A stretch of DNA of 64,000 nucleotides from Desulfurococcaceae archaeon (lineage in GTDB: Archaea; Thermoproteota; Thermoprotei_A; Sulfolobales; Desulfurococcaceae), in NCBI GenBank assembly GCA_038824035.1, contig JAWBBW010000006.1, forward strand, positions 1 through 64,000, read 5' to 3'. Positions 1 to 64,000 of this stretch are shown piece by piece (position 1 is the first letter of the stretch; each line of letters starts with the position of its first letter). Both the position numbers and the translations under genes were made by a program. The notes below the pieces were generated by a model. It was given only the letters and a program-made list of their open reading frames with translations. It was not told where the DNA came from and did no database searches.

Positions 1-675
1 TATGAAAAACTCCTAGAGATCTCTAAAAGTGAGGGATTTGAAGGACCAGCTAAGTACATTGAGACAATCATAGAGGATTTTTTGACACAGCGATCTAAGC
101 TGAGCGAACTGGTGGAAACCATCGTGGTTGAAAAATTAAAGAAAAGAATTGAGAGAATGATCCAAGACGAGGTGAACAAGGGCCTGAATGCCGTGGAGGC
201 GTTGAAGAAACAAGTCCTTGATCTATATGATAAAATGGAGTCCTTGGAACAAAAAATGAATGAATTAGAGGCTACTCTAAAAGAACACTATGAAAAACCA
301 ATCCCTGCACAGATCCCCCAATACACAAGATCTTATAAAACCGGGATCGAGAGATTAAGAGACGAGAAAATAGTATTTGAAAGTAAATTACCCCCTAGGA
401 TACAAAGAGATAGATTATTTTCATACTTTGAACGCATGGGCGCGGTGGTTATAAAGCTAAGCAAAGAACGAGTTGCAATCGATAGTGAGTTTTGGAGGGA
501 GTTTAAAAATAAACTATTAAATGAAATCAGGACAATTGATGATAACGAGATAAAGAATGTTTTGGGAACACATGGTTATGAATTATGGAAGGCGTTGTAC
601 AACGATAACGCGATCATCTATGATTCAAGGGAGAAGAAGTGGAAAATTATCTTAAGGGAATTGGCAGATAAATAA
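1..675 (+). CDS. Coiled-coil protein, possibly with N-terminal ribbon-helix-helix (CopG-like) domain; 5' end probably outside the window
   Basis: Frame is open from base 1 (YEKLLEISKSEGFEGPAKYIETIIEDFL) into the 82..675 ORF; heptad coiled coil in the middle. Confidence 0.55.
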   Translation, partial: YEKLLEISKSEGFEGPAKYIETIIEDFLTQRSKLSELVETIVVEKLKKRIERMIQDEVNKGLNAVEALKKQVLDLYDKMESLEQKMNELEATLKEHYEKPIPAQIPQYTRSYKTGIERLRDEKIVFESKLPPRIQRDRLFSYFERMGAVVIKLSKERVAIDSEFWREFKNKLLNEIRTIDDNEIKNVLGTHGYELWKALYNDNAIIYDSREKKWKIILRELADK

Positions 676-696
676 TCTTCATGACAAAGGAACAAC

Positions 697-1788
697 GTGT
701 TACCGGAATTAGGGATCTTCATGAGCTCTCTCAGGGAATACGAAGAACTTCTAAACAGGGTTAAAATAGAGGAAAATGGTGCTATTTTACTCGGGAAAAA
801 TATCGTTGTAGATGGTTTTGCTAAAAGACCATACAGGGTTATAACACACGTACATATGGATCATGTGTTAGGCATCGAAGAAAGCATATTTGTATCTAGA
901 AAAATAATAGGAAACCCTATAACACTCGAGTTAATTGAAGCTTTGGGCTATGTTCCTTCTCAATATTTAACTATCTATAGAAACAAGAAATTACCATTAG
1001 ATTATAACACGCCATACAGAGTTGACAACGAAAGGATCATGTTAATTCCTTCCGACCATATACCAGGATCTGCCCAGGTATTTGTAGAGAACGACCATGT
1101 TCGACTTGGATATACCGGGGACTTTAAATTAAATGAAAAGACACAGGTAATGAGAGATCTTGATGTATTGGTCATAGAGGCCACTTATGGGAATCCAAGA
1201 CATAGACGGCCTTTTAAAAGCCTGGTTCCAGATATATTTGTAGATCTTGTTAAAGAGGGGTTGAGCAATTATGACAAAATATACATATATGGCTATTATG
1301 GAAAAATACAAGAGGCCATGATGATCCTGAGATCATCTGGAATAAACGTAGATTTCATAGTGCCAGAAAAGATCTATAACATGACTAAGATATTGGAAAA
1401 ATATGGATACCGCATAGGTAATTACTACAAAGAAAAAGACCATAAAGCGAATAAGAGTGAAAAGATAATAGTGTTCAAACATTTCTGTAATGCCAAGTAC
1501 AGAAAACTGTCTGGAGACTCGTTACATGTGGTATTAAGTGGCCGAGAATTCAACGAGCCGTTGAGGAAAATAGATGAATATACATATTTAGTAGCGTTGA
1601 GCGATCACGCTGATTTCTCGGAATTAATTGAATACATTGATATATCCAGCCCAGCTATTGTAGTAATAGATGGATATAGAAGTACCGATCCATGGGGACT
1701 TAGAGATCATTTATTGAAAAAAGGCGTGTGCTCTGTAGTCATGCCCTCAATCAATCCATTAAATGATATCAAGAGGTGCGTTTCTTGA
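697..1788 (+). CDS. Metallo-beta-lactamase fold (beta-CASP-like) nuclease
   Basis: THVHMDH, HIPGS, YTGDF, EATYG and SDHAD motifs. Confidence 0.8.
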   Translation: MLPELGIFMSSLREYEELLNRVKIEENGAILLGKNIVVDGFAKRPYRVITHVHMDHVLGIEESIFVSRKIIGNPITLELIEALGYVPSQYLTIYRNKKLPLDYNTPYRVDNERIMLIPSDHIPGSAQVFVENDHVRLGYTGDFKLNEKTQVMRDLDVLVIEATYGNPRHRRPFKSLVPDIFVDLVKEGLSNYDKIYIYGYYGKIQEAMMILRSSGINVDFIVPEKIYNMTKILEKYGYRIGNYYKEKDHKANKSEKIIVFKHFCNAKYRKLSGDSLHVVLSGREFNEPLRKIDEYTYLVALSDHADFSELIEYIDISSPAIVVIDGYRSTDPWGLRDHLLKKGVCSVVMPSINPLNDIKRCVS

Positions 1789-2891
1789 AGAAAATAATAG
1801 TGAGACACCACATGTTAAATGCAACTTTAATGGGTCTGGGCGGCTCTCATTATGTCATGCTCGAAACAGCTATAGCATTCGCCAAAAAAGGATATGAAGT
1901 GTTTATAGATTCTATTAACATAAACTCCCCTTGCAAATTAAGAAGACTGGCCGAATTTTTCGGACTGAACGTTGAGGAAATCAGCGGATTAGGCTTAGGA
2001 GAGCCTGAGACTGGCCCTAGTCTGGTTATAAATACTAGTGGAGATGTGTTATCGGGGACAGGTGATGTTATCTATTTACATTACCCCTCATTCTTGGATC
2101 ATGAGATATATTATCCCGGATTACATGGATTCTATCAAGTCCTAGGTAAAATGTACTCTTTTATAAACACTGTGTTCTTTCCATTTCTATTACATAGGAT
2201 CAAAATGTACCTAGCCAATTCCTCGTTCACTGCCGAATTCTTTAAGAAATACTTCAATATCTCACCCATAGTTATTCATCCACCCGTTAATATAGACGAT
2301 ATACTTCTATCCAAGCCCTTGGATAAGCATGAAAGAGAACAATACGTTCTAACAGTCATGAGGATCAGCCCCGAGAAACGCCCAGATATGATTATTAGAT
2401 TGGCTAAACTAATCAAATGTCATAACTTAAAATATAAATTAATAGTTGTAGGGTCATTATCGAATTACAATAAATCTCTTTATAAGGAGATCCTTGAATA
2501 CGTAATGAAAGACGATCTTAATGATATTGTTGAAATAAAAACCAATATACCTAGACACGAGCTTATAGAGCTATATAGGAAAGCTATGCTATACATTCAC
2601 TTAACCCCTAGGGAACATTTCGGAATAAGCATTGTCGAAGCCATGGCTAGTGGAACACCTGCTTTAGTCCCGATAGAGTCCGGTAGCTGGATTGATATCA
2701 GTAAACAAGATCCTAATGTATCAATTCCATATAATTCACTAGAAGAAGCTGTGCATATGATTAAAAAGATCATGGATGATGATATCCTCTGGAAAAAGCT
2801 AAGCGAAAATAGCTTAAAACGGGCAAAAGAACTTAGCCGAAGAGCGTTTCATGAAAAAATATATAGTGCTCTCAAACACTTATTAGTTTAG
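1776..2891 (+). CDS. GT4 glycosyltransferase (ALG11-like)
   Basis: ANSSFT, RISPEK and EHFGISIVEAMASG motifs. Confidence 0.85.
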   Translation: MRFLKKIIVRHHMLNATLMGLGGSHYVMLETAIAFAKKGYEVFIDSININSPCKLRRLAEFFGLNVEEISGLGLGEPETGPSLVINTSGDVLSGTGDVIYLHYPSFLDHEIYYPGLHGFYQVLGKMYSFINTVFFPFLLHRIKMYLANSSFTAEFFKKYFNISPIVIHPPVNIDDILLSKPLDKHEREQYVLTVMRISPEKRPDMIIRLAKLIKCHNLKYKLIVVGSLSNYNKSLYKEILEYVMKDDLNDIVEIKTNIPRHELIELYRKAMLYIHLTPREHFGISIVEAMASGTPALVPIESGSWIDISKQDPNVSIPYNSLEEAVHMIKKIMDDDILWKKLSENSLKRAKELSRRAFHEKIYSALKHLLV

Positions 2892-2905
2892 ACAATTTAC
2901 ACAAA

Positions 2906-2954
2906 ATGAAGATCGACCGCGAAACTGAATCATGATGAGGAAGAGCCGTACAGA
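2906..2954 (+). ncRNA. C/D box guide sRNA candidate
   Basis: C ATGAAGA 2906-12, D' CTGA 2925-28, C' ATGATGA 2932-38, D CAGA 2951-54; two 12-nt guides. Confidence 0.75.
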
Positions 2955-2990
2955 TTCTATATTAGATAATTAATTAAAATTTGACAAAAA

Positions 2991-3076
2991 TCCCGCCGGG
3001 GGGATTTGAACCCCCGACCACCCGGTTTCCACCTCCCTCACTACAGCCGGGCGCTCTGCCGCTGAGCTACGGCGGG
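2991..3076 (-). tRNA. tRNA-Tyr(GTA) with 14-nt intron at 37/38 (3027-3040)
   Basis: Cloverleaf CCCGCCG...CGGCGGG-A; anticodon arm CCCGG-CTGTAG^A-CCGGG; TTCAAAT T-loop. Confidence 0.95.
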
Positions 3077-3141
3077 TTATAAAAGTCCTCACATTTTTAA
3101 TTATTGAAAAGGGTTATAAAAATTGTGAGGAATGAACTTCT

Positions 3142-3774
3142 ATGAATTCTACGGATACAAGTATTGATATAGCGAATACGCTGAGATGCGATATTGAAAA
3201 AATAGATCGATTGTTGAATATGAAAGATAGCATAAGAGAATCGGCATATAGATTAGTGCGTGAAATGATAAGGTCTAGTAGCGAAGTCGTAAGTTTTATC
3301 CATAGAGAATTATATATCGAAGCATCCAAGAAAATAAATCTATTGAAAGACAACGTGAATAAATTAAAAGAGATGTTAAAAGACCATCCAGATCTATATT
3401 ATTCAGGGATGATTTATAATGGATTAAGTGAATTCGTGGAGGCATATATATTTTATTCCATAGTAGTGGAATCACGGATACCCGCATGGGAGGAACTAGG
3501 TGTCCCGATTGTTCCATACTTACAGGGCCTTGGCGATGTAATAGGTGAGATAAGAAGATTAATAATCAAATTATTGAACAAGCAATTAATTGAAGAAGTG
3601 GAAAAATACCTCAGAATAATGGAGAGCATTTATGAGAACTTGAGGATACTTAATTATCCAGATGCATTGATACCGGGATTACGTCACAAAGTGGATTTGG
3701 CATCCAAACTCATAGATGAAACAAAAATATTGATCTTGAATACTAAGAACTCCCTTCGATGTGCAATATCATAA
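3142..3774 (+). CDS. Translin/TRAX family protein
   Basis: EFVEA and YLQGLGDVIGEIRR motifs. Confidence 0.85.
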   Translation: MNSTDTSIDIANTLRCDIEKIDRLLNMKDSIRESAYRLVREMIRSSSEVVSFIHRELYIEASKKINLLKDNVNKLKEMLKDHPDLYYSGMIYNGLSEFVEAYIFYSIVVESRIPAWEELGVPIVPYLQGLGDVIGEIRRLIIKLLNKQLIEEVEKYLRIMESIYENLRILNYPDALIPGLRHKVDLASKLIDETKILILNTKNSLRCAIS

Positions 3775-3866
3775 AAATAGTACACTAAGAATGCGCTATA
3801 GTTGGATCGTTTTATGGCTTAAAATATTTTTAAGTTCTCTTCTATTTAGATAATTCAAGACTATTG

Positions 3867-3956
3867 GGGCCCGTCGTCTAGCCTGGTTAGGACGCCGCCC
3901 TTACAAGCGAGGTCTAAGAGAGGCGGAGGCCCGGGGTTCAAGTCCCCGCGGGCCCA
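3867..3956 (+). tRNA. tRNA-Val(TAC) with 15-nt intron at 37/38 (3906-3920)
   Basis: Cloverleaf; BHB helix CTTA/TAAG. Confidence 0.95.
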
Positions 3957-4254
3957 TTTATCATCTTAACAATAACATTTATGTAATAACTGACGACCAT
4001 ACATATGTTTGCATTCCACATGATATAATGTAAAGCCAGGCGACGCAACCAAGCGTGCGCGATCTTCACGAACATGGTACTTCGTAACCTAGTTAATATT
4101 AGTATATTCGGAATATTACGGTAATATATAATAGAGTCATGGATATGGAAATAAGGTCTTAGATATTGGACAAAGATATCTGTGCAATAAACTTTATAAA
4201 GGTCTATAAAATCATGGCTTATTGAGTTAGGTAAGTAGATCTAAGTATATATAT

Positions 4255-5304
4255 GTGGGTGAATATCGTATGCCAGCTACTGAGAGAAGACGTGTACAAC
4301 GAACTGGTTCATCTTCATTTATAGTTACGTTGCCAAAGGACTGGGTAGATGCTATAGGATTGAAAAGCGGCGATTATGTCATAATAGAAAAACATGGTGA
4401 TAAATTAGTAATAATACCACCCGCAGCCGAGGTTGCACAACTTAAGGCTATGATAAAAGTTTATCCTGGTATAGATATTCCACAAGTATTTAGAATGATC
4501 TTGGGAGCATATATAGCTGGATATGGTACTATAACCGTAGCATTTGATCCTTCAATACCAGAATTAGCCAAGTTAGTAAGCGAGATCAAGAATATGGCTA
4601 GGATAAAATTAGCTGGCATTGAAGTGGTTGAAGAGACTTACAATAGCGTTACATTCAAAGTACTACTTAATTTGCGGGAACTCCCATTGGTTAGCGCCAT
4701 AAAGAGACTTCACATAATTGTTAATAACATGTTACAGGATTGTATCAATTTGATACGGACAAGTGATGTGAGTTTTGCCCATGCAGTAATACAAAGAGAT
4801 GATGAAGCGGATAGATTTCACCACATGATCGTGAGAGAGCTCTCAATGACATTATTAGATGTACGAGTACAGCACGAACTCGGGATCACAAACATAGTAG
4901 AAACCTTGAGCTATAGGATAATTGCCAGGAATTTGGAAAGAATAGCTGATCACGCTGTGAACATAGCTAAAAGAGTGCTATCAGCTGGCGGTATAAAAAG
5001 CATAGAACTTGTCCACGATTTAATTGTAAAGACCGTTGAATTATTCAACAAAGCTATGAATTCACTTTATAGTTTAAGCCGAAGAGATGCTGAAGAGGTA
5101 ATATATGAAGCTAAGCAAATAGTCAAAGATATAGAAGATGCCTTATATGGAAAAGTACTTTCTTCGCCAATAGATATTAAGGAAAAAATTGCCATCACGC
5201 TGATATATGATAGTTTAAGAAGAATCACTAGGTATTCTAATGGCATTGCAGAGTCTGTTCTAAATATCAAGGCCGCTAAGGTTTCAGAGATAGATGTTAA
5301 ATAA
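4255..5304 (+). CDS. phoU: Phosphate uptake regulator PhoU with N-terminal AbrB domain
   Basis: RRVQRTGSSSFIVTLPKDW (AbrB); DDEADR and LERIADHA (PhoU). Confidence 0.85.
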   Translation: MGEYRMPATERRRVQRTGSSSFIVTLPKDWVDAIGLKSGDYVIIEKHGDKLVIIPPAAEVAQLKAMIKVYPGIDIPQVFRMILGAYIAGYGTITVAFDPSIPELAKLVSEIKNMARIKLAGIEVVEETYNSVTFKVLLNLRELPLVSAIKRLHIIVNNMLQDCINLIRTSDVSFAHAVIQRDDEADRFHHMIVRELSMTLLDVRVQHELGITNIVETLSYRIIARNLERIADHAVNIAKRVLSAGGIKSIELVHDLIVKTVELFNKAMNSLYSLSRRDAEEVIYEAKQIVKDIEDALYGKVLSSPIDIKEKIAITLIYDSLRRITRYSNGIAESVLNIKAAKVSEIDVK

Positions 5305-5354
5305 AAACCAAGTTTTTAACCTTTTTAATCCTGCATAAAAAATAATATTTTCAT

Positions 5355-5430
5355 GCTGGACCCCGGTGCCCATGCAACGTCCCCGAGTACCGGGGAAGAA
5401 TGAGCATGGGACGGGTCACTCCCGGCTACA
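5355..5430 (+). ncRNA. Structured GC-rich RNA, H/ACA-like single hairpin
   Basis: Stems GCTGG/CCGGC, CCCATGC/GCATGGG and TCCCCG/CGGGGA; terminal ACA 5428-30; TTTTTAA TATA-like element about 27 nt upstream. Confidence 0.6.
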
Positions 5431-5542
5431 CTCTTGAATAATATCCTTCTCTAATCCTAGGCCATGCATTTGTTCTTTAATCTAAGACAACTAGTTAAGA
5501 TTAAAAAGGAGGAATAATATCATAAAAATCATAAGATTGAAA

Positions 5543-5642
5543 GCCGGGGTGGCCGAGCGGTCTAAGGCGGCGGGCTGCAGGGCTTTTGAAACCAGGGGCT
5601 CAGAAACCCGTTTAATCGCGGGTTCGAATCCCGCCCCCGGCT
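5543..5642 (+). tRNA. tRNA-Cys(GCA) with 25-nt intron at 37/38 (5581-5605)
   Basis: GCCGGGG/CCCCGGC acceptor stem, U discriminator, GCGGG-CTGCAG^A-CCCGT. Confidence 0.95.
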
Positions 5643-5698
5643 TATTTTACTACTCAAACAATACCTGATAAGTTAAGTAAGCTACGTGTGAGTAAAAA

Positions 5699-5914
5699 TT
5701 AGCCTGAATCGATGGTTTTATTGATCTGGCATTTTAATTTTCCCAATACTGCATCCAATTGATCTAAGGGGACTTTGATTACGTACAAATATCTCTTTGT
5801 CCTAGCCTTGATCTTGGCCAGGTTCTTCTTTGTGTTTTTTACAACCCTACACTCAATAGCCCTCTCGGTTATCTTAATAAACTCATCAATGTTCTTAATC
5901 TCTACTGGCATCAA
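5699..5914 (-). CDS. rpl38e: 50S ribosomal protein L38e
   Basis: MPVEIKNIDEFI...KIKARTKRYLYVIKV. Confidence 0.85.
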   Translation of the reverse strand: MMPVEIKNIDEFIKITERAIECRVVKNTKKNLAKIKARTKRYLYVIKVPLDQLDAVLGKLKCQINKTIDSG

Positions 5915-6158
5915 ACCACCTATGCTTCTCTGAGCTAATACAATGTAATAAATTAAAATATTATCAGCTATTATAATTTTAATGAGCCTTTTAAATCAGC
6001 ATCTTTCACAAACTCACTCATAGACCCTATTTACTTGTTCTATGCCTGAATAATGCTAGCATAGACTTTTACCCCCTTATTTTAAATTCTGATCTAAAAT
6101 GGATGTTTAATACTTGGTGCAGTGTGTTATCGTATCGATAAGCTAAGAGCCGTTATAA

Positions 6159-6695
6159 TTATCTGTCGCTATATAGATCTTTGTTCAGTGTTTTTACTAA
6201 TGCCATTAAGGTTGCGAGTTTCGAAAGCTCGGCCCTATCAATAACATTCATTGTCAAAATAGATATAAATCCTCCTTTTTCCCCAATGTCCTTGGTTCCG
6301 AACACGTGATCCACGATCTCTTCTAGCTCTTTAAATTCCCTCATCTCTATGAGTTTGTAAAATTTTCTCGGTATCGGGAATGAAGGTGAAAAACCCATGG
6401 ATTCTAAGCCGTCTTTACTAATAATATAAGATGCTGTGATATCGAATATGTCTTCTCCTATAATGTGAAATCCGGCCTCTATTCCCACAGAATAATCACA
6501 TTCGTGATCAAACGCTTTCAACGCACGTAACTGAGCACCCTTTATAATGGTGTCTAACCCGATTGGCTGTGGTGGTAAACCAGTCTCCACTTTATATGGC
6601 TTTATTTTTTTGACTTTAAAGTACAAATTAAATGCGTTCACTACACCTTTTATTTTAGCTGGATTAGAACTACCTATGCATACTGTGATATCCAA
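6159..6695 (-). CDS. yjjX: Inosine/xanthosine triphosphatase
   Basis: GSSNPAKI, QP, GIEAG and GEKGGFISILT motifs. Confidence 0.85.
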   Translation of the reverse strand: MDITVCIGSSNPAKIKGVVNAFNLYFKVKKIKPYKVETGLPPQPIGLDTIIKGAQLRALKAFDHECDYSVGIEAGFHIIGEDIFDITASYIISKDGLESMGFSPSFPIPRKFYKLIEMREFKELEEIVDHVFGTKDIGEKGGFISILTMNVIDRAELSKLATLMALVKTLNKDLYSDR

Positions 6696-6728
6696 TGCAT
6701 TTCACCAAAATTAATTATCAACAAATAC

Positions 6729-7259
6729 TCAATTATCCGGCTTTGGAGGCGTTACATTGAATTGTCCCTGGTATTTACCACTATATGGCTTATATACCGG
6801 GCTACTTGTTCTAAGGAAAACTATATGCAAGAATCTTTGAAGCGGGTAGATTCTCACCGGTACATTACCTCCTATTATTTCTATTGTTATATTTCCCTTA
6901 AAGCCAGCGTCGATCACTGTCGGAGGTATCATTAAATTCAATCGCGCAAAAGTACTTCTAAGGTTCACTAAGCCTACTAGATCTTCTGGCATCTCAATCC
7001 ATTCAAGGGTTGTAGCTAACACGTGTTCACGTGGATATATAACAAATCCTTCTTCTTCGCCTACATCTTTACATTCCATGAAATCATGTATATTCACCTT
7101 TTTTGAATCCAATATCTGACCTATGTCTCTGAATCTGCAAAAGCTGTGACCAAATCTTAGATCAACACCGTTTTCTCTAATGGTATCTTCAAATATGGGT
7201 TTTATGACCAATAGTTTTTTCTCAAGGTAAACCTTTATATCCCAATCGCTGAGGATCAC
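6729..7259 (-). CDS. dcd: dCTP deaminase
   Basis: MILSDWDI, LRSTFARL, IDAGFKGNITIE, YSGKYQGQ. Confidence 0.93.
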   Translation of the reverse strand: MILSDWDIKVYLEKKLLVIKPIFEDTIRENGVDLRFGHSFCRFRDIGQILDSKKVNIHDFMECKDVGEEEGFVIYPREHVLATTLEWIEMPEDLVGLVNLRSTFARLNLMIPPTVIDAGFKGNITIEIIGGNVPVRIYPLQRFLHIVFLRTSSPVYKPYSGKYQGQFNVTPPKPDN

Positions 7260-7287
7260 TGCGATGCACCTGGCACCTTCCCATGAA

Positions 7288-8235
7288 TTATTTAAATGAA
7301 CTATTTAAACCATAGTCCCCATAAGGATTCCTAGATGCATGGTATAGGCATTTCACCATGTTTTCACCGTTTACTAATTCTGGGCATCTTTTTATAACAG
7401 GTTTACATGTGCCTGCTAAATAGTCATCAATGCTACATATATGGTCTCGAACTCTATTATCATACATGACACAGCGTGGACCAGTATATTTAAACAAGGC
7501 ACTATGAATTGATAACAACTGTTTCCACAGATCCCATGCAATCATTCTTATCTCCCATTGAGCCCTCGAACACATTCGTAATGGAAGAAACACTTCCACC
7601 AATTCCCTCGCGTTCATGGATACTATTAGCCTTGTCTTAATAGCCTGTGGCAATAGGTACCTGGCATCTTCGAAGGAGGCGCCCGTTGCCAATGCCATAT
7701 AGTATTGTATGAGTGATTCTACAAGTGATCTAAGGAATTCTACACGACGTGTACTTATAATAAAAGGTGGAATAATAAATCCTTCTGATAAAATATCGAG
7801 CAATGAATTGAAATCATATATTTCACGTAATTTAACAAGTATGTTAATATGTTTGCTATATTCTGGTGTAAACTTCTCGCCAAACAATTCATAGACCCTG
7901 CTTAAAAGGTCTCTTAGATATTTATCGCTATATCTTTGACTATATTGAGTATAACTAGCATGCCTATGTCTAACCAATTGATGGCTACAAGCCCTACTAC
8001 ATATGACCTCGAAGACGTAGATACTGTGTTCTAGAGGGCTTCCGTGCCCTCTGCGTAATAACTCCTTTATCCACTTTTCGATATCCTCATCACTCATTGA
8101 ATCAAATATTTTATTGAAATCCCTTGGCGAAATTGTCAGTTTCGCTGATGAGGCTATTAATTTCTCAGCGCTCTGTAAATAAGCTACAAGATTTACACTG
8201 GGCATGTATTTCTTCTTGGTACTCATATCACTCAC
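7288..8235 (-). CDS. thyX: FAD-dependent thymidylate synthase
   Basis: GHGSPLEH, RHRHASYTQYSQRY, EDARYLLP, AQWEIR. Confidence 0.95.
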   Translation of the reverse strand: MSDMSTKKKYMPSVNLVAYLQSAEKLIASSAKLTISPRDFNKIFDSMSDEDIEKWIKELLRRGHGSPLEHSIYVFEVICSRACSHQLVRHRHASYTQYSQRYSDKYLRDLLSRVYELFGEKFTPEYSKHINILVKLREIYDFNSLLDILSEGFIIPPFIISTRRVEFLRSLVESLIQYYMALATGASFEDARYLLPQAIKTRLIVSMNARELVEVFLPLRMCSRAQWEIRMIAWDLWKQLLSIHSALFKYTGPRCVMYDNRVRDHICSIDDYLAGTCKPVIKRCPELVNGENMVKCLYHASRNPYGDYGLNSSFK

Positions 8236-8314
8236 CCCTCGGGTTTCTCTGCATACAAATCCCCTGTGATCTATTTTTATTCCTTTTTGGAATATACATG
8301 ATCAGGGATGATCT

Positions 8315-9094
8315 CTAGAAAGGATAGGAGGCCGAGGATTTGATCACGATTTTCTTAAACCCGAGGCCTTGGAGAAATTTTGCTACGTTATTCAACGTGC
8401 TTTCGGGTGGAAAACAGTTTTCTTCACACCACAACTGATCTCTTGGAGTAACCACTGGTTTTCCCAATAACGGATTAATTATCACTATTGTTCTATTAAC
8501 GTGATCTCCCAGGACTTTCACGACCTCATTTATATATTTAGACAGCGTTTCTGGCGCTAATTTCTTATGAACAGGTATTCGAAGCTCTAATGGCAAATCA
8601 TATTTTCCTATCAATTTTAATGACTTCAAGAAATTTTCCCAATAACGCTCAACGAGCGTAGCAGTCAATCCATATAGTTCATAAGGAGGTATCTTGATGT
8701 CCGTGGCAACATGGTGTATTAGATCTTTCTTTATCATTTCACTAAATGCTGTGTAGAGTGTCAAGTTAGAATTTATACTTATTTTCAAATTCATCGTGTT
8801 CACCAAGTATTCCAACAGTCTCTTTAAATTTGTATATTGAAGCAAAGGTTCCCCACCTGTTATATGTAGGAAATCTATTAGAGTCAAGCTAGCCGATAGA
8901 TCTTCAATTAGTTTCGATAAATTGAGTTGTCTACATATTTCTTTGTCGTTATCGGCTAATCTCCAGTTGTGGCAAAAAGGGCACTTAAGATTGCATCCAC
9001 ACAACCATAAAGTGAAACTTGTATATCCATGAATATCGACAAGGCTTAGATTGCGCCAACCAGCTCCATAAATTACTATTTCATCGATGTTCAT
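8315..9094 (-). CDS. nrdG: Anaerobic ribonucleotide reductase activating radical-SAM protein
   Basis: CNLKCPFCHN and ITGGEP; directly downstream of nrdD. Confidence 0.9.
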   Translation of the reverse strand: MNIDEIVIYGAGWRNLSLVDIHGYTSFTLWLCGCNLKCPFCHNWRLADNDKEICRQLNLSKLIEDLSASLTLIDFLHITGGEPLLQYTNLKRLLEYLVNTMNLKISINSNLTLYTAFSEMIKKDLIHHVATDIKIPPYELYGLTATLVERYWENFLKSLKLIGKYDLPLELRIPVHKKLAPETLSKYINEVVKVLGDHVNRTIVIINPLLGKPVVTPRDQLWCEENCFPPESTLNNVAKFLQGLGFKKIVIKSSASYPF

Positions 9095-9148
9095 TCTATT
9101 CTCCTATTCAAGGTAACTACGATGATCTCGATGTAACAAAGAAACTCG

Positions 9149-11053
9149 TTAAAGACGGTAATGATGGCGTTTCCAGAACTCCTTTTTCCTTTGTGGGTTC
9201 CAGTTCCTCAGTGGACGATAATAACCTATTATCCTACTCCATATATCCACGTTATTGCTTCCACATGATGGACAGCTCATATATAGGCCAGTAAAGGTTT
9301 TACTACATGTGTTGCAGAAAGTTATCGCAGGCGTATAGCTCCAGTATACTAAGTCTGTTTGCATTAATTTCTTAGTGAGACTGACAAGTGATTCTTCATC
9401 TGGTTCTTCACCAAGGAATATGTGCATCATGACGCCGCCTGTGAAGTACTTTTGCACTCTCTGCTCTATCTCGATTCTATCGGGTAGCTCTATTTCTGCA
9501 TAATACGGGGCTATTGACGTTGAATACACTGGGTTCTCTGGATCAGGTAGATATTCACCGAGCTCTGGGTATAGTTTTAAATCCATCATGGCCAATTTAG
9601 GTGATGCCGATTCTCCTGGCACTTCTTCAACATTCCATGGAACGCCAGTCTCCATCATCCATTTTCTCGCCGTATTAGTAGAGTACTCCACAATCTTCCT
9701 CATTAACTCGGCCGCTCTAAGCCAGTCCTTTCTAGAGCCATTGAGCCATAGTTTTGGTTCACCCATGAGTATTGCCGATGCCTCCGGCAAACCAATCAAG
9801 CCTATCGTGTTGAAGTGGAATGCCGGGAACTCCGGCATGTACTCGAGTATCATTGCATAGAAATTCGGGTAGTTCTTCATTATGCTAATATACCGGTTTC
9901 TGAACCACTCCACTGATTCCCTCACTAATTTGAGCACATCGTCGTATAGCTCCCAGAACCTCGACTCCTCCTTCCTAGCTTCGAGAGCTAGCCTGGGGAG
10001 ATTAACATCCACCACGTTCACGCTACCAGTTATATCGGGCATAGCCCATAATCCACCGAATCTTTGCCTTTCGAGGATTTTCCAGTATTTTTCCCCGAGA
10101 TCGTCTAGATCTCTTTTAGAGGGCCCTAAGCTGTACTTGACCGCGTTCTTGTTAACTACATATTGTAGTTCTTTACGATCAATAGAGATCCTGCAACACA
10201 TGGCAAAAGTCGCATCAGGGTCAACTAGTCTCGTGTTCAACCAGTAGAAGCTACCCCGCTTAGCCGCTGTTTTAAATACTAATTCATATATCTCTGGGTC
10301 TTCCCAAATCCATTTCGAAGTTATCATTAATGTTGGTATTGGAAATGTGAAGGGTTGGCCTACAGCATCTCCTCTCAAATAATTCTCTATCAGTGCCTTT
10401 AAAAAGATCTTCGCTTCCTCTTCATAATTTCCCAGGGGATCTGCCTCCTCGCCAGCATAAATTGCCCTATCGCCTTGTAACATTTTGCCGGGGGCATTCA
10501 TTGTTATGGTGAAATTCGTGAAAGGTGTTTGAAGCCCAATTCTCGTAGGATAGTTCAAGTTAAACAAGAGCCTCTGTACTTGCTGGATTATTGATTTGTA
10601 ATCAGGTTTATCATTTCTAATGAAGGGGCCAGCATACCATTCCACGCTGGAGAGAGCTTGGGCACCTGTGAAATAATGTTGCATGGTTATTAGGAAATTA
10701 GCGATATGATCGACAAACGTATCGAAATGCCGAGCCGGTCTGGACACTATTGTTATAGTGCGTAAACCCTTTCTTAGCAACCTAGCTATGCTATGTCCCG
10801 TACAATATGGGATATACACAGAGTATGGAAGTTTATGTATATATATGATACCTTCTTTATGGGCTTTCAATATATGTGATGGTATTAATTTCAATGCATC
10901 CATTTCCATGTACTTGTCTAAAAGATAGCTGAAAAACCCTGTAGGACCTATATACCTGTTTGCATTTTCATTTACATCTAAACTATTCCAACTAGCGTAA
11001 TCAACCAACGGATCTCTAAAACCATGTGCTGCATCGAGAACATTAACCATCAC
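9149..11053 (-). CDS. nrdD: Class III (anaerobic) ribonucleoside-triphosphate reductase
   Basis: MCCR, FTFPIPT, NLPRLA, CxxC...CxxC Zn site, glycyl-radical motif RIIGY. Confidence 0.93.
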   Translation of the reverse strand: MMVNVLDAAHGFRDPLVDYASWNSLDVNENANRYIGPTGFFSYLLDKYMEMDALKLIPSHILKAHKEGIIYIHKLPYSVYIPYCTGHSIARLLRKGLRTITIVSRPARHFDTFVDHIANFLITMQHYFTGAQALSSVEWYAGPFIRNDKPDYKSIIQQVQRLLFNLNYPTRIGLQTPFTNFTITMNAPGKMLQGDRAIYAGEEADPLGNYEEEAKIFLKALIENYLRGDAVGQPFTFPIPTLMITSKWIWEDPEIYELVFKTAAKRGSFYWLNTRLVDPDATFAMCCRISIDRKELQYVVNKNAVKYSLGPSKRDLDDLGEKYWKILERQRFGGLWAMPDITGSVNVVDVNLPRLALEARKEESRFWELYDDVLKLVRESVEWFRNRYISIMKNYPNFYAMILEYMPEFPAFHFNTIGLIGLPEASAILMGEPKLWLNGSRKDWLRAAELMRKIVEYSTNTARKWMMETGVPWNVEEVPGESASPKLAMMDLKLYPELGEYLPDPENPVYSTSIAPYYAEIELPDRIEIEQRVQKYFTGGVMMHIFLGEEPDEESLVSLTKKLMQTDLVYWSYTPAITFCNTCSKTFTGLYMSCPSCGSNNVDIWSRIIGYYRPLRNWNPQRKKEFWKRHHYRL

Positions 11054-11128
11054 ATCACCTATGTCCCCTATCTTATACCTAAAAGGTCGTTTTTAAAGCG
11101 TTTTGAACCATTGAAATCTGCCACTTGA

Positions 11129-11848
11129 TCAAATGAGTATACCTAAAACCTCCTCTGCTCTCGCTATGATCCTGGACACGACTATTAATGTGGACAACGG
11201 CTCATCGTATATGGAGTAACAATATAAAGATTTCTCCATTATCTCTTCGCTGAAATCCCCATGAGGAAATCCCCCAATCCCTATTGGTAATTTTTCTTCG
11301 ATAGCCTGTTTAACTATATCTCCAATGCTTTTTCTCGCACACATTTCACGCAATAAGATAAACCCTGGGGTATCAAGTTCTTTTAACAATTTATCAATGG
11401 TCATAGTTCTAACATATAGTAACGGTTTCTCGGAATCTGGTGGTACTTTGCCCTTATTCAATAGTTGTTCCATTAATCCGACAAATCTATTATAATTCCG
11501 TGGAATGCGTGTAGTGGGGTCTATGAATATAACATTATTATCAATTGTGTGTATAAACACGTTTAAATACCCTTTTTTGTTAAGAGGGCTTTCTAGCGCC
11601 TCCAGCAAACTTGCATGCACTATATCTGGACGTCCTCGTTTATGCTTGTTTTCAAGGTTCTTCATCGCGTGGTAATGTATGCTCACATCAAGGAGGATCT
11701 CCGTTGGTTTTTTACGCCTTTTCCTCGCACTCTTCAAAACAGCCGGGTGATTGGAAATAGATTGAGGGACTAGTTCTAGTGCTGATTCAAGCAATATTAT
11801 CGATAATTTACTAATAATTCTTTTCTTATGGTGATTCATAGTTATCAC
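11129..11848 (-). CDS. nep1: 16S rRNA pseudouridine methyltransferase Nep1/Emg1
   Basis: RGRPDIVH, RIPRNYNRFVGLMEQL, IGGFPHG. Confidence 0.95.
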   Translation of the reverse strand: MITMNHHKKRIISKLSIILLESALELVPQSISNHPAVLKSARKRRKKPTEILLDVSIHYHAMKNLENKHKRGRPDIVHASLLEALESPLNKKGYLNVFIHTIDNNVIFIDPTTRIPRNYNRFVGLMEQLLNKGKVPPDSEKPLLYVRTMTIDKLLKELDTPGFILLREMCARKSIGDIVKQAIEEKLPIGIGGFPHGDFSEEIMEKSLYCYSIYDEPLSTLIVVSRIIARAEEVLGILI

Positions 11849-11940
11849 GTAATTTAAGTAATTAAAGCAGTAACAATATATGAAAAACGACTATAATGTA
11901 ATTAATTTCAGCTAATTTTATCACGACACGGGGTTATACC

Positions 11941-12297
11941 GTGAACAAGAGATCTGGGGATATGATCAGCGAGATAGCCAAAGAGAGGATTTTAATACTC
12001 TATAAAATGTCTATTGATCGTGTAAAGAAGGGTGAAAAGGACCTAGCTAGAAGATATATCAAAATACTTTTAAAAATAGCCGGTAAGGCACATATAAGGC
12101 CTCCCAAATACATAAGGAGGGGTTATTGTAGGAAATGTTTAATACCCCTAATACCAGGATTAACAGCCAGTGTTAGGATCAAGAGCGAGGGCAAAGGTTC
12201 CAGGGTCATTTATAGGTGCCTAGAATGTGGGTGGATAAGAAGATATATGATAAAGACATCAAAGACAAGGTCATTAAGAGAATTGCGGGAAAAGTAG
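11941..12297 (+). CDS. rnp4: RNase P protein component 4 (Rpp21)
   Basis: IAKERI, ARRY, CRKC...CLECG. Confidence 0.92.
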   Translation: MNKRSGDMISEIAKERILILYKMSIDRVKKGEKDLARRYIKILLKIAGKAHIRPPKYIRRGYCRKCLIPLIPGLTASVRIKSEGKGSRVIYRCLECGWIRRYMIKTSKTRSLRELREK

Positions 12298-12542
12298 ACG
12301 TGCAACTAGGTAAAAGAGGTATTACCGAGGGTTTTATAAACGAACTTAAAACAAGGCTTAAGAAAGAAAAAGTTGTAAAAATACGTGTATTAAGATCTTT
12401 CAGAAAGACTAGCCAAATCGATATATTAGACATAGCTAAAATTTTGGCAAGAAAGACTGGAAGCAGGATCTACGAGATAAGGGGCTTCACAATTATACTT
12501 ATAAGAGACACAAAAGGTAATAGTGTTAGACACGAGAGCTGA
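12216..12542 (+). CDS. YhbY/CRM-domain RNA-binding protein
   Basis: VQLGKRGIT, VVKIRVL, IRGFTIIL; conserved position before S19e. Confidence 0.85.
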   Translation: MPRMWVDKKIYDKDIKDKVIKRIAGKVDVQLGKRGITEGFINELKTRLKKEKVVKIRVLRSFRKTSQIDILDIAKILARKTGSRIYEIRGFTIILIRDTKGNSVRHES

Positions 12543-12558
12543 TTTTAAGGCGATATCT

Positions 12559-13065
12559 ATGGTTACAGCCCTAGAAGTCCCAGCAGATAAGTTAATAGAG
12601 AAATTAGTTATGTATTTAAAAAACAATGTACCAGAGGTCAAGCCACTAACATGGGCGATGTTTGTTAAGACTGGTTGTTTCAAGGAAAGGCCACCTCAAG
12701 ATCCAGACTGGTGGTATTACAGAGCTGCAAGCATACTTAGGAAATTATATAAAGCCGGCAAACCTCTCGGCCTCTCTGATCTGAGGAGAGAATACGGAGG
12801 CAGAAAAAACCGCGGAGTAGCCCCCGAGAGAACATATAGAGCGCCTGGTAATGCCATAAGGAAAATACTTCAGCAATTAGAACAAGCACAGCTTGTCAGA
12901 AAAACCAACAAGGGGCGTGTACTTTCATCGCAAGGAAGAGCACTATTAGACCGGCTAGCAACAGAGATCATGATTGAATTGGCAAGGACGAATAAGGAAC
13001 TAGCCAAATACCTGCCACAATCCATGAAGACAATAGTTACACAAGGTGTAAGTCATGAGCGATGA
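12559..13065 (+). CDS. rps19e: 30S ribosomal protein S19e
   Basis: [26 protein letters not shown]; ATG 12559 preferred over GTG 12523. Confidence 0.95.
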
Positions 13066-13381
13066 ATATGATGAAGAATTAGAGGCATTGAGAAGGAAAA
13101 AACTCGCAGAACTACAGAAAAGAGTTGAAGAAGAAAAAGCCCGTAGACAACAAATAGAAGCCATTCTAAGGCGAATCTTAACACCTGAGGCTCGGGAAAG
13201 GCTTAATAATATAAGACTCGTTAAGCCCGAACTCGCCGATCTACTGGAGGAACAGCTGATCGTTCTAGCTCAAAATAGGCGTATTCCTATACCAGTTACA
13301 GATGAATTTTTAAAACAACTTTTGTCAGAATTATATGAGCAAACGTATAGAGAGCCAAAGATAAAATTCAAGAGAAAGTGA
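13055..13381 (+). CDS. PDCD5-family DNA-binding protein
   Basis: [19 protein letters not shown]. Confidence 0.92.
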
Positions 13382-13400
13382 TAATGAAACGGTGACGATT

Positions 13401-13559
13401 ATGGCTAGGTTCAAGCATGTCGCGAGAAAACTTAGATTGGCATCAGCTTTCAATAGCAATAGACCTATACCAATATGGGTCACCATGAAAACTAGATTAA
13501 AGGTTCGAAGAGGGTTCAGGTTAAGAAATTGGAGGAGAGTGAAAATAAAGAACGTATAG
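13401..13559 (+). CDS. rpl39e: 50S ribosomal protein L39e (not in the ORF track)
   Basis: MARFKHVARKLRLASAFNSNRPIPIWVTMKT...RNWRR; GGTGA SD upstream. Confidence 0.95.
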   Translation: MARFKHVARKLRLASAFNSNRPIPIWVTMKTRLKVRRGFRLRNWRRVKIKNV

Positions 13560-13574
13560 TGATAGGTGATCTAA

Positions 13575-13877
13575 ATGAGTGGCCCATCTCAAATAGAAAA
13601 ATCGATCCATATCATACCACTAAGGAGAGTGTATTTCGGTAGAAGAAGGAATAGAGCGGATAGAGCCTTAAGACTGTTGAAAAGGTATATACAACGACAT
13701 TTCAAAGGCGTGGAAAAAATAAGAATAGACCCGATGCTAAACACCTATATTTGGTCGAGAGGTAGAGAGAAGCCCCCTAGAAAGGTAGTAGTTGAAATAA
13801 GGTTTAACAAGGAATCCAAAGAAGCCCGTGTTTTCTTTATTAGGCCGAACAAAGCTGCAATAAGTGGTAAACAATAA
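13575..13877 (+). CDS. rpl31e: 50S ribosomal protein L31e
   Basis: IPLRRV..RADRA, IDPMLNTYIWSRGREKPP. Confidence 0.95.
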   Translation: MSGPSQIEKSIHIIPLRRVYFGRRRNRADRALRLLKRYIQRHFKGVEKIRIDPMLNTYIWSRGREKPPRKVVVEIRFNKESKEARVFFIRPNKAAISGKQ

Positions 13878-13895
13878 TATCGTTAACGATATCAG

Positions 13896-14597
13896 GTGAT
13901 CTCGTTGGAGATCATTAGAATGAGTTTTTTCGGGAACCCTAATATAGGTATCTATAGCTTTGCCAATGATCACTTACTTCTCATACCCCCTGGACTAGGT
14001 AGTGATGACATAGAGGAAATGATATCTGTGCTTAAAACAGAATTTGTTGAAACAAGAATCGCTGGCACCATTTTGAATGGAGTATTTATAACAGGTAATA
14101 ACAGGGCTATTATATTGCCCCGCATAGCTTTGGAAAATGAAATAGAAGTTCTAAGGAACAGAATTAACCAATTAAAACTGGACATATTTGTTTATGTATC
14201 CAATAGTAAATATACTGCATTGGGAAATCTACTTTTATGTAATAATAAGGGATGCTTGGCTAGCTTACTATTGGAGGACTCCGAGATACGGAACCTAGCA
14301 GATGTTTTAGGAGTCGAAGTAATTAAACACAGGCTGGTTAATATCGATGTACCAGGTAGTGTTGCCGTGGTTAATGATTATGGCGGGGTCATTCATCCAG
14401 GAGCAAGCGAGCACGATATAAAGATCGTGAAAGAGATCTTAAAGGTCTCAGTTGAAAGAGCTACTATAAATGCTGGAATATCATTTGTTAAAAGTGGATT
14501 AGTAGTTAATAATAAAGGGATATTAGTTGGCGGTAATACCACAGGCCCTGAAACACTTAGGATTAAAAGAGGGTTTGAAGGTGATGTTCATGGGTGA
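13896..14597 (+). CDS. eif6: Translation initiation factor 6 (aIF6)
   Basis: GNPNIG, ALGNLLLCN, TINAG..FVKSG, TTGPE. Confidence 0.93.
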   Translation: MISLEIIRMSFFGNPNIGIYSFANDHLLLIPPGLGSDDIEEMISVLKTEFVETRIAGTILNGVFITGNNRAIILPRIALENEIEVLRNRINQLKLDIFVYVSNSKYTALGNLLLCNNKGCLASLLLEDSEIRNLADVLGVEVIKHRLVNIDVPGSVAVVNDYGGVIHPGASEHDIKIVKEILKVSVERATINAGISFVKSGLVVNNKGILVGGNTTGPETLRIKRGFEGDVHG

Positions 14598-14853
14598 GAT
14601 CAAGATATATAGGATATCTGGATACATGTTAATAAGTCATGATCGATTACCTAGGTGGCAGAAATTCGTAAAAGAAATACGAGCATTAAACGAGAAACAT
14701 GCCATTGAAAAACTTTATTCTATATTGGGTAGTTTACACAAATTGAAGAGATATCATATAAAAATAGTGGAAATTCGTGAAATATCGACAGAAGAGGTAA
14801 CAGATCCTAATGTACTAGAGATCATGAAAATTAACTGGGTAGTTAAGAGATGA
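14590..14853 (+). CDS. rplX: 50S ribosomal protein L18a (LX)
   Basis: KEIRALNEKHAIEKLYSILGSLHKLKR; ATG 14590 follows GGTGA. Confidence 0.92.
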   Translation: MGEIKIYRISGYMLISHDRLPRWQKFVKEIRALNEKHAIEKLYSILGSLHKLKRYHIKIVEIREISTEEVTDPNVLEIMKINWVVKR

Positions 14854-15311
14854 ATGAGGAAAACAGTGATCATAAAACCAAAACTAAGATAAATATAGAA
14901 GATTTAATAATAAGAGCGAACGAGCTTAAAAGTCACATAGATATATTGAGCAATGTCTTAAATACTTATATCAATAGGTACCGGGAATTTCAATTAACAA
15001 TGGAAACTCTCAGAAACTTGCCCGAAGACGGGGGTAGGGGATACGTTGTATTAGATAGGTTATCCACAGCCCTTATACCAGCCATGGTAGATAAGGAATG
15101 GACAAGTAATATATTGGTAAATCTAGGACTAAACTATTACTTAAAGACTAGTAGGGATAAAGCCATCGAGCTCATAGGTAAAAAGATCAGCGAGACTGAG
15201 AAAATAATGAACGATATACAAACAAAGTACAAGGCATTGCTCGAAGAATACACCAACATACAGAGAACTCTGTCAAAAATATATGAAACATTAAAACAGG
15301 AGAAACAATAG
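14850..15311 (+). CDS. pfdA: Prefoldin alpha subunit
   Basis: Coiled coil-beta hairpin-coiled coil, ILVNLGLNYY; conserved LX-pfdA-ftsY order. Confidence 0.8.
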   Translation: MNEENSDHKTKTKINIEDLIIRANELKSHIDILSNVLNTYINRYREFQLTMETLRNLPEDGGRGYVVLDRLSTALIPAMVDKEWTSNILVNLGLNYYLKTSRDKAIELIGKKISETEKIMNDIQTKYKALLEEYTNIQRTLSKIYETLKQEKQ

Positions 15312-15357
15312 GGAGATATGAGCGCAGGGCTACCGAATTGATACAGCGTGGAGTCTG

Positions 15358-16251
15358 GTGTTCACGAAATTAAAAGAAGTTTTCAAGAAATTCATAGAAA
15401 ACGCCAGTGCACTATTAACCTCTAAGGGCAAATTAGTAGAGCTGGCAGAAGAACTGAAATTAGAGCTCGTATCACATGATTTAGCATATGATGTAGCCGA
15501 GGAAATAATTAGTGAGATCATCCATGAAATAAGAAGTGATAACATTAGGAACAAGGAGCAATTAGTCAAAAAAATGAGAGAAATGATAATCAAATATTTT
15601 AACGAAGCTGGAACGTTAGATTTACTGGATATGGCCAAGTCGAGAAAAATACTTAAAATAGTGTTTTTAGGAGTAAACGGTGTTGGAAAAACAACGACAA
15701 TAGCTAAAGTCGGAGTCTTTCTAAAAGACCACGGTTTGAGGCCATTGATGATAGCGGCTGATACCTTTAGAGCTGGCGCTCAAGAGCAATTGAAAAAACA
15801 CTCTGAAAAATCAGGCATACCAGTATTTCTAGGAAAATATGGCGCTGACCCAGCCTCTGTGGCATATGATGGCATAGCGTATGGGTTAAATAGAGGTTTT
15901 AACGTATTTTTAATAGATACTGCTGGCAGGATGCACACCGATATTGATCTGATCAATGAGCTTAGAAAAATTGTTCGAGTAGTAAAACCTGATCTAAAGG
16001 TATTAATAGTAGATGCCTTGACAGGGAACGATGCCATTGAACAGGCGCGGTTTTTCCACGATGCAGTAGGCGTGGACGCTGTTATTATCACCAAAGTAGA
16101 TGCTTATGAAGAAGGCGGTGTTCCTTTAAGCATCGCATACGTGCTGAGAAAACCCATAATCTTCATCGGTGTGGGTCAAGATTATAAGGATTTAAAGATA
16201 TTTAACCCATTTGAGTACGTTGAAAAGATAATTCCAGGGTTAAAAGAATAA
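15358..16251 (+). CDS. ftsY: SRP receptor FtsY
   Basis: GVNGVGKTT, DTFRAGA, DTAGR, TKVD, GVGQ. Confidence 0.95.
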   Translation: MFTKLKEVFKKFIENASALLTSKGKLVELAEELKLELVSHDLAYDVAEEIISEIIHEIRSDNIRNKEQLVKKMREMIIKYFNEAGTLDLLDMAKSRKILKIVFLGVNGVGKTTTIAKVGVFLKDHGLRPLMIAADTFRAGAQEQLKKHSEKSGIPVFLGKYGADPASVAYDGIAYGLNRGFNVFLIDTAGRMHTDIDLINELRKIVRVVKPDLKVLIVDALTGNDAIEQARFFHDAVGVDAVIITKVDAYEEGGVPLSIAYVLRKPIIFIGVGQDYKDLKIFNPFEYVEKIIPGLKE

Positions 16252-16265
16252 TACTGGGGTTAACC

Positions 16266-16445
16266 TTGAACTTGAGAGAACTAATTGAGATGTGGAGAAA
16301 GATCTTAATGATCGCATCAAAGCCCACCAAAGAAGAGTACTTAGTACTTTTGAGAATCGCATTGCTTGGATTAGCAATTGTTGGAGGCTTGGCATTTATA
16401 ATAAGATTGATATTTTACACACTGATTTTCCCTTACCAGGGGTAA
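16266..16445 (+). CDS. secE: Protein translocase SecE/Sec61-gamma (not in the ORF track)
   Basis: TTG start; ...RKILMIASKPTKEEY followed by one TM helix; lies between ftsY and spt5. Confidence 0.9.
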   Translation: MNLRELIEMWRKILMIASKPTKEEYLVLLRIALLGLAIVGGLAFIIRLIFYTLIFPYQG

Positions 16446-16451
16446 TGTAAA

Positions 16452-16925
16452 ATGAGTCAAAAAGAAACAGATACGTCAATATACGTCGTGAGGACAACTA
16501 CCGGCAGAGAATTAGATGTGGCGTTAATAGTGGAGAGACGTGTTTCTGAAATGAGTGAAAAAGAGAGTACAACAGGGGTTAAAAGTATTTCAGTAATACC
16601 AGGTATTCGTGGATTCGTATTTATAGAGACAAGCAAACCCAGTGAATTATATAAATTGCTTTCAGATATGAAGTACATCAAGGGATCGAAATTCCTAAAG
16701 ATCTCTATTAATGAGTTATTAGGCATGATCAAGCCTAAGTCAACCATAGAAGATCTAAAAGTAGGTGACGAAGTCGAAATCGTTCGGGGACCATTTAAAG
16801 GGATGAGAGCTAGAATTGTAGAAATAAATAAAGATAAAAACATGGTGACTGTGAATATTTTAGAAGCTACGTTTACAATACCAATAACTATCCCGGGTGA
16901 TTATGTTAAAAAGACACAGAGGTGA
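16452..16925 (+). CDS. spt5: Transcription elongation factor Spt5 (NusG)
   Basis: [11 protein letters not shown] domain; KOW motif [13 protein letters not shown]. Confidence 0.95.
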
Positions 16926-17437
16926 GAACCATGGTCAAGAAAACTGTTAAATTCATGATAGAGGGAGGCAAGGCTACACCAGGTCCACCCATAGGCCCCA
17001 CATTATCACCATATAAAGTAAATGTACAAGAAGTTGTGAAGGCAATTAACGATGCAACAAAGGATTTTGAAGGACTACCTGTGCCTGTGGAAGTCACGAT
17101 TGATACTGATACAAAGAGGTTTGAAGTTAAGGTAGGCATACCTACTACTACAGCGCTGTTGATGAAGGCTTGTGGAGCTAAACAATTGACTGGTGACCCA
17201 GCACATAATAAAATAGGAAATGTAACATTGGAAGAAGTCGTAAAAATAGCTATTATAAAAAAGGAGCAACTAACCGCTAAAACATTAAAAGCAGCCGTTA
17301 AAACTATTTTAGGAACTGCTCGTTCAATAGGTATTACAGTAGAAGGAAAAGACCCAAAAGAAGTTCAAAAATTAATTGATCAAGGTCATTATGATGAATT
17401 GTTCACTAAATATGAAAAAGAATGGTTAGGTGGTTAA
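16922..17437 (+). CDS. rpl11: 50S ribosomal protein L11
   Basis: [19 protein letters not shown]. Confidence 0.96.
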
Positions 17438-18086
17438 AGATATGCCTGAATATACTAAACAAATGCTCGTAGAAGCCATATCGAAAGCTATTCAATTAGG
17501 AGGTAATAAGAGAAATTTCAAGCAAAGCGTTGAAATGATTATCATCTTGCGAGATCTCGATATAAAATCACAGGCAGGTAAAATAAGGGAATCAGTATTA
17601 CTTCCAAAAGGCAGAGGAAAAGATCTTAAAATATGTGTTGTTACCGAAGGTGAAGCTGTCGAAGAGATAAAAGCCGCTGGTGCTTTAATGGTCTTAACCC
17701 CTAATGACTTGCAGAATATGAATAAGAAACAGGCAAAGAAGATCGCCGCGTCGTGTGACTGGTTATTAGTTAAACAATCATTAATGGGCCTCGTAGGACG
17801 AGTATTAGGCCCTGCACTGGGGCCGAGGGGTAAGATTCCGGTGCCATTGCCTCCTTCAGCAAATCTCAAAGCATTAATAAACAGATATAAAAACACGATC
17901 TTGGTTCGTATAAAAGATCAGCCGCAAATATCGGTCTCTATTGGAACAGAGGACATGTCAGCGGAAGATCTTGCAGAGAACGCGCTTGCAGTACTGTCTA
18001 CATTGAGAACGAGACTACCTAGCGGCGAGGCAAACATTAATCACATAGTATTTAAGACCACGATGGGTACTCCAGTAGAGGTTTAA
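17430..18086 (+). CDS. rpl1: 50S ribosomal protein L1
   Basis: [26 protein letters not shown]. Confidence 0.96.
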
Positions 18087-18090
18087 ACTG

Positions 18091-19122
18091 GTGGTCACCA
18101 TGGGTTTGGCTATCAGTAAGAAGGGTGTGCCCCGTTGGAAAGTGGAACTGGTAAACGAATTGGTATTTTTGATTTCAAAATACAAAACCTTTTTAATAGC
18201 AGATTTAACGAATACACCTGCTAAATATGTACAAATATTGAGAAAAAAATTAAATAACATAGCTGAAATACGCGTGGTAAAACCTAAATTAGCCTTAATA
18301 GCACTACGTAAAAGCGGTATCAAGATAGATCAGCTAGAGCAATATTTCACGGGTCAAATAATGATGATATTCACAGATATGAATCCGTTCGAACTAGCTG
18401 ATATGATCAACAAGATCGTTCTTTACGATTATTATAAGCCCGGCGAGATAACTGACAAGGAAATAGTAATACCGGAAGGAAATACCGGTTTGCCCCCAGG
18501 TCCAGTACTGAGTGTGTTTGGTAGATTAAAGATTCCCACAAAGGTGCAGGGAAATGTCATATATGTGGCCAAGGACACTGTTGTAGCTAAACCAGGGGAT
18601 ATTATCTCGAATGACTTATCTAGTTTGCTGCAAAAACTTGGATTAGCCCTCAAGGAGGTTAAGCTCAAGTTAAAATGCGCCTATGATATAGTGGATAAAC
18701 TGGTAATACCCAGTGAGAAGTTGGTATTCAATATCAAGGAATATGAGGAGGAAATATCAAAAGCCTTCATAGATGCAGTAAAAATTGCTGTTGAATTAGC
18801 TATACCTGAACCATATATATTACCACTTGTGATCAAAAGAGCGCATTTACAGGCATTAGCACTCGTTGTTGGAACAGGCTTTATTGCTCCAGATACAATT
18901 GAGCACTTAATTATAACAGCGATTTCAAAGGCACTAGCACTTGCAAGTGCTGTATCCAAACATGCACCAGAATTAGGCCTTGAGATAAAGACGTTACAAC
19001 CCGCTCAACAAGACATTCAACCAGAGAAGGGTGGTGAGAAAAAAGAGGAGAAAAAGGAGGAAGAAAGCAAAGAGCTAAGTGAAGAAACGCTTGCAGAAGG
19101 CTTTGCAGCATTGTTCGGCTAA
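18091..19122 (+). CDS. rpl10: 50S ribosomal protein L10 (P0)
   Basis: GNTGLPPGP; acidic tail ending GFAALFG. Confidence 0.95.
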   Translation: MVTMGLAISKKGVPRWKVELVNELVFLISKYKTFLIADLTNTPAKYVQILRKKLNNIAEIRVVKPKLALIALRKSGIKIDQLEQYFTGQIMMIFTDMNPFELADMINKIVLYDYYKPGEITDKEIVIPEGNTGLPPGPVLSVFGRLKIPTKVQGNVIYVAKDTVVAKPGDIISNDLSSLLQKLGLALKEVKLKLKCAYDIVDKLVIPSEKLVFNIKEYEEEISKAFIDAVKIAVELAIPEPYILPLVIKRAHLQALALVVGTGFIAPDTIEHLIITAISKALALASAVSKHAPELGLEIKTLQPAQQDIQPEKGGEKKEEKKEEESKELSEETLAEGFAALFG

Positions 19123-19521
19123 TGAGATCGAAAATATTTAAAGCCTTTTATTAAATCCTAAACCCTGATTAAACCGCGACATATAGGGTGATGAAACATC
19201 GAGTACATATATGCATCCCTATTGCTCTATAAGGCAGGTAAGGAAATAACAGAGGAGAACTTAAAAAGGGTATTAGAAGCCGCTGGAGTCCAAGTTGATG
19301 ATATAAGAGTGAAATCACTTGTCGCCGCGATAAAGAATATCGATATCGCTAAGGTATTAGAACAAGCCATAGCTACTCCAGTAGCCACCGCACCAGTAGC
19401 AACAGCCCCTGTTGCTCAACCAGAGAAGGGTGGTGAGAAAAAAGAGGAGAAAAAGGAGGAAGAAAGCAAAGAGCTAAGTGAAGAAACGCTTGCAGAAGGC
19501 TTTGCAGCATTGTTCGGCTAA
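19017..19521 (+). repeat. 106-nt exact direct repeat (19017-19122 = 19416-19521) encoding the shared L10/L12 C-terminus
   Basis: Base-by-base identity from TCAACCAGAGAAG to TTCGGCTAA. Confidence 0.95.
19198..19521 (+). CDS. rpl12: 50S ribosomal stalk protein L12 (P1), apparent ATC start
   Basis: ATC-GAG-TAC-ATA-TAT-GCA gives the conserved (M)EYIYASLLL N-terminus; GGTGA 6 nt upstream; in-frame TGA at 19192. Confidence 0.93.
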   Translation: MEYIYASLLLYKAGKEITEENLKRVLEAAGVQVDDIRVKSLVAAIKNIDIAKVLEQAIATPVATAPVATAPVAQPEKGGEKKEEKKEEESKELSEETLAEGFAALFG

Positions 19522-19605
19522 ATGTTTGGCTCAAACATCAATTATCTAAAGCATTTAATTTCATGTTTTTAATAAAAGCAACATTATTTAATTCCACGCA
19601 TATAG

Positions 19606-22413
19606 ATGGATGATTTTGGGTTATATTTCATGGCCAATGGCGGTAATATCAATAAAGGCGTGAATACAAGGGAAGTGGATTTCAGTTACTTGGAGAAACT
19701 GGGTTTTAAAAAATATCGTTGTAGAAAGTGTGGTAAATTCTTCTGGAGTCTCCTACCAAGGGATATTTGTCCAGACAGGCCATGCAGTAAATACGAATTC
19801 CTATACAAAGGCTATAAAAAAGTATTGCCCTTGGATATCCGAGAGACGAGAACCAAGTTCATAGAGTTCCTTAGATCCCGGGGACATGGGGTCGTAGATC
19901 CATACCCCGTACTGGCTAGGTGGAGAAACGATCTATACCTAACCATAGCATCAATCATAGTATTCCAACCAGCTGTTACTGAGGGATGGGTGGATCCACC
20001 TTATAATCCACTCGTGATAATACAGCCGTCTATAAGGTTAACAGATATAGATAACGTAGGATTAACTTTCGGAAGACATTTAACAAGTTTTGAAATGGGA
20101 GGAATGCATGCTTTCAATAAACCGGGTAAATTCGTATACTGGACGGAGGGAATATTCGAAAACACCATAGATTTCTTCGTGAAAGAGATTGGAATAGATC
20201 TCGAGGACCTAGTCTTTAAAGAGGGGTGGTGGGAAGGCGGTGGTAATGCTGGACCAGCTCCAGAGGTATTAATAGATGGGATGGAGGTTGCGACACTTGT
20301 TCATATGATGTATAAAGTAGTTGATGGCAATTACATAATTAACCCAGTGTTGGTTGTAGATTGTGGTTATGGAATGGAAAGAATATCCTGGTTAACGAAA
20401 AGAGTGCCCACAGGATTTCATGCTGTATATGAGGGGCTTATAAATAAATACAAGGATATATTAGGCGTAGAAGAGCCTCCATATGATATCTTAAAGCACT
20501 TTGTTTATGTCCTCAGTGATGTTGAAATATCCAGTATGGATGAATACCTTAGATTGATCAAAACAAGTGATTTTAATGAATATCTCAAAGAACTTGAATC
20601 AATAGTATACTTATATAGTAGTCTTGACCATGTCAGAACAATTAGCTTGATGCTATCAGATGGAATTGTTCCCTCCAATACTGGAGAAGGATATCTAGCA
20701 AGATTGGTTATTAGAAGGTTGTTGAGGAATATATTGAAGCTCGGCATAGAGCCTTCGAAATTAGCTGATGTGGTACAAACATTGATAGATGAGCAGATAA
20801 AGTATTGGAAAGGAGATTATATTTATGGTAAATTCGAAAAACACTCTGATTACATTCATGATGTGATCTCCATAGAGGTGAATAAGTTCCTGGATTCGAT
20901 ATATAAGGGCATCGAAGTTTTAGATAAATTACTGAGGAAAAAGAAAATCATAGTGCTAGACGATCTAATAGAAATATATGATTCACATGGCATACCGCCC
21001 GAATTCATTGCTGAAAGAGCCAGAATACATGGATTAAACATAGAGATACCTAGTGATTTCTACTCACTAGTTGCTAGTAGACATTCTTCGCCCCGTGTTT
21101 TAACCAAGGAGAAAGAACAGGAATATCCACAAGACCTGGTCGAGTGGGCTAAATCGTTTCCACCGACTAAAAGGGTTTTCCACGAAGATCCGTACATAAC
21201 GGCCATAGAATCTATAGTGCTAGGGGTGAAGGAGAATTACATCGTGCTGGATAAAACTATTATGTATCCATGGGCTGGTGGACAAGACCATGACGAGGGC
21301 TTTATACAACACGATGACAGTGTTTACGCGGTAAAGCGGGTGGATAAGATAGGGGATGTTATCATACACGTTATCGATCGAAGCCCACAATTTAAACCAG
21401 GTGATATAGTAAAGGTGAAAATAAATTGGGAGAGAAGATATAAATTGATGAAACACCATACAGCGACACACATAGTGTTGGCTGCTGCTAGACATGTACT
21501 TGGAGATCACGTGTGGCAAGCCGGGGCTCAGAAAACTGTTGAAAAAGCCCGTTTAGATATAACACATCATAAATCACTATCCTTAAGGGAGATAAAAGAA
21601 ATCGAAAAAATAGCCAACAGCATAGTAGAGAGCAGAATTGATCTCAAGTTCAAGAACATGGATAAATATGAAGCGGAGTTTAAACACGGCCTGAGGATAT
21701 ATCAAGGAGGCGCTGTATATTCCCCTATATTAAGAATAGTGGAAATACCTGGATGGGATGCTCAAGCTTGTTTTGGTACGCATGTTTACAATACCTCTGA
21801 AGTAGGGGGTATAAAGATCATTAACGTTGAGAAAATACAGGATGGTGTTATGAGACTAGAGTTCATAGCCTCCACTAGATTAGTTGACTACATAAACTCG
21901 ATGAACGAGGAAAGAGAAAAGATCATGGAAATACTTGGAGTTAAAGATTCAACCGATCTCATGTCAGCAATTAAACGCATCCACTCAAGCCTGGAAAACA
22001 TGAGGTCTCTAGTAGAACAATACCGTGACAGCCTTAAACAAATAATAATAAGTACCAGAGAGGAGAAAGCCATTAATATTTGCGGCGTGAAAGCCCTATT
22101 ATTAGAAATTCCATTAAATGATGAAAAATTGATCAAAGATATCCTTGAATATTTCTCTATCAAGAGAAACATGTTAATCACAATTATATATAGTGGAAAT
22201 ATAGTTGAAATTGCGATAAACCCCGAGGAAGCCAAAAGAAAATGTATAGATCTGAGAAATATTGTTAAAAAACTAGAAGAAGTCGGATGCAAAGGTGGCG
22301 GAAAACAGGATCATGTTATTATACGTTTTGAAAGACCTGTTGAAAATAAGAAAATAATTGAAAGCATAGCTGAAACCGTGTGCACCTCCAAATGCCCTGA
22401 TGGGAAAAAATAA
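19606..22413 (+). CDS. alaS: Alanine--tRNA ligase
   Basis: ARWRNDLYLTIASI, DNVGLTFGRH, HHTATH editing site, GGG C-Ala domain. Confidence 0.96.
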   Translation: MDDFGLYFMANGGNINKGVNTREVDFSYLEKLGFKKYRCRKCGKFFWSLLPRDICPDRPCSKYEFLYKGYKKVLPLDIRETRTKFIEFLRSRGHGVVDPYPVLARWRNDLYLTIASIIVFQPAVTEGWVDPPYNPLVIIQPSIRLTDIDNVGLTFGRHLTSFEMGGMHAFNKPGKFVYWTEGIFENTIDFFVKEIGIDLEDLVFKEGWWEGGGNAGPAPEVLIDGMEVATLVHMMYKVVDGNYIINPVLVVDCGYGMERISWLTKRVPTGFHAVYEGLINKYKDILGVEEPPYDILKHFVYVLSDVEISSMDEYLRLIKTSDFNEYLKELESIVYLYSSLDHVRTISLMLSDGIVPSNTGEGYLARLVIRRLLRNILKLGIEPSKLADVVQTLIDEQIKYWKGDYIYGKFEKHSDYIHDVISIEVNKFLDSIYKGIEVLDKLLRKKKIIVLDDLIEIYDSHGIPPEFIAERARIHGLNIEIPSDFYSLVASRHSSPRVLTKEKEQEYPQDLVEWAKSFPPTKRVFHEDPYITAIESIVLGVKENYIVLDKTIMYPWAGGQDHDEGFIQHDDSVYAVKRVDKIGDVIIHVIDRSPQFKPGDIVKVKINWERRYKLMKHHTATHIVLAAARHVLGDHVWQAGAQKTVEKARLDITHHKSLSLREIKEIEKIANSIVESRIDLKFKNMDKYEAEFKHGLRIYQGGAVYSPILRIVEIPGWDAQACFGTHVYNTSEVGGIKIINVEKIQDGVMRLEFIASTRLVDYINSMNEEREKIMEILGVKDSTDLMSAIKRIHSSLENMRSLVEQYRDSLKQIIISTREEKAINICGVKALLLEIPLNDEKLIKDILEYFSIKRNMLITIIYSGNIVEIAINPEEAKRKCIDLRNIVKKLEEVGCKGGGKQDHVIIRFERPVENKKIIESIAETVCTSKCPDGKK

Positions 22414-22441
22414 AAATCTCGTAAATTTCTAATTCATTAAG

Positions 22442-22516
22442 GGGCCCGTCGCCTAGCCAGGATAGGGCGCCGGCCTTCTAAGCCGGAGGCCCGGGGTTCG
22501 AATCCCCGCGGGCCCG
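22442..22516 (+). tRNA. tRNA-Arg(TCT), no intron
   Basis: Cloverleaf; CCGGC-CTTCTAA-GCCGG. Confidence 0.96.
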
Positions 22517-22670
22517 TTAATTATTTTTTACATAGCCAAGATTCCTCACTCAAAACATATCCAAATACAACAATATCGAGAATGCATATCACTGATCCAC
22601 AATTAGCTTTATTTAAAGAGTTGTTGTATTATATTCCATGAATGAGTGTGTTAAGTTAGTGGCGGTATAA

Positions 22671-23330
22671 ATGGCTAGGTTCAGGGTCTTAATAGTAGGG
22701 GGTGGCAAAGTAACTGAGTCTTTACTTCATGATCAATCTTTCAGAGATCTGGCTAGCGAGATAATAATTATCGAAAAAGACCCCAAGAGAAAACCCGTTC
22801 TCGAGAAGCTTGGAGACGTGCTAGTGATAGAAGGGGATGCCACTGATATTTCTATTTACGAGGAAATAAATATGAAGGATATCTTTGCTGTACTAGCATT
22901 AACTAATAGCGATGAAATAAATCTCATGGTACTAGCAATAGCTAAATCATATGAAGTTCCGCTTAGAATCGGTAGATTTACCGAGGCAAAAATAGCCGAA
23001 CTGGTTAGGCAGTTACAACTGGGCATAGCCATAGTACAGCCGATCACCATAGCTGGTATCGTCAAGCAAACGCTCTCCTCATTAACCGATGTGAATACAT
23101 TAGGGGATATTAATGGTAAAAAACTATATGTTGTTACCATAGGTGAGACCGACATAGCCGCTGGTACTAGAATTGGTGAGTTACGACTAGAAGAGGTTGG
23201 TGCCAAGATTATAATGATGTTTGATGGTACAGGTTTTAAAGTGCCGAGTCCCGATGACACTCTATATCCAGGTGTATTGCTATTTATATTGGCTAGCAAC
23301 GAGGAATTCCTAAGTAGGATAAAGGGCTAG
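22671..23330 (+). CDS. TrkA-family RCK (K+ transport, NAD-binding) protein
   Basis: IVGGGKV, IEKD, IEGDAT, TNSDEINL; TrkA-C domain. Confidence 0.85.
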   Translation: MARFRVLIVGGGKVTESLLHDQSFRDLASEIIIIEKDPKRKPVLEKLGDVLVIEGDATDISIYEEINMKDIFAVLALTNSDEINLMVLAIAKSYEVPLRIGRFTEAKIAELVRQLQLGIAIVQPITIAGIVKQTLSSLTDVNTLGDINGKKLYVVTIGETDIAAGTRIGELRLEEVGAKIIMMFDGTGFKVPSPDDTLYPGVLLFILASNEEFLSRIKG

Positions 23331-23339
23331 TTTCGGATA

Positions 23340-24104
23340 TCACGAGATAATATCTATGGATATCTCGGTAAATGAAAGCCTTTGATCCTTGAATTCTCTC
23401 AGAGCTTGCATTAAATTCTCCACCACATCTACGATATCAACGATTCTTACCGGCACATTAATTGGAAATATCTTTAAAGCCATAACTACTGAGGAATCAG
23501 TATATTTCTTCACCATTATTTTTTTCTCTGTTTTAATAAGCGGATGTCTAAATCTCTCCAAGATATCCAAAACAGTATTTATGATATTCATGCATAAATC
23601 ATTGCAAGTATATTTTATCTTCAATCTTAACTTTATGTGAGGCGATGACGTGGTTAGGATTGAATTGCAAAAGACCTCATTTCTAACCATATATTCGTTT
23701 CCAAATACGTCTTGAATGACCACGTGTTGAGATGTTGTCCTAGCTACTTTGCCATGAAGTACCTTTCGATATCCAGGTAAGATTATTTCATGGAACTTAC
23801 CACGAACTTTAATATCCAATTGAATTGCAAGACCAAGTAGGTAAGATTTGAGAGGGATATAGAGTAATGCAAGCATGATTATGGCCAACACGCTTAAGAG
23901 ACCTATAATACCCCAATATTGTGGGAGAAATATTAATATCGCCGATGATATTAATATGACCACAATAGAGATATCAATAATTTTAACCACTATATCCCGT
24001 ATACTAGCTGAGATCGTGCCCTTTGAAAGTAGTGTATCTAGAAGTCTCTTAGCTAAAATACGAATAAGTACCAATGCCAATGTTATGAATACTAAGGAAA
24101 TCAC
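23340..24104 (-). CDS. MscS-like mechanosensitive channel / membrane protein
   Basis: Three N-terminal hydrophobic helices, then a beta-rich domain (GKV...VIQDVFGNEYMVRN). Confidence 0.55.
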   Translation of the reverse strand: MISLVFITLALVLIRILAKRLLDTLLSKGTISASIRDIVVKIIDISIVVILISSAILIFLPQYWGIIGLLSVLAIIMLALLYIPLKSYLLGLAIQLDIKVRGKFHEIILPGYRKVLHGKVARTTSQHVVIQDVFGNEYMVRNEVFCNSILTTSSPHIKLRLKIKYTCNDLCMNIINTVLDILERFRHPLIKTEKKIMVKKYTDSSVVMALKIFPINVPVRIVDIVDVVENLMQALREFKDQRLSFTEISIDIIS

Positions 24105-24249
24105 GCCTTCATATATACCAGGCAGAGTTGTTCACCCCCTGCTACCAAGTGAATTTTTTCCTAAGCATTATAAATAACGTTATTTCAGGGTTATCAATCG
24201 AAATAACTATGACTCTGTTATTTCGATAACAACATGTCGCCTTATAGAT

Positions 24250-25539
24250 CTACATGTTAACAAACCCACGCAGATCATAAAAAGTAGCCTCATTTATATA
24301 TACATTGATCCATTCCCCAAAATTGAGTTGTATATTATTTTCCACCACAACGGGTATGTAATTCTCAAGTCTACAAACCCATGTAGTGTTTTTCTCAGTT
24401 ACATAACATTTTACTGACCTATGAATATATCGCCCATGAACCTTGAGGCCTATTTCGACTATGACATCGAGTGCTCGTTTGATTCTTTCCTTCTTAATCC
24501 TAGTGGAGATCTGGGGCATAGACGCTGAAAGTGTTAATGGCCTAATACTATATCCTGCTAGGTGAACCCGTTCGAATTCCAATTCCCTGATAATCTTTAA
24601 CGTCTCCTCAAAATCCTCCTCTGTTTCAAAAGGATGGCCTATAATTATGTCTGTCGCGATACTAATACCTGGTATTTTATTTCGGATCTCCTTTACTAAG
24701 CGACGGTAATCATCCACCGTGTAATTTCTCCTCATGATTTTTAATAATTTATCGCTACCTGATTGCAATGGAATGTGGAGAAATTTATATATCGTATTAG
24801 AATTCTTGATCACCTCTAGTAACTCGTCGAGCATGAACATCATGTGTTCTGGATTTATCATTCCAATTCTGATCATATAATTTCCTTTAACACTGTTCAC
24901 TATTTCACTTAGTAATTTCGGCAACATCCTTTTTCTATATAGATCTATTCCATAACTACCAAGATCCATGCCCGTTAGTTCTATTTCAACAGCTCCTTTC
25001 TCAACAGCTTCCTTTATTGATCTAACAATGGCCCCCGTGCTATGACTTACTAGGACCCTTCTCGCATACCTAGCTATACAGAAACTACAATTGTTTAAAC
25101 AACCTTCTTGGATGGGTATGGGTAAAACCCTATTACATGGATCAATGTATACGCCGATGAGATCCCTCTCCCTAATACCATCGAGTAGTAAAAGCCTCTC
25201 ATTTGTCTCAACGACGATATCTATTTTATTGGCATTTTGAGGAGAGATGAGACTGGCTTCAGGGGCGATCTTAGCTATTAAATATGGCTCTACTTTGGCC
25301 ATACAACCGGCGATCACTAGTTTTTTATTATTCACGATGCAATGCTCTCTTAATTTCTTTATCCTATTTATCATATTGTACTCAGTATCAAGCCTTACTA
25401 TGCAGGTATTAATTACTATGACATCGGCTTTCTCTAAACTATCGACTACTTCGTGGTGTTTTTTATGCAAAACATATTTCATTAATATCTCATCGCTCTT
25501 ATTTAGCGCACAGCCATATGTTTCTATGTATACTCTCAT
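24250..25539 (-). CDS. tRNA t6A37 methylthiotransferase (e-MtaB/MiaB-like)
   Basis: ETYGCALN, INTC, AGC, radical-SAM CLNNCSFC, HIPLQSGS, TRAM-like C-terminus. Confidence 0.9.
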   Translation of the reverse strand: MRVYIETYGCALNKSDEILMKYVLHKKHHEVVDSLEKADVIVINTCIVRLDTEYNMINRIKKLREHCIVNNKKLVIAGCMAKVEPYLIAKIAPEASLISPQNANKIDIVVETNERLLLLDGIRERDLIGVYIDPCNRVLPIPIQEGCLNNCSFCIARYARRVLVSHSTGAIVRSIKEAVEKGAVEIELTGMDLGSYGIDLYRKRMLPKLLSEIVNSVKGNYMIRIGMINPEHMMFMLDELLEVIKNSNTIYKFLHIPLQSGSDKLLKIMRRNYTVDDYRRLVKEIRNKIPGISIATDIIIGHPFETEEDFEETLKIIRELEFERVHLAGYSIRPLTLSASMPQISTRIKKERIKRALDVIVEIGLKVHGRYIHRSVKCYVTEKNTTWVCRLENYIPVVVENNIQLNFGEWINVYINEATFYDLRGFVNM

Positions 25540-25609
25540 CTAGATCGCCATAAGTATAAAATACTGAATGCTCTTCTTTTATTTTTAGTAAAAATAAGGA
25601 GGATTAAAT

Positions 25610-26041
25610 ATGAGTACCAGACGCATTAAGGATTACAGTTACGAAGAACTTATCGAGAGAGCGTTCACTAAACTAGCTGGTAGAAAAGGTAGCGAGGAGG
25701 TTTTCGAAATGCCCAAGGTGGTTCTTTTAACTATGGGCGGTAAGACAGTAATACACAATTTCAGGGAAATAGCTAGAGTGCTTAACAGGGATGAGGAATT
25801 ATTAAAGAGGTATTTGATGAAGGAATTAAATGTTCCGGGAAACATTAACGAGGCTGGTCAACTGGAACTTAAGGGAAAGTTCCGGGAAACAGCGATCCAG
25901 CAATTGCTAGATAGATTTGTAAATAAATATGTAAAATGTTCTACATGTGGCTCAATACATACTAGGATATCGAAAAAAGGAAAAGTGTTCATACTTAAAT
26001 GTGACGCGTGTGGTGCGGAGACATCTTTCCAGGCATTTTAA
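25610..26041 (+). CDS. eif2b: Translation initiation factor 2 beta
   Basis: KTVIHNFREIA..LNR; YVKCSTCGS...CDACGA. Confidence 0.95.
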   Translation: MSTRRIKDYSYEELIERAFTKLAGRKGSEEVFEMPKVVLLTMGGKTVIHNFREIARVLNRDEELLKRYLMKELNVPGNINEAGQLELKGKFRETAIQQLLDRFVNKYVKCSTCGSIHTRISKKGKVFILKCDACGAETSFQAF

Positions 26042-26069
26042 CAACATCCTTGATATTAAGGTTCAAACT

Positions 26070-26381
26070 ATGAGTTCTATTAAGGTATATGTAAAAGTAC
26101 ATGAAATAGGAGATAACAAAATAGTTGCTATCTGTGATGCCATCATACTGGGCACAGTGTTAAGAGATAATGAAAAAAATATATCATTCTATGTTGACCC
26201 CCAGTTTTTCAAGGGAGAACTAATGGACCTTGATGATGTAGAGAATATATTGAGCTCCGCTAGTAGTGCTAACCTAGTAGGTAAAGCCATTGTTGAATTC
26301 GCAGTTAAAAAAGGATACATACATCCAGAAGCTATTTTAATCATTGATAAAACACCTTTAGCTATGTTTACGCGAGTGTGA
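26070..26381 (+). CDS. DUF424 family protein
   Basis: IVAICD..ILG, FFKGE, ANLVG..IV; conserved position after aIF2b. Confidence 0.8.
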   Translation: MSSIKVYVKVHEIGDNKIVAICDAIILGTVLRDNEKNISFYVDPQFFKGELMDLDDVENILSSASSANLVGKAIVEFAVKKGYIHPEAILIIDKTPLAMFTRV

Positions 26382-27502
26382 ATAAAATGAGTTTTTGTAT
26401 AAGATGTGGTCGTGACGTGGAATTTAAAGACCTTGTACATGGTTACTGCGTAGATTGTTTCTTGAAATACGTTGGCATATTCAGATCAAAGCCGATTATC
26501 AAAATAACCATGTGTCCAAAGTGTAATTCCATATTTTATGGAAACACCTGGATTAATCATGATCAGGAAAAAGTATTTAAAGAAATTGTGAGGAACAAGA
26601 TACCGAAATTTCTAAACGAACGCGTCAAGCTGGTTGATCTCGTATTCGCAAATGATATTTATCATCATATGGATTTTGGTCAGAACACTGTTGATGTCTC
26701 GCTAAAGCTAAATGTAAATGAGACACATCTGATAGAGGTATCAGATAAGGTCGTTATAACGATAGATCCAAAACTCTGTAGAAAATGCTTCATGAGATCT
26801 GCTGGAACACATAAAGCCCTTGTACAAATAAGATTCGAGGACACAGACGTAGCTAATGAATTACTTGACAAAGTGAATTCTTTCATAAACAGGGCATTAA
26901 ATGAATTAAAGCTAGAGAGTAGTATAGTTGATATCGAACAGCCAAGAGAAGGAATGGATATAAAATTTAACGACATAGGCTCGGCTAGAAGGTTTGCATA
27001 CTATATTTCAAACAAACTGGGTGCTAAAATAATCGAATCCTTTAAGACAACGAAATTCGATAGTAAACGCGGTAAAAGAACCGGCATATTGACACTTTCC
27101 ATAAGAATACCATTATTTAAAAAAGGTGATCTAATTGTCTATAAAGACAGGGTTGGCATAATAATGCATGTCCGCGAAAACAAAATCCAGACATGGTTTC
27201 CTGAATTAAATAGGATCGATGAATTATCGATTAGTCATTACTGGGATGGTATTTTGAAGAAATTAATAAATATCGAAGAGTTAGAAGAATATGTCGCATT
27301 AAACATAGATGATAAAAACATAATACTTTCCAGTACAAAAACAGGCGAAATTAAACAAATTCCATTAAAACCATCTGTTACTGTAATACAGCCAGGGGAT
27401 AGAGTTATATTAATTCCCTTAAATAATAAAGAACTCATAATACCGAGTAACATGGTGAAAAGCTATGAGCAAAAAAGCATCAAAGGAAGAAACACCCTCT
27501 GA
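26378..27502 (+). CDS. NMD3-family ribosome biogenesis protein
   Basis: Four CxxC pairs and ALVQIR. Confidence 0.85.
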   Translation: MNKMSFCIRCGRDVEFKDLVHGYCVDCFLKYVGIFRSKPIIKITMCPKCNSIFYGNTWINHDQEKVFKEIVRNKIPKFLNERVKLVDLVFANDIYHHMDFGQNTVDVSLKLNVNETHLIEVSDKVVITIDPKLCRKCFMRSAGTHKALVQIRFEDTDVANELLDKVNSFINRALNELKLESSIVDIEQPREGMDIKFNDIGSARRFAYYISNKLGAKIIESFKTTKFDSKRGKRTGILTLSIRIPLFKKGDLIVYKDRVGIIMHVRENKIQTWFPELNRIDELSISHYWDGILKKLINIEELEEYVALNIDDKNIILSSTKTGEIKQIPLKPSVTVIQPGDRVILIPLNNKELIIPSNMVKSYEQKSIKGRNTL

Positions 27503-27800
27503 AATACCATTACCTAATCCAAGTGAAAATACTATTATATGTGGTGTAATAAGGCATCTTGGCGGCGATTACCTATTAGTACGATGTATGGATGGCATAG
27601 ATAGAAAAGCTAGGATACCAGGTAAAATAAGAAAGAAAATCTGGATCATAGAAGGCGACTTTATACTGGCCGGGTTATGGGATTCAGGCTCGGATAAATG
27701 CGATGTCATTTATAAATACAGCAGAAGCGAGATCAATAAATTGATCGATAAAAAGATCATACCCAAGGAATTTGTCGACGCCATAAGCGGGTTATTATGA
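27465..27800 (+). CDS. eif1a: Translation initiation factor aIF-1A
   Basis: LGG..LVRCMDGIDRKARIPGKIRKKIWI.EGD. Confidence 0.95.
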   Translation: MSKKASKEETPSEIPLPNPSENTIICGVIRHLGGDYLLVRCMDGIDRKARIPGKIRKKIWIIEGDFILAGLWDSGSDKCDVIYKYSRSEINKLIDKKIIPKEFVDAISGLL

Positions 27801-28603
27801 ACGATATAGATAGAATTCCATTTAAACAAGACGAAGAACGTGTCAAAGACAAGGACCTTTTCGAAACTGTAGAGGAAGTGTTTGACACCGCTACTGTGAT
27901 GACAATAATAGAGTTGATACGTAGACGAGTGATCAAGAAATTGAATGGGGTGATCAACAGTGGGAAAGAGGCACGGATATATCTCGGTTACGATCTCAAC
28001 AATAAACCTATAGCTGTGAAAATATATTTGACAAGTACATCGGAATTTAAAAAAGGAATGCACAAGTATATCAAGGGAGATCCAAGGTTTAATGGTATAA
28101 AACTGAGCAATACAAAACTACTAGTCTATACATGGGCTAAAAAGGAATTCAGGAACCTAAAAAGAATGTATGAAGCAGGTGTAAAAGTCCCCAAACCTAT
28201 CGCGTGTCTGAATAATGTGCTTGTAATGGAATTCCTTGGTGAAAATAATACAAGATATCCATTATTGATTGAAGCATATGGAGATCTCGAAGAAGACGAG
28301 TTAGAACGAATATATAGCCTAGTCATAGATGAAATAGAGAAAATTGCGTGCAAAGCGAGGTTAGTTCACGGTGATATATCCGAATACAATATAGTTGTGA
28401 AACCCAGTCCTGAAATAGACATATTTCTCATAGATGTTGGGCAGGCGATCGATCTATCGCATCCTAGTGCATGGGAGCTCTTATTGAGAGATATCAGGAA
28501 TATTAATCGCTTTTTCAGTAAAAAAACCAATATAATTGTCTTGGACGAAGACAAAATCGTGGAGAGGGTTAAACCATGTTTAGAGAAGAGAAAGGAAAGT
28601 TGA
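27797..28603 (+). CDS. rio1: RIO1 serine kinase
   Basis: SGKEA, AVKIY, KEFRNL, VHGDISEYN, IDVGQA. Confidence 0.95.
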   Translation: MNDIDRIPFKQDEERVKDKDLFETVEEVFDTATVMTIIELIRRRVIKKLNGVINSGKEARIYLGYDLNNKPIAVKIYLTSTSEFKKGMHKYIKGDPRFNGIKLSNTKLLVYTWAKKEFRNLKRMYEAGVKVPKPIACLNNVLVMEFLGENNTRYPLLIEAYGDLEEDELERIYSLVIDEIEKIACKARLVHGDISEYNIVVKPSPEIDIFLIDVGQAIDLSHPSAWELLLRDIRNINRFFSKKTNIIVLDEDKIVERVKPCLEKRKES

Positions 28604-29181
28604 TCATGGGCGTTACAAGGTTCTATGAAAAACTGCCATTAGAACGCATAGGAGTCCTGCTAGGCGAGAACGGTAAGGTTAAAAGAGAAATAGAGGAAAA
28701 AACGCGCACACTTATAACAGTAGATTCTGACACAGGCAGTGTGATAATAGAGCCAGCATTTACAGATACTACTGCATTGGAACTGATAAAGGCAAGGGAT
28801 ATCGTAAAGGCTATAGCACATGGATTTAGCCCTGAAAAGGCATTTAGATTGATCGACGAGGATCAGATTATTGAGGTTATAGATGTTAGGCAATATGTTG
28901 GCGATAAGCCAAATCACATTAGGAGAGTGCTCGGAAGAATAATAGGTGAAGAAGGTAAAACCAGGAGAATATTGGAGGAGGCCACGGGGACATATATATC
29001 AGTATACGAGCCGTATGTAGCTATAATAGGGGATTATGAATCATTGGAGATCGTTAAAAGGGCCATAGAAATGTTAATTGAAGGCCGGGCTCATTCAACG
29101 GTATACAGGTACATTGAGCGAGAATCTTTTTCCTTGAAGAGAAGGAAGATGACTGAATTATGGAGAAGAGAGATCAGGTGA
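28576..29181 (+). CDS. KH-domain rRNA processing protein (Dim2/Pno1)
   Basis: IGVLLGENG and GRIIGEEGKTR KH motifs; real start may be ATG 28606. Confidence 0.9.
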   Translation: MFREEKGKLIMGVTRFYEKLPLERIGVLLGENGKVKREIEEKTRTLITVDSDTGSVIIEPAFTDTTALELIKARDIVKAIAHGFSPEKAFRLIDEDQIIEVIDVRQYVGDKPNHIRRVLGRIIGEEGKTRRILEEATGTYISVYEPYVAIIGDYESLEIVKRAIEMLIEGRAHSTVYRYIERESFSLKRRKMTELWRREIR

Positions 29182-29230
29182 AAAACACATACTTATAACC
29201 CCTTAACTACAAATAAGATCCTTGTCACCG

Positions 29231-29291
29231 ATGAAGAAAGAACCCGGGTTAGAAAGACTGAATAAAAGTGTTGAAAAGGCCCGCATCAAGA
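29231..29291 (+). ncRNA. C/D box guide sRNA candidate
   Basis: C ATGAAGA 29231-37, D' CTGA 29258-61, C' GTGTTGA 29268-74, D AAGA 29288-91; CTTATAA upstream. Confidence 0.55.
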
Positions 29292-29319
29292 GGTTTTATC
29301 GTAGAAAGCATTACAAGGT

Positions 29320-29595
29320 TTACCAAGAAATCCTCTGAACCATTAAAACTTCGACCTGGCTAACACCAGGTATTTGCGATAACGTAGTCTCAAGTTGTTC
29401 CGTACCGCCTTCTGTTTCCTCCGGCATTAAGAATAATATTTTGAGCGCCTTTAACCCAAATGCTATTGGTTCCTCTTCCCACGCTTTAATAGAGTATCCC
29501 TGAGGAAGTGATTTTTCAATTCTATTTAATAACTCATCATGCTTTATCTCTATATCCTCGGGGAATATCCTAACAATAACTGCTACATGAGCCAT
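29320..29595 (-). CDS. ef1b: Elongation factor 1-beta
   Basis: EEPIAFGLKAL, EGGTE. Confidence 0.95.
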   Translation of the reverse strand: MAHVAVIVRIFPEDIEIKHDELLNRIEKSLPQGYSIKAWEEEPIAFGLKALKILFLMPEETEGGTEQLETTLSQIPGVSQVEVLMVQRISW

Positions 29596-29606
29596 TCAAT
29601 TCCACC

Positions 29607-29825
29607 TCATGGTCCTTTAAATCCACAGGCAGGGCAATTATATTCGACTGACAACTTCCTACATCTTTTACATCTCCTTATAATTGTTTTTCCACAATTT
29701 GGACATGGAAATTCAACTCCGTATTCATTCGGAGTAATCAATTTTTGGCAACTACTACAAATAGGCGGTGATGCCGCATCTTCTATCCTTATTTCCTCTC
29801 TATGGCTAAGTACATAACTATTCAT
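29607..29825 (-). CDS. Zn-ribbon RNA-binding protein (DUF1610-like)
   Basis: CSSC, FPCPNCG, RCKRCR, YNCPACGFKGP; conserved position upstream of ef1b. Confidence 0.88.
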   Translation of the reverse strand: MNSYVLSHREEIRIEDAASPPICSSCQKLITPNEYGVEFPCPNCGKTIIRRCKRCRKLSVEYNCPACGFKGP

Positions 29826-29918
29826 GATCTCGTCACCATTTTTAACACAGCTTTTATTTTCATCATATTAGGGCTTAATAAAAAATTTCTTCTGAATAAA
29901 AAGAGGGCGTTACTATAT

Positions 29919-30266
29919 ATGAAACAGGTCATAGTAGTAAGAACTGACATCAAGATGAGTAAAGGTAAGTTAGCCGTTCAAGTAGCGCATGCTGCAGTAA
30001 TTGCAGCGTTCAATGCCTATTTCAATCACATCGAATGGTTTAATACATGGTGGACTAGTGGCCAGAAAAAAATAGTTGTAAAGGTTAATAGTGAGAAAGA
30101 ACTGCTAGAAATTTATGAATTAGCCCGCCGAATGAATCTGCCAACAGCGATCATAAGTGATGCTGGCTTAACCGAATTACCACCAGGAACATTAACGGCC
30201 GTAGCTATTGGACCAGCCCCCGATGAGAAAGTCGACGAGATCACGGGAAATCTGAAGTTAATATAA
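29919..30266 (+). CDS. pth2: Peptidyl-tRNA hydrolase Pth2
   Basis: MKQVIVVRTDIKMSKGKLAVQVAHAA, DAGLTE, IGP. Confidence 0.96.
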   Translation: MKQVIVVRTDIKMSKGKLAVQVAHAAVIAAFNAYFNHIEWFNTWWTSGQKKIVVKVNSEKELLEIYELARRMNLPTAIISDAGLTELPPGTLTAVAIGPAPDEKVDEITGNLKLI

Positions 30267-30269
30267 GAA

Positions 30270-31355
30270 ATGGGAGTTGGCATGCTATACCCACATCCAT
30301 TAGACTATATCGTTGGAATGAAATATCATCTCACCGATCTAGGAGTTAAAAAGGAATTCAGAATTTCGAGTGAAACATTTCAAGTAGAGGAATTAATAGA
30401 TCTCACTAAATACGGGTTTACAGTCAATAAAACTGGTTATGCTGTTCTAAAAGTGGTGAAGAAAAATACCGATACCTTTGAAACAATGAGGAAGCTTTCC
30501 AAGATATTGGATATACCTTCTTCGAATATATTATTCATGGGCTTAAAAGATAAAAATGCCCTATCTATATCCTATTTCTTCATTAATCATCAATTCATAG
30601 ATCAAAGGATGTTCCCAGTTATTAATAAAGATTTTTCCATAAGTCTTCTTGGGTTCATAAAGAGAAAGCCTAGAAAAAGCATGCATATTGCTAACAAGTT
30701 TGTGATCAAACTTCCTGAAATGAGTGAAAACGAGAAAGACATATTAAAGAGGATATCTAAACTGATGATCTCAATAGGCTTACCCTCTTATTATGGATAT
30801 CAGAGATTTGGAACAATTAGATATAATACGCATTTATTAGGTAAATATGTGATCTTGGGTCGGGAAGATCTCTTTTCCATGGAACTGCTGAAATCGATGT
30901 ATATAAGTGAAGAAAGATTTTCAAGAAGAATGTGCGGTGATTTCGAAGATCTCTTTTATGAAAAAATATACACAAGTCGTTTACATATCATGTCAGATAA
31001 AGTACTTGGATTCTCGAAGAACATTTATATAGATGCTTATGCAAGCTATTTATATAACCTATTGATCAACATGGTCATTAAAACAACCGGCTATACCTTG
31101 TTGAATAGGCCTCTCCCTATGCCAGGTTGTCTGAATTACATGAAGTATTATGAAAAAATATGCAAGAAGGAGGGATTAACCACGTATCATTTAACCTTAA
31201 TGCCATGTTTTATGAGAAATGGGCTTTTCTATCCCTTTGATGTAAAAATATATGAAACCAATGAAGGTGTCTTTTACACGTTTTATCTCAAACCCGGTAT
31301 GTACGCGACAGTAGTTTTAAGGGAGATTTTTAAGGAATATTTAAGGCTTAACTGA
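30270..31355 (+). CDS. truD: tRNA pseudouridine(13) synthase TruD
   Basis: FQVEE, GLKDKNA, YYGYQRFG, F.LKPGMYATVVLRE. Confidence 0.88.
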   Translation: MGVGMLYPHPLDYIVGMKYHLTDLGVKKEFRISSETFQVEELIDLTKYGFTVNKTGYAVLKVVKKNTDTFETMRKLSKILDIPSSNILFMGLKDKNALSISYFFINHQFIDQRMFPVINKDFSISLLGFIKRKPRKSMHIANKFVIKLPEMSENEKDILKRISKLMISIGLPSYYGYQRFGTIRYNTHLLGKYVILGREDLFSMELLKSMYISEERFSRRMCGDFEDLFYEKIYTSRLHIMSDKVLGFSKNIYIDAYASYLYNLLINMVIKTTGYTLLNRPLPMPGCLNYMKYYEKICKKEGLTTYHLTLMPCFMRNGLFYPFDVKIYETNEGVFYTFYLKPGMYATVVLREIFKEYLRLN

Positions 31356-31356
31356 A

Positions 31357-31857
31357 TTATTCAAAAACTATTTGTGTCTTAATGCCCAAGAGTTTTTCTA
31401 TCAACATCTCATAGCTTTCACGATTTCTCTCCAGTAATTTCCGATCTCTCCTAGAGACCCTTATGTTTAGGATCTCCATGCCCCCCGGTATCCATACTCT
31501 ATTTATGCCTAAAAGTGATGCTGGGGAGATTATTTTCTCTATTAATTTTCTCGTATCCCCCGTGGATTCGATCACCTTTACTTTCTTGCCTAATTCCCTG
31601 GTTAAATTCCTTTCGAGAATGTTTATCTCGTTCATTTCAAAACCATTTTTTATAATGACGAATATCTCGTCTTCTGTTATTATGGATTTAATGTATTCAC
31701 CTTTCTTAGATAGGAATTTCAATTCATCCTCTAGATCCATAAGAGTCCGTATTACTGGTATCTCATCTTCATCTACGATTTTACTTTCTATTTTCCTTTG
31801 ACAACTTGGGCAAAAAACACCACTTTTAACACATATTTTATCCAATATGTGTTTCAA
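31357..31857 (-). CDS. NusA-like KH-domain protein with N-terminal Zn site
   Basis: ICVKSGVFCPSC, LGKKVKVIE, LLGINRVW. Confidence 0.75.
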   Translation of the reverse strand: MKHILDKICVKSGVFCPSCQRKIESKIVDEDEIPVIRTLMDLEDELKFLSKKGEYIKSIITEDEIFVIIKNGFEMNEINILERNLTRELGKKVKVIESTGDTRKLIEKIISPASLLGINRVWIPGGMEILNIRVSRRDRKLLERNRESYEMLIEKLLGIKTQIVFE

Positions 31858-32017
31858 GGTTATTGATCACCGCTTATTTTTAGTCAAATGACATGTGTTG
31901 TGATACTACTACAAGATACCCGAATCCATAAACAGATTAAAAAGCTTGGTTAAAAGTAAAATCAAGTTTTTAATACCCTTTGCCTAAGAATCTAAATAGA
32001 GATTGATGACATCGAGT

Positions 32018-32167
32018 GGGCCCGTAGCTCAGCCAGGCAGAGCGGCGGACCCTGTCAGAGGGGCCGATGCTCCAGACCACTACGGGTCAAAAGACCTTGT
32101 GAAAAGGGATGACCTGGGTCTGGAGGGAGTGACCCGTAGGTCGGGGGTTCGAATCCCCCCGGGCCCA
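32018..32167 (+). tRNA. tRNA-Trp(CCA) with two introns: 20 nt at 30/31 (32049-32068) and 56 nt at 37/38 (32076-32131)
   Basis: Intron 1 has a perfect BHB (CGGC/GCCG, bulges GG^A and AT^G); intron 2 has CTCC/GGAG with AG^A and TG^A; spliced arm GCGGG-CTCCAGA-CCCGT. Confidence 0.92.
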
Positions 32168-32275
32168 CTCTAAAATATGGGTTTCTCTAGCGATATGTCT
32201 GATTCAGCTTGTATTATATTCCCATGGTTTAATGTATTTTAAACCCTAATCATCGTATTAATGTAATGTTGATTG

Positions 32276-32353
<78 letters not shown>

Positions 32354-32411
32354 TTTTAATAATTCTATTTAAAGGACATTTTTAGAAAAGTCTTCACGGG
32401 TTGGTGATTAA

Positions 32412-34610
32412 ATGACATCAAAGAGAACTAGAATACCGCTCAAAGCCGGTGAATTGGAAAAGAAAGACCACGGCAAAGGTATGTGTAGAATTGATCCAGA
32501 AATAATGGAAAAATATGGGATCCATGAAGGCGATCTACTGACAGTGGATTGTGAGAATGAAGTTGCCGTATTAGCTAGCATTGGTAAAGAAGAGGATCGC
32601 GGCTCGGGGGTTATAAGATTAGACCCGTTTACATTGAAAAACATCGGCGCAGAGATAGGTGATATTGTATATGTTGAAAAAACAGAGAAAAAATATGCCA
32701 AGGTAGTCAAGTTAGCACCTACAAATTACCATGCACCTACAGATGTCAACATAATTTCCAAGATCAAACATAGTTTAATAGGGAGGCCTGTCCTAGAGGA
32801 CAGCGAGGTACATGTAATAATAGAAGGCATTTTAATACCTTTCAAAGTGATCTCCACAAAACCCTCAGGGCCGGTGATCATAGATGAGAACACCGAGTTA
32901 TTTATCTTCGAAGAACCGGTGACAGAATTCCCACGTGTCACTTTCGAGGATATCGGTGGATTAAATCCTGTGATAGACAAAATATTGGAAATGATAGAAC
33001 TGCCGCTTAAATATAGAAAAGTCTTTAGAAAATTAGGTGTAGATCCCCCCAAAGGCATTTTACTATATGGACCACCGGGATGTGGCAAAACATTAATAGC
33101 CAAGGCCCTAGCCAACGAGGTCAATGCATATTTTATATCCATAAATGGACCAGAGATCATGAGTAAATTCTACGGGGAATCCGAACAACGATTGAGAGAG
33201 ATATTTAAACTGGCCAAGAAAAAAGCCAAGAAAAACCCAGCCATAATATTCATAGATGAGATCGATGCGATCGCCCCTAAACGAGATGAGGTGATCGGAG
33301 AAGTGGAGAGGCGTGTTGTGGCCCAGTTATTGGCACTAATGGACGGGCTTGAAAACAGAGGCAATGTAATAGTCATAGCCGCGACTAATAGGCCAAACGC
33401 CTTGGACCCAGCGTTGAGAAGGCCTGGAAGGTTTGACAGAGAAATAGAAATACCTATGCCTGATAAAAATGGCAGATTAGAGATATTGAAAATACATACA
33501 AGGCGTTTAAGAGAAATGGGCGTATTATCGGATGATGTTGACCTAGAGAAATTAGCTGAGATAACTCACGGCTTTACAGGCGCAGATCTCGCCGCGCTTA
33601 TTAAAGAGGCCGTTATGAGAAGTGTCAAAAGAATTGTGAATGGGGAGAAAAATATAGACCAAGAGAAGCTATTTTCTAGCATACAGGTTACTTTCGAGGA
33701 TTTCATGGCTGCATTTAGAAGTATCATTCCCAGCGGGCTAAGGGAAATACACATAGAGATACCTGAGACTACGTGGAATGATATAGGTGGCTTGGAAGAA
33801 GTTAAACAAATATTAAGAGAGAGCATAGAATATCCACTTAAAAATCCGGAATTATACGAGAGATATGGAATACGGCCTCCTAAAGGGGTTTTACTATATG
33901 GACCACCCGGATGTGGTAAGACATTGCTAGCTAAAGCGGTTGCCCATGAAAGTGGGGCCAATTTCATCGCGATTAAGGGGCCTGAAATTATGAGTAAATG
34001 GGTTGGTGAATCGGAAAGAGCTATAAGAGAGATATTTAAGAAAGCTAGACTATATGCGCCTACTATAGTGTTCTTCGACGAGATCGATGCAATAGCATCT
34101 ATAAGAGGATTTGATGGCGATAGTGGTGTTTTAGAAAGAGTTGTTACTCAATTGATAACGGAGATCGATGGTATTCAAAAACTAGAAAACGTGATAATAC
34201 TAGCTGCTACCAATCGCCCAGACCTAGTTGACCCAGCCTTATTGCGGCCAGGTAGATTTGATAAACTAGTATATGTTCCACCGCCTGATCAAAATGCTCG
34301 CTTAGAGATATTGAGGATACATACAAGGGCTCTGCCTTTGGCCAATGATGTAGACTTGGTAGAATTAGCCAAGTTAACAGAGGGCTATACAGGAGCCGAT
34401 CTCGAGGCATTGATCAGAGAAGCTGTAATGCTAGCCCTCAGGGAGTCGCCAGTAAGAGGTGGGTTGATCGCTAAATATCATTTCCAAAAGGCATTAGAAG
34501 TTGTAAAACCAAGCATAAATGAAAACATGATCAGATTCTATGTAGAATGGGGGGTAAAAGCCCGCCAATCTCTTCCACGGGGTGGATTAAAACCAGGCAT
34601 ATACTTGTAG
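32412..34610 (+). CDS. cdc48: CDC48/VCP-family AAA ATPase
   Basis: N domain plus two GPPGCGKT / FIDEID-type / RPGRFD modules. Confidence 0.95.
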
Positions 34611-34613
34611 GGG

Positions 34614-34880
34614 GTGTTGGTGGCCAAGTTTAATCTGGGTTATTGGAAGGCTACACCGGTTTTCAGAGCTATATTGGAGATAGCTATCTCGAAACCTGAA
34701 GGAGTATCAGAGAGCGAATTAGAGGAGATCCTTAGAAAAAACTATGATATAGAAATCACAAAGCCCGAGCTTTATCATACTTTAATTAAACTCGAGCTGC
34801 ATGGTTTCCTACGAGTTGAACATGTGGGCAAGGAATTAATGATACGGCTATCTCCCTCATTTACTCAGCTATTGCAGTAA
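34614..34880 (+). CDS. Small winged-helix protein
   Basis: wHTH-like pattern (SESELEEIL...LYHTLIKLELHGFLRV); 3 nt after cdc48. Confidence 0.6.
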   Translation: MLVAKFNLGYWKATPVFRAILEIAISKPEGVSESELEEILRKNYDIEITKPELYHTLIKLELHGFLRVEHVGKELMIRLSPSFTQLLQ

Positions 34881-34998
34881 TCTAGCTATTTCACTCAACC
34901 ATATTATTCGCTGGATAATTTTAATCATTATTCATTGAAATAATACAAATATATTACCCTGAGTTCTAATTGTAAAAAGCAGAATAGTGGTGTTGTTC

Positions 34999-36060
34999 TT
35001 GGGGGTTGATCTAAAAGATCTGATACCACCTGAGGTAAGACTCGTAGTTGAAGACCTGAGATCGTTAAGAGGCAATGTGATCGCAATAGATGGATATAAT
35101 GCACTATACCAATTCCTAACTGCAATAAGGCAACCAGATGGGACACCCTTGATGGATAGTCAAGGTAGGATAACAAGCCATCTAAGTGGGCTTTTCTACA
35201 GGACCATAAATCTCGTTGAAAATGGCATAAAACCAGTATACGTATTTGATGGTAAACCACCTGAGTTGAAAGCGAAGGAAATAGAGCGACGGCGTGTCAG
35301 ACGTGAAGAGGCGTTGAAGAAATATGAAGAGGCCATTGAAATAGGTGATCTCGAGGAGGCTAGAAAATACGCCATGATGGCTGCTAAGTTAAGTGATGAA
35401 ATGGTGAAAGAGGCCAAGAAATTGCTCAACGCCATGGGCATGCCATGGGTACAAGCCCCTGCTGAAGGTGAAGCACAGGCTGCCTACATGGTTAAAAAAG
35501 GCGATGCACATGCATCGGCCTCACAGGATTACGATAGTCTATTATTCGGATCACCTAGGTTAATAAGAAACTTAACCATTAGCGGCAAGAGAAAACTCCC
35601 GAGAAAAGAGGAATACGTAGAGATAAAGCCAGAGATCATTGAATTGAACAGGTTGCTAGAAAAACTTGGAATAACATATGAGAACCTAGTGGACATAGGC
35701 ATTTTGCTGGGAACAGATTATAATCCTGATGGATTCGAAGGCATAGGCCCTAAGAAGGCTTATCAATTAATCAAAGTATATGGTGGTGTAGAAAAGATTC
35801 CAAAACCGCTGCTAAAATCCCATGTGGAGATCGACGTCATTGCTATTAAAAAATATTTCATGAACCCCCCTGTTACTGATAACTATAAATTAGAATGGCA
35901 TCAACCAGATGAAAAGGCTATTGTAGATACGCTTGTCAAAGAACATGATTTTAACATCGACCGGGTTAAAAATGGTATAGAGCGCTTGCTCAAAGCTTAT
36001 AGGGACCATATAAAAGGAGAGCAAAAAGGCCTTGCCAAGTGGTTTTCAAAGACTAGATAG
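34999..36060 (+). CDS. fen: Flap endonuclease 1
   Basis: [31 protein letters not shown]-terminal PIP box QKGLAKWF; TTG 34999 preferred start. Confidence 0.96.
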
Positions 36061-36730
36061 ATTCCTCTTTCCAACCGTATATGCCAATTAATGGGACAAA
36101 GACACATTCTATGCTCCATCTTTTATAAATATTTGAACCCCGCTTATCAATGATTAACAATCTTTGAAGATGTCTATCACCAACAGGTATAACTAACCTG
36201 CCATTATCAGCTAATTGCTCTATCAATGGCCTTGGAACATTTGGTGCAGCCGCTGTCACTATGATCTTATCAAAGGGAGCTTTTTCAGGATAACCCAGTG
36301 TTCCGTCGCCTACTAGGACCGTTACGAATTCACTATAACCCGCTTTCATGAGATTCTTCTTAGCGAATTCTGCTAATTCGCTTATGCGTTCTATCGTATA
36401 TACATGTCCTTTCTTGCTTGGATCATATTTCGCTACAATCTCCGCTAAAACAGCTGCCTGGTATCCTGATCCAGTCCCAATTTCGAGTACTTTATCGCCT
36501 GGATTAGGGTCTAATTCCTCTGTCATAATGGCAACCATGTGAATAGCGCTAATCGTTTGCCCATATCCGAGAGGTAGTGGTGAGTCTATGTACGCGAATT
36601 CCCTTAATCTCTCTGGCACGAATAATTCGCGAGGAACAGCTAATAAGGCATTTATTACCTTGGGGCTTTTTAGGTAACCATATCTAACTAGCGTCTCGAT
36701 AACCATTTTTCTTTGAGTGACGAAGTCCAT
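36053..36730 (-). CDS. pcm: Protein-L-isoaspartate O-methyltransferase
   Basis: [22 protein letters not shown]. Confidence 0.95.
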
Positions 36731-36796
36731 GTAATAAAACCCTGCTTAAATCTAACCTAAAAGTGGCTTAAATTTGATGCCGAGAGGTGTAATATA

Positions 36797-37264
36797 ATGA
36801 TAAAAGAAGTGATCAAAGCTAAAGGGCATCCAAATATAAGGGCATTACATAAGACTACGATAGAAATAACCAAGGATGATGAAATCTCGCCGAAAGGGGA
36901 TTGTATAATAGCGACATCCGCTGACAAGGCGGCCAATGAGCTGGCCAGAGAACTGCGCGAATCACTTAAGAGTTCTGAATCTATTTTATTAGTTATAATA
37001 GAAGTTGAAGGTTTCAGGGATCTCATCATTGCCCAAGGCCATCCAAACCTAATAATGAGTGATAACAGAAAGATCATAATTAGGAGGAGCGAGTTCATAG
37101 AACCGGCAACTATAGGGATTAGGGCTAATAAAGCCGCGGCGGATATAAAAAGAGAGCTAATATCCTTAATGAGACGCCGCGATGTCGATGTAACAATAAA
37201 ATTAATTTCACTGAGGCTTAATGAGATCGATCCTGAATATATAAGTACCGGGCGAATGATCTAA
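36797..37264 (+). CDS. DUF371 family protein
   Basis: GHPNIRALHKTTIEITKD..GDCII, ANKAAAD. Confidence 0.9.
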   Translation: MIKEVIKAKGHPNIRALHKTTIEITKDDEISPKGDCIIATSADKAANELARELRESLKSSESILLVIIEVEGFRDLIIAQGHPNLIMSDNRKIIIRRSEFIEPATIGIRANKAAADIKRELISLMRRRDVDVTIKLISLRLNEIDPEYISTGRMI

Positions 37265-38173
37265 TACCCTTCTCGCTCCAACGATCTTCCAATTAGCGAA
37301 AATGCTAGTTATGTCCTTCAATACAATGTTCAATTCGCTTGACAATACATATAAATGAAGTATACCGCCGGGTTTTAAGATCGATTTATATACTTCGTGA
37401 AAATTCAGACTAGATATAGGTATATTAGCGATTATTCTATCGACCCTCATGTTTTGCAATACTTGATCAACATTACGTGTATCCATGTTTAATGGTATAA
37501 TAGTGCCTTTAAGCCTTTTCTTATTTAATTTAATGTTTTCCACCAGGAGATCATACGCTACTGGGTTCATGTCATTAGCTATCACAAGGGATGATTTCTC
37601 AGCTATGTGAATAGAAAATCCGCCAATACCTGCAAATAAGTCTGCCACTACTTCGCCGTTTTTAACCATACACGCTATCCTATGATGTTCTTCGCTCAAT
37701 CTGGGATTGAAATAGACTTCTCTCAATCTTACTTTAAATAGAAATCCATATTCTTTTACCACTACCTCCTCTACTGGCTCGCCCCATAATAACTCTAACA
37801 ATGGAATTCTATACTCACCTATAGTTCCTTTCTTGATGAAAATAGACCTTATATTTGGATATATGTTTAAAATATTTTTCACTAATATATTTGGATCAAT
37901 ATTATTAAGTGCGTTGGCTCTAATTATTACGATGTCTTTAAGTACATCGAGTGATGGGATCTTTGGATTAAGAGTCATTCTTGATAGGGGTGGACACTCT
38001 TCGATGCCTATTTCATGGAATTGAATAATATCGCTTGGAACATGAGATACCGGGATCAATACTTTATCTCCTTTGCTAGCGATTTTTCTGCTTCTATCTA
38101 TGATGTTCATCTTTCTCAATAATTCAATGATCTTGCCGGCTGATTTTTTTTCAACACTTATACAGAGAGACAC
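37208..38173 (-). CDS. Trm5/Taw2-family tRNA SAM-dependent transferase
   Basis: VYFNPRLSEE, DLFAGIGGF, NDMNP, IIANIP. Confidence 0.85.
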   Translation of the reverse strand: MSLCISVEKKSAGKIIELLRKMNIIDRSRKIASKGDKVLIPVSHVPSDIIQFHEIGIEECPPLSRMTLNPKIPSLDVLKDIVIIRANALNNIDPNILVKNILNIYPNIRSIFIKKGTIGEYRIPLLELLWGEPVEEVVVKEYGFLFKVRLREVYFNPRLSEEHHRIACMVKNGEVVADLFAGIGGFSIHIAEKSSLVIANDMNPVAYDLLVENIKLNKKRLKGTIIPLNMDTRNVDQVLQNMRVDRIIANIPISSLNFHEVYKSILKPGGILHLYVLSSELNIVLKDITSIFANWKIVGARRVLDHSPGTYIFRIDLIKPQ

Positions 38174-38267
38174 GTTGTCCCCTATAAAATGACTTTAAAA
38201 AGCATGATTATTTTCTGCCTTATAATTATAATAGAATAACTGGGATTATAACCAGTGGCGTTAAGGC

Positions 38268-39089
38268 ATGTTTAAATCTGTGCTTATAATTTACAAGCCC
38301 ACGGATAAGTGCTTTGAAATAGCTCGAAGTGTTGGTAATGAATTTAGGAAACATGGTATTCATATAACTGTGTATACCGTCAATGATATACATCGCCTGG
38401 AAAACGAAAACTATGATCTAATACTCAGCATAGGTGGGGATGGAACATTTCTCAAGGTCTCTAGATTGCTACAAAGACCTTTAGAGAACCCATTGATTCT
38501 TCCATATCCATGTGGTCGTAGAAACACATTTTATGAATTGCCACCGCTTGGCATCTCCGATATCGTTGAAAACGTGTTGAATGGGGTATTTCATGTAGAG
38601 TTTTATCCAAGATTAAAGGCCTGTATTGAAAATTCATGTATGTATTTCTTAAATGAAATTGCCATAATAAATGCCAATCTAGGCAAGATCGCAAGATATG
38701 ATATAAAAATACAGTCACATAGCATGAACAGTTGTTTTAGCTTCGAAGGAGATGGAGTTTTAATTAGTTCTGCACCTGGCTCCGCTGCATACAATCTATC
38801 CGCTGATGGACCTTTAGTTGATTTTGTGAGCAACGTGATGATCTTCACTCCATTAAATCCGCTACAAAGGGATTTACCATCAATAGTTATCCCCTCTATT
38901 CTCTCGAAAATAGAGATCCTGCCAAAAGAAACCTCACATGTGTTTGTAGATGGAGAAATCGTAGATAAGTTGAAAAAGGATACTAAAATACTGGTAACCG
39001 GTGGATCAAATTACATAAGAGTAATAAGGTTTGAGTACTTGAGAAACCTTGTTAAAGACATAATAGAAACAAGAAGGGCTGTGATTTGA
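38268..39089 (+). CDS. NAD kinase family protein
   Basis: GGDGT, FLNE, GDG, GSAAYNLSA. Confidence 0.8.
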   Translation: MFKSVLIIYKPTDKCFEIARSVGNEFRKHGIHITVYTVNDIHRLENENYDLILSIGGDGTFLKVSRLLQRPLENPLILPYPCGRRNTFYELPPLGISDIVENVLNGVFHVEFYPRLKACIENSCMYFLNEIAIINANLGKIARYDIKIQSHSMNSCFSFEGDGVLISSAPGSAAYNLSADGPLVDFVSNVMIFTPLNPLQRDLPSIVIPSILSKIEILPKETSHVFVDGEIVDKLKKDTKILVTGGSNYIRVIRFEYLRNLVKDIIETRRAVI

Positions 39090-39592
39090 CTGAGCACGCG
39101 ATAATATTGGATACAGGAGCGTTGCTAGCAAAGTATTACAGATTAATACCCAGATTCCGCGTTAAGCTATTTACAACACCAAGTGCCGTCGAAGAGGTTA
39201 AAGATATTGAAAACAAAGAGGCATTAATACAGGCCATTGAACTCGAATTGATAACCATAGAATCCCCTGCTAAGAAGTACGTAGAAAAGGTTGTGAAACT
39301 GGCCAGAAATATCGGCGAGATAACAAGGTTGTCCAACACAGACATAGAGATCGCGGCCTTAGCTCTTATGCTTAATGATAAGGAATACAAGGCAATAGTG
39401 ATAACAGATGATTACGACCTACAGAACCTCTTATTACACGTGGGCATAGGCTTCAAGCCGTTAAAGACACGTGGGATCGAGGGGGCCCGTGTCTACATAG
39501 AACATTGTCCCACCTGTGGCTATGTGCCTGGATCTCCAGGCGAAAGAACTTGCCCTCTTTGCAATACTCCATTGAAGAGGATTATGGCTTAA
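39086..39592 (+). CDS. Nob1-like PIN-domain endonuclease with Zn ribbon
   Basis: ILDTGA, LSNTD, ITDDYDLQN, CPTCG...CPLC. Confidence 0.88.
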   Translation: MTEHAIILDTGALLAKYYRLIPRFRVKLFTTPSAVEEVKDIENKEALIQAIELELITIESPAKKYVEKVVKLARNIGEITRLSNTDIEIAALALMLNDKEYKAIVITDDYDLQNLLLHVGIGFKPLKTRGIEGARVYIEHCPTCGYVPGSPGERTCPLCNTPLKRIMA

Positions 39593-40733
39593 CCAATAAT
39601 GAAATGAAATACCCTGGCATATCATTTGCAAGAGGAGAAAATCTATAACTAACGATGCCTTTATACGAAATCTTCTCAGCATATGGAACATGTTCACTCG
39701 CTTCAATTGATTGAAAACCCAGTGTTTCCACCGCGTACAATATGTTTTCCTCGTTTTCCTTGAAGGTCAAAGTACACGTGGAGTAAACAAGTAATCCACC
39801 TGGTTTTAGAATGTGCCATGCTGTTCTTATGAATTGTTTTTGATACTTTGATAAATTCTCTATATCCTTAATAGATCGCACGATCTCAATTAATGGCCTC
39901 ACGCCGAGATTACTACATGGAGGGTCTATCAAGACCTTGTCGGCTTTCTCTTTAAGATCGAAATCCATGTGTATATACCTAGAATCATATGGTATTGCGA
40001 AAACATTTATATTCAAGGAAAGGGTCTCAAGGGTTTTAATGAGTTCTTCTATTTTCTTCCTATTCCTATCAAATGCTATGATCCGTGAATGCCCTCTAGT
40101 CAATTGTACGATATGACTGGTCTTGCCTCCTGGGGCCGCGTTCATGTCCACTATCAAATCATTATATGATGGCTTCAGCACGTGTGTTGTTAAAATACTG
40201 GGCAAACTTTGCATATAGATATAACCATTTCTATATACCTTAGTCTCGCTTATCTTGGGGGCTTTATAGGGCGATGATATATTGACACCTATGAGCCCTT
40301 TACTCATCATGCTTAGTTTACGAGATGAGACGATGGCCTTTAAACAGGAGATCTTTAAGCCGGTGGTGGTCATAGCTACTATTATATCTCCTTCGTTGAA
40401 GAAAGATGATTTTACAACGCCCGGTTTATAGAGATTAGCACCAAGTATTAGAGAAACGGCTGTTTTTGCATCTACGATCACATATTTATCAGTATCACAT
40501 GAGATGGGGTGAGGGCCTTCAACTTCAAAATATATAGCGTCATCTATGTATTCATCTGGATACGCTTCTATGCCTTCATTCTCCAACATTTTCAATAACT
40601 CAGGCCTAGATGCTTTGAGCGTGTTTATCCTGGCATATAATCTTCGAGGAGGTTTTTTCAACTGGTCTAGCAAATAACTAGTCATACTTCCATAGATCCT
40701 ACTAAATTCGAGAAATATATCACTGCTCCACAT
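39582..40733 (-). CDS. RsmB/NOP2-family m5C RNA methyltransferase with PUA domain
   Basis: DMNAAPGGKT, DPPCS, YSTCT. Confidence 0.9.
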   Translation of the reverse strand: MWSSDIFLEFSRIYGSMTSYLLDQLKKPPRRLYARINTLKASRPELLKMLENEGIEAYPDEYIDDAIYFEVEGPHPISCDTDKYVIVDAKTAVSLILGANLYKPGVVKSSFFNEGDIIVAMTTTGLKISCLKAIVSSRKLSMMSKGLIGVNISSPYKAPKISETKVYRNGYIYMQSLPSILTTHVLKPSYNDLIVDMNAAPGGKTSHIVQLTRGHSRIIAFDRNRKKIEELIKTLETLSLNINVFAIPYDSRYIHMDFDLKEKADKVLIDPPCSNLGVRPLIEIVRSIKDIENLSKYQKQFIRTAWHILKPGGLLVYSTCTLTFKENEENILYAVETLGFQSIEASEHVPYAEKISYKGIVSYRFSPLANDMPGYFISLLVKP

Positions 40734-40793
40734 ATGTCTTCATTTACCCATATACGTATTTAAAGCCATTTAGATATTCGGTAAATCAGAGAT

Positions 40794-41138
40794 TTGAAAA
40801 CACGGGTGATCTATATGTCATCCTCCATGTCGACAAAAATATCTGAAAAAGAACTTGATGAAGCGCTAATGGAGAAACAAGAGAAAAAACTCGACGAGAA
40901 GCAAAAATGGGTTAATAGAATATTGAAAAGTGCAAAACAATACCATAAAATATGCCCCTATTTCGATAAAAGAACTAAAATGTGTTTCATAACTATGGGA
41001 GCTAAATGCGAGAGAGAAGGTAAATTCGAAGTTTGTCAAGTCTTTAAATCTTTCCTTGAGAGAAAGTATGAAGAATATAAGGTTAAAAATAAACCATTGC
41101 CTCTTGATTTTGCCGATGTCGTAATATCTGGTGTATAA
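40794..41138 (+). CDS. Hypothetical Cys-rich protein
   Basis: Clean ORF with four Cys (CPYF..C..C..C); GGGTGA upstream of ATG 40815. Confidence 0.6.
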   Translation: MKTRVIYMSSSMSTKISEKELDEALMEKQEKKLDEKQKWVNRILKSAKQYHKICPYFDKRTKMCFITMGAKCEREGKFEVCQVFKSFLERKYEEYKVKNKPLPLDFADVVISGV

Positions 41139-41185
41139 TCATTAATAATAGTAAAAATTTTTATTATTTAATCGAGGATGATTAC

Positions 41186-41428
41186 ATGCCAGAACTTAAA
41201 CATAATATAGAGACTAAAAAGTACTTCGTAAACCCACATAAGGGTATAAACATAGAGTATGATAGGCAAAGCGATATATTATATATACATTTTGACATTG
41301 ATACAGAGGAAGCTGATGAAGAAGTTTTAAGTGAGGATGGTGAGGTGGCTTTTAGAATTAGGAAAGGCGAAGTGGTATCCATAATGATTTTAAACCTCAG
41401 CAATAAGATAGGCGGATATATAATATAG
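41186..41428 (+). CDS. DUF2283-like small protein
   Basis: IEYDRQSDILYIHF...GEVVSIMIL. Confidence 0.65.
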   Translation: MPELKHNIETKKYFVNPHKGINIEYDRQSDILYIHFDIDTEEADEEVLSEDGEVAFRIRKGEVVSIMILNLSNKIGGYII

Positions 41429-41553
41429 GGCTAGGTAATAATTCATAAAATTCTTGTTGTTTTGCTTTGATTTTGATCATATCATAATGTTTTCCATTAA
41501 GATAATGACCATTTTATATTTATTTGAGAGAAAGCAATCCTTATTATAATTAG

Positions 41554-42630
41554 GTGTATCTTGTAATGAGATATCCTATGATCATAAGATCGGTTTGGTT
41601 CGACGAAAATACCAGAGAAGTGTGTTGGCTTAATACACTTAAACTACCGTTTTCAGAAGAGGTGATCTGCTCTAAGGATCCCGTCAGAGTTGCTAACGCG
41701 ATAAAGAACATGGAAATTCGAGGGGCCCCTGCCATAGGTGTTGCTGCTGCTCTAGCTATCGCAGCATATGCAATAGAACTATCTCATAAACCCCCAGATG
41801 ATTTTTACTCTGAGATCAATCGTGCAATCCATACACTTCTCCACACAAGGCCTACTGCATATAACTTGTTTTACGCCATAGCCAGGGTACAAAGAGTGAT
41901 CGAAGTTGGTATTAAGAACAACTATCCGATAGAATTAATAGTTGATAAAACAGTAAACGAAGCGCTAAATATCATGAGAGAAGATATAGAGTCAAATATT
42001 AAGATCGGCGAGTATGGGTCACAACTGATCCCAGATAACGCCACTATATTGACTCATTGTAATGCTGGGGCATTGGCAACTTCAGCCTATGGAACTGCGC
42101 TGGCTGTTATAAGAATGGCTTGGTATAGCGGCAAGAAGATCAAGGTGATTGCAACAGAGACCCGACCTCTTCTACAAGGTGCTAGACTCACTGTCTATGA
42201 ATTAATGAAAGAGGGTATACCTGTTAAATTAATAACGGACAACATGGCAGGCTATTTAATGAGAAGAAAGTTAATAGATCTCGTAATAGTTGGCGCCGAT
42301 AGAATTACTAAAGATGGATATGTAGTGAATAAGATCGGGACGTATATGCATGCGTTGGCGGCTAAGAGAAACAACATTCCGTTTTATGTAGCTGCACCCA
42401 CTAGCACAATTGACATTGAGAGAACGATTGATCAGATCATAATAGAGGAAAGGGATCCCAACGAGGTCAAATACATCGTGGATAAGTTAATAACACTTAA
42501 AGAAGTTGATGCCATTAACTATGCATTTGACATAACAGATCCCGATCTAGTCACGGCCATCATCACCGAGAAAGGCGTAATAAGACCACCTTATGCAGAG
42601 AATATCGAGAAGTTGATGAAAACCAGGTAG
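41554..42630 (+). CDS. mtnA: Methylthioribose-1-phosphate isomerase (eIF2B family)
   Basis: IRGAPAIG, RPTAYNL, THCNAGALAT, ETRPLLQGARLT, NKIGT. Confidence 0.9.
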   Translation: MYLVMRYPMIIRSVWFDENTREVCWLNTLKLPFSEEVICSKDPVRVANAIKNMEIRGAPAIGVAAALAIAAYAIELSHKPPDDFYSEINRAIHTLLHTRPTAYNLFYAIARVQRVIEVGIKNNYPIELIVDKTVNEALNIMREDIESNIKIGEYGSQLIPDNATILTHCNAGALATSAYGTALAVIRMAWYSGKKIKVIATETRPLLQGARLTVYELMKEGIPVKLITDNMAGYLMRRKLIDLVIVGADRITKDGYVVNKIGTYMHALAAKRNNIPFYVAAPTSTIDIERTIDQIIIEERDPNEVKYIVDKLITLKEVDAINYAFDITDPDLVTAIITEKGVIRPPYAENIEKLMKTR

Positions 42631-42674
42631 TAAAGCGTGTTATATTTTAGGCCCATAATTAGTTAATTAACATG

Positions 42675-42732
42675 GTGATGAGCGCCCTATCCATGGACTC
42701 GTGTTAGGATGAAGTCGCCGAACCCTGGCTGA
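42675..42732 (+). ncRNA. C/D box guide sRNA candidate (tRNA D-loop target)
   Basis: C GTGATGA, D' TGGA, C' AGGATGA, D CTGA; guide GCGCCCTATCC is complementary to 22460-22470 in tRNA-Arg. Confidence 0.75.
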
Positions 42733-42734
42733 GC

Positions 42735-43505
42735 TTAAAACACGTTAAAGATTCTTTTCTCCTTTAACATTTCTTTTAAACTCAGAGCATTATCCAACAT
42801 TTTCACGTTGTTAAACATAACAAACCCCTCCTTGAACTCCTCTTCTCTTAACATGTTGATTAAATTACCTAGGTCTTCATGTGTATAATTATAACGATAA
42901 TTAACCTCATCTTTGCCCAAACCATGTAGCCTTGTGTAGAAAATTCCACCCGGTTTGTTCAAAGGTCTGTGTCTAAAAACATCAACAACATGTATTATTT
43001 CATATTTACTGAGTATATCTTTTAGCTTCGCGCTTTTTGCCCACTCCCCTCTTGGTTCCCATCCATAGCATATGTTTTTATCTCTAAATGAACGTGTTCT
43101 TTCAAAAAACTCCATAACCCATTTAACCACTTGTTCATTATATGGCATATTTGGCGGTGTTTGAAACACCACGATCTTGGCATTCAATACCCTGGCGATC
43201 TCCATGGTTTCCTCTAACGCATTCATGTTCTCCTTGCTGGGTTTTAAAAACCCATAATTACTTAGATCTCCGGGTAGTTTTCTTTTCATTCTTTTCCAAG
43301 TAAGTGATGTGGAAGGATGTGTAATGGCTTGAAAGGCCTTCATTGTAAATATGAATCCAGGTGGTGCATTTTTTCTGAGCTCATTTGCCCACTCCTTGCT
43401 AGGTAGTTCGTAAAAAGTATTCTGCAATTCGACGACATTGAATAATTTGTAGTATTTATTCCTCGCACATGGAAACCCGCAACAACCAATATATACATTC
43501 TTCAA
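42735..43505 (-). CDS. DUF72 family protein
   Basis: VELQNTFY, FTMKA, FQTP, WEPRG, RLHG, FNN. Confidence 0.9.
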   Translation of the reverse strand: MKNVYIGCCGFPCARNKYYKLFNVVELQNTFYELPSKEWANELRKNAPPGFIFTMKAFQAITHPSTSLTWKRMKRKLPGDLSNYGFLKPSKENMNALEETMEIARVLNAKIVVFQTPPNMPYNEQVVKWVMEFFERTRSFRDKNICYGWEPRGEWAKSAKLKDILSKYEIIHVVDVFRHRPLNKPGGIFYTRLHGLGKDEVNYRYNYTHEDLGNLINMLREEEFKEGFVMFNNVKMLDNALSLKEMLKEKRIFNVF

Positions 43506-43610
43506 ATCAACGCGTCACCGCTATACCTTCACGTCTTAACATAAGTGAAATAAAAGTATGGTAATATCGAAATCTTGTTTTGCTATTATGACTGAGTGAT
43601 AATCATGACA

Positions 43611-44057
43611 CTATGTGCTTAATTTAACTATTTCAGCGTTTTTCACCGGTTCTAGTTTCTTGAGTTCGCCAACTATGACCTCTGGGTTTGTGCTTTCGCT
43701 TTTGCTTAGATCAATTATCATTTCACACTCACCCATTTCCTCTCTTTTAAGTACGATACATTTTGTCGACACAATGTCAATGTTTAATCCAGCTAAGAAC
43801 CTCGTTAACTCTGCTAATACACCAATCCTGTCCTCGACGTATACCCTTAACTTAGCGAGTTTCGCCGCGACAGGCAAAGGTACGAGTCTTATCTCGCGAG
43901 AATTCTTATTGGCGATCATAAGCATGTACATACCCTCTCTTATGTCAAAAAGCTCTCTTATTGCGATGGGAATCGTTATTCTACCTTTTGAATCGACTTT
44001 TACGGTCTCCTCTATCGTGGACACGAAACCACCTGTTATTCGTAGTGGTGGCATCAT
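43611..44057 (-). CDS. AbrB-ACT domain transcriptional regulator
   Basis: KVDSKGRITIP (AbrB) plus EDRIGVLAEL (ACT). Confidence 0.85.
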   Translation of the reverse strand: MMPPLRITGGFVSTIEETVKVDSKGRITIPIAIRELFDIREGMYMLMIANKNSREIRLVPLPVAAKLAKLRVYVEDRIGVLAELTRFLAGLNIDIVSTKCIVLKREEMGECEMIIDLSKSESTNPEVIVGELKKLEPVKNAEIVKLST

Positions 44058-44106
44058 TATCCCACTCTGTTTTTCCCCTTAATATTATTTTCCTTGAACT
44101 TCTTCA

Positions 44107-44916
44107 TTATATCTCGAAAGGTATTACAGCAAGCACCTTTACATTGTAATCCAGTAGTCTATCTTTCCACAAGGTGCCAAGCCCCATTACTGCTATAATA
44201 TCCACTATTTCTGCTCTCGATTTACTGATCACTTGTAACGCCGATTCTAAAGTCCTGCCAGTGTAAACTATATCTGTTAACACTAAGACTTTGTCCCGTC
44301 TACCGATAAGATCTTTATCTAAGTATAATGTCTCCACATCCTTAGGACTACGCATCAGCGTACCACTGTAGTATTGTATCCCAGGGTAACTCTTTCTCTT
44401 CATGAGAATGGTGGATGCGTTAAATTCTAATGCCAGTACAGTGGCTAATGGTAAGACGCTTTCCGTGACTGCTATTATCCTGGTAATTTCTTTATCAGCC
44501 AACTCCAACAATATTATTACCGAGAGTAAGCGTATAATATATGGGTCTTTCAATACTCTCAATAGATCTATTATTGGGGTTTTCTCGCGTTCAACGATAT
44601 CTCTGAGTATATCGCTTATGTTAATAGACAGGGCTATTCTAGCTAATATATGTGATGCCTGTTCGAAACTAGGTATTACACTTCCTCTAACATATCTACA
44701 TAACATCGATTCTGGAATACCTGTTAACTCGTATAGATCTCTGTATGATAGATTTGGCTTTAATAATCTAAGCACTTCACACGCCATTAATCGCATCCGC
44801 ATTTTATCCGCTTTGCTCTTGGAATGCACTTTTCTCAATTTCTCTGCAAACGCTCTGATATCGTTTTCGCTGGGTCGTCGGACAACTAATACCCTACCTC
44901 TCTTTACCCTAAACAA
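44107..44916 (-). CDS. HTH-phosphoribosyltransferase-fold (PurR-like) regulator
   Basis: SYRDLYELTGIPESMLCRYVRG HTH; degenerate PRPP motif VLVLTDIVYTGRT. Confidence 0.75.
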   Translation of the reverse strand: MFRVKRGRVLVVRRPSENDIRAFAEKLRKVHSKSKADKMRMRLMACEVLRLLKPNLSYRDLYELTGIPESMLCRYVRGSVIPSFEQASHILARIALSINISDILRDIVEREKTPIIDLLRVLKDPYIIRLLSVIILLELADKEITRIIAVTESVLPLATVLALEFNASTILMKRKSYPGIQYYSGTLMRSPKDVETLYLDKDLIGRRDKVLVLTDIVYTGRTLESALQVISKSRAEIVDIIAVMGLGTLWKDRLLDYNVKVLAVIPFEI

Positions 44917-44972
44917 GTAAATCTCCCCGATATAGTTAGTTTTAATTAAGAATTTAAAGATATTATTTTACG

Positions 44973-45037
44973 GCGATGAGCGGGGTTTTAAGTGCTGATA
45001 ACATTTATTAATCCATGAGGAAAAACCCACGCGGCGA
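44973..45037 (+). ncRNA. C/D box guide sRNA candidate
   Basis: C GCGATGA 44973-79, D' CTGA 44995-98, C' ATGAGGA 45015-21, D GCGA 45034-37; TTTAA elements upstream. Confidence 0.55.
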
Positions 45038-45059
45038 GCTTCTACCTTGGTGAGATATT

Positions 45060-45491
45060 TTGTGCAAACACGATGACACATTCGAGAAATTAGGGGTGGA
45101 AAAGAAAATTATTCATAGAATTTTCGATGAAGCCGTTGTTTCTGGGAAGGAATATGTGAAAATATGTCGAAAATGTGGCGATATAAATATATGCGTATAT
45201 GCAAATATCACATCTGAAGATATTGAGCCATGTATTAAAACGCTTGCATTATCCGTTCTAATGTCTAGTGAAAAGGAACTAGACAGCTTCATGCTGGCAC
45301 TCTTTAAGTACTCACATATTATAATCAGTAAGAAGGGGTTTGTTGAATTCTATATACCGAGGGAATATGCTATTGGTGTATATTATGGTACATGTAAAGA
45401 TACATCAATGGATTGGGATGTTTTCGAACTCCTAGAATACGAAGACATAGCACACTTAATTGGCGATGAAAATGATAATATTGAAAACTAG
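45060..45491 (+). CDS. Hypothetical protein
   Basis: 143-aa ORF with GGTGA SD; overlaps the xpb start. Confidence 0.55.
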   Translation: MCKHDDTFEKLGVEKKIIHRIFDEAVVSGKEYVKICRKCGDINICVYANITSEDIEPCIKTLALSVLMSSEKELDSFMLALFKYSHIIISKKGFVEFYIPREYAIGVYYGTCKDTSMDWDVFELLEYEDIAHLIGDENDNIEN

Positions 45492-47124
45492 AAAATGGCT
45501 AACGGATAGCGAGTTCAAGGAGATATTGAAAATAGCTGATTACATAGGGTATGAAAATGGGTATAAAAGATTTGTATTGAATATGGAAAAGGCGTTTAGA
45601 AACCTATACACGGTTGAGGATGTATTAGAGTTAATTAAATATTACCAACTTGATACAGAGAACTCCATTGAGGATATTAGAAAAGAGTTAGAAGAGTTTA
45701 GCGTAGACATGGAGTGGGATTCTATAAAAGGCGTTGTAAAAATCAGAGCCCCTAAGCAAATGTACACTTTGCTGAAATCCCTTATCCACCCTATTGGTGG
45801 GAAGCTTATATCCAGTACTGAAACCTATATTTTATTTGAACTCTTTCCCTATAGATTACATGAACTTGAAAAAATATTGAGAAACCATAAAATACCCGTC
45901 AAAGACCCCGTTGGATTATTAAGTGAAAAGAAGCTGGCATTCGCTCCGAGATTGAAAGACATCGTGTTGAGGGATTATCAGAAAGAGGCTCTTGATAAAT
46001 GGGTTGAAAATCAGTTCAAGGGGATTATCGCGTTGCCAACAGGGTCAGGTAAAACTATTATAGGAGTGGCAGCGATCGTGAAAACATCGGCCAGAACTCT
46101 GATCATAGTATATACAAAAGAGCAAATGTTTCAATGGAAAGATTTCATACTAAGGAACACTGATATACCTCAATCCTCAATAGGCCTATTTCACAGTGAG
46201 GAAAAGAAATTAGCTCCTATAACCATCACCACATATCAGAGTGGGTTTAGGAACATCAACATGCTATCACCATTTTTCGACTTATTAATTGTAGACGAAG
46301 TCCACCATTTACCTGCTGATAAATTTAAACATATAGCAATGCACAGTATTGCCAAATACAGAATGGGTTTATCGGCAACACCTATTAGGGAAGATGGTAA
46401 ACATGAAGAGTTGTTCCCATTATTGGGCGGTGTTGTATATTATAAAACCCCTAGTGAACTGTCGGAAGCTGGATATTTAGCACCATATCGTATAGAGACT
46501 GTCAGAGTTAATTTACTGAAAGAGGAATTTAAGCTATACCAAGAATTGAGGAAGAAATTTCACTCAATAGCTGGGAATAAGGATTTTAAGCAAATAGTTG
46601 AAGCCGCTTTAAGAGGCGATGAAAGGGCTAGAGAAGCCTTAAAGATCCATAGTCAGATAAGGATGTTGTTATCCAGGTCAACGGCCAAGATAAATAAGGC
46701 AATTGAACTAGCCAGGATGGAGTATCACAGAAACAGTAAGATAATAATTTTTACACAGTATATTGATCAAGCCAAGGAGATAGCTGAGAAACTTGGCGCA
46801 CTCCTACTTACAGGTGAAACACCTAGTTATGAAAGGAAAAAAGTGCTAGAAGAGTTCAAGAAATTGGATCGTGGCATATTAGTTGTAACAACTGTGGGAG
46901 ATGAAGGCCTCGATATACCAGATGCAAATGTAGGTATAATAGTCTCAGGCACAGGATCGAGGAGACAATTTACACAGAGATTAGGGAGATTGTTAAGACC
47001 TAAACCAAATGGCGGTGAGGCTGTCCTATATGAAATAGTTCTAGCTAGAACATCTGAGGAGTTTCAAGCACGTAGAAGGAAAAATATTGATATGCAATTA
47101 TATTTTGATGAAGGTTCTACTTGA
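45460..47124 (+). CDS. xpb: XPB/Rad25-like SF2 DNA helicase
   Basis: LPTGSGKT, DEVHH, GLSATPIRED (RED motif), QRLGRLLR. Confidence 0.9.
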   Translation: MAMKMIILKTRKWLTDSEFKEILKIADYIGYENGYKRFVLNMEKAFRNLYTVEDVLELIKYYQLDTENSIEDIRKELEEFSVDMEWDSIKGVVKIRAPKQMYTLLKSLIHPIGGKLISSTETYILFELFPYRLHELEKILRNHKIPVKDPVGLLSEKKLAFAPRLKDIVLRDYQKEALDKWVENQFKGIIALPTGSGKTIIGVAAIVKTSARTLIIVYTKEQMFQWKDFILRNTDIPQSSIGLFHSEEKKLAPITITTYQSGFRNINMLSPFFDLLIVDEVHHLPADKFKHIAMHSIAKYRMGLSATPIREDGKHEELFPLLGGVVYYKTPSELSEAGYLAPYRIETVRVNLLKEEFKLYQELRKKFHSIAGNKDFKQIVEAALRGDERAREALKIHSQIRMLLSRSTAKINKAIELARMEYHRNSKIIIFTQYIDQAKEIAEKLGALLLTGETPSYERKKVLEEFKKLDRGILVVTTVGDEGLDIPDANVGIIVSGTGSRRQFTQRLGRLLRPKPNGGEAVLYEIVLARTSEEFQARRRKNIDMQLYFDEGST

Positions 47125-47817
47125 TTCAAACATGGATATGAAATCTATCACAAAATAGTGAGCGAAATCGCTGATCTTGCGTGAACATGCCTTATTTATA
47201 TATAGGATTGGTTTTTTATCGATCATAGTCACATATACCAAAGGTATAACTGTGGTTTGATATAAACAAATAGCTATAACCCTTGTGTTCTTTCTCCAAA
47301 ACTCCTCGAGTACATTATATGGTATATGTGATGTCGTGTATCCAAATACATTTGGAGGTATTATAGTTGAGTAATTTACTACTAAAACGTTATCACAATC
47401 TATTGAATCCCTGTTTTCCACTTTGATCTCAAATCTGTCCTCACAATGATATCCATGTTTTTCTATATTACTGAATACTTCATTTAGAAATGATATATCT
47501 AATTTAACATAGTCAAGCCAGGAATCGCGGCTAACAATATAATGCGGAGTTATTTGTAAATATCCACTGATCTTATCTAATATCCCAGAATCTTCGAGTA
47601 TAATGTTGAATGGCGATAATGCTATTGTATATGGACGCCCTGCGATAAACACATCCACTGAACCGGGGGCCTTTAAAACGCCTATCCATTCCACAGTATT
47701 AATCAACGATTTTAATAGTTTTATAAATATATTGTATGAGAGATTGAAGGCCTCTATTATAACCCAGCCCGCTTGAACTCGAGGCAATTTTCCATCCATT
47801 ACCAAAGAGATCATCAT
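47098..47817 (-). CDS. Hypothetical protein
   Basis: 239-aa ORF filling the gap downstream of alba1; no recognised motif. Confidence 0.55.
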   Translation of the reverse strand: MMISLVMDGKLPRVQAGWVIIEAFNLSYNIFIKLLKSLINTVEWIGVLKAPGSVDVFIAGRPYTIALSPFNIILEDSGILDKISGYLQITPHYIVSRDSWLDYVKLDISFLNEVFSNIEKHGYHCEDRFEIKVENRDSIDCDNVLVVNYSTIIPPNVFGYTTSHIPYNVLEEFWRKNTRVIAICLYQTTVIPLVYVTMIDKKPILYINKACSRKISDFAHYFVIDFISMFESSRTFIKI

Positions 47818-47866
47818 TGAAATGTAAAGATGCTGGGAAAAAGTTGGATGTTGTATGTTAAGCTCG

Positions 47867-48160
47867 TTATTCTTCTTTTACCTTTAGTTTTATTTCAATT
47901 ATACTAACTCTTGTTTCCTTGCCTTGTGGATTTGTTAGTGTTTGGCTACCAATTTTTATGTCCTCTACATCTACTTTTCCAGGTAGGAACCTGTTTCTTA
48001 TTATTTCCACTGTGTCTACAGCCTTGCTAATGGCTCTACCACGTGCCTTTATATATATTTCCTTTACTCCCTGATGCACTAGGGTTAATACTGCTATAAC
48101 ATAATTCATTACGGGTTTCTTACCAACTAACACGGTATTTGCACTTTGTGGTTGCGCCAT
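47867..48160 (-). CDS. albA: DNA/RNA-binding chromatin protein Alba 1
   Basis: [28 protein letters not shown]. Confidence 0.96.
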
Positions 48161-48320
48161 AGTTCCAACCCCGTGTTTTATTATTTTATACTGATTTTAC
48201 ATTGAAATGAAAAATTGAAAATAAAAACTTTTCTGTCTATTCTGCTTTAATTGTAGAGTGTTATGTTTTCCTATATTTTAAAACATTTCACCATTGCGTA
48301 ATGAACTAATGGGATTATAA

Positions 48321-51300
48321 TTGAACACTGTAGACCCGGTATACAGAAACATGTGCCCTCTCTGTGGAGGCGATATATTGGCAAGCGAGCTGAGGACTAC
48401 TGGCTCGTGCCTTAGGTGTTTCAACGTTAGAAAAGACAACATGGTTATAACAATGGCTTATAGCGATTTATTTAGGAAAGAAGAAGAGGAATTTGTAGAA
48501 TTCTTTAAAAAAGCAACAAATGGCTTAGTGCCATGGGGGGCTCAAAGGACATGGGTTAAGAGGATATTGAGTGGTGAAAACACCGTATTGATCGCCCCTA
48601 CGGGCATGGGTAAAACCACGTTGTTGTTAATATATGCGTTATACATCGCTATTCATAATAAGAAGGTGCTCTATCTCGCACCTACAAAAGCCCTGGCCAA
48701 ACAAATCTACCAAAAACTATTTGTGTATGGAAATAATTGTGGGGCAAACAATCTCAAGATCTTATTTTACGATTCCTCGTTATCGAAGAAAAAGAGAGAG
48801 TATTTGTTGAAACAAATCGAAGAAGGTGATTTTAAAATACTGGTTTCGACAAATAGCTTCCTAGCTAGGAGATTTGATTTATTGAGCAGAAACGCCATAG
48901 ATGTAATACTCGTAGATGATGTTGATAGCTTGATAAGGAGTGAGAAAAACACTGTTAAGCTATTAAAGCTAATGGGTTATGATGAGGAAATAATACAGTT
49001 AGCGAAGAAAAGGATGAATATCTTGTGGAAACTACTGGTTTCGCAAACTATGGGTAACAAGGACTGTACTTCGTTGATTAAAGAACTCCTTGAAATAGAT
49101 AATAGAATCAACAATTATATCATAAATAAGAAAAAGGTACAAGTTATAATAGCATCAGCCACTGGGAGAACGAGAGGGATTATTGGCAAAGTTTTACGAG
49201 ATCTGCTTAGAATAGATATCTCTGGTATAACAATATATGGAAGAGATGTCACGGATTCGTACATATTAATTGATTTAAAAGATATTGAACAATTCTTAGT
49301 CAACGTTATCAAATCATTGGGGAAGGGGGGGATAATATACATATCGCCCAGACATCCATATAGAGATTTCTTCCTCAAAGCGCTGAACAAGGTCATGGAG
49401 ATCTTAAGTAAAAATGGCTTTAGAATAGATACTGCAACACCACATAATGTGATCAGGTTGATAAACGGAGAACTAGACTTGTTAATTGGCTCGTCTAGTT
49501 ACTATGGATCGAGTGTTAGAGGTATTGATGCCCCAGAAAACATTAGATACGTGGTTTTCGTGGGAACACCGTTGTTCAATATCAAGGTTGAAGCATTTCT
49601 AGCAAATCCGAACATGTTGATAAGAACAATGATGGAGATAGCCAATATTGAAAAGCAAAACGATATTCGTATAAGTGCTAATCATTTGCGCAAAATAATA
49701 TATAACATGAGCCCCAGCGAGTTAAAGATTATGAAGTTGTGTTTAATGGGTAAAATACCAATAGATTCAATTATACAGAATGATTACCTCTATTCAAAAT
49801 TCCAAGAGATAAGTAAGTACTATGAGGAAGTATTAGCCAAGATCAAGACCATTTTAACTCATTATAAGGTGTTAAGAATTGGAACAATAACACTGGCCAT
49901 GATTACAGATAATGAATATGTCGCCCTTTTACCTGATGTCATGACGTATATACAAGCCAGTGGAAGGTCCAGTAGATTATATGGAAATAAGATGACGCAT
50001 GGCCTCTCCATTGTATTTGAGTGTAAAGAGTTGGCAAATCTTATCCACGGGCTTGAAACTAAGTTGAAAACCATAAACCGAGATATATCATTCTTAGAAT
50101 TCGATAAGCTAAACATTGAGAAAGAATTGAAAACAATTGATGATTCACGAAAGATGAATGAAGGAAACGAGCTTAAGTATAAATCAATCCTCGTGGTAGT
50201 TGAATCTCCTACAAAGGCTAAAACTATTGCCAGGTTCTTTGGTAAACCAGTGACTAGGAGAATGGGGGATGTGAGTGTATACGAAATACCGGCTAAGATA
50301 AATGATGAAATAATAGAGTTTAATATAGTAGCGACAAAGGGGCATATATTTGACTTAACCACAGATAACAATGGTATTTACGGTGTTAAGATAACTCATA
50401 ATATCATTTATCCCATTTACGAAACAATAAAGAAATGTAGAATGTGTGGTACACAGTTCACAACAGGCGATACATGTCCTAAATGTAAAAGCAGTGTATA
50501 TATTGATTCAAAAAGCATTATATATGTATTGAGAAAACTAGCCAATGAAGTCGATGAGGTCTATATAGCAACAGACCCTGATATTGAGGGTGAGAAAATA
50601 GCTTATGATGTATATGTATCTATTTCATCGATAAATAAAAACATATGGAGAATAGAACTACATGAGATAACTCCACAGGAGTTTCTACGTGCACTAGGAA
50701 AGAAAAGGGAAATAGATCTGAACTTAGTAGAAGCTGAAATCTATCGTAGAGTATTGGATAGATTAATTGGATTTAGTATAAGCAATGAAATTCAACGCCG
50801 ATATAAAAAGCGCTATCTCGGCGCAGGAAGAGTTCAAACACCAGTTCTGGGTATTATAATTGAGAGATATGATGAATATGTGAGGAACAAGGGTAAGAAA
50901 GCAATCATTGAGCTAGGGGAACCTTTAAATATTAGGCTCGGCTTTTTCATAGATGATTTAAATAGTGATATTATAAAGAACTCGAGAACCATTTTATTAG
51001 AAAAAATATGTGAACGAGAAGTAGAGATCTCTCCTAAGCCGCCTTACTCAACCGATGAGTTATTAGCCGATGCCAGCAAGTTGAATATACCAGTTGATAA
51101 AGCTATGAAGATCGCGCAAGAATTGTTCGAGGCCGGCCTAATTACATATCATAGGACAGACAGCAAGTATATTAGTTCAACTGGAATATCGATTGCCATG
51201 AAATACCTTGTGTTGAAAGGGCTTGATCTCTATGCTAAGCCGAGTCACTGGGATTCGCCAGGAACACATGAAGCGATAAGACCAACTTATCCATATGATG

Positions 51301-51980
51301 TAGAGGACTTAATCAAGAATATTGCAGAGGGCAATATCAATATCACTATACCTCTCTCTAACCTACACCTCAAGATATATGATATGATATTTAAGAGGTT
51401 TATAGCTAGTCAGATGAAGCCATTTAAAGCCATTGAAACAACTTTCAGGGTTAAAATAGATAATATAGAAATAGGGGAGTTCACTGTTTTCACGTCTATT
51501 ATAGAAGATGGTTTCAATATCATGATCCCTTGTAGAGTTGTAAAAACACTACATCAAGTAGATAGGTATACAGCAGTGGTTTCCTCAATAAAAGTGATTA
51601 AAACGAGTAAGATTCAATTATATAGTGAGGGCGAGATTGTATCCTTAATGAAAAAATTGGGCATAGGTAGGCCAAGTACGTATTCAAAGATAATATCAAG
51701 TATAAAGAGACATGGATATGTAATCGTCTCAAAGAAAAAATCAAAACTGATACCAACAAAAACCGGAAAAGAGATATATAAATATGTAACAAGCATTTAT
51801 GGAGAATTAGTTTCAATTGAAATGACTAGGAGAATGGAAATAATAATAGATGAAATTATTTCACGGAGTAAGAATTGTCATCAAGCAGTAATTGAAATAC
51901 TTAATGATCTAATGAAATATGGGCTAATAGCCAGTTATCCATTAGAGAAAACCATTATCAATACTTCCTACGTATTTTAA
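48321..51980 (+). CDS. rgy: Reverse gyrase
   Basis: N-terminal Zn finger, APTGMGKTT, DDVD, YIQASGRSSRL, VESPTKA, ATDPD.EGE, catalytic ITYHRTD. Confidence 0.96.
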   Translation: MNTVDPVYRNMCPLCGGDILASELRTTGSCLRCFNVRKDNMVITMAYSDLFRKEEEEFVEFFKKATNGLVPWGAQRTWVKRILSGENTVLIAPTGMGKTTLLLIYALYIAIHNKKVLYLAPTKALAKQIYQKLFVYGNNCGANNLKILFYDSSLSKKKREYLLKQIEEGDFKILVSTNSFLARRFDLLSRNAIDVILVDDVDSLIRSEKNTVKLLKLMGYDEEIIQLAKKRMNILWKLLVSQTMGNKDCTSLIKELLEIDNRINNYIINKKKVQVIIASATGRTRGIIGKVLRDLLRIDISGITIYGRDVTDSYILIDLKDIEQFLVNVIKSLGKGGIIYISPRHPYRDFFLKALNKVMEILSKNGFRIDTATPHNVIRLINGELDLLIGSSSYYGSSVRGIDAPENIRYVVFVGTPLFNIKVEAFLANPNMLIRTMMEIANIEKQNDIRISANHLRKIIYNMSPSELKIMKLCLMGKIPIDSIIQNDYLYSKFQEISKYYEEVLAKIKTILTHYKVLRIGTITLAMITDNEYVALLPDVMTYIQASGRSSRLYGNKMTHGLSIVFECKELANLIHGLETKLKTINRDISFLEFDKLNIEKELKTIDDSRKMNEGNELKYKSILVVVESPTKAKTIARFFGKPVTRRMGDVSVYEIPAKINDEIIEFNIVATKGHIFDLTTDNNGIYGVKITHNIIYPIYETIKKCRMCGTQFTTGDTCPKCKSSVYIDSKSIIYVLRKLANEVDEVYIATDPDIEGEKIAYDVYVSISSINKNIWRIELHEITPQEFLRALGKKREIDLNLVEAEIYRRVLDRLIGFSISNEIQRRYKKRYLGAGRVQTPVLGIIIERYDEYVRNKGKKAIIELGEPLNIRLGFFIDDLNSDIIKNSRTILLEKICEREVEISPKPPYSTDELLADASKLNIPVDKAMKIAQELFEAGLITYHRTDSKYISSTGISIAMKYLVLKGLDLYAKPSHWDSPGTHEAIRPTYPYDVEDLIKNIAEGNINITIPLSNLHLKIYDMIFKRFIASQMKPFKAIETTFRVKIDNIEIGEFTVFTSIIEDGFNIMIPCRVVKTLHQVDRYTAVVSSIKVIKTSKIQLYSEGEIVSLMKKLGIGRPSTYSKIISSIKRHGYVIVSKKKSKLIPTKTGKEIYKYVTSIYGELVSIEMTRRMEIIIDEIISRSKNCHQAVIEILNDLMKYGLIASYPLEKTIINTSYVF

Positions 51981-52251
51981 TAAGAATATATGGACGTATT
52001 TTCCCCTTGAATTTATCGCTACCAATGCTAACATTCATTAACTCAACACTATCGCCTATTCTAGTTAGAAGTAAGTTATATAAATCAACAGTCTTAGAAA
52101 TATATGGACCAATACCCTTTAACGCTATTTCTGAAAAACCCTCTTGAAATGCAAGAATGATTTCGATCACATAATCTCTCAATGGTTTCTTTCCCACATT
52201 TATAATTCTCGTCTTCTCGGATATATTCACTTTAAACACCCATTGGAACAA
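51958..52251 (-). CDS. Alba 2 paralogue
   Basis: VGKKPLRDYV, KGIGPYISKTVD. Confidence 0.85.
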   Translation of the reverse strand: MFQWVFKVNISEKTRIINVGKKPLRDYVIEIILAFQEGFSEIALKGIGPYISKTVDLYNLLLTRIGDSVELMNVSIGSDKFKGKIRPYILIKIRRKY

Positions 52252-52330
52252 TTTAAAGGGTTTTACTTAAAATAATTCCATTATAAATATATTAAAAAAT
52301 TAAAACATTAACGCGATGTGATAAGAACAT

Positions 52331-52703
52331 GTTGAAACTGGGGAGTTAGAGGGCTTCTTTTCCACTCGACAGCGTTTTTTCTACGTTCTGATCTTAATGG
52401 ATATCCATGATAACTCCCCGGTTCCAGGGCATTTTTTCGCTTGGATAATTATAGTCTAGCATTCCCCCCTCTTTTTCTAGTGGAAGGTAATAATAGTTTT
52501 AGGAAAGATTACCTTAAATGGTTTGTATAATTTGCCAATTATTTATTATTATTTCAATATCATTGAAATTTAATTGTTTTCTATCCTGCTTTATTATTTC
52601 ATAAGAAATAAAGGGGTGGGAGTTTTAATCTCTCCATAATCATGAGTAAAGGAGAATTAAATTATAAAAACCGGGGAGTTTGCCCCCTTCTTTACGACTG
52701 GAG
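52331..52703. other. Candidate chromosomal replication origin (ORB-like elements plus AT-rich DNA)
   Basis: ORB-like: 52351-70 (-) GTCGAGTGGAAAAGAAGCCC; 52464-86 (-) CTTCCACTAGAAAAAGAGGGGGG; 52597-617 (+) TTTCATAAGAAATAAAGGGGT; 52683-703 (-) CTCCAGTCGTAAAGAAGGGGG. Confidence 0.65.
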
Positions 52704-52740
52704 AAAAAGAAATAAGAGGGATAAAATAATAGCAAAAACC

Positions 52741-53057
52741 GGGGCCGGGTGTATCCCCCACGTCCCCGATAAATGAGGGGATGAGGAAACTCCACGCACC
52801 CCGCGGTAACGCGGCCCCGTAAGGGGCACGGGTAGCACCCGTGGCAACGGCACAGAAACGGTACGGCCACCACCATATGTCGATGAAACGGGCCAGCCCC
52901 TGGTAACAGGGGTTTTAAACCGTTGAGTATGGTGGTGGAGGCGTTGAAACGGCCGTCCCGCGTGGTGTAAGGCCCGGGCCCGGGATGAGGTACCGCGCAA
53001 CCGGTATGGGCCGCTTAGACAAATGGGTCAACAGAACGTGGGTTACTACCCGGCCCC
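52741..53057 (+). ncRNA. rnpB: RNase P RNA
   Basis: P1 GGGGCCGGGT/ACCCGGCCCC, GAGGAAACTCC, GGCAACGGCACAGAAACG, TGAAACGGCCGTCCC, ACAGAACGTGGGTTAC. Confidence 0.95.
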
Positions 53058-53600
53058 TCATTTTTCGGATATGTCTATTTCTCTACATGGATCTATTTCC
53101 CAATATTCATTTATTATGTTTAACAAGTCTTCATAGCTTTTTACAGTTGAATATTCCCTGAGTAATTCATTGTTTAATTCATGGAAAACTGTTAGCCATT
53201 TATATAATTTAATCACTTTTTCATATTCTTCTCTAAAGCCAGTTATATAAAGGCTTGCCGCCACAGCCTCTATGCTTGATAAGATGCATGGTTTTCCATA
53301 ATTAATTGGGTTTGCCGGGAGTAGTGGTGGTATTTTCACATGTACACCTCTTATATTTGTAAATTTATGGCTACTTAATTTTCTCCAACTAGCATCTACA
53401 ACGATTATTCCACTGTTCTCCACATAAACCCTATCCCATGGTCCCAGGTAACTTGTACTAAATGGGTTAAGGATAATCGGTTTACCTCTTATTTCCCTTG
53501 GTTTGATAATTCTAGCTAAATTCTTTCTAACCATTTTTAATGCAGTATTTTTTAATGGATCGTCTTCCCAGAATGGAATTACCATTATATTTATTCTCAT
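53058..53600 (-). CDS. tsr3: 16S rRNA aminocarboxypropyltransferase Tsr3 (DUF367)
   Basis: DDP.KNTA.K, VVDASW, LLPANPINYGKPCILSSIEA. Confidence 0.9.
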   Translation of the reverse strand: MRINIMVIPFWEDDPLKNTALKMVRKNLARIIKPREIRGKPIILNPFSTSYLGPWDRVYVENSGIIVVDASWRKLSSHKFTNIRGVHVKIPPLLPANPINYGKPCILSSIEAVAASLYITGFREEYEKVIKLYKWLTVFHELNNELLREYSTVKSYEDLLNIINEYWEIDPCREIDISEK

Positions 53601-53682
53601 CTCTTACATATCCACCGTTTATGTTTTGATTAATTAACCGGGCTTAATATTTATTACTCATTATTTACAATATGAAATATGG

Positions 53683-53940
53683 TTGGAGAATATGGCGAAA
53701 GCATCGGCAATAATACTTGTCCAAACAGAGATAGGTTCGGAGTCGAAAGTCCTCGACGAGTTATTTAAAATACCTGAGGTCAAAGAGGCCTATATAGTCT
53801 ATGGGACATATGACTTGGTCTTGAAAATAGAGGCAGAAGCTCTGGAAAAGATAAGGGAGATTGTTACCAATAAGATAAGGAAATTACCAGATATAAGAAC
53901 AACTGTAACCATGATTGTAGTTGAAGAGAGGGTGAAGTGA
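53683..53940 (+). CDS. Lrp/AsnC ligand-binding (RAM) domain protein
   Basis: EAYIVYGTYDLVLKI...IRTTVTMIV; no HTH. Confidence 0.88.
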   Translation: MENMAKASAIILVQTEIGSESKVLDELFKIPEVKEAYIVYGTYDLVLKIEAEALEKIREIVTNKIRKLPDIRTTVTMIVVEERVK

Positions 53941-54005
53941 AATCATTCTAAAAGGCCTTCATTGATGTGAATTGGCGTTTTTTCTATTTCTATCAATCCC
54001 ACTCA

Positions 54006-54917
54006 CTAACTTGTTGTTACAATAACTTCTTTCCCCCAAACCACAATAGTGTGTTCAAATTGTGAAACAAAACCCCTAGATCTTTCGATAAGAACAGGGT
54101 ATTTAACAAGTCCATTACTCTTCTCAATATAATACAAAGCTGTTCTAATATTATCAACTGAATCTAATACACCTATGTACCACCTATCTGTGAAAGGGAG
54201 GGTTTTCCTAGCATTGTAAATATTATCGTATAGTGAACGAGCTTGCGGAGGCAATACTGCCTTCTTCTTAATGTCCCTTAATGCGTATATAGATATTAAC
54301 GAACTCTCTTTAACTAACCCGATTCCGGTAGTGGCGAAGGGTTCAATGGCATAGACCCCTGTCTTCAATCTATCCCTTGCAAGGACATCCTTATGATTAG
54401 GTATGACCATGCCCGAATGTATTATATACCTATCCATACTATGTCCACTCAGGTTCTTGATCACCTTAAACCCAGCGGCTCTTATAGTATCTTCGATTAT
54501 CTTACCAATTTCGTAGACCTTAATGCCGGGTTTTATCAATTCAAGTGCTTTTTCCAATGCTGTTCGAGACGCTTCTACTAAACCCTCTAAAACTGGATTA
54601 AAGGAAACTGTGATAGCGGTATCAGCTATATATCCATCGACATGGACACCTATATCCACTTTTACAACAGAGTTATCTGGGATCACGGATTCATCGTTAA
54701 ATAACGGTGTATAATGAGCAGCCACTTCATTGATGCCTATGTTAACCGGGAACGCCGGTTCACCACCTTGCTCCTTTATCTTATTTTCAATGTTAATGGC
54801 TATGTCTAATAGCCTCACACCAGGCTTGATTAGTTTTTCTAAGTATTTTACAATCTCTCTCGCTATCTTGCCAGCTCTAATCAATGCCTTTATGCTGTAT
54901 TCATCGAGGATATTCAT
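54006..54917 (-). CDS. map: Methionine aminopeptidase type II
   Basis: AAHYTP, DIGVHVDGYIADTA, LSGH, AIEPF, QFEHT. Confidence 0.96.
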   Translation of the reverse strand: MNILDEYSIKALIRAGKIAREIVKYLEKLIKPGVRLLDIAINIENKIKEQGGEPAFPVNIGINEVAAHYTPLFNDESVIPDNSVVKVDIGVHVDGYIADTAITVSFNPVLEGLVEASRTALEKALELIKPGIKVYEIGKIIEDTIRAAGFKVIKNLSGHSMDRYIIHSGMVIPNHKDVLARDRLKTGVYAIEPFATTGIGLVKESSLISIYALRDIKKKAVLPPQARSLYDNIYNARKTLPFTDRWYIGVLDSVDNIRTALYYIEKSNGLVKYPVLIERSRGFVSQFEHTIVVWGKEVIVTTS

Positions 54918-54981
54918 TAAAACACACCGTGTTAAATTTAAATCATTAATAAAAATATTTTAAGAAAATTGAGAAAAAGGT

Positions 54982-55677
54982 GTGAGCTTGGGTGTAATCA
55001 AGTACCTTGGTCATAGTTTCTTCGAGATAACTCTTACAGGGCTTGATGACGAAGTTAAGAACATAGCCATTGATCCATGGGTTGAAAACCCTCTTTCACC
55101 CGTCAAGATCGAGCATTACAGGGACAGGAAGTTGGACTACATATTCATAACTCATGACCATGAAGACCACTTCGGTAATGCGATAGAGTTGGCTAGATTA
55201 ACAGGTGCAACTATAGTTGGCACATACGAGATATCCCTATATGTAACGGAGAAAGGATTAAACTCCATTGGTGGAAATATAGGTGGTCCATTAAAAATAC
55301 CGGGAATTGAGGCAATACTTACACCAGCCCTTCATAGTAGTAAATTAGGTGTGCCAGTAGGTGTTGTGATAAAGGGTAATGATCTGTCTATTTACCATGC
55401 TGGTGATACAGGTCTGTTTTGTGAAATGGAGTTGATTGGTGAATTATATCAACCTGAGATAGCGCTACTCCCAATAGGAGGTCACTTCACAATGGGGATT
55501 AGAGAGGCGGCTAAGGCAGTGGAGTTATTGAAACCGAAAATAGCGATACCTATGCATTATAATACATTCCCAGTGATCCAGGCCGATCCTTTATTATTCA
55601 AAGAAATTGTGGAGAAAAAGACGAACACCAAAGTTGTGATTATAAGGCCTGGGGAAGTTTTCACATATCCTGCTTGA
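54982..55677 (+). CDS. UPF0173 metal-dependent hydrolase (MBL fold)
   Basis: LGHS, IDPW, THDHEDH, YHAGDT, LPIGG.FTM, PMHY. Confidence 0.9.
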   Translation: MSLGVIKYLGHSFFEITLTGLDDEVKNIAIDPWVENPLSPVKIEHYRDRKLDYIFITHDHEDHFGNAIELARLTGATIVGTYEISLYVTEKGLNSIGGNIGGPLKIPGIEAILTPALHSSKLGVPVGVVIKGNDLSIYHAGDTGLFCEMELIGELYQPEIALLPIGGHFTMGIREAAKAVELLKPKIAIPMHYNTFPVIQADPLLFKEIVEKKTNTKVVIIRPGEVFTYPA

Positions 55678-55725
55678 TTTGTTTTTAACTAAATTAGTTT
55701 TAATACTTCTACAAGGAGATAAGCC

Positions 55726-56814
55726 ATGGAGCCCATTTCCAAAGCGGAGTTATTGGCTAGGAACACTGTTGAGGTTGTTACAAAGGAGGAGTTAATCCGG
55801 CTGTTTTCAGAAACAAAGAGGCCAAAGGGATATATAGGATTTGAGCCAAGCGGGCTTGTTCATGTGGGATGGCTTGTGTGGATGTTGAAGGTAAAGGACA
55901 TGGTTGATGCAGGCATCGATTTCTATATACTCGAGGCAACTTGGCATGCATATATAAATGACAAACTAGGAGGCAACATGGAGTTGATCAGAAAAGCGGC
56001 AAGGTATGTCAGGGTAGTTCTAGATGCACTAGGCGTTCCTGAATCAAGGGTTCACTATGTAGATGCAGAGGAATTAGTACGTGATCTTGAATACTGGGGG
56101 TTGTTGATAAGACTAGCTAAGAGTACTAGCCTAGCCAGGGTTAAGAGGGCATTAACTATAATGGGCAGATCGATGGGGGAGGCTGAAACAGATTTCTCCA
56201 AGCTTATATATCCACTAATGCAGGTTACCGACATATTCTATTTAGATCTCGATATAGCACTGGGGGGTATTGATCAGCGAAAGGCGCATATGCTTGCAAG
56301 GGACCTAGCCGAGAAATTTGGATTCAAGAAACCAATATCTATCCATACACCTATAATCACAGGGTTAATGGGGCCTGGTAAGAGAATGGATACATCAATT
56401 GAATTAGATGAAATCATGTCCGAGGTTAAGATGAGCAAAAGCAAGCCTGAAACAGCTATATTTGTCCATGAAGATCCAGCGAGTGTTGAGTCAAAAATCC
56501 TAAAAGCATATTGCCCGCCTAGAACTGTTGAATATAATCCGATAATCGAAATAAACAAGTACATATTGTTTCAACAACCGGGATTTGTACTCCATGTGGA
56601 GAGACCATCTCAATATGGTGGGCCAATAGATATTTATAGTTATGAGGAACTCGAAAAAATGTACCTCCGCGGTGAGATCCATCCACTGGATTTGAAGAGA
56701 GCTACTTCGAATGCATTGAATAAACTACTCGATAAAATAAGGCATAGAATCTATAGTGATCAATTGGCTAGGAAGCTGTTAGAAGAGTTATCAGAGGTCA
56801 AGATCACTCGTTAA
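55726..56814 (+). CDS. tyrS: Tyrosine--tRNA ligase
   Basis: YIGFEPSG.VHVG, YPLMQVTD, GGIDQRK, KMSKS. Confidence 0.96.
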   Translation: MEPISKAELLARNTVEVVTKEELIRLFSETKRPKGYIGFEPSGLVHVGWLVWMLKVKDMVDAGIDFYILEATWHAYINDKLGGNMELIRKAARYVRVVLDALGVPESRVHYVDAEELVRDLEYWGLLIRLAKSTSLARVKRALTIMGRSMGEAETDFSKLIYPLMQVTDIFYLDLDIALGGIDQRKAHMLARDLAEKFGFKKPISIHTPIITGLMGPGKRMDTSIELDEIMSEVKMSKSKPETAIFVHEDPASVESKILKAYCPPRTVEYNPIIEINKYILFQQPGFVLHVERPSQYGGPIDIYSYEELEKMYLRGEIHPLDLKRATSNALNKLLDKIRHRIYSDQLARKLLEELSEVKITR

Positions 56815-56869
56815 GAGGTATTTGATTTTATTTAAAACCCCTATGAAATAATGATTATAATGCTGAAAT

Positions 56870-56976
<107 letters not shown>

Positions 56977-57033
56977 TATTTTTTCTATTTAAATCCTTGT
57001 TGCCTATTACTTTCCTATTGATAGCGGCTTCGA

Positions 57034-58137
57034 GTGGATAAGATGAATGGTGACACAGTCTCGTTAATAACGCAATTAATATGGATCGCATTGTTTGTGC
57101 TAATCATAACTGGCCTTAATCAACGCATACAGATGAAGCTTTGGATCTGGGATATCAGGTCAAAGATGAATGTTATTAAAAACATACTAGAAGAGGATAA
57201 ATCAAAGGTTAAGTCGATGTTGAAAAATCTTGGTATTCAAACACCCGAGGTGTTGATAAATAGGCTTCTGGAGTTTTTCACAATAAATCCTGTTGAAATA
57301 GAGCCGACCGATATAATAAGGCGTCTAAACCATTTATTGAGGACAACTGAGATATCCGTTAAGAAACTCGTAGAGGATACTATTCCACATATTGGTAAAT
57401 ATGAAAGAAGCCTTGTTGAATCATCTATTTCCATAGTCTCTGTAATCAATAACGTTTACAAAGTGGTAAGGCATTACTTGATAACAGGGGAAAGGGAAAA
57501 CAACTGGATCTTGATAATGCAATTACAGTTCTTAATGCCCCAGATAATTAGGATGATCAATATATACCATGAATCGTTGGATGCTTTTATGACCGGTAAA
57601 CCCATAGGTGATGGGGCCGGCCCACTAGTTGTCTATAACCTAGTCGAGAACAGTAGTATAATTTCGAGAAAAGTTATTAACGACACAAGTATCATAGAGA
57701 TATGGTATAAAAACAGGCGCATATTCGTGATAAAAGCCGAGGGTCCTGGAAGCAATGTGGGCCATCCAGGAGTAGTGCTGAGTCAGTTAGTAGAGGATCT
57801 AAAGGGCAACGTAGACTTGATAATAACCATTGATGCGGCGTTGAAATTAGAAGGGGAAGAAACCGGTTCATTAGCAGAGGGCGTGGGTGCGGCGATTGGC
57901 GATCCTGGCCCAGAGAAAATAGCCATAGAGAGGGCGGCATCTAAATACAATATCCCTCTCAGAGCCCTTGTCGTAAAGATGGATTTAAGAGAGGCCATCA
58001 CAACCATGCGGAAAGACATATATGATGCCTGTTGGAAAGCATATAAATACGTCGAGAAATTGATCGAGGAAAGCACGGGGCCCAATTCTACTATAATCAT
58101 AGCTGGAATCGGAAATACCATGGGTATACCGGGGTGA
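57034..58137 (+). CDS. DUF1512 family protein
   Basis: N-terminal TM helix; PIGDGAGP, KAEGPGSNVG, DAALKLEGE, GIGNTMGI. Confidence 0.85.
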   Translation: MDKMNGDTVSLITQLIWIALFVLIITGLNQRIQMKLWIWDIRSKMNVIKNILEEDKSKVKSMLKNLGIQTPEVLINRLLEFFTINPVEIEPTDIIRRLNHLLRTTEISVKKLVEDTIPHIGKYERSLVESSISIVSVINNVYKVVRHYLITGERENNWILIMQLQFLMPQIIRMINIYHESLDAFMTGKPIGDGAGPLVVYNLVENSSIISRKVINDTSIIEIWYKNRRIFVIKAEGPGSNVGHPGVVLSQLVEDLKGNVDLIITIDAALKLEGEETGSLAEGVGAAIGDPGPEKIAIERAASKYNIPLRALVVKMDLREAITTMRKDIYDACWKAYKYVEKLIEESTGPNSTIIIAGIGNTMGIPG

Positions 58138-58141
58138 TCAC

Positions 58142-58435
58142 GTGTCAGTACAGGATAATACAAGTTTAATCAACATGTTGATATTCATTATATTGATCTT
58201 CGTGCTCGTATACATGGCCTTGGAATCCAGGGTTAGAAAGCAGAGAAAACAGGAATTCATAACCTTGGAATTTTTAACATGTATAAAATGCGGCTACAAC
58301 GTAGAAAAGAACTTTGAACCAGGTGATTTTATTGGGTTGATCAAGGGCAAATGCCCTAAATGTGGAGGCGATCTCAAAGTCAAGGGTATTTACGCCGTTG
58401 AAAAAGACAAGGTTTTAAAACCCCTTTACCAGTAA
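58142..58435 (+). CDS. Membrane-anchored Zn-ribbon protein
   Basis: TM helix, then CIKCG...FEPGDFI...CPKCGG. Confidence 0.75.
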   Translation: MSVQDNTSLINMLIFIILIFVLVYMALESRVRKQRKQEFITLEFLTCIKCGYNVEKNFEPGDFIGLIKGKCPKCGGDLKVKGIYAVEKDKVLKPLYQ

Positions 58436-58445
58436 GATATTCCTC

Positions 58446-58584
58446 TGACGGCGCCCGACCCGGCCATAGTAGCCGGGCAACACCCGGTCTCATATCGAAC
58501 CCGGAAGTTAAGCCGGCTACGTCAGGGTGGCAGTGAGGTCCGCGAGGCCTCGCAGCCGCCCTGAGCTGGGATCGGGCGCCGTCA
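58446..58584 (+). rRNA. rrf: 5S rRNA (unlinked from 16S/23S; mature ends uncertain)
   Basis: GGCCATAG, CACCCGGTCTCATATCGAACCCGGAAGTTAAGCC; long terminal helix; TTTTAAAA upstream. Confidence 0.95.
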
Positions 58585-58704
58585 TGATATCTGTGTTTTC
58601 TTTCCCAGAGATCGCTCAAATTATTCAGCCTTTGCTGTTACAACACATAGTGGCCGTTATTTTTAACAATCTCAGAGAATTTATTGATAATCAAGGGATA
58701 TTTT

Positions 58705-60114
58705 ATGGCCAGGACAAAGATACTTGCCACCATAGGGCCCAGCTCGGCATCTTACGAAATAGTGAAGAAAATGATGAAAAGAGGTGTTGCCGGGTTCAGA
58801 ATAAACTGTGCCCACGGCGAGCCAGCTCTATGGAACGAATATTTTAAAATAGTTAGAGATGTTTCATCGGAACTCGATGTTACTGTTTCGACAATAATAG
58901 ATGTGCCCGGGCCCCAGATCAGATCTGGTGATTTCAATAAATTCGAAGTAAAGAAGGGAGACGTGGTTAAACTAATATACTCGTTCAAGGAGGAATCGGA
59001 GAAACATATACCTATTCCTGTCAAAGAGTTTTTTACAACGGTATCACATGGTGATGTAGTTCTGTATGGAGATGGTGAACTACTTCTTAGAATAGTGAAT
59101 ATTGATGAAAACATTGTAGAAGCCATGGCATTGAATGATGCAGTTGTTAATCCAAGGAAAAAGCTCGTCATACAGGGCAAAGATATTGAGATATCGTTTC
59201 CAAGTGAAAGAGATAAAAGCATATTGGAATACGCAACGTCCATAAAGGCATCATATGTGGCATTAAGTTATGTAAGAACCCCTGGCGATGTATTATTGGC
59301 CAGGGACTTCATGGCTAGGACTGGATGGGTACCTGGGATAATATCTAAAATAGAAACGCGTGGATCAATTCAACACATTGAAGGTATTATATCCTCGTCT
59401 GATGGGATATTGATCGCAAGAGGCGATCTTGGGCTTCACTTGCCGCTTGAAAATCTTCCCATACTTCAAAGGGAGATAATAAACAAGGCCATGAGGGCTG
59501 GCAAGCCGACAATAATAGCAACTGAGATATTAGAATCTATGATCTCCAGTCCTAGGCCTAGTAGAAGCGATGTCGTGGATATATACAATATAGTCCATCA
59601 ATTAGCCGATGCGATATTGTTGACAAATGAGACGGCCATAGGTAAATATCCAGTTGAAACAGTGGAGTGGGCTAAGAAAATCATAGAAACAGCTGAGAAC
59701 TCTATTCCAAACGCTATCATAGAGGAATCAAGGAGACACATCATCGTAAATTCTTTGAGAGAGAAATACGTCCAGGGGTTAATATTATTCGCAGAGAGTA
59801 TTGGGGGCATAATAGTTGGGTATACCAAGACAGGGAGACTACCCCTTTTAATATCGAAGTTGCGTCCACAGGTAAGTATATACATAGGTTCTACTCAAAA
59901 ACAAGTGTTGGAGAGGCTTTCAATATATTATGGCATCTCTCTCATAGATCTATCGAGATATGGCCATGATGATATAGAATATGAAGATGGTGTTGAAATG
60001 GTATTTAACGTGTTAAAGACAAAGGGGTTAATTAAACCAGGAGACATAGTTGTAAGGTCCTATACAAAATACCAACAAGATATTCATGAGATAAGAGTTG
60101 AAAAAATATATTAA
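58705..60114 (+). CDS. pyk: Pyruvate kinase
   Basis: RTKILATIGPSS, RINCAHG, SKIET, IARGDLG, ETAIGKYPVE. Confidence 0.95.
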   Translation: MARTKILATIGPSSASYEIVKKMMKRGVAGFRINCAHGEPALWNEYFKIVRDVSSELDVTVSTIIDVPGPQIRSGDFNKFEVKKGDVVKLIYSFKEESEKHIPIPVKEFFTTVSHGDVVLYGDGELLLRIVNIDENIVEAMALNDAVVNPRKKLVIQGKDIEISFPSERDKSILEYATSIKASYVALSYVRTPGDVLLARDFMARTGWVPGIISKIETRGSIQHIEGIISSSDGILIARGDLGLHLPLENLPILQREIINKAMRAGKPTIIATEILESMISSPRPSRSDVVDIYNIVHQLADAILLTNETAIGKYPVETVEWAKKIIETAENSIPNAIIEESRRHIIVNSLREKYVQGLILFAESIGGIIVGYTKTGRLPLLISKLRPQVSIYIGSTQKQVLERLSIYYGISLIDLSRYGHDDIEYEDGVEMVFNVLKTKGLIKPGDIVVRSYTKYQQDIHEIRVEKIY

Positions 60115-60115
60115 A

Positions 60116-60219
60116 AGCCGCCGGCGGGATTTGAACCCGCGTCCACCGGCTTTCCCGACTTCGGTTTCAATTATTGCTCGCTACGAGGCCGGCGCTCTAC
60201 CGGGCTGAGCTACGGCGGC
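60116..60219 (-). tRNA. tRNA-Thr(CGT) with 30-nt intron at 37/38 (60152-60181)
   Basis: GCCGCCG/CGGCGGC-U; CCGGC-CTCGTA^A-GCCGG. Confidence 0.94.
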
Positions 60220-60250
60220 CAGGTCTTCTGGATTTTAAAAATTAAGTCTT

Positions 60251-60973
60251 TCACTTTAAATAATTTATTTCGTAAGCCTTGAGCGCGTATTCTGCCATTT
60301 CCTTGATCACTGCATAGGGGTCCTTCGACTTCACTATGGCAGATGCCACTAATACACCGCTTGTTCCCAGTTTAATGGCAATATATACATCTTCACCTGT
60401 CGTTATACCGGCACCAGTTAAAACAGTGATATCAGGGTTTATTCTTTTTATTAAATTAAGGGTACGCGTGATCACTTCTGGCTTAGCCTTACTCACACTG
60501 ATACCTGTCCCTATTAACTCGGGTGGTTCTATAGCGATCATATGAGGTTCTAATACAGCTATTGCACCACTTATCTCAGGTACATCCGCGCATGCCAATA
60601 CCTTTAAGCCGAGGCTCTTGGCTTTTTTAATTAAATAATTGATATCAGTTAATTTCAATCTGTGCTCGCTGTGATTTATTATGACACCGTGAACACCTAG
60701 TTCCTTTAAACCCTCCAATGGTATATAGCCAGTTATAGCACCGGGTTCTAATGGATCAGCATGTTGAGCGAAAACTTTGATATCAGTGTTTTTAACAACT
60801 TCTAGAACTCTGTAAATCTCTGTGAAAGGGGGTGCCAAGATCACCTCTATTCCTGTTTCTTCCCAAACCTTTACAGCGGCGTTTGCTATTTTAACGGCAT
60901 TTTCACCGAAACTGTTTGGATAATAAGCCTTATAATTAATAGCCAATATTGGTCTTTTCGCTAAAACACCCAC
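60251..60973 (-). CDS. tpiA: Triosephosphate isomerase
   Basis: INYK, NHSE, IEPPELIGTG, GVLVASA. Confidence 0.96.
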   Translation of the reverse strand: MGVLAKRPILAINYKAYYPNSFGENAVKIANAAVKVWEETGIEVILAPPFTEIYRVLEVVKNTDIKVFAQHADPLEPGAITGYIPLEGLKELGVHGVIINHSEHRLKLTDINYLIKKAKSLGLKVLACADVPEISGAIAVLEPHMIAIEPPELIGTGISVSKAKPEVITRTLNLIKRINPDITVLTGAGITTGEDVYIAIKLGTSGVLVASAIVKSKDPYAVIKEMAEYALKAYEINYLK

Positions 60974-61015
60974 AATATGTCACCCTTTATTACATCGCTA
61001 TTGTGTATAAGCAGG

Positions 61016-62167
61016 TTATTGGCCAGATAACAACTCTGTATGTCTCCTAATCACCTTGATCTCTTCTGATTTTATGAACCGGTCCTTTATTTTCTCCAAT
61101 ACCATTGGAAGAGTTGTGTATTCCATTTCCTCGGGGCCAAGTCTATGCGGCATGAATGGTCCATGACGTCTCATATAATCCGCTATGAATTGCGCCAATT
61201 TCCTAGTCTCATCAAATGCTACATCGTCAAATAGGTCAACTGGCCCTATTAATTTGCCGTGAGAGATATTCCATCCCAACGCTATTAACCTGGGCGGGCC
61301 ATCGAATCGAGTTGTCTTAGCATATCTCAATGGCACTGGCATTAATGGTCCATAATGGCTTCCTCTCATCCACCCGGCCACTAGGTGGGGGAAGGCGAAG
61401 GCCTCTAAAATCTCTCCTACAGCTGGTAGACCATGCTGTGCCCTAACTATTGCTACTGGATCATCCTTGCCCACGTATCTACCTGCGATCAGGTTTAATC
61501 TCTCCACACTAACCACGGCCGTGAGTAAGTTGTCGCTTTTCCTATAAACCCTTCTTATAACATATCTGCCAGTAGTGCCTATTAATGCCAATATATCGTA
61601 CATTTCTTCAGGTGCTTTCATCAACACGCTTTTTCCCTCGAATACGTCGTATATCTCAAATACAAAGCCATCATGCATTTTGGGGTCTATGACGAGGCCA
61701 GCTGTGTTAAATGGGTCGGCGAACACTCTGAACAATGGTAGATTAAATGCTCCAGGTTCGGTCTTATCAGCGTGGAATGTTATCACTGGTTCCGACTCCC
61801 TCTCCTCCATCTCTAATTCAGCTACACCGGGTCCCATTCCCTTAACATTACCGGAGAATGTATCTGACAATAGATCTTGACCAGCTGCATATAACTTTAA
61901 TTCCTTGGCAACTCTTGTGGCTGCTTTGAAAGCATCCCATGCAAGACCATGTATATCTGGGTGATCAGGGCCCTTATTATGAGTCATTATCAACTGTATA
62001 TCGTCTCCAGCATAAGTGACATAGAAATCTATTATTATGCCCTTTTGCTTGGCTTCAGCTAAGATCTTTGTCACAGTAGCCAATTGATCTGGATGAGGCA
62101 TGTGATGGCCTGATATACTACCTAGATCAGCTTTTATCACGGATAAAGTTACTTTTGTACCCACCAT
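61016..62167 (-). CDS. fbp: Bifunctional fructose-1,6-bisphosphate aldolase/phosphatase
   Basis: SVIKADLG, GDD, GQDLL, DKTEPGAFN, YVGKDDP. Confidence 0.96.
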   Translation of the reverse strand: MVGTKVTLSVIKADLGSISGHHMPHPDQLATVTKILAEAKQKGIIIDFYVTYAGDDIQLIMTHNKGPDHPDIHGLAWDAFKAATRVAKELKLYAAGQDLLSDTFSGNVKGMGPGVAELEMEERESEPVITFHADKTEPGAFNLPLFRVFADPFNTAGLVIDPKMHDGFVFEIYDVFEGKSVLMKAPEEMYDILALIGTTGRYVIRRVYRKSDNLLTAVVSVERLNLIAGRYVGKDDPVAIVRAQHGLPAVGEILEAFAFPHLVAGWMRGSHYGPLMPVPLRYAKTTRFDGPPRLIALGWNISHGKLIGPVDLFDDVAFDETRKLAQFIADYMRRHGPFMPHRLGPEEMEYTTLPMVLEKIKDRFIKSEEIKVIRRHTELLSGQ

Positions 62168-62321
62168 TCTACACCTCAGCTAGTAATATTCAAGATGAAT
62201 TTAATAAATTTTAAATCATTATGTAACCTTCAAGATCTTGAATATTTGTAAAGGAGAAGGATTATATCGATTAGATGACCATTTTAAGAGTATTTGTGCT
62301 CATGAATTTTTTGAACATGCC

Positions 62322-64000
62322 TTAATCAGCGAGGTAATATTCTTCTCTTAGTTTTTGTTCTCTATCAGCAACAGAGTCGAGCTTATTTATTCGAGGACGC
62401 CCAGTCTCAGGATCTCTTCTAACAGTTATATTTAGTTGTTTCAACAGGATGTTCAAACCCTTTCTCAGATCCAACGGCGTGCTGGCATACCCCATGATGG
62501 CGGGAGTGCCAGTGAAAACTATTAACTTATCACTTATGTAATTTTGTACCATTAAATCGTGTTCTACCACTATGGATGCTTTTTGTCTATCCTCTATAAT
62601 TCTCCTTATAATCTTTGATATTGATATCCGCTCCTCCACATCTAGGTATGCCGATGGCTCATCTAATAGATAGATATCGGCATCCTGTGAAAGTGTGTAG
62701 GCAATCGCCAGTTTCTGCAATTCACCACCACTGAGATCTCCGATTTTTCTATCAAACATCTTATCTAGTCTCAGTTTTCTAATTAATTCGTTGTACAACC
62801 AAGTAGATGGATTTACAGTGTCAGGGGAGGCTTTTTTAAGATTCCCGATCACCGTTTCCTCGGTGAAAAACCTAGGCGATATTTCCTGTGGTTTTATACT
62901 AACCTTATCAGTGGATATGAGCACTGCACCTTCTTTAGGTTTCAATTCATTGCTTAATAGTTTTATGAAGGTTGTTTTACCTATACCATTGGGGCCCAGT
63001 ATTCCTATTACTTCACTTGACAATATTTCGCCTGGTTCAGCTACTAGTTTGAAATCAGAGGATGGGTACTGGAATTCGAGTCTCTCCCATTTTAATACGG
63101 GGAAGCCTTGTTTCCCTGATTTCTCCTTTTCTCTTATCGTTATATTGAACTTTAATTCCTCTTCGCGTATACGCATATTTTCAGCGGGCAAATATCCTTT
63201 CAAGTAATGATTTATCCCTGAACGAGCGCTATAGGGCTTTGATACTATTCCAAACACGCCAGGCTCACCGTACACAACTGAAATGTGATCACTAATGTAA
63301 TCGAGTACCATTAAATCATGTTCCACCACTATTACATAGTTTTTCTCGTAATCGCTAAATTCTCTTATAACATTAGCTATCCTCAGCCTTTCACGTATAT
63401 CCAGGTAGCTACATGGCTCATCGAAGAAATATGCATTGGCGTTCTTAACTAAGGTGGCTGTAATTAGGAATTTCTGCAGTTCTCCTCCACTTAATTCACT
63501 TATTTTCCTTTCCAAGATGTTTTTAAGTCCTAAGCTTTGTACAATATCATTCATTAATCCCCTTTCGTCGATTTTACGTAAAATTTCTATTACAGTGCCC
63601 TTCAGCACTCTCCTTGTAAGTTCCACGTACTGAGGCTTAACTATTGCCTTAATCTCGTTGTTGGAAAGTTTGATCAGATATGTCTGTAATTCTGTGCCTC
63701 TAAATGCCCTTATTATTTCATCCCATCCGGGTGGATCATCATATTTTCCTAGATTCGGCCTTAATTGACCAGATAATATCCTTATACTAGTGGTTTTCCC
63801 GGCGCCATTTTTACCTATTATGCCAAGTATACTGCCTCTGCGAGGCGCTGGCAAATTATATAGTTTGAACATGTTTTCCCCATATCGGTGTATTAATAGT
63901 TTCTCGTATTCGTCTGGTACATTCACTATTGATATAGCATTAAATGGACATTTCTTAATACAAATACCACATCCCATGCAGACATTCTCGAATATGATAG
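62322..64000 (-). CDS. Ribosome recycling ATPase ABCE1/RLI (5' end outside the window)
   Basis: FeS motif CMGCGICIKKCP; two ABC domains (GKNGAGKT, GPNGIGKT, LSGGELQ); frame stays open to the window edge. Confidence 0.95.
   Translation of the reverse strand, partial: IIFENVCMGCGICIKKCPFNAISIVNVPDEYEKLLIHRYGENMFKLYNLPAPRRGSILGIIGKNGAGKTTSIRILSGQLRPNLGKYDDPPGWDEIIRAFRGTELQTYLIKLSNNEIKAIVKPQYVELTRRVLKGTVIEILRKIDERGLMNDIVQSLGLKNILERKISELSGGELQKFLITATLVKNANAYFFDEPCSYLDIRERLRIANVIREFSDYEKNYVIVVEHDLMVLDYISDHISVVYGEPGVFGIVSKPYSARSGINHYLKGYLPAENMRIREEELKFNITIREKEKSGKQGFPVLKWERLEFQYPSSDFKLVAEPGEILSSEVIGILGPNGIGKTTFIKLLSNELKPKEGAVLISTDKVSIKPQEISPRFFTEETVIGNLKKASPDTVNPSTWLYNELIRKLRLDKMFDRKIGDLSGGELQKLAIAYTLSQDADIYLLDEPSAYLDVEERISISKIIRRIIEDRQKASIVVEHDLMVQNYISDKLIVFTGTPAIMGYASTPLDLRKGLNILLKQLNITVRRDPETGRPRINKLDSVADREQKLREEYYLAD

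What the first reader, a model, noticed from the sequence alone, without database searches (positions are those of the whole stretch)
32070..32139. tRNA-Trp intron built like a conformational switch: K-turn plus antisense arms to both exon flanks
Seen in the 56-nt intron: (a) a consensus K-turn, GGGUCA-AAA-GA-CCUU-[GUGAA]-AAGG-GA-UGACCU (32084-32115); (b) GGTCTGGAG (32117-25) pairs 9 bp with CTCCAGACC (32070-78), hiding the anticodon and 5' splice site and competing with the BHB helix, which uses the next GGAG (32126-29); (c) CTACGGGTCA (32080-89) pairs 10 bp with TGACCCGTAG (32130-39) over the 3' splice site, mutually exclusive with the K-turn stem. Known: euryarchaeal tRNA-Trp introns are C/D guides for positions 34 and 39. 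Here the guides cover the same positions, and AAGA read as box D puts D+5 on C39, but canonical C/D boxes are missing. Inference: either a rearranged intron-encoded guide in a crenarchaeote or an L7Ae-dependent splicing switch, possibly working with the 5355-5430 RNA.
Basis: partly seen in the sequence, partly recalled or inferred. Interest (0 to 1): 0.75.

Follow-up and report, generated by a model that had tools for sequence, protein, structure and literature searches.

The report
Guide-like K-turn intron in tRNA-Trp
The main intron of this archaeon's tryptophan tRNA gene is a conserved small RNA module, a protein-binding kink flanked by two stretches that pair with the tRNA's own anticodon arm, and it most likely directs sugar methylation of the tRNA before being spliced out, a trimmed-down relative of a system already known in other archaea.

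Summary
Window 32018-32167 is a tRNA-Trp(CCA) gene with two introns (32049-32068 and 32076-32131). The 9-bp and 10-bp arms and the GA/GA kink motif are at the stated coordinates. The element is not a quirk of this genome: a model built on it finds one copy in 110 of 151 genomes of the class. Both arms covary with their targets (9/9 pairs in 110 of 127 unique introns; intron nt 1-3 fully paired in 100 of 127). The spacing puts N+5 on C39, and GA peaks at N+5 for C34 (80 of 127; the window itself is one nucleotide off). Relatives whose tRNA-Trp lacks this intron instead carry stand-alone canonical C/D sRNAs aimed at C34. Best reading: an intron-borne, single-kink C/D-type methylation guide. It is related to the euryarchaeal tRNA-Trp intron and belongs with the stable Sulfolobus intron circle noted in 2012. 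The naked RNA strongly prefers guide-paired folds over the splicing fold, so a switch is needed. The 5352-5432 H/ACA-like sRNA covaries with the intron's 3' tail in part of the family. This is a new variant of a known kind.

The parts
32018..32167 (+). tRNA-Trp(CCA) gene, 150 nt, two introns
   Evidence: Rfam RF00005 48.2 bits; orthologues in 41 of 41 relatives
32049..32068 (+). Intron 1 (20 nt, position 30/31). My reading gives a textbook hBHBh' motif: central helix 32043-46/32063-66, bulges GG|A and AU|G, outer helix 32040-42/32070-72.
   Evidence: Absent from many orthologues that read GCGGG-CUCCAG without interruption. The BHB was read directly from the sequence.
32076..32131 (+). Canonical intron (56 nt, position 37/38): the conserved guide-like module
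   Evidence: Model R1 finds one copy in 110 of 151 genomes of the class; 116 pattern hits in named records
32070..32078 (+). Arm A target: anticodon loop C32-G37 plus intron nt 1-3
   Evidence: Pairs with 32117-25. 95.5% of cells paired, 3 covarying pairs, 0 of 500 shuffles. Intron nt 1-3 fully paired in 100 of 127.
32117..32125 (+). Guide 2 (GGUCUGGAG). G32123 pairs with C34 and is always the 11th nt after GAUGA.
32080..32089 (+). Guide 1 (CUACGGGUCA), antisense to the 3' splice junction and positions 38-45
   Evidence: 99.1% paired; 9/9 pairs in 110 of 127; follows 9 exon variants; 0 of 5000 permutations
32130..32139 (+). Target of guide 1: last two intron nt plus A38-G45 (C39 = 32133)
32091..32094 (+). 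Box D'-like AAGA (family consensus NNGA). The GA forms one half of the tandem G.A pairs.
   Evidence: GA invariant; spacing GGGUC-N4-GA in 30 of 30
32095..32107 (+). Hairpin CCUU-GUGAA-AAGG that stacks on the G.A pairs (the K-turn NC stem)
   Evidence: Three of four pairs covary
32106..32112 (+). Box C'-like GGGAUGA
   Evidence: GGAUGA invariant in 26 of 26 aligned sequences
32126..32132 (+). GGAG of the BHB central helix, then the UG|A bulge. GUGA (32129-32) is a box D-like NNGA across the 3' splice site, one nt beyond N+5 for C34.
   Evidence: BHB helix 98.1% paired. GA at N+5 in 80 of 127 relatives' introns, but at N+6 here.
5352..5432 (+). H/ACA-like sRNA whose 3' guide (5411-5423) is complementary to 32125-32137
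   Evidence: Rfam PyrR205 28.5 bits, E 1.4e-4, below the gathering score. Model R2 hits 35 of 41 relatives. Covariation with the intron tail.

Best explanation
The 56-nt canonical intron of pre-tRNA-Trp is an intron-borne, box C/D-type 2'-O-methylation guide reduced to a single kink motif.

Anatomy: an NNGA (box D'-like) and an invariant GGGAUGA (box C'-like) form tandem G.A pairs on a short hairpin. This should be an L7Ae site.

Guide 1, 5' of the NNGA, pairs across the 3' splice junction and places N+5 on C39. Guide 2, 3' of GGGAUGA, pairs with the anticodon loop plus the first intron nucleotides and addresses C34. In most relatives a degenerate NNGA follows at N+5.

Both duplexes need unspliced pre-tRNA and exclude the BHB splicing fold, so modification would come before splicing and the RNA must then refold.

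Shown: the RNA-RNA pairings, their conservation and spacing, and the replacement by stand-alone sRNAs. Inferred: L7Ae, Nop5 and fibrillarin binding, the methylations themselves, and the order of events.
For: 1. Conservation. The element is single copy in 110 of 151 genomes of the class. The pattern scan gave 116 hits, in records named Desulfurococcales, Ignisphaera, Thermogladius, Pyrodictiaceae, Sulfolobaceae, Nezhaarchaeales and Hadarchaeales.
2. Covariation. Arm A is 95.5% paired with 3 compensated pairs. Guide 1 is 99.1% paired. No shuffle in 500 reached these values. In 127 unique introns, guide 1 has 9/9 pairs in 110, and intron nt 1-3 are fully paired in 100. Permutations gave 0 of 5000 for each.
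3. Boxes. GGAUGA is invariant in 26 of 26. The spacing GGGUC-N4-GA puts N+5 on C39 in 30 of 30.
4. C34 spacing. GA sits at +7/+8 after the C34-pairing G in 80 of 127 introns. At offsets +3 to +6, for which all 127 tails are long enough, the count is 8-28. It is 28 of 112 at +8 and 41 of 93 at +9.
5. Replacement. In family f9, R1 hits 1 of 25 genomes, and four tRNA-Trp genes checked there lack the canonical intron. In that family 8 of 27 genomes (genus g33: 6 of 7) carry stand-alone sRNAs with boxes C, D', C' and D. Their D guide pairs with mature positions 31-41 and puts N+5 on C34. Their D boxes are likewise NNGA.
6. Literature. Cm34 was found in S. acidocaldarius tRNA-Trp (PMC7668247, passages). 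Pyrobaculum sR26 is predicted to target C34 of tRNA-Trp (PMC6009581, passages). The S. solfataricus 65-nt tRNA-Trp intron is a very stable circle with complementarity to positions 34 and 39 (PMC3326292, passages).
7. Proteins. Genes for fibrillarin, Nop5 and L7Ae are present in this genome.
Against: - No box C lies upstream of guide 1 in any sequence read, so the usual second K-turn is missing.
- The spacer after C' is 15 nt rather than the 12 seen in the stand-alone sRNAs.
- In the window itself the D-like GA is at N+6, not N+5, for C34. In 47 of 127 introns there is no GA at N+5.
- The 3-nt bulge is on the D' strand, so the kink has the opposite polarity to a canonical C'/D' motif, and the guides leave from the C-stem side. 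It is unknown whether Nop5-fibrillarin can use this arrangement.
- Some lineages keep only one arm: f18 and f14 lack guide 1, and two f2 introns lack guide 2.
- No methylation data exist for this organism. Cm39 was not mentioned in the Sulfolobus paper (0 occurrences).
- The GGAG-NGA tail is also required by the BHB, so part of the GA peak could come from splicing constraints.
Confidence: 0.6

Rival explanations
1. An L7Ae-dependent folding or splicing switch without methylation. L7Ae binds the kink and decides whether the pre-tRNA sits in the arm-paired fold or the BHB fold, so it times or licenses splicing. The arms act only as chaperone or anti-BHB elements.
For: - The arm-paired fold is the minimum-free-energy fold (-79.6 kcal/mol). 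With the BHB and anticodon stem forced it is -61.8 at 37 C; at 80 C the values are -21.9 and -13.5.
- 3b:3n is an invariant C-G pair and -1b:-1n is not C:G. By the rules quoted in PMC6298567 (section 5) this predicts a kink that folds only when protein binds.
- The terminal box C is missing and the kink polarity is non-canonical.
Against: - It does not explain why intron-less lineages acquire canonical C/D sRNAs aimed at exactly C34.
- It does not explain the GA peak at N+5.
- It does not explain why the box C' letters UGA are invariant.
- A pure switch would not need the C39 register.
Confidence: 0.2
2. Ordinary intron structure. The arms and hairpin only stabilise the pre-tRNA or the excised circle, no protein partner is involved, and the box-like letters are by-products of BHB and exon constraints.
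For: - GGAG-NGA and GUC are constrained by the BHB and the exon.
- The intron folded alone has an unremarkable energy.
Against: - Invariant GAUGA and GA with fixed spacing persist across a whole class while everything around them varies.
- The arms stabilise a fold that blocks splicing, which is the opposite of what a passive scaffold would do.
Confidence: 0.08
3. The intron itself is an H/ACA-type pseudouridylation guide, with a K-turn on an upper stem, a pocket and a lower stem.
For: In the minimum-free-energy fold the kink sits on an upper stem above an internal loop that is closed by the 9-bp arm. This resembles H/ACA topology.
Against: - No ACA follows the lower stem.
- The 'pocket' is 4-5 nt on one side and 1 nt on the other.
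- The lower stem is the anticodon itself.
- There was no Rfam H/ACA match in 31900-32400 at E up to 10.
Confidence: 0.02

Closest known systems
Euryarchaeal pre-tRNA-Trp intron box C/D guide (Haloferax volcanii; Pyrococcus sR50)
   Same: It is an intron at the canonical position of tRNA-Trp and guides 2'-O-methylation of positions 34 and 39 (passages in PMC3326292, PMC7994747 and PMC11408192). Here the antisense elements address the same two positions in the same gene.
   Different: The intron here is 56 nt, against 105 nt in H. volcanii. It has one C-type box only, no terminal box C, D-type boxes reduced to NNGA, a 15-nt spacer, and a hairpin between D' and C' with the bulge on the D' strand. 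The primary papers (Clouet d'Orval 2001, Bortolin 2003, Singh 2004) were not held, so the box-by-box comparison rests on recall and no euryarchaeal sequence was aligned.
Sulfolobus solfataricus 65-nt circular tRNA-Trp intron (Danan et al. 2012, PMC3326292)
   Same: The authors report a highly stable circle, no consensus C and D boxes, and two 7-bp complementarities to positions 34 and 39, and they suggest a guide role. Sulfolobaceae records (Metallosphaera, Stygiolobus, a Saccharolobus MAG) carry the same plan as the window, with an intron of about 64-65 nt.
   Different: The passages I read from that paper name no kink motif, spacing rule, covariation or distribution. Its Supplementary Figure S2 was not visible to me.
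Stand-alone C/D sRNAs for C34 of tRNA-Trp (Pyrobaculum sR26, PMC6009581; family f9 sRNAs found here)
   Same: The guide core pairs with CUCCAG, and N+5 falls on C34.
   Different: They act in trans, have all four boxes and a 12-nt spacer (15 nt in one), and pair with spliced or intron-less tRNA rather than across the exon-intron junction.
L7Ae-binding K-turn switches in l7ae mRNA leaders (PMC5539422, PMC6298567)
   Same: A hairpin K-turn predicted to fold only on L7Ae binding, which then stabilises one of two RNA states.
   Different: Those regulate translation of an mRNA. Here the competing states are guide-paired and splicing-competent pre-tRNA.
H/ACA sRNA guiding pseudouridine 35 of pre-tRNA-Tyr across its intron (S. 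islandicus sR115, PMC11077068)
   Same: It is a precedent for a trans H/ACA RNA that pairs with exon plus intron of an unspliced pre-tRNA. It is the closest analogue for the 5352-5432 RNA.
   Different: No target uridine could be assigned here. The duplex covers the 3' splice site rather than the anticodon.

Membership tests
Archaeal box C/D sRNA | Terminal box C (RUGAUGA) pairing with box D (CUGA) as a K-turn. The consensus is quoted in PMC5539422. | tested here: not met
   The 3-10 nt between the 5' splice site and guide 1 hold no GA-containing box in 30 of 30 orthologues. A D-like NNGA exists at the 3' end.
Archaeal box C/D sRNA | Internal C'/D' motif | tested here: inconclusive
   GGGAUGA is invariant and NNGA is at a fixed distance. 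However, the 3-nt bulge is on the D' strand and R1/U2 of C' pair with the hairpin, so the polarity is non-canonical.
Archaeal box C/D sRNA | Target nucleotide pairs with the 5th nt upstream of box D or D' | tested here: met
   D' to C39: 30 of 30, with L034 shifted by one nucleotide. D to C34: GA at N+5 in 80 of 127 introns, but N+6 in the window.
Archaeal box C/D sRNA | Spacer of about 12 nt between C' and D | tested here: not met
   The C34-pairing G is the 11th nt after GAUGA in 29 of 30, which implies a 15-nt spacer. The stand-alone f9 sRNAs have 12.
Archaeal box C/D sRNA | Assembly with L7Ae, Nop5 and fibrillarin, and methyl transfer | not testable with these tools
   The genes are present in the genome. 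No binding or modification data exist.
Kink-turn (K-turn) | Tandem sheared G.A/A.G next to a 3-nt bulge | tested here: met
   GA and GA are invariant and the spacing of the bulge is fixed. The geometry itself is inferred.
Kink-turn (K-turn) | Watson-Crick C stem beyond the bulge | tested here: inconclusive
   6 bp in the window. Across 26 sequences only U-A and C-G are invariant, the -1 pair forms in 18 of 26, and the helix is 62.8% paired. In 127 introns -1b is U in 92.
Kink-turn (K-turn) | NC stem continuing from the G.A pairs | tested here: met
   The hairpin has 3 covarying pairs.
Archaeal BHB tRNA intron | Two 3-nt bulges separated by a 4-bp helix, with cleavage after the second bulge nucleotide | tested here: met
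   Intron 1 has a full hBHBh' motif (read). Intron 2 has the central helix CUCC/GGAG 98.1% conserved and both bulges in register, but the inner helix is weak, so the motif is relaxed.
H/ACA sRNA (for the intron) | ACA box 3' of a lower stem, and a two-sided pocket | tested here: not met
   No ACA and no Rfam match.

The most novel reading that the evidence does not exclude
Pre-tRNA-Trp is a regulated hub. A cis-acting, single-kink C/D-type guide with inverted K-turn polarity and a trans-acting H/ACA-like sRNA (window 5352-5432) compete for the same 3' splice junction. Together they enforce an order of events: fold, bind L7Ae, methylate C34 and C39, hand over, splice. This would be a modification-before-splicing checkpoint built from two guide-RNP classes on one substrate. 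It would be conserved across Thermoproteota and reach Hadarchaeales.
Probability: 0.25. Interest if true: 0.75.

Novelty: new variant of a known kind. Interest (0 to 1): 0.5.

Why it matters
Intron-guided methylation of tRNA-Trp is a textbook case for Euryarchaeota. For Crenarchaeota the passages I read contain only a remark that the Sulfolobus intron is stable, lacks C/D boxes and is complementary to positions 34 and 39.

This work adds three things:
- The intron is a class-wide conserved element with a definable kink motif, fixed spacing and covarying guides.
- It is replaced by canonical trans-acting sRNAs where the intron is lost.
- It gives a natural example of a C/D-type guide with one kink of unusual polarity. 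That can test how much of the C/D architecture Nop5-fibrillarin really needs.

It also gives a concrete case of modification and splicing competing for the same nucleotides. Finally, it flags an H/ACA-like sRNA that appears to track the same splice junction.

Tried and rejected
1. Sequencing runs. Of 24 runs listed, none held half of the sampled words. I laid three RNA runs and one DNA run. All were contigs, and they covered only the conserved exon parts (32016-32050 and 32126-32169) at 90% likeness or more, with many joints from other tRNAs or organisms. This gives no information on splicing, circles or expression of this intron.

2. Primary papers on the euryarchaeal system were not held. 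No euryarchaeal tRNA-Trp intron sequence could be fetched, so homology with it was not tested by alignment.

3. Rfam at E up to 10 on 31900-32400 gave only tRNA plus noise, including SNORD67 at 15.8 bits. No curated family covers the intron.

4. Reading the intron as a full C/D sRNA. I looked for a box C in the 5' part, in intron 1 (CCGAUGC at 32064-70) and across the circularisation junction. None is conserved.

5. An rRNA target for the 5352-5432 sRNA. Only about the first 1060 nt of 16S are in the assembly and I found no convincing site. A 12-mer search with one mismatch found only the sRNA itself, the pre-tRNA-Trp junction and one site that, from its flanking sequence, looks like coding DNA (I did not annotate it).

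6. A pattern search for trans guides in five f9 genomes gave counts close to its reversed control. Only reading the contexts separated real sRNAs from coding-region hits. In the order-wide search there were 16 matches in 15 of 201 genomes, against 9 control matches. By reading the flanks only (no ORF calls), four of the 16 (G091, G175, G210, G101) sit in what look like coding regions. Two (G028, G083) are the intron itself.

7. In the scan of named records, L145 (an Actinomycetota MAG) is a chance match outside any tRNA. L144 (a Methanobacteriota MAG) looks like a Sulfolobaceae-type gene and may be mis-binned.

8. Supplements are closed. Danan Figure S2, Daume Table S1 (which names the one tRNA enriched with L7Ae) and Lui Tables S4/S5 could bear on these claims and were not seen.

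Full report
**What is at the locus.** Rfam's tRNA model matches window 32018-32167 (+) at 48.2 bits, with 85 nt inserted in the anticodon arm. ARAGORN does not call it. Comparison with orthologues that read GCGGG-CUCCAGA-CCCGU without interruption shows that the gene is tRNA-Trp(CCA) with two introns. Intron 1 is 32049-32068 (20 nt, position 30/31). The canonical intron is 32076-32131 (56 nt, position 37/38).

Intron 1, read directly from the sequence, forms a textbook bulge-helix-bulge. Its central helix is 32043-46/32063-66. The bulges are GG|A and AU|G. The inner helix is CCCU/AGGG and the outer helix is GAG/CUC (32040-42/32070-72). This uses the D-stem strand and the anticodon loop.

**The observation.** The two arms are the only perfect stems of 9 nt or more in the 150-nt gene: 32070-78 with 32117-25, and 32080-89 with 32130-39. 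Two such stems arose in 2 of 3000 shuffles.

**Conservation.** A DNA search found the gene in 41 of 41 relatives. All 30 loci returned carry the same intron plan. After the exon's CUCCAG come 3-35 variable nt, then CUAYGGGUC, four nt, GA, a short hairpin that starts with C and ends with G, and GAUGA. Seven nt later comes CUGGA(G/A), in 29 of 30 (the miss is L006). A G/A-rich tail ends in GNG just before A38.

I aligned 26 of the 30. I left out L016 and L028, which are identical to other rows, and L025 and L026, which have long insertions. A covariance model built on this alignment found the element in 110 of 151 genomes sampled from the class, one copy in all but one of them. By family the hits were 27/28 in f1 and 32/34 in f13, but only 1/25 in f9 and 2/7 in f2.

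A pattern scan of named species genomes gave 116 hits, of which 80 were listed. They lie in Desulfurococcales, Ignisphaera, Thermogladius, Pyrodictiaceae and Pyrolobus, Sulfolobaceae (Metallosphaera, Stygiolobus, a Saccharolobus MAG), Nezhaarchaeales and Hadarchaeales MAGs. One hit is a chance match outside any tRNA, and one may be mis-binned.

**The pairings are real.** On the 26-sequence alignment:
- Arm A is 95.5% paired. The three pairs that involve intron nt 1-3 are compensated in 5, 7 and 6 sequences.
- Guide 1 is 99.1% paired, with one compensated pair.
- The hairpin has three covarying pairs.
- None of 500 shuffles reached the observed values, and slid registers drop to 27-47% paired.

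On 127 unique introns the result is the same. These were selected by fixed motifs, not by the variable positions.
- Guide 1 makes 9 of 9 pairs in 110 of them and follows nine exon variants. For example, GACCCAGUG goes with CAUUGGGUC and GACCCGGAG with CUCCGGGUC.
- Intron nt 1-3 are fully paired in 100 of them, with more than 20 different triplet pairs.
- Permutations reached the observed sums in 0 of 5000 for each.

Because arm A needs intron nucleotides and guide 1 spans the 3' splice site, selection acts on unspliced pre-tRNA.

**What the kink is.** Only U-A and C-G are invariant, the -1 pair forms in 18 of 26, and the helix is 62.8% paired. In 127 introns the -1b nucleotide is U in 92.

What is conserved is NNGA, a hairpin and GGGAUGA. 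Against the consensus quoted in PMC5539422 (RUGAUGA and CUGA), GGGAUGA is a near-consensus box C' and NNGA a degenerate box D'. A Hadarchaeales MAG has a perfect CUGA there.

The 3-nt bulge lies on the D' strand and the hairpin stacks directly on the G.A pairs. As a K-turn, therefore, the polarity is opposite to a canonical C'/D' motif. With 3b:3n an invariant C-G and -1b:-1n not C:G, the rules quoted in PMC6298567 predict that it kinks only when L7Ae binds.

**Spacing.** The G that pairs with C39 is the fifth nt upstream of NNGA in 30 of 30. One other relative, L034, is shifted by one. The G that pairs with C34 is the 11th nt after GAUGA in 29 of 30.

A GA lies at +7/+8 after that G, which is box D at N+5, in 80 of 127 introns. 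At offsets +3 to +6, where all 127 tails are long enough, GA occurs in 8-28. It occurs in 28 of 112 at +8 and 41 of 93 at +9. In the window the GA is at +8/+9 (GUGA at 32129-32, across the splice site), one nucleotide off. No box C precedes guide 1 anywhere.

**Replacement test.** Family f9 almost never has the element. Four tRNA-Trp genes checked there (G032, G061, G105, G106) are intron-less or keep only intron 1.

An order-wide pattern search hit 15 of 201 genomes, with 9 control matches. Eight of the 15 are among the 27 f9 genomes, and 6 of the 7 genomes of genus g33 are hit. The contexts show canonical sRNAs with box C, D' (CUGA), C' (UGAUGA), a guide such as GGGUCUGGAGC, and a D box of AAGA, AUGA, CCGA, GGGA or CUGA. 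Each has N+5 on C34 and pairs with the spliced sequence. One more such sRNA is in G240 (family f5). G000 itself has none.

This complementary distribution is the strongest argument that the intron's guide 2 does the same job.

**Literature.**
- Danan et al. (PMC3326292, passages) reported that the 65-nt S. solfataricus tRNA-Trp intron is a very abundant circle. It lacks consensus C/D boxes and has two 7-bp complementarities to positions 34 and 39, and the authors suggested a guide role. The Sulfolobaceae sequences I retrieved fit the same plan.
- Wolff et al. (PMC7668247, passages) found Cm34 in S. acidocaldarius tRNA-Trp. Cm39 is not mentioned there.
- Lui et al. (PMC6009581, passages) predict that Pyrobaculum sR26 targets C34 of tRNA-Trp.
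- Daume et al. (PMC5539422, passages) found one tRNA enriched with L7Ae. Its identity is in a closed supplement.
- The euryarchaeal system is known to me here only through passages in reviews.
- My searches turned up no description of the kink motif or of the distribution in Crenarchaeota. The library lacks most subscription papers.

**The switch aspect.** The arm-A fold is the minimum-free-energy structure (-79.6 kcal/mol). Forcing guide 1 onto the junction gives -76.4. Forcing the anticodon stem plus the BHB central helix gives -61.8. At 80 C the values are -21.9, -21.0 and -13.5.

So the naked RNA avoids the splicing fold, and intron 1's BHB also needs C32-C34. A rearrangement is required. 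Whether L7Ae drives it is not known.

**The 5352-5432 RNA.** It matches Rfam PyrR205 (an H/ACA-like family) at 28.5 bits, E 1.4e-4, below the gathering score. A model built on it hits 35 of 41 relatives. Its 3' region is complementary to 13 nt across the pre-tRNA-Trp 3' junction. Allowing one mismatch in the 12-mer, the only other site in the genome is one that looks like coding DNA from its flanks.

In family f1 the sRNA follows the intron tail:
- GGGAGUG goes with UCACUCCC (G000, G022, G023).
- GGGGGUG goes with UCACCCCC or UCGCCCCC (G002, G015).
- GGGGCG goes with UCGCUCCC (G021, G006).
- G008 has 16 contiguous pairs with a changed sRNA end.

For 22 genomes the summed cognate run into the intron is 73, against 48.5 +/- 6.8 for permuted pairings (p about 1.5e-4, not corrected for relatedness).

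Evidence against the link:
- 14 of the 22 have runs of 3 or less. Most show an A.A mismatch at -2, flanked by pairs.
- Of the 30 sRNA hits, eight were left out of the test. Six lack the anchor and show no such complementarity (G004, G005, G007, G009, G013, G039). G017's tRNA-Trp was not extracted. G032 has no canonical intron.
- The sRNA persists unchanged in G032, which has no canonical intron.

The exon part (GACCCG, three unpaired nt, then GUCGGGG pairing with the sRNA's 5' CCCCGGU) occurs in G000 only in tRNA-Trp. So tRNA-Trp may be the conserved target, with intron pairing added in f1. I could not assign a target uridine.

**Verdict.** The best explanation is an intron-borne, one-kink C/D-type guide for Cm39 and Cm34 that also forces a conformational change before splicing. 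I put this at about 0.6. A pure L7Ae switch is the main rival. It is a new variant of a known kind, partly anticipated for Sulfolobus in 2012.

Noticed in passing
window 5352-5432 (+): An H/ACA-like sRNA (Rfam PyrR205-like, below the gathering score), found in 35 of 41 relatives. Its 3' guide is complementary to the pre-tRNA-Trp 3' splice junction and shows compensatory changes with the intron tail in part of family f1. Six of 30 sRNA hits lack the complementarity. No target uridine could be assigned.
   Followed up: partly
window 32040-32072: Intron 1 of tRNA-Trp (32049-32068) forms a perfect hBHBh' motif that borrows the D-stem 3' strand and C32-C34. The cloverleaf, arm A and this BHB are therefore mutually exclusive. 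The intron is present in only some orthologues.
   Followed up: partly
window 32021-32027 and 32133-32139: The heptamer CCCGUAG occurs twice in the tRNA, at acceptor/positions 4-10 and at positions 39-45. Guide 1 could therefore also pair with the 5' end of the tRNA (a 7-bp stem).
   Followed up: no
L258/L276 (G061), L263, L264, L266-L270, L274: Stand-alone canonical C/D sRNAs with a D guide to C34 of tRNA-Trp, in genomes whose tRNA-Trp lacks the canonical intron. One (G061) keeps the 15-nt spacer of the intron version, which hints at descent from it.
   Followed up: partly
L025 (G029), intron 5' part: This relative's intron carries an internal copy of the target GACCCGUAG just upstream of guide 1. 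It could fold back on the guide as a decoy.
   Followed up: no
L077 (G041, family f14): The tRNA-Trp reads CCCCAG in the anticodon loop, which implies C rather than U at position 33. It has a further intron in the T arm and no guide 1.
   Followed up: no
G000 contig C2, about 85926 (-): A second tRNA with an intron tail ...GGCAGAG|ACCCGG followed by GGUCCGGGG. This is the only other site in the genome resembling the bipartite target of the H/ACA-like sRNA.
   Followed up: no
G007 contig C13 and G009 contig C23: In these two genus relatives the best hit of the H/ACA-like model lies about 1.4 kb from the tRNA-Trp gene on the same strand, although its 3' region is not complementary to the junction.
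   Followed up: no
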